Assembly: GCF_023055435.1 (NCBI RefSeq) | Contig: NW_025964383.1 | Coordinates: 29,574,001-29,638,000 of the forward strand | DNA length: 64,000 bases | Reading direction: 5' to 3' | Source of the DNA: Haliotis rufescens | Taxonomy: Eukaryota | Part shown: positions 1-64,000 of the stretch, piece after piece | Position numbering within the stretch: position 1 is the stretch's first letter | How the letters are laid out: each line of letters opens with the position of its first letter | The notes under the pieces: generated by a model | Seen by the model: the letters and a program-made list of their open reading frames with translations, nothing else | Databases searched by the model: none | What the model was told of the DNA's origin: nothing | Translations under genes and position numbers: made by a program

Positions 1-226
1 GAATATCGTGCTATGTCTTGCAGGAACCCTTTACGCTTAGCCCAGATAAGTTCACAATGTCAGACCGGCGTACCCAAGATAGGTGAATTTTCTCCATGAG
101 CTGTCGTTTCCGATGGTCTGAAGAGGACATTGCAAGATGTCAGATATTCCTGCATGGTCGCCTTCGGACGTTATGATAACTGACGTTATCCATGACCATG
201 ACACAGGGGTTGTTTAGATTGGACAG

Positions 227-569
227 GACCGCCTCCGTGGTCTAGTGGTAGAGCGTCCGCCCGGTGAGCGAGAGGGCCCGGCCGCGTCATACCAAGAGAC
301 GTTAAAAGATGGTACTTGTTGTTACCCTGTCTGGCGCTCGGCATTAAGGGGCTCAAACAAGGACTGGTCGGCTCGGAGTCAGTATACCGTGTCTGAGTGG
401 GGTATTCATGTTAAAACTGCGGCATGGTATCTCAGTGGGCTAGCACTATAAATCGGCATCAGTCCGGACTAGTACAAGCAGCCACACACACACACACGTG
501 CATGCACGTCGCTATATAAGTGCAATAATCTTGGACGCGACGGTAAACCCAATTTCACCTCACCTCACC
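227..569 (+). mobile_element. SINE family A (tRNA-derived head, Meta-like core, (CACCT)n tail)
   Basis: A-box TGGTCTAGTGG with the B-box region deleted in this copy; homologous copies at 3129, 4240, 18315 and 54131; 13-bp TSD TTAGATTGGACAG at 214-226 and 570-582. Confidence 0.92.
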
Positions 570-668
570 TTAGATTGGACAGTAGGTGATGTTCCGACCA
601 GTCTAAGAACACGTCACCATTCATGTCCTTAAAATAATCACCAGTTTTCTTTTTCGTCTTTAAAACTA

Positions 669-834
669 GGGGCGGTCGGGTAGCCTAGTGGTTAAAAGCG
701 TTCGCTCGTCATGCCCAAGACACGGGTTCGATTCCCGACATGGGTACAATGTGTGAAGCCCATTTCCTGTGTCCCCCGCCGTGATATTGCTGGAATATTG
801 CTAAAAACGGCGTAAAACCATACTCACTCACTCA
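669..834 (+). mobile_element. SINE family B (short tRNA-derived SINE, (TCAC)n tail)
   Basis: A-box TAGCCTAGTGG, B-box GGTTCGATTCC; TSD CTTTAAAACTAG at 658-669 and 835-846; several near-identical copies in the window. Confidence 0.92.
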
Positions 835-852
835 CTTTAAAACTAGCTCACA

Positions 853-1298
853 TCAATCATTAAGCCCCAGATCACAGGTTCCGGCATTCATAACAGTGAC
901 ACGATTACCTTCACCTGCTGGTACATTGGGTGCTGTTCGTCCACCTGACGGTAGACACATGTAGTCAGTGGAATGATTCTTATTCACCCCGGTTGTACCA
1001 AGGTAAATGATCTGGACGCCCCGACTCCTACAGTCATGAATACTGCGGTGATAATGTGACATAAAAGACAGAATGGAACATTTTCCCCTGAAAACTGCTC
1101 GGTCATCATCACGTGCAGTGTATCGAAATCCCTTCTCGTGGAGAATTAGCGGCCATAAAATTTCCGAGTCCCGTGATGGGATTCGAACCACGGACCTTCT
1201 GATCAGAGGTCGGACGCCTTGTCCACATGACCAAAGAGGTTAACCCCAGCTGACAAGGTGAGGATGTCATATGTGTGATGACTCCACGCCCTGCTACA
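853..1298 (-). mobile_element. Unclassified repeat containing a tRNA-like segment (about 1168-1240)
   Basis: Minus strand reads TGGTCATGTGG (A-box like)...GGTTCGAATCC (B-box); acceptor stem does not pair; boundaries uncertain. Confidence 0.4.
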
Positions 1299-1495
1299 TA
1301 ATTAATGCAGTTCGGTAAAGTTTAATTTTGTCTTGAATTTCCTCCCGAATTCTGCTTGAAGTCGGGGGTAGCTTCTGCTCATAAGACTTTACATTGTACG
1401 CCTAATCACCTCTGTATCAAAGCTGTATATTATCCTTTTACGCCCCGGTTATGTTTTTGAGACGACCCCTACCGCCTTTCTTTATCACATCGCAG

Positions 1496-1710
1496 GTGGT
1501 GGGTATAAACAATAATATATATAAACTAATAAATGGTTTGCCTCTGTCTCTCTCAAGTGCAAAGAAGGTGTATACATTCCCCACTACAGACTTCATGGCG
1601 TGTACCATGGCTGTGGCTATGCAGTGTAAAGCAGCATGCATCATGGGAACAGTGTTGACAAAACAAATGCAGCGCCAATTTGATATTTCATAAGATGCAC
1701 ATCTAGAATT
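1496..1710 (+). pseudogene. Decayed PAN/apple-like exon remnant
   Basis: Pyrimidine-rich CGCAG acceptor at 1495; ...QCKAACIMGTV..., then frameshifted KCSA...RC; Cys spacing resembles PAN. Confidence 0.3.
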
Positions 1711-2016
1711 TTCTCCAAATGCCTTGTTTTTGTGAACTAGATGTTTTATGATGATTACATTATTGCTATCATAACAGAGTCGCAGGCGCATAATTCTTTA
1801 GTCCGTTTCAGAATTCCCTCATTAAACTTGTTATTTTCGTTCTTATTTTTCTGATGTAAAATTGTCGATACAACGGCTTGTGGCTGAAATACTTCACACC
1901 ACAGGTAGGTGGATCTACAGTTACTCGATATTTCAATAGCAACAGTCTGTGATAAATTCTGCCTTTTTTGTAACAGGCAAAAAGAAATGTTCTTGCATTT
2001 CCGACAGTACTTAAGT

Positions 2017-2162
2017 ACCCCCGCTTTTAGCAATACTCCAGGAATATCACGGCGGGGGACACCAGAAATGGGTTTATCACATTATACCCAAGTGGGGAAT
2101 CGAACCCGGGCCTTCGGTGTGACAAGCGAACGCTTTAACCACTCGGCTACCCGACCGCCTCC
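2017..2162 (-). mobile_element. SINE family B
   Basis: Reverse complement of 669-834, tail eroded. Confidence 0.85.
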
Positions 2163-2407
2163 TAAATTATCAGGTGTGTACTTTCGTTTGTACTTCAGTT
2201 TATTGCTCTGATCTACCATAATGTCGATTATATACTACTCAAAAGAAGATAGAGATCACTCGATATGTTTATACGACAATAACTAATCTGTCATGGCTTC
2301 TGGTTAATGAATCACACAGCCTTCCAATGGTGTGTGTTCTTTAATTTGTTTTGTGTAGTATATGATTATCATATCATCAACAAATATGTAAAAGCCAACA
2401 CGGATTT

Positions 2408-2473
2408 CCACGCCGTGATATAACTGGAATACTGTTAAAAGCGGCGTTAAACGCAATTCACTCACTCACTCAC
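2408..2473 (+). mobile_element. 5'-truncated SINE family D (3' hairpin and tail only)
   Basis: CACGCCGTGATATAACTGGAATACTGTTAAAAGCGGCGTTAAA...(TCAC)n; TSD CCAACACGGATTT at 2395-2407 and 2474-2486. Confidence 0.85.
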
Positions 2474-2583
2474 CCAACACGGATTTTCTTTATCAAATAA
2501 TAAGTATGCAAATTGAAAATCACTTTTTCTCTATGTTTTTCATTGAGTTTTGGAATAATTTCCGCTCTTTTATAACGTCTGGT

Positions 2584-2770
2584 GCTTGTGTCTATTGCCT
2601 TTCTGCGCTTTCACAATTCACGAAGAAAGTATTTTCGTACCATGTTACCACTCAATCACGCCAGGGAAGCGACGCGTGTGGCATATGCCAGACAAATTGC
2701 TCATCTGGCTATTGCGGTGTTGTCGAACATCACACAAAAACAAAACAAATGTTTCAATTATTTGAATACG
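2584..2770 (+). pseudogene. Decayed PAN/apple-like exon remnant
   Basis: CLSALSQFTKKVFSY...ACGICQTNCSSGYCGVVEHHTK, then frameshifted KCFNY: C-xn-C-x3-C-x4-C-xn-C pattern. Confidence 0.35.
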
Positions 2771-3128
2771 TCACCTCACGCTATCACATGACTGCTTGTG
2801 TTCCGACATGATCTACATACAAATCCTTGGCGTATATCAGAATCGTTGTATTAATATTGCTACAATGCCAATATGACTGCATTCTGCGATTAGCGGCTTA
2901 TGACAACTTCTCATGGATCATTTGAAACAAATTTGTCACAGTCCCTAGAGAGTCGAACCCGGAATTGGTTGAGGCAAGTCTACCACAGTCATTTTCGAGA
3001 TGAATAAACTGAGGACCTGTTTTGTGATACACTTGCTGGGTGTAGCCGTGGATAGTTTGATTAACTTAGCTGCTGGTGGAATTGGGGGAATAATATAAGT
3101 TAATACAAGTTTAGTTACTTCATCAAGT

Positions 3129-3469
3129 GACCGCCTCCGTGGTCTAGTGGTCGAACGTCCGCCAGGAGACTGGAAGGTCCAGGGTTTGATCCCCGGTCGC
3201 GTCATTCTCAAAGACGTTAAAAGATGGTACTTGTTGGTACCCTGTCTGGCGCTCGGCATTAAGGGGCTAAAACAAGGACTGGTCGGCTCGAAGTCAGTAT
3301 ACAGTGTCTGAGTGGGGTATTCATGCGACATGGTTTGGCTATCACTATAAATCGACATCAGTCCGGACTGGTACAAGCAGCCACACACACACACATGCAT
3401 GTACGTCGCTATATAAGTGCAATAATATTGGACGCGACGTTTAACCCAATTTCACATCACCTCACCTCA
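3129..3469 (+). mobile_element. SINE family A
   Basis: Full-length homolog of 227-569; imperfect TSD TTCATCA(A/T)GT. Confidence 0.9.
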
Positions 3470-3562
3470 TTTCATCATGTGACCAGTGGCTCGAAAAGTG
3501 CATCAGAAAGGGAACAGGCCTGTCTGTGGTAATATAGTCTCAGTTTATGTTGTTCTACATGA

Positions 3563-3842
3563 GGGGGCACGGGTGGCCAAGTCGTCTAAGGCGCCGCGAT
3601 TCGCTGTGCAGAGTTGCGTCCCTTAGGCACGCCAGAGACCTATGATTGTGGGTTCGAATCACGGTTCGCCCCGGTTATGTTTCTAGGTTTGTCAGCAACA
3701 TACCCTTGTTCGTGGGTTTCACCGAAGTGGTAAACGTCTGAGACCTTCATCACTTCGGGCTTTCCTCCCACATTAAGCTGACACGCTGCGTTATAACTGG
3801 AATACTGTTAAAAGCGGCGTTAAACCCACCTCACTCACTCAC
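3563..3842 (+). mobile_element. SINE family D (tRNA-Leu-like head, V-domain-like core; V-SINE-like)
   Basis: TGGCCAAGTCGTCTAAGGCG, GGTTCGAATC B-box, GTGGGTTTC...TTTCCTCCCACA V-like core, (TCAC)n tail. Confidence 0.9.
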
Positions 3843-4040
3843 CCATGCACCGCCTTTGCGGCACTATCTTCTGTTCATCTGTGGAACCTGTGCGTCACAT
3901 ATAATGAGTGAATGGGCGAAACCATGGGCAAAGATAACGGAACACGATGACTCACAATCACCCAAGTCTGGAACCCGATCCCATTTTTACTCCCAAATAA
4001 ACAGCAGAAAAATACATATATACAACTCATAAGAAGTTAA

Positions 4041-4663
4041 AGAACACTCGATGTTTTCCTTTGACTATAATTAATCTGTCAATGAAAAATATGCCATCGA
4101 ATATAAGAAATGTGATTTTCCATTTTCATACTTATTTATTGTCAAAGTTGAAATTGAGAAATTTAAGAAAATCCGTGTTTGTGTTACATATGTGTTGTTA
4201 AAATGATAATGATAGTCAAAGGAACTTAAAGGACAACCGGACCTTCTCCGTGGTCTAATGGTAGAGCGTCCGCCCGGAGAGCGGAAGGTCCGGGGTTCGA
4301 CCCCAGCCGCGTCATACCATTAGATGTTAAAAGGTGGTACTTGTTGTTACCCTGTCTGGCGCTCGGCATTAAGGGGCTAAATCAAGGACTGGTCGGCTCG
4401 GAGTCAGTATACTGTGTCTGAGTGGGGTATTCATGTTAAACTGCGGCATGGTATCTAAGTGTGCTACCACTATTAATCGGCATCAGTCCGGACTAGTACA
4501 AGCAGACACACGTACATGCACGTCGCTATATAAGTGCACTAATCTTGGACGCGACGTTAAACCCCATTTCACCTCACCTAAAGGACACCCACAATTGTGG
4601 GCTGTGTGTTGCAATAACCACCAGGCAGATGGACTATAGTCATGTAAAAAGACCGGATGTTGT
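4041..4663. mobile_element. Kolobok-like non-autonomous TIR element (TTAA flanks) with a nested SINE A
   Basis: TTAA at 4037-4040 and 4664-4667; ~40-bp imperfect TIRs (AGAACACTCGATGTTTTCCTTTGACTATAATTAATCTGTC vs reverse complement of the right end); a second, oppositely oriented copy at ~2240-2540. Confidence 0.55.
4240..4578 (+). mobile_element. SINE family A
   Basis: Full-length copy with B-box GGTTCGACCC; TSD TAAAGGACA(A/C)CC. Confidence 0.92.
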
Positions 4664-5528
4664 TTAACTTGAATCGTATATAATGGAAACAATGGCAGAT
4701 CCCTGATATAAACTGTGGTACAAAAGAAAGTAAACACCTAACAATTATCCATCGTGTTTGTTGCGCCAGAACACCATAAATAATGTTTTCCTGCGTTTTG
4801 TGTGAATTTTGCAGTAAGTATTTTTATTAAAAGAAGACTATGGGCACACACTCCTTGCATCAGCTCAGATATAGTACAGGACATGTCATAAGTCACTACC
4901 CCTGTGTGGCAGAGAATCAAGTTTTTACCATGCAGTTAAGCAGTTCATGTTAAAAACCATGATAACTCAAGGAATTGTTAAATTCGTCTATTACTGACAA
5001 ACAATGAACGAAGTACACTTATATCGTTTTAGTTGCGTAACTGTTATCTAATGTTACCAGACAGTGGCGCGAAAGTGGCGCAATGGAGGCGCAAAAATGA
5101 CGCAATTGTTGCGTATAGGTTGCGTAAGGTTCTGCATCGCGAAATAGTGCAAAAAGTATCTCGATAAGAGCTTAATAGTCACGCGATAATGCGTCGCGCA
5201 AGTGATGAGACAGTATGGCTACGCTGCCGCGTTAGTACCGAAACAAAAAGGGGAAGTTATATTTGAAATGTAGTGTACTTGTCGGATTGCGTCAGGGTGA
5301 CACTCAGCGACAGAGGGAAGCCGGGAAAGATAGTGACGTGTAGTTGTGATCAAGTGTTATATTCTCGTAACAGTAACTATGGGTTTATTTTTGTCTGAAT
5401 CAGCCCAATGATGTTATTGAAACGTACATACTTATCCTGTAAGTTGACGCCGCTACAGTTCTGTTCAACATTCCAACTACCCTGAAATCTGCGGATCGAT
5501 TTTTATCAACACGTGTGTTTCCTTCCAG

Positions 5529-6005
5529 CATTCAAACAAGCAACTACTTGTCCTGCACGGGACAGAAGCTTTCTTCAATACTCGAAGGCTTTAATGTTTC
5601 AAAATACAATCACAAGTTCCTTCAATGGCATTGAAAAGACATTGTTTCTTTTTACAATGAATATACATGTCTTGTACTTTTATATTCATTGGGGGCACGG
5701 GTGGCCAAGTCGTCAAAGGCGTCGCGATTCGCTGTGCAGAGTTGCGTCCCTTGGACACGCCAGAAACCTATGATCGTGGGTTCGAATCCCGGTTCGCCCC
5801 TATCATGTTTCTAGGTTTGTCAGCACCATACCCGTGGTCGGGGGTTTCACCGAAGTGGTAAACGTCTGAGGCCTGCATCACTTCGGGCTTTCCCCCCACA
5901 TTATGCTGACACGCCGTGATATAACTGGAATACTGTTAAAAGCGGCGTTAAACCCAACTCACTCACTCACTTTATATTCATTATGATAACAATCAAATTT
6001 AAAAA
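5529..6005 (+). pseudogene. Decayed PAN/apple-like exon remnant interrupted by SINE D
   Basis: TTTCCTTCCAG acceptor; TCPARDRSF / LEGFNVSKY / KRHC / NEYTCL read across frameshifts. Confidence 0.3.
5691..5970 (+). mobile_element. SINE family D
   Basis: Full length; 12-bp TSD TTTATATTCATT at 5679-5690 and 5971-5982. Confidence 0.93.
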
Positions 6006-6633
6006 TTCATAATATGTTCCTATATATATAGAACGGAACCTCAGTAAACCGGTTCTGTTACCATGTTGATTGGTGATTTCCCGGTGTATGGGAACAACAA
6101 TTTGATTTAGACATAACCACCGATGTTTTGCTGCAAGGAGTACTGCTGTACGGAGTTAGGAAAAACAAACACCAGTTGAGCATGAAATGCTCAGCATTGT
6201 CGCGAACACCTGGTGTCATCAATGACTTTAATCTGTTTCAGCGGATAATCGAGACTGATTATTCTCTGGAGTTGACGTTTTATATTAAAAGTTTCCAATT
6301 GTCGCTGTTTGGTATGAATGGTTTAGGTTTAGGATTCGATTATGCGATGTGCGTTTATTGAGAGAAGAACGAGTGAGTCAGCAATCTAGTCACACCGTTG
6401 AGGCTTGTCCTTTTACAAGGCATTAAATGACTTTATGCAAAGGCTTCAACAGATTTGAAGGAACCCATGGCAGCTGTTTAAGTATTGAACCAAGGAATCG
6501 TATTGAATCATGTTTCGAACCCACAATCATCGGACCCTGGTAGGATAGCGATTGGAGGGGACACCGACTGTGGGTTGCCGTGTGTAATTCACCTTGCGCT
6601 CCGCACCGTCCTTAAACTTAGGCTTTTGTAACA

Positions 6634-6877
6634 GTGAGTGAGTGAGTGAATTGGGTTTAACGCTGCTTTAAACAGTATTCCAGTTATATCGCGTCGTGTC
6701 AGCTTAATTTGGGAGGAAATCCCGAAGTGATGTAGGTCTCAGACGTTTACCACTTCGGTTAAACCCACGAGCACGGGTGCTGACAAACCTAGAAACATAA
6801 TTGGGGCGAACCGTGATTCGAACCCACAATCATAGGTTTCTGGCGTGCCCAAGGGACGCAACTCTGCACAGCGAATA
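6634..6877 (-). mobile_element. SINE family D, 5'-truncated
   Basis: TSD CTTTTGTAACA at 6623-6633 and 6878-6888. Confidence 0.9.
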
Positions 6878-7945
6878 CTTTTGTAACAAAGACACAGTGC
6901 ACTATACAGTTTTCACTTACATAATTATTTCTTTTGTATGGAAGCCTGGAAAGGACATTGTCACGCATTTTGACGCCCCTTTACACACATTAAACAGATC
7001 ATCAACGCGACATTCTTTGACCTCGAAAACGGGTTAGTTTTCGTATTGTCGCAATAAAACAATATTATTCAAAGTCCATACAAATATTGGTAAAAAATAT
7101 CGCGTCGTCGAAAAGTGGCGCTTTTGCTTATGTTGACATTTTTGCTGCTTTTCTTTAAGGGAGACACCTCAACAATGTCCCCTCTAGGATTCCATAGTTT
7201 TGCGATATACGTTTAAATAACGATGTTGTGTTGGCGTTTTCAGAAAGAGCAGAAAAGTATATTGTGAGGTATTTAGGTCATGTGTAACTTTAGGTCTTCC
7301 AGACGTTTGAACTTGATGACCATCAACGGAGAAAAACGAGATAATTTATATTCTTAATTGATTTCTTCTTTACACGTGCAGTTTCAGGTGGCGCTACACA
7401 AGCTGCTATATGACAGACTAAGGGCTGTTTTTTCATGTCTCAAGGCACTAAACGAGGTAATTTACTTGAACATTAAAGAACCAATCATCGCGAATCAAAG
7501 ACGTGGAAAGAATCCTTCTTCTTTAATCGAATGATGGAGAACAAATACAAATGAACAGATAACTTCAAGTGTTACATCAAATGATGATACACTCGTTGTC
7601 ACCGCACTGTATACAGGCAGCGTCAGGAACACGTGGGTGAGTACACATCCAATTTTAAAGGGGCTTTACAAAAATCAATTAGGAGTGATGGGATCAACTA
7701 GTTTGTCTTTAACATTTTGGGGGTAATTTACGATAAGGAACTGTTCTGTTTTAGGAGGGGTGGGGAACAGCGGCGAGGGGATATAGGGTCATGGCGCGAA
7801 AGAGGGATGTCGCTAAAATTTATGGGGGATGGTTAGGTGAAATGTGGGTGGCGGTCAAGACATTTTTTGTACATGTCTATGGGTGGGTGACAAAATGTTA
7901 CATTAAATGGGGGTGGGGGGTACAATATATTATACAGTCCTAAGA

Positions 7946-8115
7946 GTGAGTGAGTGAGTAAGTATGGTTTTACGCCGCTTTTAGCAATATTCCAGCAATA
8001 TCACGGCGGGGGACACCAGAAATTGGTTTCACACATTGTACCCATGTCGGGAATCGAACCCGGGTCTTCGGCGTGACGAGCGAACGCTTTAACCACTAGG
8101 CTACCCGACCGCCCC
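7946..8115 (-). mobile_element. SINE family B
   Basis: Full length; TSD TACA(G/A)TCCTAAGA. Confidence 0.93.
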
Positions 8116-8247
8116 TACAATCCTAAGACCAATCTGACCACTCGATCCCATCGTCATTGGAATCAGCCTGTTTACCGGGATGTTATTTCCTCGTTAAGGG
8201 ACTCGGCCCTGGGGTCACAGGGACCCGATCCCCTTATCTTTTACATA

Positions 8248-8425
8248 CAGTAAACTACGTTTATAACGAACACGCTTATAACAAACTGACGGATATAACG
8301 AACTTATTTTTAGTCCCGACCATTTGTTGTATGTATAACTGCTGTATGTATGCTTATAACGAACTACGGTTATTACGAACTAAAATTAGTGGTCCTCTCG
8401 AGTTCGTTATAACCGTAGTTTACTG
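8248..8425. mobile_element. Tc1/mariner-superfamily (pogo/Tigger-like) MITE
   Basis: TA flanks; TIR CAGTAAACTACG(T/G)TTATAACGAAC at both ends; internal TTATAACGAAC repeats. Confidence 0.88.
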
Positions 8426-10506
8426 TACTCAATGTTGTGATAGGGGTCTGGATTTTGCCGTCATTGCATCTATACCGTCGTCTTCTACCTACATGTTCAA
8501 TTACGTCACAAGTAGGCTGATCCATGAGCGCGAATCAGACATGAAAGTATGTGTTATTGGGCCATAATGACGCAGTCAGTTAATCAGAATGGTAGTGACA
8601 TCAACATTGTTTTTCCCAATTCCCAGAGGTAGTATTTTATATTTGGACCACGTAAAACACTGAAACTTAAACATATACATGTACATCGATAATCAGTAAT
8701 TGGATTCAAACCCTGAACTAGACCTCACTCAACATTGATAAACATATCTCTCAGTTTAATGTGTTTAAGGGAATGTGAAGAAATCAGTTTTCTTAAATTT
8801 GTGTTAATATAATCCGAGGAGCAAAAGAAATATTTTTTCTCAATTGATTTTAGCATATGTTTGATTTTCAATTGAAAATATATTACAATGCGAGGGGCGT
8901 TCAATAAGCTTTGCAACTTCAATATAAGACCAAGTCGCAGAATATCTTTTGCACTTACTTTTTTTCAATACAATCTCCATTCACTTGGGGCTAAGTCTGG
9001 GCTGTAGGGTGGGTGAATTTACTGTACTGTATATCCAAAACAAATAACTGCACTGATGCTTTGTCCTCACTCAAAGAATACTTTGACATGCTTTTACTTT
9101 TTAATTATTTTTTTTTTAAACTTTAAAAATTAAAGTTTTGTTTCGCATAATACGCAACTGCTGTTGTGTAACTTAGACATCTGATCTTTGAAAATAAAAT
9201 AATTTCAAAACATGGTAGGGTCATGTGGTTGCAAATTCATTTCGTACCCAAGTCTTCGTTTAGCCAATTTAATTATACACAAAATTACCCCGCCTCAGAT
9301 TATTTTTTGTTTTTGCTGGAATGAGTGATGGTTAAAAAGACTTAATCAAATTTAACAACAGTCCTTTCAATTTTCAATTACATAAAACAAAAAAACAAAC
9401 AAAAATGTATACAATCTTTGGCTCCTCAGGTTATATAACTACACACTACCTATATCACAAGGTATATGAATATATGGCCTGCTGTTGTGTTCATTGAAAA
9501 TGTGAAAATTCTTAATATTATTACCTTTGATATAGATCACATCTGGTTATTCCCTGACGTCTCATACACTTACTGTATCTGTTTTATCATTAAATATTTT
9601 TCCTATTTTCCTATTGCCAAATCTGATCATTTCATTTAATGTGAAAGCCCCATAAACAGTTAAACATGTAAGCACATCAACTAGTGCACAGAACCTCACT
9701 AGAAACGTCAATTCCTTGGTCGTAATTCAATTTACAACCGTATTGTATAAAGAAACTATACCTCTCAATTAAGTTATCCTATGTTCGATTTTCAATTGAA
9801 AATACCCTATGTTAGCGATATTATATCCAAACAATTAACTGAACTGGCTCTTAGTCAGAACTCAAAGAATACTTCTACATGGTTTCATTGTTCAAAATAT
9901 AATTTGATTTAAAACTTTTAATGATTGAAAATAATTACCATGATGCATACTTGCCGTTGGGTATCTTAGAGATCTTATCTTTGAGAATCAATGGATGTTT
10001 TTCAAAAGTGTCTTCAATGTCTTCGTTAAGCCATTTACTTTTACACGAAATTACACAATCACAGACTACTTTTTGCAAACATTTGCCGAAATGAGGGATT
10101 CTAAAACAGACAAAATCAACCGAACCGTTAACAATTACACGGTTACTGTTACCTATCAGTTAAAAAGACATGGACACAAACACATTTACCCCAGGGGACA
10201 ACATGTACCTTAAGGGGGAAATTACGTCGTTTAAACCTGTTTTTTTAATAATTTACCCCAGGGGGTCAAATACCCCAACTCGATAGGTGGAGCAAACTCC
10301 GTTCCCCTTAGGGGGAAATTTACCCCAGGGGCAAAGCAATGCATGTAAACTAGGCTATATAGTCAATGATAAAGAGAGTAGTAGTATTTTTCTTAATGCA
10401 TGCATCATGCAAAATATGTATTCAGTGAAACGTTTCAGTATTTGAAACGTAACTCAATTAGGTAATATAGTACTAGTTTTGCAAACATGCCCGAGTACCC
10501 ATGGTC

Positions 10507-10774
10507 ACTCTGTGAAGATCCGGGATAGAATAGGTCTTCAGCAACCCATGCTTGCCGCAAAATGCGACTATGCTTGTCGTAAGAGGCGACTAACGGGATC
10601 GGGTGGTCAGGCTCGCTGACTTGGTTGATACCTGTCATCGATCCCAATTGCGTGGATCGATGCTCACGATGTCAATAACTGGATTGTCTGGCCCAGACTC
10701 GATTATGTACAGACCACCGTCATATAGCTGGAATATTGCTGAGTGCGGCGTTAAACAACAAACAAACAAACAAA
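10507..10774 (+). mobile_element. SINE-like family E (no tRNA head; structured 5' end; (AAAC)n tail)
   Basis: GTGAAGATCCGGG...GCTTGTCGTAAGAGGCGACTAACGGG...CGGCGTTAAAC(AAAC)n; about ten or more copies and fragments in the window. Confidence 0.85.
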
Positions 10775-11102
10775 GATTGTAACATCATGGTCATCATTGC
10801 TGTGGATTACAAACTAAAAACAAATTGAAAAAGAAGAATGGAGTACAAATAACGGTTGCTCTTGAGTTTTAACTTAAGGCATTTAAAAATAAAAATTCTT
10901 GGTTTAAATAGAACCCTTGCAGCCTATGCTTGTACTGTATGTGACTGTGTTTCGGGAGATCAGGCTCGCTGACAGCGTGGGACGTTGCCCATGGTATCAA
11001 TAACTGGTTTGCTTTATTCAGACTTGATTTCCTCGCCATATACATGTAGCTGGAATATTGCTGAGTTATCATGAAGCGTACAGCAAACACAATTTTGCTT
11101 AA

Positions 11103-11754
11103 AGGGGAAGTGTACACGCAAAAATCACTTTCTTTCTTTTTCTAAACAAAACGCAATTTTAGAATTAATTAGTGTCTGTGTTTGAAAATATACACTCATT
11201 TTTTTCACAATGAACGTAGGAAGCTCACAATAGTGTGAAAATGATATGCCGTTATGAGGCCTTCGTTTTTCGAGCTAAACAGGCCTGAGTTATCCCCCTT
11301 GGATTATGACGTAATTGGTGCCAATTCAACTGGGTCCCTGTCTATTCTCAACGCAAAAGATATCAAGTACCAGTTTGCGGTAAAACAACATGGCCTACGA
11401 CACACTCCGGCGCAGTGGTGACTCAGCATAACACTATGCTGGCTGGCATCTGAGACGCTAGAATCACACACCTGGACCTACACCACGTGAAGCGGCTCTA
11501 ACAAAGCATGATGACGTCATCATGTTTATCAATTGGCACCAATGACGTCATATTGCAAGGGGCATAAGCCATGGTGTTTTTGTTGTGGAAATAGAACACT
11601 TGGTAAATGTGAAAAATATAAATCGTTTTAATGCGAAAAATATGTTAATTAATTGTGATATTTTTATATTTTTGTCTATGACACTTCTATGTTAACACTT
11701 TTAATGTGGAAAAAGTACAAGAAAAATAGGTTCATTTCCGTGTGAACTTGCCCT
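11103..11754. mobile_element. Kolobok-like MITE
   Basis: TTAA flanks (11099-11102, 11755-11758); TIR AGGGGAAGTGTACACG vs AGGGCAAGTTCACACG; internal inverted segment ~11290-11325/11531-11575. Confidence 0.7.
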
Positions 11755-14700
11755 TTAATAGTAACAAAATAGCCTCTCTATACTTGTATCAGTTCTTGAA
11801 CTACATGCCTGCTTGAAGGATAACATCAGTTATTAATTAATTGACCTGGTGAATACATTTACAACATGAAATTGCCAGTGGGGAAGATGTAAATAATGAA
11901 CAATTTTAGTTGCCCCATATTCAACTAGTCAAGTTTCCCGCTATGCTGAAGTCACGGAGTTTGTCGAGGATGCCCGAGTGGGCGTCGGTAAGGCCGAAGG
12001 CAGAGCTACTAATTTTTCCCACTTTGCCTTTAGTCTATGTACGCGGCCATGTAATCAGTTGTTACCGATCATGTTCACTCCATGTTTTCCTCGTCGACGC
12101 CCCGTCCTGTCCTGATGAGCACCATACACCGTCTTTGTGGTACCCTATTCGACGTCTTTTAGAGTCAAAGTTGACGTAATATGTGTTTTATCCTGCCTTC
12201 ATTGGCGTCCGATCTTGTCATCACACCATTGGCAATGAGCACTTTATTCTGTTTATTTCTAATCGCCTTGACTACATATTTACAGACCGCCGTCATATAC
12301 CCGGAATATTGCTGAATGCGTCGTTAAACAGTGAGCAAACATATTTCAGCCCATATTGCCTTCATTGTGCCACTCTTGCTTGTCAAAAGACCCGTCCTTT
12401 TTGTACATCCGGTACTATCATCGCGGCACTATCATGCGTTGTCCTTTATACTTAAACCCCATTTTGTCGCCTTTGGCGACCTACCCTGTTATTGGCACTA
12501 TTCTATCGTCGTCATGTGCACGCCATCCACCCTTTAGTTGTCGTCATGGCAACGTTTGTCAACCCACTTCCGTGTTCCCAGTATACATCGGGCGAGAATA
12601 TGGCGTCGCTATGTTAAAAGGCACTGTGTCAAAATTTAACAAGAGCACACCACTTCACAGTGTATCCATAGTTATCTTCACAACAAATGTCATCGAGGCT
12701 GGAACACATTAGTTTTAAAACATAAAATCAAAAGGTTTCTTGGCAAACACTCTGTATCATCTGTGGAGTAGATGGCAATAGATCCATGACTCATGGTGAT
12801 CCTTATGTTGGTCGGAAGTTGCCTAGCTAATGCCGTGTGAAGTGAGACAGTTATGGAATCGACATTCAACGACCTCATGGGAACGTTTAGTACATTCTCC
12901 TTATTTAAAAATAATGACAAAGACAACACAAGCATTTCGAACTCTTTCTGTGAAACGATTGCACATTTGAGAGGGTGCCAAGTGTGACATAGCGGAAGTG
13001 CTTCCGCGACGTTGTAGGGTAAGTGTAGGGATACATTAGAACGTCACTTGAGGATTGACTTAATGAAAATGCCTTTCTCTTGAAGTTGGATGTAAATAAA
13101 TGTGTGAGCAGTGTAAACATGTTTTATTCACAGAATGATTTAGTCTTGAGGTTGAAGAGGATAACAATGACTTTTATCATAACATTTGCTTGTGTGGTTC
13201 CGCCAACGATATTTATTTGATGTTTTTGACTTGACACTGTCGAGATATGACGGTACACAATAACCCAAGTTTAAAAAAAACTAACCATCCGTTTTCTTTT
13301 TATGTCGGCTCGTACGACAAGTACACTTGTTGTCATACTGTTTTTATGATCAATATATTTTGATTTTATTTCTTAATCCCTGCTACAGAAATGGTCAGCC
13401 ATCCAGGCCATGCCTAACCAGAGTATGGCGGCGAAGAGATACAAGAAATTTGTTGAAAAACAGTCAGTATCTTCAAAAAACATCAATTAGCATAATAGGT
13501 TATGCTACTGGTAAAGTTTGTTTATTGTTTAACTCAATACTCAGCAATATTCTAACCATATGACGGCGATAAATAAACGATTCTAGACCAAACAGTCAAG
13601 ACAAGACCAGACAAAGATAGCAAGATATAAATTAAGAACTATATTAAGTGGAACTCAAATTATTACCAAGGCATTGACAAACACACTCCTTCATGTTCAC
13701 ATTCATACCAAATCTGCAAGGATCCCTGCAGTAAATGGTATAGTAACGACATACAGTAAAATCCAAGCAAGTAATTAATAGTAAGTCTAATCAATTGAAC
13801 ATTTCATTACTTAATGTATATATCACTCACACACAATACATCTGTTTAATGTAATCACTAAACCTTCATTCAATACATTGTCATCCGTTATAAAAGGCTT
13901 TAAAGCGTGGTACTATTTTCAACCAGTAATGTGGCGTTGTCCATCACTGTGTGGGAGAACGTCATATGGATCTTTAATGGCACACTGTTTTCTTTAATCG
14001 TTATTAAAGTACCCAGAAAACCAACTTATTTCAGTTGAAACTCCTCCACAGGATCATTACCACAAGTGTGTCGCAGTCAGGATTAGCATTTCACTCTGAG
14101 TAATACACGACCTAAATCAGATTATTAGGACTATCATGTCACTGGGTTTAAATATTATACATGACTCTGGTTTGGCAGTTGGGCTGACTTGATTGATACA
14201 TTTGTCCTTCGCAGAATCCAAATTCTGGAAAATAAATAGTCGCATATTTTATGCTAGTCAAATTTGAAATTGAAATTGACTGGATCGTAACTTTAAGGCT
14301 AGCTAGCCCACCTGGCCAGCAACATTTTGAGGCTATTTCACAGACTGCCGATGACATCTCTGTGGTTTAATTGTTTATTTGTTTTTGTTTTTATTGATGT
14401 AGCATGGTTCAGTTGTTGTTGATGCAGCGTGATTGTAGATTCAGAAGCTCTTTTATGCCTCAAAACTTTACTTTTAATGGAATTGAAAAATACTTATTGT
14501 TTGTTTTGTAATATAATCTTTTCCTAGATGATGTTTTTGAATTAATGATAATATCACTGTCAAAGTCCAAAGATGTCCCTGAATAATTAATTTCAAATAT
14601 TGTCCAAGTTTTGAGTAAGACTGAGTAATGGATGGTTTATAGAAACACATAAATGTAAACTATTTAGCAAAAGTAACCAGATGAACACACATTAAAATTG

Positions 14701-14775
14701 GGCTAAATATCATCTTTAGTGTGAGTAATTATGAGTAATAAGTTGGATTTAACGCCGCTTTGAACAGTATTTCAA

Positions 14776-15354
14776 GATTCTCATTAAAATCAGATCTTAG
14801 TGCTCGCTACTGCTACACGATCTGATCTGAGAACATTCCAGCACAGGTCATCCCAGACTGACCTTTCGCGAAGTTTGACAGACCAATGAAATGACTAAAA
14901 GTAAGCCAATGAGAAAGCAGCGTTCTCGAGATTTACGGCACTAGTTTCAAAACAGCGACTTCCATTCCAGATAAGGCTTTGAAAATATTTTGTCAGTATT
15001 CCCGATGCATAATTTGAAAACGGAACAAAAGAAAATTCTTGAATGTCTGATAAATGTCGAAATTTTATGGCAGTGCCTCCCACGGGCTTTTGGGAAATCT
15101 CTTCCGTTTCAAATGTTTATCCTATTGAAGTGAGAGATAGATTATATCTTGCATTCGGAATCAGTCGTACAGCCGTATTTTCGGAATAACCTTTTCTAGG
15201 TAGCACAATTAGAAAAAAACTTTCACTTTCCAAAACTTGTAAGCGACGCTCGGATTGGTCGGATGAAAGGTAATTCTGACGTTAACTGTAATGGGATGTC
15301 CTCAGATCTTTGTGTAGCGGTTGCGAACACAAAGGTCTGCTTTTAATTAGATCG
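14776..15354 (+). mobile_element. Non-autonomous long-TIR element with RecQ-helicase N-terminal fragment (AcademH-like)
   Basis: ~100-bp imperfect TIRs; internal LKTEQKKILECL...MAV(P)PTGF/GKSLPFQMF across frameshifts; inserted into a minus-strand SINE D with a degenerate ~9-10-bp TSD. Confidence 0.7.
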
Positions 15355-15536
15355 AGTTTTTCTGTAATATCATGGTCAGCTTTGATAGGAAAGCCCTATC
15401 GAATCAGTGAATCTAGTGAGTTTTACCGAAGTGGTGAACGCCAAAGACTTGCGTGGGCACGGGTGGTCCAGTCATCTAAGGCGCCGCAATACGCTTTCCA
15501 GACTTGCGTCCCTTGGGACGCCAGAAACATAACGTA

Positions 15537-16821
15537 CGAGGGCTGGCTGAAAAGTTCTGAGCCCAAGTGGGATATCTAAATCCGATTGAAACAAACTTTT
15601 GCCACCAACAAGTACGATCATTTAATGAATCATAGACATAAGAACTGCAACTGTAGTGGTATTATTGTCTTTGTACCAGACCATCTTGTGAACCTACCAA
15701 TTGAAATCACCAGAAATGGACAAAACTGGCTATAGGGCAGTCATCAACTGAAAGGGCTAAATCCAACACAGATACATGCTGACATGGTCTCTAATTGAGG
15801 GGATGATGCCCCTTCCTTTTCCACTGTAAAGGTGTGGGCTGCGGAATTGAAGCGTGGCAGAGAGAGCCTTGACGATGACCCGCGTCCAGGAAGGTCTTCA
15901 ACAGCAACCATTCCGGAAAACATTACCCGGGTGCATGACATGGTGATGGCTGATCGACGATTGACCACTCGACATATTGCCAGTGTTGTGGGCATCTCTC
16001 ATGAGAGGGTTGAGCACATTATTACCAACGAGTTGGGAATGACAAAAGTTTCTGCAAGATGGGTGCCAAAGCTCTTGACAGCGGATCAGAAACGTGTCAG
16101 ATTCCTGACGTCCCGTGACAATTTATGCTGTTTTGAAGCAGATCCCGATGATTTTTTGGCCCAATTTGTAACCATGGATGAGACCTGGATTCATCACTTT
16201 CAACCAGAAACCAAAATTCAGTCTAAACAATTGAAGCATCCGGAATTACCAGCCCCCCCAAAAAGCCGAGTCGGTTCCTTCTGCTGGAAAGGTGATGGCT
16301 TCAGTCTTTTGGGATTCCAAGGGTATTCTGCTGATTGGCTATCTTAAAAAAGGCCAGACTATCAATGAAAGATATTATGCCGACCTACTGAGACAGTTGC
16401 GTGAAGCTATGAAGGCTAAGCAATGGGGAATGCTCACTAAAGGAGTCCTGTTCCACCAAGACAATGCTCCTGTTCACAAATCGGTGGTTGCCATGTCAGC
16501 GATCCATGATTGTGGCTTCGAACTCAATTACCATCCCCCTTATTCACACGATTTGGCCCCGTCAGACTTTCATCTGTTTACCAAAATGAACAAGGAACTA
16601 GCCAGTCGCCATTTCCCTTGTAATGATGACGTCATTTCCGCTGTGAATGACTTTTTTGGGGTGGCTGAAGAAAATTTCTTCTTGACCGGCATCCAGGCCT
16701 TGCAGCATCGCTGGCAAAAGTGTGTAAACCTGGAAGGGGACTATGTGGAGAAATAAATGAAAACCATCGACTTGGTACGGGTCTTTCACAGTTAGGCTTA
16801 GAACTTTTCAGCCAGCCCTCG
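15537..16821 (+). mobile_element. Full-length mariner transposon (1285 bp), irritans/Himar1-like
   Basis: TA TSD; 27-bp TIR CGAGGGCTGGCTGAAAAGTTCT(G/A)AGCC; transposase inside. Confidence 0.97.
15716..16756 (+). pseudogene. Disrupted mariner DD34D transposase
   Basis: MDKTGYRAVI start; WVPKLL, TMDETW, HQDNAPVH and YSHDLAPSDF motifs with 34 aa between the 2nd and 3rd D; N-terminal frameshift and stop, second frameshift near 16260-16292. Confidence 0.95.
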
Positions 16822-18314
16822 TATGATCGTGGGTCCGATTACGTTTCTAGGTTTGTCACCACTATCGCCGTGCTCGTGAGTTTCACCAAAGTGGTAAACG
16901 TCTGAGACCTGCAAGCCTTCGGGATTTCCACCTACAGTAAGCGGAAACGTCGTAACAAAACTGGAATGCTGTTCGAAGCGGCATAAAACCAAACCCAACT
17001 CACTCACATTATGACCAGCACACTGTTCTGGGGGGCGTAAAACACAACTTATTCACTCATTCTGTTGTCCTTAAGACAATGTGTCCATGCTCAACGTACG
17101 TGCAACACCCTCTACCCATCTACTGTAATTGCACTTTACTGTAGAGGTTTCCTTTTACCCTAGCCCAGTCTTACACCCTTAACATGTTTTCAGCAATAAA
17201 TCAGAATCGAAAGGAATGTTTCCTTCTAAGGTTTGAACAGTTTCATTGTTGAATATTCCTCCAGTGGCGTAACTAGGGGAAATTACAATATAAGCAGACA
17301 TGTCACAGTATAAGGTTTTTGAACACGTAAAACTCTTATCAAACACAGACCAAAAACAATTAGGCCCGTACAATGTATCTAAAACAGAGACATCCCTACC
17401 GCGTTCTGGATATAACACATTTTTTATGGAGAACAGTTTACTCATATTGTATCAAACCATCTCTTTATATAAATGATAACAAGCAAACAACAATATCAAC
17501 TATTCTACGATAATTTTCCCAATGTATGCCGGGTCAACCTGTAAATTAATCAAAGACCATGTAACAACAACAAACGTCGGAAAGAAGAACACATTTTAGC
17601 ATTTGAAAAAAAATAAAAAATTTTTTTATTTTTGTATCAATTTCAAAGTGTCAGCACTTGTTTTTGTGCTACCAACTAAATCCGCCACTGGGGCCGTATT
17701 CATAAACAATTCTCAGAATTTCTCAAGAACACTCTTACTCGCTTAGAAAACTTTTTACCCCCCTTAACGTGAACAACATTTACTCATGTAAAAGTACATT
17801 TGCACATTGTAATTATACATACGTGTATATGTGTAAATGTACTATGCGTTCACATGAAAATTAACTTAGGTGTGTAAGTAAGGTACACATATTCTTCAAT
17901 TTATTCACAACTTTCAACATGAACAGGTTGTTTTCCAATCAAAGTGGAATGAGAAGAGAGTTACCTTACATAAATCTTCGCATTAAGCAACACGTGTTTG
18001 ATTTAATCTGTACACAAATTTTTGACTCCTTGAAACTAAAAGAAAACACCGTTCGCTTAGAGGTTGGTGTCCGCATAAAAATTGGTTTTGCTGTATACTA
18101 AATCGCGTCAACTTCTGAAAACAGACCTGTTGACATTTTGTTTGATGTTCTCAAATCAACAGATATATTGAAATAGATTAGATCATCATCTGACGTAGGC
18201 ATAAACGTTCACATAACAAAACATACACACAGTGCAAATTTACATTTACATTTGCGCTTGCACCAGACATGGTCCAAATGTGCTCCTGGGGTAAATATAC
18301 ACACATCTGTTAAG

Positions 18315-18661
18315 GTGAGGTGAGGTGGAATGGGGTTTAACTTCGCGTCCAAGATTATTGCACTTATATCGCGACGTGCATGTACGTGTGTGTGGCTGCT
18401 TGTACCAGTCCGGACTGATGCCGATTGATAGTGCTAGCCCACTGAGATACCATGCCGCAGTTAAACACGAATACCCCACTCAGACACAGTATACTGACTC
18501 CGAGCCGACCAGTCCTTGTTTTAGCCCCTTAATGCCGAGCGCCAGACAGGGTAACAACAAGTACCATCTTTTAACGTCTTTTGGTATGACGCGGCCGGGG
18601 ATCTAGCCCCGGACCTTCCGCTCTCCGGGCGGACGCTCTACTACTAGACCACTGAGGCTGT
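18315..18661 (-). mobile_element. SINE family A
   Basis: Full length; TSD CACATCTG(T/A)TAAG. Confidence 0.92.
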
Positions 18662-19125
18662 CACATCTGATAAGAGGTGCATGTGAACGGGGTATTGGTT
18701 AAGAGTTACACTTTAGACTGTAGTCAAATTATCTCTGAGACTAACTTCAAGCTGAGGGCAAAGCGAACTCTAGGATTGACTTTCCACGGTATAATTGTAT
18801 GTCACTGGTTTCAGGGGCATCCTGTACCTAGTCTGCCATACAGTGCAGCTGTCCCTCTCATTGAAAATGCATCAGTGATGGAGCATGGTAAAACTGGAAT
18901 ATTTTGTTTGCGAGCCACTTGTTGAATATGAAATGATTTTCACTGATTATATGGAAGTGACTAAATATCTGGCAATCATTTTATTCACTTCAAAAACCAT
19001 GTACTCCCTGAAAGTTCTACAGCAGCATACCCCTTTCTTTGAATGGCGGTCATTTTAAAGAGTTAAGAAGTCATTGAAAGTCCTCTTGAGTACTCTTAGC
19101 TTTAGGAGTATTCTAAGTGATAAAC

Positions 19126-19128
<3 letters not shown>

Positions 19129-19191
<63 letters not shown>
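19129..19191. repeat. (TA)n microsatellite
   Basis: ~31 perfect TA units; the paralogous site near 24630 has a poly-T run instead. Confidence 0.97.
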
Positions 19192-19193
<2 letters not shown>

Positions 19194-19216
19194 CTTAGGA
19201 CATTCTTAGTTATGAG

Positions 19217-19255
19217 CTTGGACGCGACGTTAAACCCAATTTCACCTCACCTCAC
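19217..19255 (+). mobile_element. 39-bp 3' remnant of SINE family A
   Basis: CTTGGACGCGACGTTAAACCCAATTT(CACCT)n with perfect 12-bp TSD CTTAGTTATGAG. Confidence 0.85.
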
Positions 19256-20029
19256 CTTAGTTATGAGAGTAACGTTTGGTGCTTTTTTGACTATACTCAT
19301 ACTTAAAAAATTCTTAAGCACTCTGATATTTCTTATGAACACGGCCCTTGTTCTCACTCATGGCGACATGTCCTGACATGTTACTGTTTGTAACATTATT
19401 GTTGTATCACAGCTGTTTTCTCACCGGTCCAATATTTCATGAATAATGGCGGATTTCCCAAGAGAAATTAAATGTTGTGCCATCAAGACCTAAATGATAT
19501 GAGAATGAGGCAAGCGCTGTGGTTTTCTGCATCCTCTACGACCTGTTGACAGAACAATTCACTGGCTGCAAATTGAATCGTGATGTTTTGCCAGTTGGGG
19601 AAGTGAACCTGGCGTTTTTAAAGGAGGTTTATTGTTCCTCAGTATGCAGTTCAAATCACTTGTGTATGCACTCAAATACTCTGCCTATTGAACGTGTTGA
19701 TTTGTCACACTTGACCACCTGGACTACTGTTAAAGTCTGTTTGACGGTTTCCATTTAACAGACAGTAGTTCCTTATTCGTTCATTGAACGGTATAGGTTG
19801 GTGTGGGTGTGGGTGGCGAGTAGGCGGATGGGTGGATGAGTGGGTGGATGAATAGATGAGTGAATGGTTGGATGTTGAGTGGATAGGGATCAGCGGTTCA
19901 TGTAAACTAGGCTATAGAGTCCATGATAAAGAGAGTAGTAGTATTTTCTAAATGTATGCAATCATGTAAAATATGTATTCAATGATTGTTTGAAAAGTTA
20001 CTCAATTAGATTATATAGTATTACTTTTG

Positions 20030-20288
20030 ACCCGAGAAGATCCGGGGTACAATATGTCTTCAGCAATCCATGCTTGCCGTAAAAGGCGACTACGCTTGTC
20101 GTAAGAGGTGACTTATGGGTTCGGGTGGTCAGGCTCGCTGACTTGTTTGATGCATGTCATCGTATCCCAATTGAGTAGATCGATGCCAATGATGTCAATG
20201 ACTGGATTGTCTGGTCCAGACTCGATTCTTTACAGATTGCCGTCATATAGCTGGAATATTGCGGCGTGAAACAAGAAACAAACAAAAC
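20030..20288 (+). mobile_element. SINE-like family E
   Basis: Paralog of 10507-10774. Confidence 0.82.
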
Positions 20289-22732
20289 ACATTTCAGCCC
20301 ATTTCGCCCACAGTCGTTTTTGTGCACCCGGTGCGATCCTCGTGGCACGCTACCCGTTGTCTTTTGTATGCTCAAACTCCATCCTGTCGCCTTTGGTGAC
20401 CTACCCTGTTTTTGGCACTATTCTGTCGTCGTCACGTGCACGCCATTCACCCTTTCATTGTCCTCATGGCAACGTTTGTCAGCCCACTTCCGTGTTCCCA
20501 GTATACCTCGGGCGAGAATATGGCGTCGCTATGTTAAAAGGCACTGTGTCAAAATTTAACAAGAGCACACCACTTCACAGTGTATCCATAGTTATCTTCA
20601 CAACAAATGTCATCGAGGCTGGAACTCATTAGTTTTAAAACAGAAAATCGAAAATCTTGGCAAACACTTTGTATCATCTGTGGAGTAGATGGCAATAGAT
20701 CCATGACTCATGGTGATCCTGATGTTGGTCGGAAGTTGCCTAGCTAATGCCGTGTGAAGTGAGACAGTTATGGAATCGACATTCAACGACCTCATGGGAA
20801 CGTTTAGTACATTCTCCTTATTTAAAAATAATGACAAAGACAACACGAGCATTTCGAACTCTTTCTGTGAAACGATTGCACATTTGAGAGGGTGCCAAGT
20901 GTGACATAGCGGAAGTGCTTCCGCGACGTTGTAGGGTAAGTGTAGGGATACATTAGAACGTCACTTGAGGATTGACTTAATGAAAATGCCTTTCTCTTGA
21001 AGTTGGATGTAAATAAATGTGTGAGCAGTATCAACATGTTTTATTCACAGAATGATTTAGTCTTGAGGTTGAAGAGGGTAGCAGTGACTTTTATCATAAC
21101 ATTTGCTCGTGTGGTTCTGCCAACGATATTTATTTGATGTTTTTGACTTGACACTTTCGAGATATGACGGTACACAATAACCCAAGTTTAAAAAAACCCC
21201 TTACCATCCGTTTTCTTTTTATGTCGGCTCGTACGACAAGTAAATTTGTTGTCATACTGTTTTTATAATGAATACATTTTGATTTTATTTCTTAATCCCT
21301 GCTACAGAAATGGTCAGCCATCCAGGGCCATGCCTAACCAGAGTATGGCGGCGAAGAGATACAAGAAATTTATCGAAAAACAGTCAATATCTTCAAAAAA
21401 CATCAATTAGCATAATAGGTTATGCTACTGGTAAAGTTTGTTTATTGTTTAACTCAATACTCAGCAATATTCCAGTTATATGACGGCGATAAATAAACGA
21501 TTCAAGACCAAACAGTCAAGACAAGACCAGACAAAGATAGCAAGATATTAATTAAGAACTATAATAAGTGGAACTCAAATTATTACCAAAGCATTGACAA
21601 ACATACTCCTTCATGTTCACATTCATACCAAATCTGCAAGGATCCCTGCAGTAAATGGTATAGTAACGACATACAGTAAAATCCAAGCAAGTAATTAATA
21701 ATTAGTCTAATCAATTGAACATTTCATAATTGAATGTATATATCACTCACACACAATACATCTGTTTAATGTAATCACTAAACCTTCATTCAATTCATTG
21801 TCACCCGTTATAAAAGGCTTTAAAGAGTGGTACTATTTTCAACCAGTAATGTGGCGTTGTCCATCACTGTGTCCATCACTGTGTGGGAGAACATCATATG
21901 GATCTTTGATGGCACACTGTTTCCTGTAATCGTTATTAAAGTACCCAGAAAACCAAATTATTTCAGTTGAAACTCCTCCACAGGATCATTACCACAAGTG
22001 TGTCGTCGTCAGGATTAGCATCTGACTCTGAGAAATACATGACCTAACTATTGCGATTATCATGTCACTTGGTTAAAATGTTATACATGACTCGTGATTT
22101 GGCAGTTGGGCTTACTTGATTGATACATTTGCCCTTCGCAGAATCCAAATTCTGGACAATAAATAGTCGCATATTTCATGCTAGTAAAATTTGACATTGA
22201 AATTAACTCGATCGTAACTTTAAGGCTAGCTAGCCCACCTGGCCAGCAACATTTTGAGGCTATTTCACACACTGCCCATGACATCTCTGTGGTTGATTTG
22301 TTTATTTGTTTCTTTTTATTGATGTAGCGTGGTTCAGTTGTTGTTGATGCAGCGTGATTGTAGATTCAGAGACTCGTTTTATGCCTCATGGAGTCTACTA
22401 ATTAACGCTGGCAGCCTTGACATCTCCATTTTTGATGGATGTGAAGAACACTTATAGTTTTGTTTTTAATGATATGTTTTACCAGATAATGTATTTGAAT
22501 TAATAATATTATCATTGTCAAAGTCCAAAGATGTCCCTGAAATAATTAATTTAAAATATGTTCCAAGTTTTGAGTAAGACTGAGTACTGAATGATTTATA
22601 GAAACGCATTTATGTAAACTATTTAGCCCTTAGTAACCAGATAAACACACATTTAAACTGGGCTGTGTATTATCTTTAGAGTGAGTAATTACGAGTGATG
22701 AGTTTTTAACGACGCAGTGAACAGTATTTCAG

Positions 22733-23314
22733 GAATCTCATTACAATCAGATCTTAGTGCTCGCTACTGCTACACAATCTGATCTGAGGACATTCCAACA
22801 CAGGTCATGTCAGACTGACCTTTCGCGAACTTTGATAGACCAATGGAATGACTATGAGGAAGTCAAAATAAGACAATGAGAGAGCAGCGTTCTAGAGTTT
22901 TACGAAACTAGTCTTAAAATGGCGACTTTCATTCCTGACAACGCTTTAACAATATTTTGTCAATATTCCCGATTCAAAATTTGAAAACGGAACAAAAGAA
23001 AATTCTGGAATGTCTGATGAATGTCGAAATTGTATGGCAGTACTCCCACGGGCAGGAAATCTCTTCCGTTTCAAATGTTTAACCTATTGAAGCAAGAGAT
23101 ATGCTATATCTTGCATTCGGACTCAGTCATACAGCCGTATTTTCGGAATAACCTTTTCGAGGTAGCATAAATAGAAAACACTTTCGCTTTCGCAAGCTTG
23201 TAAGCGACGCTCAGATTGGTCGGATGAAAGGTAATTCTGACGTTAACTGTAATGGGATGTCCTCAGATCTTTGTGTAGCGGTAGTGAGCACTAAGGTCTG
23301 CTTTATTTAGATTG
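22733..23314 (+). mobile_element. AcademH-like long-TIR element, paralogous copy
   Basis: TIRs as in 14776-15354; ATG at 22919: MATF...PIQNLKTEQKKILECLM / CRNCMAVLP / TGRKSLPFQMF. Confidence 0.7.
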
Positions 23315-23412
23315 AGATTTTCTATAATATCATGGTCAGCTTTGACAGGAAAGCCCTATCGAATCAGTGAATCTAGTGAGTTTTACCGAAGTGTTGTACG
23401 CCACAGACTTGT

Positions 23413-23680
23413 GGGGGCACGAGTGGCACAGTCGTTTGAGGCGCCGCATTACGCTTTCCAGACTTGCGTCCCTTGGGTACGCAAGAATCATAAACTATGA
23501 TCGTGGGTTCGAATCCCGGTCTCTAGGTTTGTCACCACCATGCCCTTGTTTGTGACGTTCACTAAAGTGGCAAACGTCTGAGACATTGTTTCCCTTCGAG
23601 CCTTCCTCCAACATTAAGCAGACGCTGTGATACTGGAATACTGTTCAAAGCGGTATTTATCCCAACTTAACTCACCCACT
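23413..23680 (+). mobile_element. SINE family D (empty site for the mariner)
   Basis: Continuous ...ATAAACTATGATCGTGGGTTCG... Confidence 0.8.
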
Positions 23681-26600
23681 CTAAGACCAGCATTACTTCC
23701 ATCTACTTTCCAACAGGAAGCTAACTCACAAACTGTTCTTGGCGGCGTAAAACACTACTCACGCACTCATTCTGTTGTCCTTAAGACAACAATTTTCCAT
23801 ACTCAACGTACGTACAGCACCCTCTATCCTTCTACTGTAATATTACTGTACTGGTAAGGTTTTGTTTCAAGCGATACCAAGTCTTACATCTATAACATTG
23901 TTTTAGCAATGAATCAGAATCGCAAGGTCTGTTTACTTCTTAGCTCTGTACCTAGTGAAGGTGAGTGTACCTTTACGCCGCAGACTCATTGTTGAATATT
24001 CCCATTGAATAAAAGCAGACAGGTTACAGTGTATTTTTTTACACACGTATAACTCTTATCAAACACAGGCCAAAAACAAATAGGCCCGTACAATGTATCT
24101 AAAACAGAGATATCCCTACCGGTTTTGATATAACACATTGTTTGTGTAGAACAGTTTAATCATTTTGTATCCACACCATCTCTTCATATAAATAATAACA
24201 ACCAAACAACAATATCAACTCATCTACGATAATTTCCCAATGGTAGCCAGCTCAACCTGTAATTTAATCAAGGATCATGTAACAAGAACTAACGTCGGAA
24301 AGAACACATATTGGTATTTGAAAAAATATATTATTTTTTTTATTTCGGAATCAATTTCAGTACCAGCACTTGTTTTGTGCTATCAACTAAATCCCCCACT
24401 GGTGCCGTATTTATATACAATTCTCAGAACTGATTGTCACAGATTGGGTGGAAATTAATAATTATCTTGCAGTCATTAATTTTTACTCACTTCAAATAAC
24501 ACGTACTCCCGGAAAGTTCTACAGCAGCATACCCCTTTGTGTGAATGGCGGTCATCTTAAAGAGTTAAGATGTCATTGAAAGTCCTCTTGAGTTCACATA
24601 GCTTTAGGAGCATTCTCAGTGATAAACGTTTTTTTTTATTAATGTGACTTAAGGACATTCTTAGATATAAGCGTAACATTTGGTACTTCTAAGAAGTTTC
24701 TCAAACATCAGATTTTGAAATGACTCCGACATATTTTTTATCATATGCTCACTCCTGGCGACAAATCTAAAGTCCAACTCTACACGTTGAGTAGACATCC
24801 CGGCAATGTGTTCCACTGAGATAGGAATCGTTTCCTGGTTGCCCCAGCAACCACCATTTCCTGCAAACCCAGCTGATGTCTTCTCTGATAACATGTATGT
24901 TTTAGGGGTCCAATTGTCCCCACGCCTCCCTAAAAGGGGTCTTGACACGTTGAGGCCTACTTCACCACGCCAGCGAGACGGTTTGTAACGTTACTGTTCA
25001 AATGTATCACAGCTGTTTTCACGCTGGTCTAATATCTAATGAATAATGGCGGATTTCCCAAGAGAAATTAAATGTTGTGCCATCAAGACCTAAATGATAT
25101 GAGAATGAGGCAAACGCTGTGGTTTTCTACATCCTCTACGACCTGTTGACAGAACGATTCATGGGATGCAAATTGAATCGTGATGTTTTGCCAGTTGGGG
25201 AAGTGAACCTGGCGTTTTTAAAGGAGGTTTATTGTTCCTCAGTATACAGTTCAAATCACTTGTGTATGCACTCAAATACTCTGTCTATTAAACGTGTTGA
25301 TTTGTCACACTTGACCACCTGGACTACTGTTAAACTCTTTTGACGGTTTCCATTTAACAGACAGTAGTTCCTTATTCATTCATTGTACGTTATAGGTAGG
25401 TGTGTGGGTGAGTTGGTGGGTGAGTTGAAGGGTGAATGGGTGAGTGAGTGTTTTTTGAGAGTAGGCAGATGGGTGGTTAAGTGGATGGTTAAGTGGGTTG
25501 CAGAGTGAGTGAGTCGGTGGGTGGATGGGTTTATGAATGGGTGTTTGATTGAGTCACTGAGTCCAAGTACAGCCTTCTGATTACATCATCATTGAGAACA
25601 CTTTGTGTGATATGTTTCTGATGGGAGTCAGTATTGCATTGTATTTGGACAGTTATTAGTCGTCAGGAATGAAGTACCATTAATGTAAGCAGTCGTCAGA
25701 ACGATACTATTTTTAGATGCTAGTATGTCGTGTTAACATCCGGTATACCGTGGACTGGTGTGGAATATTCTGTGGTGTTCATGGTGCCGCGGAACTGGTG
25801 AGGGCACTGGGTAGAATGTTCCAGTGGCTAGTTGGATTATATATTAAGTGGGACAAGAGCGTGTTTAGGTATATATCACGCTTTTCATCACACCAAGACA
25901 AGCTTTCATGTGAGGGTCACTAATCATCCCTGATTCCCTGCCTAGCCCATCTCCGAAGCTTGACCACTGTCACCGCTATGTGAATATATATCATTATCAC
26001 TGACTTTTTCTTTCACCGCTGTATTGTTGTATTTCATACTGATCATGACCACTGCCATCATATTACATTTTGCCATCGAAAATTGTATTATCACTCCATT
26101 GTGTACTGCCATTGTAATTGTTGACCAGTAATTTGTGTTGATTTTTAAACCTAGTTAGTTTTGTAATACAAATGTTAATTGTATGCCATTTCATGGTTGG
26201 TTTCACACATAGTTCTTTTACGTACATATTTCTGGGCTAACATATTATTTCAATTCGGGAATCGACACGTGACAGTTTTAAAAACAGTATTTGAAACTAC
26301 GAGCGACAGAAAGTGGGATGCGGGTAGTCATCTTTGAGTTCTTCTAAGGATTGTAAGTAAAATGTTTTGTATGGTCACTAATTTACTCCTGGTGAACGAA
26401 ATGTTTTTCAATGATATCATAAGTTTATATGACGTGCATCATTACTACCCTTGTTTCTCATTGTTATTCTCGTCCCCTAAATGTGCCAGAAAGCTATAAT
26501 CGTGGTTCGAATCCCGGTTCGCCCTAATTATGTTTCTTGGTTTGTCATCACATGTTCGATGGTTTCACCAACGCCTGCAACACGTCGGTCTTTCCATCTA

Positions 26601-29062
26601 CATCAAGCTGATGATATCCACTTAGACAACTGACAACTGTTCAAAGAGACGTTAAATTATTCAGCGATTATTTTGGGGGTTTGTCATCACTACACATGTT
26701 CGTGGGTTTCACAACAACTGACATAGTGCACTAAGAGACGTTAACGTCGCATTATCGCTGAGGTAAAACTAAAACATATTATTGAAAGTGTGACAATGCG
26801 TCAATTGTTCAACATTCAGCGTTGTCACGCTTTCGTTTTTTCACAATTTGCTGTCTTTTGATTCAATGAAAACATGCGTAAAATTCGTTACACGTTCAAA
26901 TTGTGCACTTCTCTCACTTTCATGTCGAGCGTATGGCGTCTATATTTCTGAGTCCTGTTTTGAGTAAAAATATTCAAATATCACGGAAGTATATTACTTG
27001 CAACGAAGCTTTTCAATCAAGGCTTCACCATCAAAGGCCTCATCTAGTCATTTTAGATATTTTATGGCAGACATTCAGCAGAAATGACTAAAGATGACAC
27101 GTCGCTTGTCAACAAGATGCGGTTTCATCTTCTAACGTTGTGACCTTTACATTGAGTTGTCACACCTCCTTACTCACTGGCATTTACTTTGTAATGGAAA
27201 TACAGTGAGCGGCGAGTGCTACCGGTAAAGCATGACATGGTGACCCATTTCACGTGACCTGGTGTCATCCTCCCGTGGAGATTCCGGGTTGGAATAGTTC
27301 CTTAGCAACAGGTGCTAGTCGTCAATGGATCGGGTGGTCAGGCTCGCTGACTTGGTTCTACGGCGTTTTTGTCATCGTACCCCGACGGCTTGGATCGTTG
27401 CTCACAATATCGATCACTAAATTATTTACAGGCCGACGACATATAGCTGGAACAATCTAAGCGGCGTTAAGCAAAGAAAGGAGAGAATTGTCTCATCACT
27501 GAGTTTTAGTTATCAATTTACATAGGCTTCATCACAAGTGTGCCTTTACGCCCAATGGAATCTATTTCGGTAGATATTCGATACTGATTATTCTCTGGCG
27601 TTGACGTTTTAAAGATGCTACTTTTGTAATTCCATCGGTGTAAATTCCTCTTTCAGCTAAATGAGACACGTTATTTCTCACAAGATTGAAACAGACCTTC
27701 AAAGCCAGGAACAGCCTATGTACATTTCACGCAACTGTGACATTGCAATATGACAGATATTGACAACGGTTAAGCCCAAATCTACCCATGTTCATTGCAG
27801 GAGATCAAACGTTTGAAGCTACAAAAAGTGTTGGATATGGCACACTCTGATATATTGCTCTACTAAAGGTGTCGTCAAACTGTCTCCATACTCAGGAGAG
27901 TCTACATGCAAAGCAACATTTTCTTTTCAGGGAATTATACAGCACTCGGGGCGATTATTAAGAAACTGCTGTGCGGGCGACTGCACGAGACGTGTTTTAA
28001 CGTCCGTCGTCGGTCATTGTTTGTTGAGGAGCTTTGCTCTTGTACCTGTCAACTCTAGAAAGGGCAGTGAGTCAAATGCATGGAATTTAGCCGGTTTATC
28101 ACTTACCCGACAACATTGTTACATCACTTAACAACATTTACAAAGTGTTACCGCATCTTATAACAGTAGTTCATCTACATCATGGCGTTCCAGCTCGATG
28201 AGGGAGGGGAGACCGAAGTGATGCAGCTCTCAGACTTTTACCCCAAGTTCACATGTTGAGTACAAACTAAAGATCATAATCAGGGAGATTCGAACACACG
28301 ATCATATGGCTTCGGCAGTCCAAGGGACACAACTCTTTAGAGCGAAATGCGATGCCTCACGAGATTTCCGTCCAACCCCCATTTACACAGAGACTATCTT
28401 TTCTAAATAGTTACTTTCACGATAAGGAATAATGAGTGAAACGGACAAACACCAATTAACGTCATTGAGGCATTGTCTCTGATCAGTTACTACAAACTAA
28501 CATCCATTATCGGAGCATGGAACCATTTGTAGTTTAACGTCCACTGGGATGTAAGTTGACCCAGGGGACCAGGGAAATGTTCTACTTTCGGGCTTTTTTC
28601 TACTTAAACAATTTTAAATGTGCCATCCAGTTTCAAATGGTAATAAATAAAGAAGGTTATAGTCGTGACAAAACATTAGTGTCATCCGGCTTCTATTCAA
28701 AATTCAATATGTGTATATACAGAACGGCATACACAGGTCTTGGACACACGGAATAAACGAATGGTTCTCTACGCCAAAGTCAGATGTATCCAAGCCATAT
28801 CACAGTAGCCTGTACAACATAGAGTGTAGCAGGCAAACCAGTGGTTGATAGCATGAGCATCGATCCATGATGTCTAGGGACGATGACACTCGCAAGTAAA
28901 GTTACACATAACTACAAAATCAACACCATATGGTCTGTATTTCAGGCAGGGGACACATCTAAGGTATTCTGGTTCGATATCGAGAAACAGACATGACACG
29001 TCTCTGTCAGTGGGACTAACGAGACCTCCATATGAAGTCACGTCGGGTGTAAATGAAGGATT

Positions 29063-30980
29063 GGGGGGATCTTGAACCGATCAGATGACATCTTTTCAAA
29101 AGGATTCGGCTTCATTTCTTTGAAACATCCATTTGGAAATGTCAATCTGAGTAAAATAAAACCGCAACAAAACACACATATACATTCGATAGTACGCCAT
29201 TTTCTGTGAAGATGCCATGGCGCTCAGGAACGACAGAGTCAATACAATATCAGCTCTATTTGTATATCTTCTCAAATTCCCGATTATGTTCGTTTTCTAA
29301 ATATGGAACTCAGATATGCTTGTCTGAATTCTTCGTTCACTCTTACTTGAAAGTTTAAAGCATCGACGCTGATAAGGACGTGACCTGCAATGGGTGTGTC
29401 CTGAGATCCCCACGCAGAAAGGTATCATATCGAAGAAAAAGATCTGACCTTATGTGATTGTCCACATAGATAACAGTTGATGATGAACGAGTGACTGCGT
29501 ACAGTGACCTCAGCTAACCAATTGTATTTCCTCTTTGTCGCCGTGCCAACGTTCCGCTAGACTGGAAAGAGGTGATGTTTGCATACAACGCCCCCGTAAC
29601 CGGCACGTAATCGTACGTCCTTGAATGTCGACCAGGAATAAATTTAATAGGACAGTAGATCTCTTAATTTGGCTAATGATACCACCAAATGAATATTTGA
29701 CCATTATTGCGGTTCATTATTTCCTGTCCGTCTGATGACCTTCCCGTTGACCGGAGCATGGTAAAGGTCAGTCCGGACTTAAATCATGACCTACATTTAC
29801 ATAAACACAAGGGGATAGCATCTTCAACGTCTGCACTGACGCCATTTTGTTTAAGTACTTTTTATGCTTTTTTAACACCCGAGCGTATGAGTGAAAGTTG
29901 TTTATCGCCGCAGTCAGCAATAATGTTGCTTTATTACAGCAGCCAGTGACTAAAACAGAGATGGCGTGGGTGGTGGTAGGTGACTGGTGGTGTGTGGGTT
30001 AGCAGGGTCGGATGGTGAGTGGGTGTGAAACTGTTTGGGGGGTAGGGGGTGGGGGGAGTGGTAGTGGGGTGTTGTTGTTTGAGTTGCATCGTGTGACTTT
30101 GTGATGGGGTTATGGCTAGTGGGTAGAAGAGGTTGGGTGGTTGGTGGTGATGTATTGCGGTGGGTGACTGTAGAGGATACTAAAAAAGGTACAAGAATGT
30201 GTACTTTACTTAAAAAAGTGTAATCCTAAATATAACGTGTGTTAGGTATTAAGTAAAGATATAAAGTAGTGTATCATGGATTAACTCATTTGTATATTTA
30301 TCCGATCGTAATACTACGATTATCGGATTATTGGTGATTCCGGGTGACAACTGATCCCAGCCATCTATGCTTGTCGTAAGAGGCGACTTCATGGATCGAA
30401 AGGTCAGGCTCGGTGACTTGGCTGATTGCATGTAGTGGTTCCCCGAGGGCATGGAGGGTGCACGGGTGGCCCAGTCGTCTAAGGTTTCGCTGTGCAGAGT
30501 TGCGTCCCTTGGGTACGCCAGAAACCTATGATTGTGGGTTCGAATCCCGGTTCGCCCCAATTATGTTTCTAGGTTTGTCAGCATCATACCCGTGCTCGTG
30601 GGTTTCACCGAAATGATAAACGTCTAAGACCTGCATGTCTTCGGTCTTTCCTCCCACATTAAGCTGACACGCTGTGATATGACTGGAATACTGTTAAAAG
30701 CGGCGTTCAACCCCACTCACTCACTAACCCGAGGGCATGGGTTGTTGCACATAATATCAAACTGGATTGTTTGGTCCAGATTCGATTATTTACTGACAGC
30801 CGGTACGTTGCTGGAATACCGATCAGTGCGGGGTTAAAAAACAAACACACCAACACTTTCACAGAGCGGAATTAGAGGAAAGAAAATCTGAAGGCAATGA
30901 CGCAATGTTTTCAGTTCACGAGCTACGGGTTACAATATAAACAAAATCTTGTCTTTAGTGTACATGGGTTACAACGGTGT
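29063..30980 (+). repeat. Left arm of ~1.9-kb inverted duplication
   Basis: Reverse complement of ~33340-35300; mirrored ORFs 29510-29704(-)/34648-34938(+) and 29707-29949(+)/34364-34645(-). Confidence 0.9.
30455..30727 (+). mobile_element. SINE family D inserted into a family E copy (~30355-30850)
   Basis: 13-bp TSD CCCGAGGGCATGG at 30442-30454 and 30728-30740. Confidence 0.9.
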
Positions 30981-33339
30981 ATATTCTGAACCATTTTTGT
31001 TCAACATAAGAAACAAAAAGCGCTTGGAAGCTCAATGAGATAATACCCAATTGTTGTGGCATCCCGTCGGATTATAGCGTTTCTACATCGCGTTGAGTAC
31101 GTTGATTGCTTTGTGCTTTGATGTTTTGAAACGATTCGAAAAAACACTTCAGACATATCACATTTCAGTTTTGTAATCCTGAGTGTAGTTTTCACGAATG
31201 GGTGGAATGTCTCAAAGTGTCAAATAATCACCTTTTCCATGAAGAAAAACACAAATGCTCAATCTCGGCAATGAAATAAAAGATTTCTCTTACTCTGACT
31301 TAGAGAATTTGCAGTAACAATTAACACTCTAAAATGATCATCTGTAAGAACAGGTAAAAGGATCCCCTTGAGCCATGTCCCTTGTACTGTTACTTTAATG
31401 TGGACGTAGAGTGGCCTCGTGGTTGAATCGTTCGGGTTAGATGCAACACATGGTAATAAGACTTGGAAATGACAAACGCGGTGGACAATCCTACTCATGC
31501 AATAATACATGTAAGAACGTCTTGCCATGCGTATTGGAGGGCTACAATGGCTGCTCAAGATGGACAATCCGTGAACGAATCACGAAGAAAACTCAGATAC
31601 ACGTGCGTTCTGACTGATTAATTGTCATCGTACCTTGACCTCAACTATCGGTTTTCAAGGTGGACAATTCTTTAAAGAACCACCACGGAACTTCGCATAC
31701 AGCTGCGACCTGACTGATTGTTTGTCATCATAACCTGACCTCATGTGTCGGTGTTCATACCATCAACTACAGGTTTACTTAGTCCAGGCTCGATGTCATT
31801 TAGAAATTAGTCCGCCGTTACAGCGCCACGGAGTTTCTGATGACAGTTTAACGTTCTTTCACATACGTATAGGAAATCTCAAGATTTCAAACACTCGTTG
31901 GCCTCTTAAATTAATTGCAAGCAATAAAGCCAACGGATTATCAAATGTTTACATTTCGACATTTCTTTTTATGTCGAAATATGGCATATTTCAAAGATTC
32001 CAAACTGTTCATCTGCAAAGCGGCTATTTTTGCTCTCTTCAAATCTGATGTCGGTATTCGCTGCTTTGATACAAGAGTAATATTTGGTATTTCCTAGAAG
32101 TTTCTCAGACTTAAGACTACTTAAGCACTCTAACATTTTCTTATGAACACTGCCCCTGTTGTCATTCATGGCGACATTTCAACAAGTCCAACTCTACAGG
32201 TCCTGACATTCCGACAATATGTAGGATAGGAATCGTTTCTTGGTTGCCCCAGCAGCCACCATGAAATGCTCAACCAGCTGATGTCGTCTTTGACAACATG
32301 TACGTTTTAGTGGTCCAATTGTTCTAAACGCCTCCGTAAAAGGGGTCTTGACACGTTGAGGCCCACTTTACCACGCCAGCGAGACTGTTTGTAACGTTAC
32401 TGTTCAAATGTATCACAACTGTTTTCTCACCGGTCCAATATCTAATGAATAATGGCGGATTTCCCTAGAGAAATTAAATGTTGTGCCATCAAGACCTAAA
32501 TGATACGAGAATGAGGCAAGCGCTGTGGTTTTCTATATCCTCTACGACCTGTTGACAGAACGATTCATGGGATGCAAATTGAATCGTGATGTTTTGCCAC
32601 TTCTAGGAAGTGAACCTTGCATTTCTAAAGAATATTTGATATTCCCCAATACACAATTCAAATAACTTGTGTATTTACTTAAATACTCATCCTATTAGGG
32701 TCAGACCATTTGATATTTGATAAAGCATGAATTATTTCAAAATCTTTCGGGGACAACTTACTTTTTTTTATAAAATCCCAGGCTTAAGATTTTGATGGGT
32801 GTGGGTGGTGAGTGGGTGAGTCAATGGGTGGGTTAGTTGATGGGTGGGTGAGTGGGTTTGTGAGTGAGTCATTGAGTAGGTGAGTGAGTCAGTGAGTGAG
32901 TTAGTGAGTGAGTGGATGAGTCAGTGGATTGGTGAGTCAGTGGGTTGATGACTGTGTCAGTGACTTCCAGTATAGCCTTCTGATTATATCATCACATGTG
33001 ACAGAAAACCGTCAAGGGGGACCTCGAAATTATCAGTCAAAAGCAGATTTACCAATTTGACTAACATTCAGTCTTAAAAAATGTACAAATATGTATTGTG
33101 CTGTAAACTGACAACAGCTTGCGTTTCAAATATATATGCCCATGTTCTTCTAAAGATTGTAAGTAAAATGTTTTGTATTAACACTAAGGAACTGGTGCAC
33201 GAAATGTATTTCAGTAGTAACACAAAAGCCTGTATGACATGATGCATTACTACACCTTGTTTCTCATTGTTATTCTCGTCACTTAAATGTGCCAGAAAAC
33301 TAGGATCGTAGTTCGAATCCCGGTTCGCCCTGATTATTT

Positions 33340-35297
33340 TACGCCGTTGTAACCCATGTAAACTAAAGACAAGATTTTGTTTATTTTGTAACTCGTAGCT
33401 CGTGAACTGAAAACCTTGCATCTGACCGTCAATCAGAATAGACTTAAAAAAATGCTTTAACCTTCAGATTTTCTTTCCTCTTATTCCGCTCTGTGATAGT
33501 GTTGGTGTGTTTGTTTTTTAACACCGCACTGATCGGTATTCCAGCAACGTACCGGCTGTCGGTAAATAATCGTGTCTGGACCAAACAATCCAGTTACTGA
33601 TATTATGTGCAACAACCCATGCCCTCGGGTGAGTGAGTGAGTGGGGTTGAACGCCGCTTTTAACAGTATTCCAGTCATATCGCGGCGTGTCAGCTAAATG
33701 TGGGAGGAAAGACCGAAGACATGCAGGTCTTGGACGTTTGCCACTTCGGTGAAACCCACGAGCACGGGTATGATGCTGACAAACCTAGAAACATAATTGG
33801 GGCGAACCGGGATTCGAACCCACAACCATAGGTTTCTGGCGTACCCAAGGGACGCACCTCTGCACAGCGAAACCTTAGACGACTGGGCCACCCGTGCACC
33901 CTCCATGCCCTCGGGGAACCACTACATGCAATCAGCCAAGTCACCGAGCCTGACTTCTCGATCAATGGAGTCCCCTCTTACGACCAGCATAGATGGCTGG
34001 GATCAGTTGTAACCCGGAATCACCAATAATCCGATAATCGTTGTATTACGATCGGATGAATATACAAATGAGTTAATCCATGATAAACTGCTTTATATCT
34101 TTACATATATACGTAACAAATGTTATATTTAGGATTACAATTTTTTTAAGTAAAGTACACATTCTTGTACCTTTTTTAGTATCCTCTACAGTCACCCACC
34201 GCAATCCAACATCACCAACCACCCAACCTCTTCTACCAACTAGCCATAACCCCATCACAAAGTCACACGATGCAACTCAAACAACAACACCCCACTACCG
34301 TTCCCCCCACCCCCACCCCCGACTCAGTTTCACACCCACTCACCCACCCCCCTGCTAACCCACTCACCACCAGTTACCTACCACCACCCACGCCATCTCA
34401 CAACACACACACCCCCCCCCCCCCCACCCCCCCATCCACCCTCCACCCCCACCCCCACCCCCACCCCCATCGGGTGATAAAAAAGCATAAAAAGTGCTTT
34501 TAAAAAATGGTTTCGGCGAAGACGTTAAAGATGCTATCCCCTTGTGTTTATGTAAATGTAGGTCATGATTTAAGTCCGGACTGACCTTTACCATGCCCCT
34601 GTCAACGGGAAGGTCATCAGACGGACAGGAAATAATGAACCGCAATAATGGTCAAATATTCATTTGGTGGTGTCATTAGCCAAATTAAGAGAACTACTGT
34701 CCTATTAAATTTATTCCTGGTCGACATTCCAGGACGTACGATTACGTGCCGGTTGCGGGGGCGTTGTATGCAAACATCACCTCTTTCCAGTCTAGCGGAA
34801 CGTTGGCACGGCGACGACCTGATAGAGAAGAGGAAATACAATTGGTTAGCTGAGGTCACTGTATCCACTCACTCGTTCATCATCAATTGTTATCTATGTG
34901 CACAATCACATAAGGTCAGATCTTTTTCTCCGATATGATAACTTTCTGCGTGGGAATCTCAGGACACATCCATTGCAGGTCACGTCCTAATCAGCCAATC
35001 AGCGTCGATGCTTTAAACTTTCAAGTGAGAGTGAACGAAGAATTCAGACAAGCATATCTTAGTTCCATAGTAAGAAAACGAACATAATCGGGAATATGAG
35101 AAGATATACAAATAGAGCTGATATTGTATTGACTCTGTCGTCCCTGAGCGCCATGGCATCTTCACAGAAAATGGCGTACTATCGAATGTATATGTGTGTT
35201 CTGTGGCGGTTTTATTTTGCTCAGATTGCTCAATGGATGTTTCAAGGAAATGAAGCCGAATCCTTTTAAAAAGATGCCATCTGATTGGTTCAAGATA

Positions 35298-35300
<3 letters not shown>
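33340..35300 (-). repeat. Right arm of inverted duplication
   Basis: Reverse complement of 29063-30980; ends in a ~32-nt poly-C run. Confidence 0.9.
33630..33902 (-). mobile_element. SINE family D (within the inverted arm)
   Basis: TSD CCATGCCCTCGGG on both sides. Confidence 0.9.
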
Positions 35301-35332
<32 letters not shown>

Positions 35333-36810
35333 CTTCTCCATTAAAGGCCTCATCAAGTTATTTTAGATATTTTATGGCAGACAAATGACTAAATATGACA
35401 CGTCGCTTGTAGAACTTGCTGACTTGGTTTGCGTGTCATCGTACCCCAACGGCTTGAAACGTTGTTCACAATATCGATCACTAGATTATTTACAGACCGG
35501 CGTCATGTCACTGGAATAATCCGTTATACAAAAATAGGAAAGACGTGTTATCAGTGAGTTTCAGGGATCCATTTACATAGGCTTCATCAAAACTGAGCCT
35601 TTTTAGCCAAATGGAATCTAATTCGGTAGATATTCGATATTGATTATTCTCTGGCGTTGACGTTTTAAAGATGCTACTTTTGTAATTCCATCGGTGTAAA
35701 TTCCTCTTTCAGCTAAATGAGACACGTTATTTCTCACAAGATTGAAACAGACCTTCAAAGCCAGGAACAGCCTATGCACACTTCACGCAACTGTGACATT
35801 GCAATATGACAGATATTAACAATGGTTAAGCCCAAATCTACCCATGTTCATTGCAGGAGATCAAACGTTTGAAGCTACAAAAAGTGTTGGATATGTCACA
35901 CTTTGATATATTGCTCTACTAAAGGTGTCGTCAAACTGTCTCCATACTCAGGAGAGTCTACATGCAAAGGGACAGTTTCTTTTCAGGCCAAAAAAAGGCA
36001 CTCAGGGCGATTATTACACAACTGTGGTGCGGCGACTGCACAGGACGTGTTTTAACGTCCGGTCAGTGTTTGATGGGGAGCTTTGCTCTTCTAAGTGCCG
36101 ACTCTAGATAATAATCAAGTGAAGGCAGTGAGTCAAATGCATGACATTAAGTCGGTTTATCACTTCCCCGGCAACAATGTTTTATCACTTAACAACATTT
36201 ACAAAGAGTTACTGCCTCTTATATCAGTAGATAATCTATATCATGGCGTTCCAGCTCGATGAAGGAGGGAGACCGAAGTGATGCAGCTCTCAGTCTTTTA
36301 CCCCAAGTTCACATATTGCTGACAAACAAAAGAACATAATCAGGGAGATTCGAACCCACGATCATTTGGCTCCGGCAGTCCAAGGGACGCAACTCTGTAT
36401 AGTGAAATGCGGTCCCCCGGGAGAGTGCCCCCCAACTCCATTTACACTATCTTTTCTTAATTTGGTTGTTTTCAAGGTAAGTACTTATGAGTGAAACGGA
36501 CAAACGCCAATCAACGTCAATTAGGCATTGTCACTCGAATGTTATAAACTACGAGCTAACATCCATTATCGGAAATGGTCTGGAAACATTTTCTATTTTA
36601 ACGACCACTGATATGTTAGTTGACTCCTGGGACCAGGGCAATCTTCGTCTTACGCGTTTTCTCTACTTAAACAATTTTAAATGTGTTATCCAGTTTCAAA
36701 TGATGATAAATAAATAAAGACACAGTCTTGACCAAATATCCACTTATCCAGCTTCTATTCGAACTTCGACATGTGTATATACAGTATAGCACACATGAGT
36801 CCAGTACAAT

Positions 36811-36909
36811 CTGAACAATCGAATGGTGTTCTACGCCAAAGTCAGCTGTAGTACACACTGAACAATCGAATGGTGTTCTACGCCAAAGTCAGCTGTAGTA
36901 CACACTGAA
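36811..36909 (+). repeat. 47-bp tandem duplication
   Basis: CTGAACAATCGAATGGTGTTCTACGCCAAAGTCAGCTGTAGTACACA x2; single copy in the paralog near 28755. Confidence 0.9.
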
Positions 36910-37589
36910 TCAGCTGCATCCCAAGAATAACACGGTGGCCTGTAAAACGTGGAGTGTCGGAGGCAAACCAGTTGTTGATAGCTAGGGCATCGATCCTTGA
37001 TGTCTGGGGATGATGACACACCCAAGTTACACATTATAACTACATAATCAACACCATATGGTCTGTATAGGAAGTGACCCCTACTGGATGTGTCCTCAGC
37101 CCTTAACGCAGAGAGGTATCATATCGGAGTAAAAGATCGGATCGCAATGAGATTGTCCACACAGAGAACAGATGAGGATGAAAGGATGAGGAAGGACATG
37201 ATGTTTGCATACAACGCCCTCGTCACCGGCACGTAATGGTTATCTCCCAAAACCCCTACATCCCATTTCCCCTACAACCCAGTTCCCCTACAATTAGTTA
37301 AAACAACACGCGGCATTTACCTGTCAGGCATTATGAACTCACCTAAAGGAGAGATTAAGGTCTGGAGTAGAGGTAGTAGAAATGAAAGGGGTAGAGCTTT
37401 AGGGGACTAGGAGAAGGTTTTGTTTTTTTAAAATAATGTAAGTGTAATGAAAGATGCCTATATGGTGAGAAGACAATTTTTAAAACTTACAAAAATAACA
37501 ATAGGAAGAAACAATTATTACACTGAGATGGACGATTTACAGTTGAGATGGCTAGGTTTAGTATATAGATACTTGAAACTGACTAACAT

Positions 37590-38379
37590 CTCAAAATCAG
37601 AAATTAAAAGTGTAAACAAGCAAAAAATCACCAAAAAATGGCATAACCTATATCTAAACTCAAATAGCCAAATCAAAAAAGTGCTCAGCAAACCACTAAC
37701 CAAACCAAAAATTCTCCATCCATCCAAAAAAATCGACAGAGTAATCACTAAACTCCAAACAGGACACACCAACCTAAATAACCACCTAAAAAAATTTAAA
37801 AAACACACTACAGGTAACTGCCCGCACTGCAAACAACCAGAAACCCCAGAACACGCACTCATCCACTGCACACACTACCTAACACATCGAACCGCATTAC
37901 AAACCACCCTCAATCTAAACAAGGCTCTAACTCTAGAAGCAATACTAAACCCACAAAATAAACTAGAAAACTTCAAGGCCTTAGGCGTATTCTTAATCAA
38001 AACGGAACTAATAAAACGCATCTAAAAACACAATAACTCACCAAATCAAAATCACATAAACAAACAAACATCCACCATACCCAGCTCCCTTAGTTCTCCT
38101 CCCCAATCCCATCGGCATCTATTCCAAATCTCAAAATTCCCAAATTCTATATAAGCAACCCCTAAAACCCCCCTCTTGGGTTGCACAGACCACCTTCGCC
38201 CCTTTCGGAAACACATTAAATGGCCTGGCCGGGCCCGTGTGCGAAATACGCATCAGTCGGAAAGCGCACGTTAAATCTCCAAAGTAAGTAAGTAAGTAAG
38301 TAACATACAGCACCGTGTGCGAAATACGCATCAGTCGGAAAGCGCACGTTAAATCTCCAAAGTAAGTAAGTAAGTAAGT
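37590..38379 (+). mobile_element. 5'-truncated non-LTR retrotransposon (I/Nimb-like), ORF2 C-terminus and 3' UTR
   Basis: ITKLQTGHTNLNNHL...CPHCKQPETPEHALIHC (CCHC knuckle) ending at 38025; (TAAG)n tail; 8-bp TSD ACTAACAT at 37582-37589 and 38380-38387. Confidence 0.88.
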
Positions 38380-38396
38380 ACTAACATGACATCAAC

Positions 38397-38861
38397 ATGT
38401 CTGGGCTTCGCTATGTTCAGTTTGTTATGTCACAGAGAGGAAAGCCCCAAGTCCTATTTGATGGTTATCTATACACTAAGAACGTCGAGAGACTGACTTG
38501 CGTACACTGGTAGTGTGTCAAGTCCACATGTAGAGGAAGACTCACGACAGTAGGAACCGTGATAAGGAATGCTACAGAGGACACGTGGGTTGACGCAACG
38601 GACACCACACCAGATGTACCGAGAGCTGTCGCCTTCAACGACTACATCGTCACTACCTGGGTCGACCACGGAGCACGATTCCCCCTACCACTGTGGAACC
38701 ATCACGGTACAACAGGTCCCAGGACGAACAACAACCTGGAAGGCTTTCATAACCGACTCAACCGAGGTCTCCCTCACCGACATCCCAACATCTACCGATT
38801 TGTGGAGGTAGTCAGGAAGGTGGAACAGGCAGAACGAGCTAAGATTTTACAGCTCGACTAA
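38397..38861 (+). pseudogene. Internally deleted FLYWCH-MULE transposase
   Basis: MSGLRYVQFVMSQRGKPQVLFDGYLY...HW*CVKSTCRGRLTT (FLYWCH-like) fused in frame to ...WNHHGTTGPRTNNNLEGFHNRLN...HPNIYRF (MULE C-terminus). Confidence 0.85.
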
Positions 38862-39121
38862 TGGCCAGTGGGTAGGTGGGTTGTGGGCGAAGTTAATTGG
38901 TGGTGGTGGGTGGCGGTAGGTGATGGAAGAGGATGAAAGTGGTGTTGCGTGATGATGGGTTGCGATGGTGGTGGTGTTTGGGCGTGGTGGTGGGTGACGG
39001 TGGTGGTGGTGACATTTTATCATGACGCAATGTGAATGTGAACCGAAAGGACAAGTTGCAGCAACAGGGCGCCCATATTACTTTACGTTTCTCCTCTAAT
39101 GCTTAGCTCTAAAGGAGGAAA

Positions 39122-39247
39122 GGGACGGTGGGGAAGCCTAGTGGTTTAAGGGTTGGATTTCCCAAATGGGTATAACGTTTGAAGCCCATTTCGTTATATT
39201 GCTAGAAAATTGCTAAAAGCGGCGTAAACCTCACTGACTCACACACT
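39122..39247 (+). mobile_element. Degenerate SINE family B
   Basis: GCCTAGTGGTT...GAAGCCCATTTC...GCTAAAAGCGGCGTAAAC. Confidence 0.6.
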
Positions 39248-40049
39248 CTAAAGGGACGGTCAGTGTTGACAAAACACCCAACAGAATACAACTGACATAT
39301 TGCATGTTACATATAGAGATTATTGTCCAACTGTGTTTCCATATCGTAAATATCAAATTGTATTATGCATTTTGTGTTCATAATACATGTATATGATATT
39401 GACGATGCGGAAACACGCGAGGATAATAATCTCTTTATCGTATGACTCTTAAAGTACTCATTGTTTAAGACATGCAATGTGTTTTACATGCAGTAAACCA
39501 AGTTTAGATACAAGGAATACAATTTTGGAGTAAATTGCCCCATTTATCAAATAGTGACAAATGATTTGCAGCCATGTTTGTCTACATATTCACCCACACA
39601 TCGGCAAACCCAATTGCAACTTATTGGGAACATCTTTGATCAAGCAGACATCGCATCAATTGACATACACATGAACACACAATATCCTTCAGAAAGTCAA
39701 ATGTAGCAAATAGTGGCTTTGTGTGTGGGCGATTAGGTGCCTCATTCTGAGGGGGTCTGTTCGAATCCCGAATGGGACTCAACCTCCAAAGGCATAAGAA
39801 TGTGTTCTTTACTAGGAAAGGGTAATCCCAAATATAACATGTGTTATTTGCATACATATATAAAGATTTAAAGTAGTGTCTGATGGGTTAAACTCATTTG
39901 CATATTTATCGGATCGTGATACCAAGTGTATCGCATTGGTTCATCGTATCGATAACACTAGCTATTATATTATCTTATATGAAGATATGTGCAACATGGT
40001 TCCCAATACGTGCAAAATAGAGGGCCTTATGTTGTTTTGTTAAATTGTG

Positions 40050-40270
40050 TGTTTTGCAACGCGCCCTCCAGCTTGTTGACGACGGTCTGTAAATGAGCGA
40101 GTCTCGACCAGACAATCCAGATATTGCCATTCTGGGCGTCGATTTTCGTAACTGGTATACGATGACATGCATCAACCAAGTCAGCGAGCCTGACCACCCG
40201 ATGCCGTTAGTCGCCTCTCACGACAAGCATGGGTTGCTGAAGACGAATTCTAACCCTGACCTTCAGGGGT
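40050..40270 (-). mobile_element. SINE-like family E (single-module variant)
   Basis: Reverse complement CCCTGAAGGTCAGGGTTAGAATTCGTCTTCAGCAACCCATGCTTGTCGTGAGAGGCGACTAACGG. Confidence 0.8.
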
Positions 40271-41547
40271 TGCTTTATAATCAATAATCCGCCATCGTGG
40301 TAACATCAAGCAAACCCAATCTGTCGATCCTGACACGCCGAAGGGATGTAACTCTACATAACGATTTTATGCGACTTGGGCACGGGCTTCCTATTGATTC
40401 TTAAGATAAGCACAGGGTACTGGAGATTAAAGGAAAGAAATTAAGGTTAAGACATTTTGTTAAGTCTATTCTGATTGACGGTCAGACGCAATGTTTTCAG
40501 TTTCAGAGCTACGAGTTACAAAATCAACAAAATCTTGCCTTTAGTGTTAATGGGTTACAACGGTGTAATTTCTGAACCATTTTTGTTCAACATAAGAAGG
40601 CGCTTGAAAGCTCAATGAGATAATACCCAATTGTTGTGGCATCCCGTCGGATTATAGCGTTTCTACATCGCGTTGAGTACGTTGATTGCTTTGTGCTTTG
40701 ATGTTTTGAAACGATTCGAAAAAACACTTCAGACATATCACATTTCAGTTTTGTAATCCTGAGTGTAGTTTTCACGAATGGGTGGAATGTCTCAAAGGGT
40801 CAAATAATCACCCTTTCCGTGAAGAAAAACACAAATGCTCAATCTCGGCAATGAAATAAAATATTTCCTCACTCTATCATTGAGTTAGAGAATTTGCAGT
40901 AACAATTAACACTTCCAAATGATCATCTGTAAGAACAGGTAAAAACATCCCCTTGAGCCATGTCCCTTGTACTGTTACTTTAGTGTGGATGTAGAGTGGC
41001 CTCGGGGTTGAATCGTTCGGGTTAGATTCAACACATGGTAATAAGACTTGAAAAATGACAAACGCGGTGGACAATCTTACTCATGCAATAATACATGTAA
41101 GAACGTCTGGCCATGCGTATTGGATGGCTACAATGGCTGCTCAAGATGGACAATTCTTTAAAGAACCACCACGAAACTTCACATTCAGCTGCGACCTGAC
41201 TGATTGTTTGTCATTGTTCTTTGACCTCATGTATCGGTGTTCATACCATTGACCACCGGTTTACTTAGTCTGGGCTCGATGTCTTTTGGAAATCAGTCCG
41301 CCGTTACAGTGCCACAGAGTTACTGATAACAGCGTTTAAAAGTTCTTTCTTTCATATAGGAAATCTCAATATTTCAGGCACTCGTTAGCCTCTTTTTAAT
41401 TAATTGCAAGCAAGTTTGCCAACGGACAATTAAATGTGTACATTTCGAAATTTCTTACCCCTTTTAGTGTCGAAATAATGCATATTATAGTCTCCAAACT
41501 GCTCATCTGCAAATCTGCTTATTTTGCTCTAGTCATATGGAGATGCG

Positions 41548-41856
41548 GGCATTGCAATAGTTAAAGGCATATTTAAAACACTATTTTAACACTATTATTA
41601 TGACGACAGGAATAGCTAAAAACACTATTTCGACACTATTGTAGTGGTAAATGGGTTTTGTAAAACACTATTTCGACACTATTGCAATAGTTAAGGCATA
41701 TTTAAAACATTATTTCAACACTATTACAGTGGTAAAAGGGATATTTATACATTATTTCGACACTATTGCTATGGTTACAGTTATACTTAATACACTATTT
41801 CGACACTATTGCAATTGTAACAGGGATTCTTAATACACTATTTCGACACTATTGCC
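41548..41856 (+). repeat. Degenerate ~39-40-bp minisatellite
   Basis: ACACTATTTCGACACTATTG core repeated ~7-8 times. Confidence 0.8.
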
Positions 41857-43641
41857 ACAGCATTGTGATTGTATAACCACAAAGCATTTTCTCGGTTTTA
41901 TTCGCTGTAATATATAATACAAACAAGTCAGTCCTTTCCCAGATTCACATTTTGTCTGCTTGCATGTTTGTCTAGATTCCCCTCGATCGTGGCATCCGTC
42001 ATCGGCAAGGAAAATCAACGGTGGAAATCATCTTCAACAATCCACGACGTCATCATCAACGTTCCACAACGTCAGGGCAGGATGACACAAACAGCCGTCA
42101 CAGACCCCGACCACCTTATCCTCATTTAAGTCGGCGCATATGGCAAACATGAGGGAATTGGAAATCTATTCTGACCCGATTCCCCACATGTGCCAGGATT
42201 AACAGAAGGCTATTGAAGTTTTGAAGTTTGTTTGTTTGCTTGTTATTTAAAGCCGCACTCAGCAATATAGTCCTGCACCATGACTGTGGCATGTATTTTT
42301 TATGAATCCAGAACTAGATATATATACAAAGGCGTGTCTGGAAAAGTATTTGCTATAATGTTAAAGGAGAGAAGTGTATTATATAACATAAGATTTCGTA
42401 TACTATATGTTAGTCTATCTGCAATACCGAGTTTGGATCAGACAATCTAGTGACTGACATCATGAACATCGATCTGCGCAATTGAGATGTGCTGACATGC
42501 ATCAACCAAATCACCTGATCCCGTTAGTCACCTCTTACAAGCATGGGTTGCTGAAGGCCAATTGTAAATTGAAGTGCAAATGATAAAGTGTTTTAAGTTT
42601 GTTTGTTGTTTAACGCAACAGCTTTATGATGGCGGTTTGTAAATGGACACGACAACCCCCTGATCGATATTGTGAGGTGAGATCCATGCTGTCGACGTCC
42701 GATGACCTGGTCAACCAGGTCACCAATCCTGAACACTCCATCCATTTCGGACCAATTCTAACCCGGATTAAGTGTGGTAAGTATGACGATCATAACATCC
42801 ATATTCGTTATATCAGACTTCGTAGTAACCGGAGTGTTAAACTGCTACTTTTGAAAGCAATGACATCGTAGAATAATGGCTGTTGGCAAGGCACATCAAG
42901 CACACACAACATTTCATCACGAAACAAGAAAAATGGAATATGACATTTAACCGCATCTGTGATGTGTAAGCATCAATGAAACAGAGTAATATGTCCAACA
43001 CGGGAATTTGCACTGACACATCTACAGCAAAAGAAGACACGTGGGCCTTTGGGTCGTTTAACACATCAATCCAGTGATATTAATTGAAACCCCACTTTTC
43101 CAAAAAGGGGCATAAGAACGACATTTATTTAAAAGCAAGATATCATTATAAGAACCCCCTTGGTGTTATTTCCATGACGACTTTCAATACGTCAAGTCCA
43201 ATACTGGGAAAGCCGTTACCAGTGGGATTAGCGTGAAAATGGTTATTCCCGTAGGACTACGTAATCTGTGAGCTTCTTCACGCCACATTCCTGCGATCTC
43301 ACGTTCACAGGCGTTGCTTAAAGTCATTCGTGTTATTAAGATTGAGTAACCTGTTATCATGATTTTGGTGTTGAACTGTTCTCTGGAGAATCACAATTGT
43401 GTGTCAAATGTGTTTGCGTTATACAATACGGTATGTTTTCATTCATTGATTTACTTTTTATGCTTATAAAATATTTGATACAATTCCTGCGAAATTTACA
43501 TTTCAGTGTATCATCGTGATACAAAAGGTTTTTTTGTTTATCTCAATAACGCACCTCAATATACAAGGGGTAATTTGAAATGTCATTAAAACTACTTCTA
43601 TCTCGAAGGCATGTTGAGGCATTTTAATATCTTTAATGTGA

Positions 43642-43896
43642 TTGTTGTTGTTGTTGATTAACGCAATTTTCCAGCTATATGACGGCGGTCTGTAAATAAT
43701 CGAGTCTGGACCAGACAATCCAGTGATTGGCATCATGAGCATCGATCCACGCAATTGAGATCGATGACATGCATCAACCAAGTCAGCGAGCCTGACCACC
43801 CGATCCCGTTAGTCGCCTCTTACGACAAGCATAGTCGCCTTTTTATGGCAAGCATTGGTGGCTGGAGACAAATTCTACCCCGGATCTACACGGGTT
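43642..43896 (-). mobile_element. SINE-like family E, full length
   Basis: Perfect 12-bp TSD TCTTTAATGTGA at 43630-43641 and 43897-43908 defines both ends. Confidence 0.92.
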
Positions 43897-46069
43897 TCTT
43901 TAATGTGAAGATATATACTGTCCAAGGGGTAACTGGTTTCTGACACTTATTATATATGTAAGCAAGGTTATCTGATCTGTCAAAATGTTTGGGAAACAGA
44001 ATATATATGGTCAATCCAAGAGAATAGCCAATCTAGATTATCCGCCTTAACAGATTCCATTTGGCGTAAAGGAAAAAACAGCTGTGAAAATAATATGATG
44101 AAAGGACCATCGAAAATCAGTAATGACACCAGGTGTTAAAGATGTAAGAACATAAAATACTCAGGGGCTTCTCATATAACCCAAATCGTTTTTCCATTTT
44201 GGTTTTCAACACCATTCCTTGGCAGAATTGCCAAGTAGCCACGATTAAAATATGAATTACGTGGAACAATTTATGAGTTGATTGAATCTGTGCCGAAGTC
44301 CCATCACACGGAACGAGGTAATTTGGAAAACAAAAATATCCCCTTTCCAAAATTGTTATAAATTAATAAAAGAAAATCATAAACGTGCTATTTTTGGAGG
44401 TTCGGGATGACCCATTCATCGGGGTAGGCCACGGTTCGCACTACACATTTGTTATTTTGAGTATAAAAGCAGTAGAGGATGGAATCCCCATACGAAAAAT
44501 ACCAACCAAGACAACTGGCCAGTTGCCACACATTTAAAATGGTCCAATGTCAGTTGCCAAGCATTTAATTTTATGGGGAAATTTTAAAAATATTTTTTCA
44601 GTTGGTAACAAAAATTACTGACGCGCTGTATTGCTAGTCACGGGCTGTAAAAAGATAAACAGTTCCTTTTGAAGCTAAATACAGTCACCCACTTCTTTAC
44701 GTCTAAACAGATGATAATTCTGCTTGTGCTGAATGTGAGAATAAAACCCTTTTGAATACTTTAACGTTTTTGTCACATCCAACAATTCGTCCGGTCCCAA
44801 CTTGGAGAAACAGATGTTCGGTGACCAATGACATGATGATAAAAGAATACTCGACCTTTGTTCACCATGATTATTCCTGAAGACTTGTAAAATACGACAC
44901 AGCCCCTCCAAGCCCTATTGTCTTCAAGCAACAAGAAAATAATTATGCGAATTGTAACAGATTGCGCATGTCTTGGAGGCGACAAGCATCCTCTCTTGCC
45001 GGTGCCGGAATGGCACTGAGCGATCTGGAACTCTACCTTGTCCGCTTTATTGCAAATCATATTCAAAGACTGGGCATCTGAAAATACCAACCTAAAACGT
45101 CCAAGATTCGACGTCTTTTGTAACCGTAAAATGAAAGATTACGTCCCTTCTCCATTTACTGTAAACTCAGACGGTTGCGGAAACCCTGCATCTCTCAAGA
45201 GGGTCCCTCCTACAAATTGATCAAAGAATGGTGCCAATTAACACCCATCTACCTGACAGGTGATCAGCGTCCGATTGCCAGGCCAACTCTCACAATTCTA
45301 AAGAAATCCCACTTGTTCTAATTACTGATCATGTTACTGAGACTCAGATCTACTTTAATTTCCCATATCGACGACAATTAAGGATGGTGATGTGTGGAGG
45401 ATGGTGGTGTATATAGGAGCGGAGTAGATTTAAATGCCATCGTTGCTGCAATCGGTGCTGTGTGGCAAGAATGTATGCAGACTGAATATTGCACCATTTT
45501 GCAACAAGATAAACTACAGTGTATGGTAAACTTGTAAAAAATGACATGTTTAGCTGTTATCTATGGATCCGACGACCCCAAATTTGACATGTGCAATATT
45601 ATTAAATTTTGAGTGTTCGCTCAGTCGCGATGTTGCTTTAAGTTCCGATTTCGTTTCAAACGTTATCGTAAATAATAATAATAATTATAATGAATCTGAA
45701 AATTCGAACCGCAATCACGCACAATCAGGTTTTCCTACAAGACGTAATTCTAAAACATGAACCTCAGACTACTCGACCACCCTACCCTATTCTTACGATA
45801 AGCATAAAGTAGATATTTGTTATACAAATTTGCAAATTTGCCAAACCCACATTTACTTGTGGAACTCGAGAGCGCGGACCCAGTATGACAATTATTAGTG
45901 TCAAATTAGAACCAGTGTGGTGTCTCGGAGGCAGGATTAAGCAAATGAAAACAGGGTAGTTATTGTTACATGTATCAGTTAGCTGTCATGAAGCAGCAGC
46001 AACAGCGGTAGTAATGACAGCGGCAAGTAGCAGCTATCGGTATTTAGAGATGCAACATCATTCGTCACA

Positions 46070-48270
46070 GTCAAAGTGATGCCAGCAGCAGGTAGAATTT
46101 ATGAGTTACGTATCAACAGCACTATACACATTCACAGTGATACCAGAGGCAGGAAGAAATAATCAGTGAGTAGCAACAGCAGTAGACACACTCACAGTTA
46201 TACAAGGGGCAGGTAGAATTAATCAGTTAATTAGCAACAGCATTAGACACACTCGCAGTTATACAAGGGGCAGGTAGAATTGATCAGTTAATTAGCAACA
46301 GCAGTAGACACACTCACAGTTATACAAGGGGCAAGTAGAATTAATCAGTTGATTAGCAACAGCAGTAGACAAACTCCCAGTGACACCAGAGACAGGTAGA
46401 ATTAATCAGTTTATTAGCAGTAGCAGTAGGCACAATCACAGTGATACAAGAGTGAGTGAGTGAGTATGGTTTTACGCCACTTTTAGCAATATTCCAACAA
46501 TATCACGGCGGGGGGACACCAGAAATGGGCTTCACACATTGTACCCATGTCGGGAATCGAACCCGGGTCTTCAGCGTGACGAGCGAACGCTTTAACCACT
46601 AGGCTACCCGACCGCCCCCAGTGATACAAGAGACAGGTAGAATTATCACTTAATTACCAACAGCAGTAGACAAACTCCCAGTGACACCAGAGACAGGTAG
46701 AATTAATCAGTTTATTAGCAGTAGCAGTAGACACACTAACAGTGACACCAGAGACAGGTAGAATTAATCATTTTATTAGCAGTAGCAGTAGACACACTAA
46801 CAGTGAACCCAGAGGCAGGTAACATTGATGAGTTACGTAGCAACAGTAGTAGACACACTCACAGCAATACCAGGGGCAAGTAGAATTAATCAGTTGATTA
46901 GCAACAGCACTAAGCACACTCACAGTGATACCAGCAGCAGGTAGAATAAATCAGTTAATTTGCAACAGCAGTAGACACACTCACAGAGATACCCGCAGCA
47001 GGTAGAACTAATCAGTTGATTAACAACAGCAGTAGACACACTCACAGAGATACCTAAGGCAGGTTCAATTTATGAGTTACGTAACGACAGCAGTAGACAC
47101 ACCCACAGTGATACCAGAGACAGGAAGAAATAATCAGTTAATTAGCAACAGCAGTAGACACACTCACAGTGATACCTAAGGCAGGTTCAATTTATGAGTT
47201 ACGTAACGACAGCAGTAGACACACCCACAGTGATACCAGAGACAGGAAGAAATAATCAGTTAATTAGCAACAGCAGTAGACACACCCACAGTGATACCAG
47301 AGACAGGAAGAAATAATCAGTTAATTAGCGACAGCAGTAGACACACTCACAGTGATACCAGAGACAGGAAGAATTAATCAGTTAATTTGCAACAGCAGTA
47401 GACACACTCACAGAGATACCAGAGACAGGTAGAACTAATCAGTTAATTAGCAACAACAATAGACACACTCACTGTGATACCCGCAGCAGGTAGAATAAAT
47501 CAGTTGATTAACAACAGCAGTAGAAACACTCACAGAGATACCAGAGACAGGTAGAACTAATCAGTTAATTAGCAACAACAATAGACACACTCACTGTGAT
47601 ACCCGCAGCAGGTAGAATAAATCAGTTGATTAACAACAGCAGTAGAAACACTCACAGAGATACCAGAGACAGGTAGAACTAATCAGTTAATTAGCAACAA
47701 CAATAGACACACTCACTGTGATACCCGCAGCAGGTAGAATAAATCAGTTGATTAACAACAGCAGTAGAAACACTCACAGAGATACCAGAGACAGGTAGAA
47801 CTAATCAGTTAATTAGCAACAACAATAGACACACTCACTGTGATACCCGCAGCAGGTAGAATAAATCAGTTGATTAACAACAGCAGTAGAAACACTCACA
47901 GAGATACCAGAGACAGGTAGAACTAATCAGTTAATTAGCAACAACAATAGACACACTCACTGTGATACCCGCAGCAGGTAGAATAAATCAGTTGATTAAC
48001 AACAGCAGTAGAAACACTCACAGAGATACCAGAGACAGGTAGAACTAATCAGTTAATTAGCAACAACAATAGACACACTCACTGTGATACCCGCAGCAGG
48101 TAGAATAAATCAGTTGATTAACAACAGCAGTAGAAACACTCACAGAGATACCAGAGACAGGTAGAACTAATCAGTTAATTAGCAACAACAATAGACACAC
48201 TCACTGTGATACCAAAGGCAAGTAGAATTTATGAGTTTCGTAGCGACAGCGACACACTCACAGTGATAAC
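46070..48270 (+). repeat. 61-bp tandem satellite (~33 units) with a 122-bp higher-order block
   Basis: Consensus CACAGTGATACCAGAGACAGGTAGAATTAATCAGTTAATTAGCAACAGCAGTAGACACACT; alternating dimer at ~47408-48212. Confidence 0.95.
46453..46618 (-). mobile_element. SINE family B inserted in the satellite
   Basis: 14-bp TSD CAGTGATACAAGAG. Confidence 0.93.
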
Positions 48271-48807
48271 AGTTGTAGGAAGCAATTATCAGTTAAGAAG
48301 CAGTGTCATCATAGCTGCTATAGCAGCAGGAGGTAGCAATTAACAGTACTAGAAAAGAAGCTGTAAAACATATCTACGATATATAACAGTAGCCATAAGC
48401 TATAAAAAGGCAGCTGTACTATTGCAAACGCAAAAAAAGAAATCATGAAAAACTCTCTGTGGTTACCAGACATCTATCTGAACAGATTTGCTCAAGCAGT
48501 TTGTGGAGGCAGCAATCGCTGTCCACGGTTAACATGGCAGCAGGCAAACACGATACGAGGAATAAACAACAAAAGGCTAGTTTCCTACTCTTAACCAATA
48601 AAAATGCAATTTCGTTTTTTGTGGAACTGTAGAACGCCGACGTGGTGAGGATATCGTGACGCGTGTACATTTATCGCATTACTGCAGTTGGTGTAGCATG
48701 TGTTTGTTTCTGTGTCTCTGGTGGTAGCGCTTGTAGTGTAAGTGACTTGAGTGGATGTCCGTTACTGATGATTTTACTGTCTGTATAGATGTGTTGCCAC
48801 TACTACT

Positions 48808-50470
48808 ATGTTTACAATGGCATCTACTGGGACTACTCGGGCTACTACTATTGCCACATCTACTACTACCACCACTAGTACTACTACTACTGCTGCTACT
48901 ACTACTACAGCTGCTACTATTACTGCTACTATCACTACTGCATCTACATCTACTACAACTACAACTACTGCTACTATTACTGCTACTACTACTATTACTT
49001 TAGTATTACTACTACTGCTACTTCTACTACTATTAAAGCAACGACATCTTCCACTTCTACTAATGCATCTACTTCTACCACGTTTATTAATGCAACATCT
49101 ACCACTTCTTCTGATGCAACCACAGCGTATATAACTTCTATTAATACATGGACCACGTCTGGTAATGAAAGTACATCGACCACTTCTATTGGTGCAACCA
49201 CAGCTGTCGCTTCTACTAATGCAACTACTTCTATCACTTCTACAAATGCAACTACATCAACCACTTCTATAAATCCAACAGCTACCTTGTCTATAAATGC
49301 AACATCTACCGCTTCTTCTGATGCAACCACAGGTACGTAGCTTCTACTGCTAGGGCAATTACTGAAACTACGATTAATGCAACTACATCTACCACTTTTA
49401 TTATTGCAACTACATCTACCACTTCTATTAATGCATCAACACCTACCACGACTATAAATCCAACCTCTATGAAGTCTGTTATTGCAACACCTACGTGTAC
49501 CACTTCTATTAATGCAACTACATATACCACTTCTATTAATGCAACTACATGTACCACTTCTACTAATGCAACTACATCTACCAATTCTATTGATGCAACT
49601 ACATATACCACTTCTACTAATACAACTACATCTATCACTTCTATTAATGCATCAACACCTACCACGACTATAAATGCAACCTCTATGAAGTCTGTTAATG
49701 CAACACCTACGTGTACCACTTCTATTAATGCAACTACATGTACCACTTCTACTAATACAACTACATCTATCACTTCTACTAATACATCAACACTTACCAC
49801 GACTATAAATCCAACCTCTATGAAGTCTGTTATTCAACACCTACGTGTACCACTTCTATTAATGCAACTACATGTACCACTTCTACTAATGCAACTACAT
49901 CTACCAATTCTATTGATGCAACTACATATACCACTTCTACTAATACAACTACATCTATCACTTCTACTAATGCAACTACATCTACCACTTCTAATAATGC
50001 AACATTTACCACTTCTTCTACGGCAGCTGAATTTACCACTTCTTCTAATGCAACCACAGCTACCCCTTCTTCTACTGCAACCACAGCTGCTACTTCTACC
50101 ACTGCAACCACCAGCTGCTACTTCTACCACTGCAACCACCAGCTGCTACTTCTACCACTGCAACCACCAGCTGCTACTTCTACCACTGCAACCACAGCTG
50201 CTACTTCTACCACTGCACCCACAGCTGCTACTTCTACCACTGCACCCACAGCTGCTACTTTAATCACTGCACCCACAGCGGCTACTTCTATCACTGCACC
50301 CACAGCTGCTACTTCTACCACTGCAACCACAGCTGCTACTTCTACCACTGCAACCACCAGTTGCTACTTCTACCACTGCAACCACCAGCACTACCATATG
50401 TAGCATAATGGCACAAGCAACGACGCAGATAAGCATCGCATTCGATCCGGCTGTAACGAACAACAGAAAA
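48808..50470 (+). pseudogene. Mucin-like Thr/Ser/Ala repeat region, frameshifted
   Basis: 24-bp (TTSINATT-like) and 27-bp (AATSTTATT) units with recurrent N-x-T sequons; several frameshifts and stops. Confidence 0.55.
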
Positions 50471-50685
50471 CAAACTCATATTAGGACGGGCTATTGTTAA
50501 AAGCGGCGTAAAATATACGTCACTCACGCCGACAATGTAAAGGATTCTTTAAATATGATGCACATGTAGAGACAAGTAAATGCCCTTATTATGATAAAAC
50601 ACACAATACATGTATGTACACCAAGTATACAAATAAAGGTTGGCACTGTTCTATTTAAGAAATAATTACTATCAAGCATTCCTAG

Positions 50686-50906
50686 ATGCTACCACACGCG
50701 CGATGACGATGAAGTTAGTTGTTGCGTGCGCCACCGGCATCAGTGGATCTTGATAATGCTCTTTAGGAAGCCTCAAGCTTCAAAGCTGTTTTTCACCTTA
50801 AATTCTCACTGGCTTGAAAAACGTCGAAATGGTGGCATTACCGAAAGATTGGTTACATTTGAAAACTTACACATGTGGCTGTGGCAGTGATGTCCATTAA
50901 GATAAG
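50686..50906 (+). pseudogene. Decayed SEA-like exon (N-terminal half)
   Basis: TAG acceptor and AG|GTAAC donor; ATTRAMTMKLVVA / PPASVDLDNAL*EASSFK...YRK...LTHVAVAVMSIKIR. Confidence 0.35.
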
Positions 50907-51329
50907 GTAACACGATTACTGGGCAGCGGGCCACTTACAGGCAGATGATTGCCACATTCTTTTTCTTTGTGGCAAATCTTGCATTTTCTCAGGTTTTCTT
51001 CAAATGCAATAACTAGATTTCTGGAAAGTCATGCAATGGTAGCGTTGCACGACTAACAAGGGAAGGGATTTTAAGCCGTTTCATGTTAACGATACTGGAG
51101 TTTTTGTTGTCGTTTCCTGATGGGATCAGAAATTACTTCTCCTCTTCCCCCCCCCCCCCCCCCCCCCCCACACACACCCTACCAAAACTCTCCCTACTTT
51201 AAACGTCACGAAAAACAGCGTTTATTAGAAATGAAAACGGTGACGCTAAGTTTTGTGTAAGTACGCAAGAGACAAGTTTCCGTCTTGTAACAGTGATTTT
51301 CTGCCAAATTCAAAAAATGACGTACACAT

Positions 51330-51810
51330 GAGGAAAACACAGACATGACAACACCACGCAAACACCAGACACAAACACAAACACCAGACAAAAGACACAA
51401 TCACCAACACAAGACAGAAACATAAATACAAACAAAAGACACACAGCAGACACAAACACGACCACCAGACACAAACACAAACATCAGGCACACACACATA
51501 CACACACATCACACACACTCCACAAACAAGTACCACACACACCACGCACTTCACACACACAAACACGCACACACTTCATACCTATCCACACACACATACC
51601 CCACACACTTCACACAAAACCACACACACCAGACACGCACATATACACAACACACATGCACGCACACACTTCACATTCACACCACACACACATACACTCT
51701 TCACACGCACACACGAACAGACACATGAGCACACATGCACATATGATAGATGGATTGAGGGAAGCATTGCTCGATGAACGACGGATAGACAGACAGACAC
51801 ACAGACAGGA
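51330..51810. repeat. CA-rich low-complexity tract
   Basis: Degenerate (CA)n / ACAC / AGAC sequence. Confidence 0.9.
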
Positions 51811-52157
51811 GATACATGTTAACAGTGCTGTCATACGATGACAAATGACAGATCCACAGTGTCAAGCCGGCTAGACCAATGTATTGATGTTTGTGTTAGC
51901 GCTACCGCTGGGATTAATTGTCGTTAGTATTATCGGTTATGAGGTCTTGGTAACAAAGTTACTGCATTAATCAGAAAGTCGCAGTAATATATGTTGTGGC
52001 AGCGAAATCCATATCAATAAAAAGTACAGATCTGCCTGATGTACCTAAATTCACGTCGACTGTCTGCATGCTCCTCATCCCGTTTGTTTAACATCACGTT
52101 GATTCGTTCGTACATTTAAATAAGTTTATTTGACATTGGATAAGGAAATGACGTACA

Positions 52158-54078
52158 TGTTTGTTTGTTGTTTAACGCCGCACTCAGCAATATTCCAGCT
52201 ATATGACGGCAGTCTGTAAATAATCGAATCTGGACCAGACAATCCAGTGATTGACATCATGAGCATCGATCCACGCAATTGGGATACGATGTCATGCATC
52301 AACCAAGTCAGCGAGCCTGACCACCCGATCCCGTTTGTCCCCTCTTACGGCAAGCATAGTTGCCTTTTTAAGGCAAGCATGGGTTGCTGAAGACCTATTC
52401 TAACCCGGATCTTCACGGGTAGATGTACATGTACATGCATTGGCTAATCTGATGGACATCGCAGTTGTTATAAACCGTTAGTGGTACATTGACCCCAGTA
52501 ACATTATCGCTGGTGAAGTGTTTATTGTCTTTGGTGTTTAACGCCGCACTCGAGTAAATAATCGAGTCCAGACAAGACAACCCAGTGATTGACAACATGA
52601 GCATCGGTCCATGCATTTGGGATACGATGACATGCATCAAGCAAGTTACCGAGTCTGACCACGTACCCGATCCCGTTAGTCTCCTGAAGACCCTTTCTCA
52701 CCCGGTTGGTTTGTTTGTTTGTTTCTTGTTTAACGCCGCACTCAGCAATATTCCAGCTATATTAAATATTCGAGTCTGGACCAGACAATCCAGTGATTGA
52801 CATCATGAGCATCGATCCACGCAATTGGGATCGATGACATGCATCAACCAAGTCAGCGAGCCTGACCACCCGATCCCGTTTGTCCCCTCTTACGGCAAGC
52901 ATAGTTGCCTTTTTAAGGCAAGCATGGGTTGCTGAAGACCTATTCTAACCCGGATCTTCACGGGTAGATGTACATGTACATGCATTGGCTAATCTGATGG
53001 ACATCGCAGTTGTTATAAACCGTTAGTGGTACATTGACCCCAGTAACATTATCGCTGGTGAAGTGTTTATTGTCTTTGGTGTTTAACGCCGCACTCGAGT
53101 AAATAATCGAGTCCAGACAAGACAACCCAGTGATTGACAACATGAGCATCGGTCCATGCATTTGGGATACGATGACATGCATCAAGCAAGTTACCGAGTC
53201 TGACCACGTACCCGATCCCGTTAGTCTCCTAAAGACCCTTTCTCACCCGGTTGGTTTGTTTGTTTGTTTCTTGTTTAACGCCGCACTCAGCAATATTCCA
53301 GCTTTATTAAATATTCGAGTCTGGACCAGACAATCCAGTGATTGACATCATGAGCATCGATCCACGCAATTGGGATCGATGACATGCATCAACCAAGTCA
53401 GCGAGCCTGACCACCCGATCCCGTTTGTCCCCTCTTACGGCAAGCATAGTTGCCTTTTAAGGCAAGCATGGGTTGCTGAAGACCTATTCTAACCCGGATC
53501 TTCACGGGTAGATGTACATGTACATGCATTGGCTAATCTGATGGACATCGCAGTTGTTATAAACCGGTAGTGGTACATTGACCCCAGTAACATTATCGCT
53601 GGTGAAGTGTTTATTGTCTTTGGTGTTTAACGCCGCACTCGAGTAAATAATCGAGTCCAGACAAGACAACCCAGTGATTGACAACATGAGCATCGGTCCA
53701 TGCATTTGGGATACGATGACATGCATCAAGCAAGTTACCGAGTCTGACCACGTACCCGATCCCGTTAGTCTCCTGAAGACCCTTTCTCACCCGGTTGGTT
53801 TGTTTGTTTGTTTCTTGTTTAACGCCGCACTCAGCAATATTCCAGCTATATTAAATATTCGAGTCTGGACCAGACAATCCAGTGATTGACATCATGAGCA
53901 TCGATCCACGCAATTGGGATCGATGACATGCATCAACCAAGTCAGCGAGCCTGACCAACCTATCCCGTTAGTCGCCTTTTACGACAAGCATAGTCGCCTT
54001 TTACAGCAAGTATGGGTTGCTGGAGACCTATTCTACACCGGAATCTTCACGGGTCTCTAACCCGGATCTTCGTGGGGG
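52158..54078 (-). repeat. ~545-bp tandem triplication built from family E SINE copies
   Basis: Near-identical ORFs at 52413/52958/53502 and 52585/53130/53674 (periods 545 and 544); each unit contains one near-complete and one degenerate E copy plus a spacer. Confidence 0.95.
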
Positions 54079-54130
54079 TCGATGCAAGTATTCAGGTAAT
54101 GCAAGGTCATGCATGGTGTATGCACACTTG

Positions 54131-54440
54131 GGTGATGAGGTGTGGTGAATGGGTTTGAACGTCGCGTTAAAGACTATTGCCTTTATATTGCGACGTGCAT
54201 GCACGTGTGCGTGCATGCGTGCAGCTGCTTGTACTTGTCCGGATTTAAACAAATACTAGGCCGGTGTTTTCGTGTTAGTCCATTGAGAGACCATGCCGCA
54301 GTTTAACATGAAGACCCCACCTCGACATAACGTACTGACTCTGAGACAGCAAGTCCTTCTTTTCTCTCCTTAATGCCGAGCGCCAGACAGGGTAACAACA
54401 AGTACCACCTTTTAACGTGTTTAGTATGACGTGGCAGGCA
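54131..54440 (-). mobile_element. Degenerate, 5'-truncated SINE family A
   Basis: CCTTAATGCCGAGCGCCAGACAGGGTAACAACAAGTACCA core. Confidence 0.8.
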
Positions 54441-55500
54441 CAGAGCACTGGGTCGTTGGATGAATATTTCTAGATTGATAACATCACAGGAGTGTCAGAA
54501 ATGGACCATTCCATATATCTATACATGATGCAAGACCCTCAGTACAGCACGGTCGCCTTGGATAGCTGTTTCTAGAGTAAAATCGGAAATCATCACACAA
54601 AACTTGATATCTAAGTTGTCTTGGGAGATTATTCTATCGATCACAATCATGCCCTCCCCCCTCCCCCTCCCCCTCCCCCACTCCCCCTCCCCCATTTCGG
54701 TGTCGGAAAGTAACTAGAAACGAGGACCTGTGTTGGCTGGGGCTCGAACCACCGTTCTTCCCCTCTCCGACTAACACTCCATCTACTAGACCACGGATAC
54801 CGTCTGCATGCAAATATGTATCTTGACAACTAAGACGCACGAATCAGTGATTCACGATCCTTGCTAGGTTCTCGTATACGTCATACCTAATCGCAACACA
54901 ACGTATCCGTTATTCCCATTCGCATTCCTCCTGTTCAGTTGCCTGAAGCCCATCAATTATCCGGGAAGAGTTATGTCCATTAGGTGTGACAGAATTGAAT
55001 GAACGTGGATTCGATTTCCATATCTCCCTTGATTATGATTCTAGGTTTGTCAGCATCATACTTCAAAACTGGGTAAACCTCTGATCATGAGACCTGTATC
55101 ACTTCTGGATTTCATCGAACCCGGGTCCTTATCGGGACGAGCGAACGTTTTAACAACTGGGCTACCCCACCGCCCATTTGCCATCAGTTCTTAGATGACG
55201 TCGATGAACCTCTGGGTACGTCTCTCGCCGAACAATGCGCTACTTCATGCCCACGGAGCAGAACCGGCAGAATCTTGAAGTACTCTGATGACGAAAGAAC
55301 TAATTGTTCTAGTTTTTTTATCGTGATACTTATTTTGACTCTTTATCCAGTGAAGACCATTGAGAACACACTGTCGGTATCGAGGACATCCGGTAAATGG
55401 CATTGAACATATGTTTGCGCATGTCCGGGTTCTTGAACAGCTCCTTGCGCATGTCCGGGCTGTATCCGGGTTGTGTGAGTGTGTCCGAGAGATGAGTGCG

Positions 55501-55555
55501 TGTGCTTGTGTTAAGCCCTGTGCTTGTGTTAAGCCCTGTGCTTGTGTTAAGCCCT
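55501..55555 (+). repeat. 18-bp tandem repeat x3
   Basis: TGTGCTTGTGTTAAGCCC x3. Confidence 0.95.
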
Positions 55556-55967
55556 ATCCAGTTATAACAGTGTTATACTCGTACATTGTAGTGGGAAATG
55601 TTGACTCCAAATACATGTATGTTTTTATTTACCATATTGAGATTTACACTAATTTAGAGTATTTCAACACGCTCGTATGTCCCGTAAAAAAGACAAATAT
55701 TTGAATTAAGTTGTGTGCAAGATGAGCTTCATGATAGTTTTAATGATTTGATTTGATTTACATCAAATTTTAATATTTTGTAGACTAGTTATTGTCAGTT
55801 TCAAATCATAATGTACAGCAATTTGGCGGAAGGGGTGTGGTTGGGAGTTGGGGGTTGGGGATTGGGGCGTAAGGTATGGAGGTGGGTGGTAATTAAATTT
55901 ATTTTAACCAGATACACATAAATACATGTACGTTTTTCAAGACACCCAGGACAATTATGATTTGATA

Positions 55968-56133
55968 GTGAGTGAGTGAGTATGGTTTTACGCCGCTTTT
56001 AGCAATATTCCAGCAATATCACGGCGGGGGACACCACAAATTGGCTTCAAACATTGTACCCATGTTGGGAATCGAACCCGGGTCTTTGGCGTGACGAGCG
56101 AACGCGCTAACCACTAGGCTACCCGACAGCCCC
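55968..56133 (-). mobile_element. SINE family B
   Basis: TSD TATG(A/G)TTTGATA. Confidence 0.92.
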
Positions 56134-58309
56134 TATGGTTTGATACATCACTGGTCTGAATGGTCGTGTTTGTTCAAGACATCTCGATCGGAAATCAAAT
56201 ATGGCTGTCAGTGGCCATATTGGAAAATGCATTGGTTAGCATCTTCTCAGAAGAAATTGGACCAATGAAACACTGCTGTTATTCATCACGACAAACGTAG
56301 TTCGTTCTCGTCCAGAGAATACAAGCGCAGGACTAATTTGTGTGTGTTGGATTGGAATGAAGTCAAAAATCGTGGACATTCCACAGTAACATTTTTTGAA
56401 GATGTGAAGACGACATGGCAGGTAGGGTTTGAAACCAAAGACCTACATGTACGCGTTTGTTTAAAAGTCTTGGAATCGTTTGATGAATATTTATTATCAA
56501 CACTTACGTCCCACGGCCCACGTGGGTGGGTGTTTACATGTCGTCACCCGTTTACGCATTAACCAATAACATTTGTGTGTTATCAAGACGTCATAGTGAC
56601 CTGTCAGATCACGCGTATAAGCTCCGCCCACCCAGAGTGTGGGTGTTCCTACCGCAAATGCCGCTTTAACTTCACCTGAATTGTGACCTGTGTTGTCCTC
56701 CTGACAACACATATGTATGTATGTTCAGTCTATTTTTGAGATGTTATAAGGAATATCGTTCTGAAAGCAGACGAAGATAGCGTCTTGTTTTAAAGCCCCA
56801 ACCTGCTTAAACGGCAATAGTTACCGAGGCTAATGGAGAGATGGATCGCAGATCACGACTTCGAATTCCAGATTCGCCCCAATGTTAATTCCTGGCATGG
56901 CTAAGGGACGCAACTCTGCACAATGAAATGCACGCCTCAGACACGTGAAAAACCTATGTCCACAATAACGTCTGATCGGAACAGTCACGCCTCACTATTT
57001 CTTCATCAATCATTGGTGTCAAGCTCAGAACTCTTACACATCTAAGGGTTTGCTAATCCAATGCATTTATTCCTCCGATATATATTCTAACAAAATTGAT
57101 TCATCACGATTCTGGATCCTTTACTTCAAGATGGATTCTCCAAACCGCATTTACATTTTAAGTTTCCTACAACACAGCATGTTAGAACAGCAACACGAAT
57201 ACCAATGGGATTATCTTATCTTTGAAAATCAATGAACATGTCATATACATGCTTAATGAACTCACGATCAGCGTTTTAAAGGTGTTTATTGAGGAATATT
57301 GCATGGGCGATGAACAGCCAGTGACTACAAATAAAATTGTTTGAAATGACTTTTTTTCGTGATTTATCGCGAACAGGTAATTTGTCAAACGGAAACTTTC
57401 AATGCAATCTCAAAAACAACCATCGTCATGACTGCTAAACGTGTTAACAAACACTTCCATTGATTCGATTTTGGTCTGCTGGTACGGGCTATTGCCGACT
57501 CGCGCTCGTGTTTCGAGTTAGGTCTCTGTAATTAGTTTAAGCAGACACGAGGACGTCTGTCAATAACGCCGGCCGATATCTGTCAATAGCCATTTTTATT
57601 GTATTTGTATAAAGGGAATAATTACCAGTAGGAACCGAAATTATGCGGCCTGTGCGTATTGACATATATACATTGTCTACTTTGGGACGACAATTCCTCT
57701 ATATTGATAAAAGTATGAATTATGCTTCAGCAGTTGCCATGGCAATGACACATAAAAAGTGATGTGAAATGATGGATTTACCTTTTTACTTCCCAGAATA
57801 CCGGTGATATGGAACTCGTGTAAGAACGCGGGTTACAGTGATATAAAAGAAGCTGAAGTCACACGGGATACGATGTAGATCACCAGAGATAAATGAGGAG
57901 GATGTTGACGATTTAACGAGCGCTTCCGGTGGATCCGCCCTTGTAATAACTTATTTTGTCTCTGATAAATCTTAAACAACCACCTAACCTCAAACTATAG
58001 TAATCTGTTTTACTTGAATGAACGTTTCGATAAATAGTGCCCGATCCTGTGATTTAAACTCGAAAACCACATGGTGTTTCATTATTGATTCCGAGCTCGC
58101 ATCTTATGTTTTTTGTTTTGTTTATGTAAATTTGATTCTAAACTGAAATGTGCAATCACATCTGTATGATTTCATAAACTTACTAATTGCCTTTTCAACT
58201 GAATAAAGAGGCAATCGTTAGGGGAAACGTGTGTTGCATAGCATAGTACATTCCCTTCATGGCGAGGACATGTCGCTATTGCGTCCATATGTTATTTTGT
58301 AGGAGGGAT

Positions 58310-61300
58310 AGTGAGGGGAAGAGTGCTGGAGGATGAGTGAGGTGAAGTGAGTTGGAGGATCAGTGTGGTGAAGTGTGTAGGAGGATCAGTAAGGTGAAGT
58401 GTGTAGGAGGATCAGTGAGGTGAAGTGTGTAGGAGGATCAGTAAGGTGAAGTGTGTTGGAGGATCAGTGAGGTGAAGTGTGTAGGGGGATCAGTGAGGTG
58501 AAGTGTGTAGGAGGATCAGTGATGTGAAGTGTGTAGGAGGATCAGTGAGGTGAAGTGTGTAGGAGGATCAGTGAGGTGAAGTGTGTAGGAGGAACAGTGA
58601 GGTGAAGTGTGTTGAAAGATCAGTGAGGTGAAGTGTGTAGGAGGATCAGTGAGGTGAAGTGTGTAGGAGGTGTAGTGTGGTGAAGTGCGTTGGAGGTGTA
58701 GTGAGGTGAAGTGTAGGAGGAACAGTGAGGTGAAGTGTCTTGGAGGATAAGTGAGGTGAAGTGTGTAGGAGGATCAGTGAGGTGAAGTGTGTTGGAGGAT
58801 CAGTGAGGTGAAGTGTGTAGGAGGATCAGTGAGGTGAAGTGTCTTAGAGGATAAGTGAGGTGAAGTGTGTAGGAGGATCAGTGAGGTGAAGTGTGTAGGA
58901 GGATCAGTGAGGTGAAGTATGTAGGAGGATCAGTGATGTGAAGTGTGTAGGAGGATCAATGAGGTGAAGTGTGAAGGAGGAACAGTGATGTGAAGTGTGT
59001 AGGAGGATCAGTGAGGTGAAGTGTGTAGGAGGAACAGTGAGGTGAAGTGTGTAGGAGGATCAGTGAGGTGAAGTGTCTTAGAGGATAAGTGAGGTGAAGT
59101 GTGTAGGAGGATCAGTGAGGTGAAGTGTGTAGGAGGATCAGTGAGGTGAAGTATGTAGGAGGATCAGTGATGTGAAGTGTGTAGGAGGATCAATGAGGTG
59201 AAGTGTGAAGGAGGAACAGTGATGTGAAGTGTGTAGGAGGATCAATGAGGTGAAGTGTGTAGGAGGAACAGTGAGGTGAAGAGTGTAGGAGGTGTAGTGA
59301 GGTGAAGTGTGTTGGAGGAACAGTAAGGTGAAGTGTGTAGAGGTTGTAGTGAGGTGAAGCGTGTAGGAGGTGTAGTGAGGTGAAGCGAGTAGGAGGTGTA
59401 GTGAGGTGAAGTGTGTAGGAGGTGTAGTGAGGTGAAACGAGTAGGAGGTGTAGTGAGGTGAAGTGTGTAGGAGGTGTAGTGAGGTGAAGTGTGTAGGAGG
59501 AAAAGTGAGGTGAAGCGTGTAGGAGGTGTAGTGAGGTGAAGTGTGTAGGAGGATCTGTCAGGTGAAGTGTGTAGGAGGATCAGTGAGGTGAAGTGTGTAG
59601 GAGGATCAGTGAGGTGAAGTGTGTAGGAGGATCTGTCAGGTGAAGTGTGTAGGAGGATCTGTCAGGTGAAGTGTGTAGGAGGATCAGTAAGGTGAAGTGT
59701 GTAGGAGGATCAGTGAGGTGAAGTGTGTAGGAGGTGTAGTGAGGTGAAGCGTGTAGGAGGTGTAGTGAGGTGAAGTGTGTAGGAGGTGTAGTGAGGTGAA
59801 GTGTGTAGGAGGTGTAGTGAGGTGAAGCGTGTAGGAGGTGTAGTGAGGTGAAGCGTGTAGGAGGTGTAGTGAGGTGAAGTGTGTAGGAGGATCTGTCAGG
59901 TGAAGTGTGTAGGAGGATCAGTAAGGTGAAGTGTGTAGGAGGATCAGTGAGGTGAAGTGTGTAGGAGGTGTAGTGAGGTGAAGCGTGTAGGAGGTGTAGT
60001 GAGGTGAAGTGCGTAGGAGGTGTAGTGAGGTGAAGCGAGTAGGAGGATCAGTGAGGTGAAGTGTGTAGGAGGATCAGTGAGGTGAAGTGTGTAGGAGGTG
60101 TAGTGAGGTGAAGCGTGTAGGAGGTGTAGTGAGGTGAAGTGCGTAGGAGGTGTAGTGAGGTGAAGCGAGTAGGAGGATCAGTGAGGTGAAGTGTGTAGGA
60201 GGATCAGTGAGGTGAAGTGTGTAGGAGGTGTAGTGAGGTGAAGTGTGTAGGAGGAACAGTGAGGTGAAGCGTGTATGAGGTGTAGTGAGGTGAAGTGTGT
60301 AGGAGGGCTAGTGAGGCGAAGTGTGTAGGCGGATCAGTGAGGTGAAGTGTGTAGGAGGGCTAGTGAGGCGAAGTGTGTAGGCGGATCAGTGAGGTGAAGT
60401 GTGTAGGAGGGCTAGTGAGGCGAAGTGTGTAGGCGGATCAGTGAGGTGAAGTGTGTAGGAGGGCTAGTGAGGCGAAGTGTGTAGGCGGATCAGTGAGGTG
60501 AAGTGTGTAGGAGGGCTAGTGAGGCGAAGTGTGTAGGCGGATCAGTGAGGTGAAGTGTGTAGGAGGGCTAGTGAGGCGAAGTGTGTAGGCGGATCAGTGA
60601 GGTGAAGTGTGTAGGAGGGCTAGTGAGGCGAAGTGTGTAGGCGGATCAGTGAGGTGAAGTGTGCAGGAGGATCGGTGAGGTGAAGTGTGTAGGAGGATCA
60701 GTGAGGTGAAGTTTGTAGGAGGGCTAGTGAGGCGAAGTGTGTAGGCGGATCAGTGATGTGAAGTGTGTAGGAGGGCTAGTGAAGCGAAGTGTGTAGGCGG
60801 ATCAGTGAGGTGAAGTTTGTAGGAGGGCTAGTGAGGCGAAGTGTGTAGGCGCATCAGTGAGGTGAAGTGTGTAGGAGGGCTAGTGAGGCGAAGTGTGTAG
60901 GCGGATCAGTGAGGTGAAGTGTGTAGGAGGGCTAGTGAGGCGAAGTGTGTAGGCGGATCAGTGAGGTGAAGTGTGTAGGAGGGCTAGTGAGGCGAAGTGT
61001 GTAGGCGGATCAGTGAGGTGAAGTGTGTAGGAGGGCTAGTGAGGCGAAGTGTGTAGGCGGATCAGTGAGGTGAAGTGTGTAGGAGGGCTAGTGAGGCGAA
61101 GTGTGTAGGCGGATCAGTGAGGTGAAGTTTGTAGGAGGGCTAGTGAGGCGAAGTGTGTAGGCGGATCAGTGAGGTGAAGTGTGTAGGAGGGCTAGTGAGG
61201 CGAAGTGTGTAGGCGGATCAGTGAGGTGAAGTGTGTAGGAGGGCTAGTGAGGCGAAGTGTGTAGGCGGATCAGTGAGGTGAAGTGTGCAGGAGGATCGGT

Positions 61301-61825
61301 GAGGTGAAGTGTGTAGGAGGATCAGTGAGGTGAAGTGTGTAGGAGGGCTAGTGAGGCGAAGTGTGTAGGCGGATCAGTGAGGTGAAGTGTGTAGGAGGGC
61401 TAGTGAGGCGAAGTGTGTAGGCGGATCAGTGAGGTGAAGTTTGTAGGAGGGCTAGTGAGGCGAAGTGTGTAGGCGGATCAGTGAGGTGAAGTGTGTAGGA
61501 GGGCTAGTGAGGCGAAGTGTGTAGGCGGATCAGTGAGGTGAAGTGTGTAGGAGGGCTAGTGAGGCGAAGTGTGTAGGCGGATCAGTAAGGTGAAGTGTGT
61601 AGGCGGATCATTGAGGTGAAGTGTGTAGGCGGATCAGTGAGGTGAAGTGTGTAGGAGGGCTAGTGAGGCGAAGTGTGTAGGCGGATCAGTGAGGTGAAGT
61701 GTGTAGGAGGATCGGTGAGGCGAAGTGTGTAGGCGGATCAGTGAGGTGAAGTGTGTAGGAGGGCTAGTGAGGCGAAGTGTGTAGGCGGATGAGTGAGGTG
61801 AAGTGTGTAGGAGGATCGGTGAGAG
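58310..61825 (+). repeat. 26-bp minisatellite (~135 units) with a 52-bp higher-order block
   Basis: GTGAGGTGAAGTGTGTAGGAGGATCA consensus; variant zones; GGGCTA/GCGGATCA dimer from ~60295. Confidence 0.97.
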
Positions 61826-64000
61826 GAGTCAATAGCCAACGTGATGTATAACAAATATACACACACGTCGATATAGATCTTATACACCCCTCACAAGAAA
61901 TACATACATTACACTGCTATCTAATGGTGCTAACAAGTCACATCTCCGCATCACCATACACACACGTCACACCTCAATACCATGCATGCCATTCATACAT
62001 CCACGTCACATGTGCATGAGACAAATATACACATCATATCATCAAGCTGTATATACAGCTGTTTCGCATTTAATATTAGTTATGCATAGAGCTACTACAG
62101 ATATTATATCAAGCTTTTCAAAATGTCATGTACAGCTACATACAGATTGTTGTCCCCATGAGCGTAATGCACCCGTCCACTTTCGCGACACTTTCAATTT
62201 GATCTATTTGGAAATAGTTGAGCGTGTCGAAATGTATTCAGTTGGAACGATATCTTGACACTTTTTGGATTTTCCGAATGTGCCATCAATGTCCACTACG
62301 AAGCGTATTTTGTGGCACTGTTTCCGAGAGTTTTCATGAATGAACGTACGGAACGACTGCACGACCAGGTCACTCAAAATGAACAGTTCCAACACAATCA
62401 TTCGAAAACTCCGTACGGCCAGAAACATTCACTATGTGAACAAGAACATTTCCATATTGATGTTCAGCGTAAAAGGATGTATGTAAATCACGTTTGACTT
62501 TTCTAAGTCAGAAGGTAACCTTGCCCTTAGTATGAAGTCTATAGCACGCAAGCAGACTCGAGTTTGTGAATTTTTGAATTATATAGGGTCATATGTTAAC
62601 TTTCCGTCTTTGGCGAACTCTCCGATTTGGATTGCACAGCCAAGATACCGGCGGTGCGAGTGACAGACTGTTCGTCCGAGATTCAACGCCCGGGGCAGTT
62701 ACTGTTTAAGTTGTATTACAGTTGTCCTGCGTACACACAACGGGGCGCTTGGATTATTACCATTAATTGAAAAAGTTATAAAATAAAGATCATGAGTGTT
62801 GCTGCTGCCATGTCTGCTCACACAATATCAGGAACATTTGGGTTATGGAATGCCTGGAAATAGCAGCAATGCCGATGTATGGACAAATATCAATGCGCGA
62901 CCAGATTTGCAACCGGTTTGGGTTTGGTCTGATTAACGAACGAAATTGTCATTTATTTACACTTAAATACGTATTTAACATGTGTAACATAGAAATACCA
63001 CACCCATTCTCGTTTGATATCATTTTGATTCACCAACGTGTATCATTCTTTATATACATGAACGTCACAAGTCCATGTCAAACTTGGACGTCGTACCACA
63101 CTGCCATACATACACACGTATGTGTGTCTCCACTCACTCACTTTTAAGCTGAAATGTCCCTTGTCGTTAACCGATTTGTTCAATGCTTGTCAGGTGTTTT
63201 TTTTTACCCAATATTAGCGACGTATCGTGTACAAAACGTATCGTATGCATGTTTATGAGGAGTTTATATAAGCACGAAATGATATATCAAGTTATTAATA
63301 AGCGCGTAAGTGGAATATGACGTATGTTTCAGGCATTTAAACGCGTGGAGTTTGATATATGGTTCAGGCATTAAATGGAGTGGGCGTACAAACGTGGCAA
63401 CCAATACGACAAATGGATGAAGTAAATGTCACATCTATTTCAATTAGAACTTTCCTGTCCACATAAAAGTTTACTTCACAGAAACAAAGTGTATAGGTTG
63501 CGTCTATCCATAGTTGATTGTAGTTACAGGTATATAGTTGATATAGCGTTGTTGTTCTCCGAACACAGCGCCGTGATGGAATATACTCACGTTCAAAATT
63601 TAAGGAACATTGACCCATTGCCGAATACTTGTGTTTTTGTGTTTTGAACAATTCATATACTCATATATATCAACAAAATATGCCCCTGGAAGAACCGTAG
63701 AATGTAGTGTGTGCACGTGGTTCCAACGCAGAGGTCACAATTTAGGCAAAAGGTCACGAAGAGAAATGGATGGGCGACCTGTTTCGACAAGTCGAACTTC
63801 TACGGATTCCTTCCTGCCAAACTTGAAAAAATAGTGGTCGTGCATGGGATTATAGACACCATGAGAGTGACGAGTAGCCATGTAATTAGATTGAGGTCGT
63901 CCCAGTTATCTTGATTTAATAATACGGGGGGCGATCACCGGCCCTTCAGCTTAGATTTATCTGGCCACGGCTGCGGATCCGGTTACGCCGCCTTGACCTT

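Follow-up and report, generated by a model that had tools for sequence, protein, structure and literature searches.

A module of about 75 nt is common to SINEs, to LINEs of the I group and to viral 3' untranslated regions (UTRs), and SINE copies begin at the base of its first stem, S1. In Haliotis rufescens, the module forms the head of a SINE family, denoted family E, which is represented by several copies in the window (the whole 64,000-nt stretch of DNA analysed, positions 29,574,001 to 29,638,000 of contig NW_025964383.1). The original prediction of a chimeric SINE, its head structured, pseudoknotted, derived from a LINE and coincident with the 5' end, was borne out. The head is predicted to fold as an H-type pseudoknot (S1, a loop UG, S2 and an A-rich loop AGAAUA), followed by a stem, an internal loop and a GUCG/CGAC hairpin.

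Family E copies and their 5' boundary

The following family E copies were delineated in the window.

10507..10774, + strand: whole family E SINE copy, of the LP-SINE type (see below), with decayed first bases and 88% identity to young copies
20029..20289, + strand: family E copy, with an upstream flank common with the 10507 copy
40026..40271, - strand: family E copy, a single unit without the 22-nt duplication
43642..43896, - strand: family E copy, 255 bp between flanking exact 12-bp TSDs TCACATTAAAGA
52159..54055, - strand: tandem array with a period of about 545 and four heads (52420, 52965, 53509 and 54054)

Six separate copies had been proposed to start at the same point, at 10507 and 20030 on the plus strand and at 40270, 43896, 52420 and 54054 on the minus strand. 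All six starts exist, at approximately the same point of the element, but two of the copies (52420 and 54054) lie in one tandem array, the four heads of which are not independent insertions, and the copies at 10507 and 20030 share an upstream flank (78% identity over 368 nt, SINE included). The TSD reported around 43642-43896 is exact, at 12 bp. A script search detected an exact TSD in two of the six window copies, one of the two being a weak 7-mer.

Genome-wide counts were obtained by exact-word searches of the 1.33-Gb genome. The family E SINE is about 260 nt long; an exact 16-mer of its head yielded at least 22,322 heads, 16,594 of them preceded by G and 5,728 by another base (the reversed control gave 0), and a downstream 25-mer occurs 13,329 times. 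The base at -1 is G in 74% of the heads, and G at -2 is found in 3,803 of 16,594 (23%, approximately the background), so that the element starts with a single G, one base before the position given previously. TSDs were found in 19 of the 27 top-scoring copies, 15 of them ending 0-1 nt before ACCCG, and in 8 of 30 family E copies that lack the leading G.

The first stem of the anchor copy at 10507 is decayed and reads ACTCTGTG instead of ACCCGTG, and its folding (z = -0.40) is no better than that of shuffled sequences. Single-sequence folding of six sequences gave z from -0.4 to -2.6 and is uninformative for the anchor copy. Most family E copies carry a 22-nt tandem duplication that is missing from the fold proposed originally.

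Pieces of the head also occur in other arrangements. Two near-identical inverted composites in the window, at 30322-30400 (+) and 33957-34035 (-), consist of a decayed family E head split by a tRNA-headed SINE. Minisatellites with a period of 44 or 34, built of SINE-head pieces, are found elsewhere in the same genome (C1:10727297-10727561, C1:4063281-4063721 and C445:22242496-22242787), and at locus L239 (-), two inverted LP-type heads around a short stretch form a long palindrome. Three small-RNA runs contained sparse, mostly antisense reads of about 30 nt, which do not inform on the 5' ends of the SINE RNA. In one of these runs (X21), such antisense RNAs, piRNA-like in size, map to the minus strand with single start sites at L011:1673-1703 (63 molecules) and L063:794-823 (21 molecules).

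Relation to published elements

Family E had been presented as a novel element. The SINE itself is very probably already known, LP-SINEs having been described in 2016 (Matetovici et al. 2016, PMC4758252), and family E very probably is a published LP-SINE family or its ortholog. The accessible text of that paper reports SINEs with a "LINE-promoter" head, including Haliotis families of 255 bp, in which the initial ~70 bp correspond to the 5' ends of Nimb-17_LMi, I-3_DR and RTE-9_CPB; the same motif sits in an RTE 5' UTR, in agreement with the resemblance to RTE 5' UTRs noted in the original prediction. Family E was compared with Hdi_LP and Hmi_LP, as far as these are presented there, by length, head motif, TSDs and tail, not letter by letter. 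They are alike in the 255-bp consensus length (Hdi_LP is 255 bp, as is the copy at 43642-43896), the LINE-derived head of ~70 nt, the TSDs and the terminal short tandem repeats, and the 'Nimb-17 homology' segment of PMC4758252 contains the TCGTAAGAGGCGACTAA motif and the AGAA loop, as in family E. The hexamer that precedes the tail repeats is AATATT, rarely AATATA, in family E copies, and AATATA in the Haliotis LP-SINEs as given there. In that accessible text, the head is proposed as a promoter, with no mention of a fold, of viral occurrence or of an upstream ribozyme, and transcription and 5'-end formation of a SINE lacking a small-RNA head are left open.

The bipartite LINE derivatives of Kojima 2018 (PMC5786205) likewise combine a LINE 5' part with a LINE 3' part and are noncoding, but family E differs in that its middle matches neither of the two LINEs compared and its tail repeat is (AACA)n, as opposed to the (ACTC)n of these LINEs. 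Searches of the open-access literature, with supplements outside their scope, for the head fold and its spread, for the motif text and for follow-up papers returned nothing relevant; as far as searched, the corrected fold, the separation of the head from an upstream ribozyme and the presence in viral 3' UTRs are not in print.

Predicted fold of the head

The predicted elements of the head, all on the + strand, are listed below with their positions in the anchor copy.

10508..10512: 5' strand of the pseudoknot stem S1 (CTCTG here, ACCCG when intact); complementarity P = 0.001, held-out 0.002
10513..10514: loop L1 (TG), which may extend S2 in family E; from alignments
10515..10520: 5' strand of stem S2 (AAGATC); 6 of 6 pairs compensatory (columns including the G at 10514), 83% paired
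10521..10526: 3' strand of S1 (CGGG plus 2 nt); complementarity tests and column pairing
10527..10532: conserved A-rich loop L3 (AGAATA); AAT invariant in 19 of 19, partly fixed by the search anchors
10533..10540: 3' strand of S2 (GGTCTTCA); column covariation
10543..10548: 5' strand of stem P3 (AACCCA), pairing with 10594-10599, weak in family E; P = 0.0001, held-out 0.015
10548..10569: hairpin unit duplicated in tandem over 22 nt; the 40270 copy lacks it
10576..10590: hairpin GTCG-TAAGAGG-CGAC with a 7-nt loop that fits the T-loop pattern U-N-N-R-A-N-N
10591..10599: TAA internal loop and 3' strand of P3 (CGGGAT); complementarity tests

Both hairpins of the fold proposed originally are present in the sequence; the two long-range pairings of that fold are not conserved across families. 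The fold test used 20 family representatives with segments cut around the common hairpin, and asks whether a segment pairs better with the partner from its own family than with those from other families; because the families are related to one another, these permutation P values should not be taken as strict probabilities. S1 (the 5' end with the loop) gave P = 0.001 and P3 (the post-hairpin segment with the 3' strand) P = 0.0001 in the 20 families, as against 0.58 for the proposed GGGUU/AACCC pseudoknot and 0.32 for the proposed CCCGU/ACGGG closing stem. For seven held-out loci, the corresponding values were 0.002, 0.015, 0.64 and 0.53. A first version of the test, which mis-assigned S2 in 5 of the 20 families, yielded 0.0007 for S1, <0.0001 for P3, 0.042 for the earlier pseudoknot and 0.81 for the earlier closing stem; the constrained repeat misplaced or shortened S2 in about four families, and all rows were kept. 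The corrected fold is lower in energy than the earlier one in 18 of the 20 families. For the viral subset alone, the values are borderline (S1, 0.057, and P3, 0.105, in the constrained test; 0.006 and 0.08 in the first version). In an unfitted MAFFT alignment of 19 sequences, 81% of the S1 cells are paired, compared with only 46% by column for P3 and 43-55% for the earlier stems; the low counts for P3 and the earlier stems reflect register shifts in the MAFFT alignment, and the argument therefore rests on the permutation tests. The nested minimum-energy fold of a young family E copy does use CCCGU/ACGGG, which may be a local alternative fold in this family.

We infer that L3 lies as a strand in the minor groove. 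Part of the invariance that the GUCG/CGAC hairpin shows in the scanned sets comes from the search patterns themselves. Among 30 LINE copies that were not selected on this hairpin, the loop reads TAAGAGG in 14 (one with a mutated stem), TATGAGG in 12, TAAAAGG in three and TACGAGG in one, all 30 keeping U1, R4 and A5, and as judged from this pattern the 7-nt loop appears to be of the T-loop type.

The head had been likened to HDV-like ribozymes on account of the cytosine of 'CUAA', but this C closes a G-C pair that is invariant in 19 of 19 sequences. An HDV-like ribozyme was rejected for the head on further grounds: there is no 7-bp P1 that starts at G1 and encloses P2/P3, no UCCUCG in L3 and no P1.1; the pairing that would be P2 shows no family specificity (P = 0.32 and 0.53), and J4/2 contains no unpaired catalytic C. 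A twister reading, based on UAA/GAGG, fails because the other core parts are missing, and a hammerhead reading because the minus-strand CTGAAGA lacks, by eye, its GAAA partner; neither class, nor pistol, has an Rfam match in the head. The proposed check against the Rfam ribozyme families thus found no match, and Rfam scans (the window at E<=1, one copy at E<=10, and the module itself) detected no ribozyme, xrRNA or enhancer family in the head.

Body and tail of the SINE

Two further segments of the anchor copy, both on the + strand, follow the head.

10604..10675: possible decayed tRNA-like stretch, with a B-box match at 10655-10663 and a collinear alignment with a tRNA-type head that is not significant (P = 0.10)
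10717..10774: I/Nimb-type tail and (AACA)n repeats, with a tail core common to the tRNA-headed SINEs of the window

The proposed lack of A and B boxes holds for the head, but the body contains the B-box match. Rfam gave no tRNA match at E<=10 in the one family E copy scanned. Since the TSDs place the 5' end at G1, family E has no tRNA head with A and B boxes at its 5' end, as tRNA-derived SINEs do, only a doubtful internal remnant.

The tail was recognised correctly as I/Nimb-type: it shares 78% identity with an I-group LINE 3' end across 32-40 nt, a weak likeness (E from 0.014 to 0.6). The middle of the SINE matches neither of the two LINEs with which it was compared, and a LINE family that mobilises family E was not found. 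Two tRNA-headed SINEs of the window, at 8039-8110 (-) and 46542-46613 (-), have the same tail core as family E and end in (ACTC)n, like the LINE.

LINE heads and the upstream HDV-like module

A search with a variant pattern returned 66 matches, and 30 loci were examined; among the matches listed, two of the 30 loci (L061 and L063) are the 5' ends of intact LINEs, which encode ORF1 with zinc knuckles and an ORF2 of 1,229-1,235 aa with endonuclease (APE), RT and RNase H. On sequence grounds, we assign the donor-type LINE to the I group. In the 5' UTRs of these two LINEs, the heads are 75-77% identical to the SINE head over 64 nt, as the LP-SINE definition of a head homologous to the first ~70 nt of a LINE would have it, and compensatory changes in the head separate LINE subfamilies. 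The head 17-mer of the LINE occurs 893 times in the genome. The two intact 6.1-kb families are young (L063:731-6950, +; L061, -; contigs C168 and C2) and have the HDV-like module described below at the 5' junction. Their first 311 nt are 92% identical whereas their ORF2 DNA is only 76% identical, hinting that the 5' module was shared or swapped between families. Locus L220 was rejected as a LINE start: an ORF1 homolog lies 750 nt downstream, but a SINE-like body follows the head. At L246 (-), degraded RT-like coding sequence (YQLVVCADDV) lies downstream of the head; it looks RTE-type, which agrees with the presence of the head on RTE elements.

Directly upstream of the LINE head, with a 0-nt spacer, lies an HDV-like module of 57 nt (L063:731-787) in which all canonical parts are present: P1 with G1.U (GGCACTC/GAGTGCT), P2 (GAAGAGC/GCTCTTC), P3 (ACC/GGT), L3 (TCCTCGT), P1.1 and a J4/2 of the form C-N-A-A (GCTAA). 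Its match to RF02682 (28.5 bits, E = 0.0037) is below the gathering score of 44. In L061 and L063, the TSD ends right before the G1 of this module, and the element junction was at the same G1 in nine of 11 further copies with both ends found, among 16 fetched copies that the query had biased to A at -1. The HDV core is kept in 46 of 47 distinct LINE copies from two position-ordered samples, the exception being cut inside the head, and none of the 47 starts at the head or S1. With the HDV-like module at the 5' junction and the head downstream of it, the two are separate modules, and the head is not what makes the 5' end in this LINE.

The HDV-like ribozymes of R2, RTE, L1Tc/ingi, LOA, R1 and R4 LINEs are likewise structured RNAs at the 5' end of non-LTR elements, but the SINE head differs from them: it has neither a nested double pseudoknot nor the L3 motif nor an unpaired catalytic C, and in the LINEs it is located downstream of the real ribozyme. 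The ribozyme-bearing LINE clades listed in PMC5786205 are R1, R2, R4, RTE and Ingi, as well as LOA; the predicted ribozyme on young intact I-group LINEs extends this list.

Occurrence in viruses and other genomes

Pattern scans yielded 120 metagenome loci, out of about 4,000 estimated in the collection, together with viral loci and seven loci in prokaryote assemblies. A covariance model built from 14 retroelement heads only produced full-length matches in eight of 25 viral loci (33-69 bits; E from 6e-18 to 2e-7, these E-values being rough), and the best of the other viral loci had a hairpin-only match of 17.5 bits. The eight loci represent seven distinct viruses, L300 being nearly identical to L309. 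Five of the viruses encode RNA-virus proteins confirmed by Pfam (RdRP_3, RdRP_4, Peptidase_A21, S-domain or nodavirus capsid); a further viral contig, L298, carries the module and has no Pfam match. Each of the six small viral contigs carries the module in sense orientation downstream of its last stop codon; the hairpin lies 52-171 nt from that stop and 17-122 nt from the contig end. In two of these contigs the module is tandemly doubled. The seventh is a large DNA virus (IMGVR_UViG_638276288_000001, 212,482 bp), with a full module (L301:2477-2555, 56 bits) between ORFs, near the gene for an NAD-dependent DNA ligase. The GenBank phage collection contained no match to the module.

Seven bacterial assemblies or MAGs (L376-L382) carry the module. 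These matches probably represent host or eukaryote contamination, given that one of them, from a bivalve-symbiont assembly (L381), continues into a homolog of the LINE 5' UTR (87% identity over 87 nt); this locus is a single copy with no HDV core upstream and no TSD.

In SINE families of other animals, the start is purine-CCCC, and 22, 35 or 72-84 nt separate S1 from GAAT, with conservation lost just above the start. The same start at such variable spacing indicates that the SINE end follows the fold, not a fixed distance. Many non-autonomous elements have kept the head. Pan_3 was considered as a case of an internal motif and rejected, the motif lying at the 5' end of Pan_3, and relatives were sought for locus L047 without revealing a separate family.

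Possible functions of the module

Our preferred reading, to which we give slightly less than an even chance, is that the module is an exonuclease-blocking, xrRNA-like structure that sets the 5' ends of the SINEs. SINE copies, with a head of about 75 nt that would derive from I-group/Nimb LINE 5' ends, would be transcribed inside longer host RNAs; Xrn1 or Xrn2 would trim the host transcript back to the knot, stopping at the first base pair, and the I-type tail would let the LINE enzyme copy the trimmed RNA. In the viruses, a 3' subgenomic RNA would result from the same block. In the LINEs, cleavage by the upstream HDV-like ribozyme would come first and produce a 5'-OH, and copies would start at the ribozyme. 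Xrn1 cannot use a 5'-OH RNA end. An exonuclease block would therefore fit the ends that track S1, the presence in RNA viruses and the lack of LINE copies that start at the head, the end left by the HDV cut being Xrn1-proof. Several observations weigh against it. If blocking were the sole function, LINEs would benefit only by way of trimmed RNAs, which should leave copies that start at the head, and none was found among 47; the purine starts of the well-sampled SINE families fit a transcription start or G1-type cleavage equally well; family E has a weak P3 and a nested minimum-energy fold that uses the closing stem; and S1/P3 complementarity is borderline in the viral subset. The topology is also unlike the known xrRNA classes, with no ring around the 5' end seen in the predicted fold. 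Class 3 xrRNAs and coremin provide precedents for such a block. Class 3 xrRNAs (Solemoviridae/Tombusviridae, ST9a), as presented in the accessible text of PMC12397905, also combine a compact pseudoknot with a T-loop and lie in 3' UTRs or intergenic regions of RNA viruses, but their T-loop is within the apical loop and the knot joins the loop to the 3' end, whereas the SINE head has the H-type knot first and the T-loop-like hairpin as a separate downstream arm, and so falls outside that class. Coremin, a short conserved xrRNA across the 3' UTRs of unrelated virus families (PMC10520033), consists, as shown there, of two hairpins with no sequence likeness to GUCCGAAGACGUUAAACUAC of the module.

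The exonuclease-block reading leaves unexplained why an HDV-bearing LINE keeps the module, and a second role in translating uncapped RNA would likely be needed. A rather unlikely alternative makes this the main role: the module would bind an initiation factor or ribosome of the host as a cap-independent translation element that serves the uncapped HDV-cut LINE RNA, acts as a 3' enhancer in the viral RNA and brings the SINE RNA to the LINE enzyme, the SINE ends being made otherwise. HDV-cut LINE RNAs are reported to need cap-free initiation (accessible text of PMC6765202 and PMC13725137), and the conservation directly behind the HDV module with a 0-nt spacer, the compensatory changes between LINE subfamilies, the loop that hardly varies and the location in viral 3' UTRs would all be explained; SINE ends located exactly at the base of S1 are not explained by translation alone, and no Rfam family matches the module. 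Self-cleavage of the head, by a new class of ribozyme that would cut at the S1 base, just 5' of G1, is a minority reading that we regard as unlikely. It would account for the sharp 5' end at a purine that can form the basal pair of S1 (G.U in family E and G-C in other families) and for a compact fold with an invariant core, and ribozymes are known in UTRs of toti-/tombus-like viruses (PMC13725137, accessible text). Against it, 46 of 47 LINE copies retain 57 nt ahead of a head that is itself still conserved, the viral module follows the last ORF whereas published viral ribozymes mostly precede ORFs or pair 186-399 nt apart, and no HDV, twister, hammerhead or pistol family matches. An internal DNA promoter, as in the LP-SINE paper, with the start at the first purine and a secondary role for the RNA fold, is distinctly unlikely. 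The 5'-end position in Nimb-17_LMi, I-3_DR, RTE-9_CPB and several SINEs, as given in the accessible text of PMC4758252, and the purine starts favour it, but RNA viruses that carry the module have no DNA stage, and the spacing from the start to the motif ranges from 22 to 84 nt. Either a promoter or a ribozyme at the head would be expected to leave LINE copies starting there, and there are none among the 47. The Pr77 of L1Tc, which would favour a promoter, is reportedly a single 77-mer acting both as promoter and as RNA structure. Finally, the module might be a 5' recognition site of a LINE protein that finishes integration there, which we consider very unlikely: the R2 protein is reported to bind a 5' pseudoknot (PMC6765202, accessible text) and the head is kept by many non-autonomous elements, but the module is common to I-group and RTE elements and to viruses without reverse transcriptase, and the LINE junctions are at the HDV-like G1, not at the head.

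Returning to the exonuclease block, we suggest, more tentatively, that the module might be an undescribed RNA class (an H-type pseudoknot plus a T-loop arm) spread among LINEs, SINEs from several groups of animals, RNA viruses that are unrelated to one another and one large DNA virus. Acting autonomously to block exonucleases, it would be the first such RNA in cellular retrotransposons and would let a class of SINEs exist without a Pol III head or a ribozyme.

With a conserved head fold that is also present in RNA-virus 3' UTRs, the question of how the SINE 5' end is made becomes directly testable on an RNA of 75 nt. Should Xrn1 resistance, self-cleavage or a role in translation be shown, the module would be a new functional RNA class common to retrotransposons and viruses, for which there is no Rfam model, and it might account for the start of such elements in the absence of a normal promoter.
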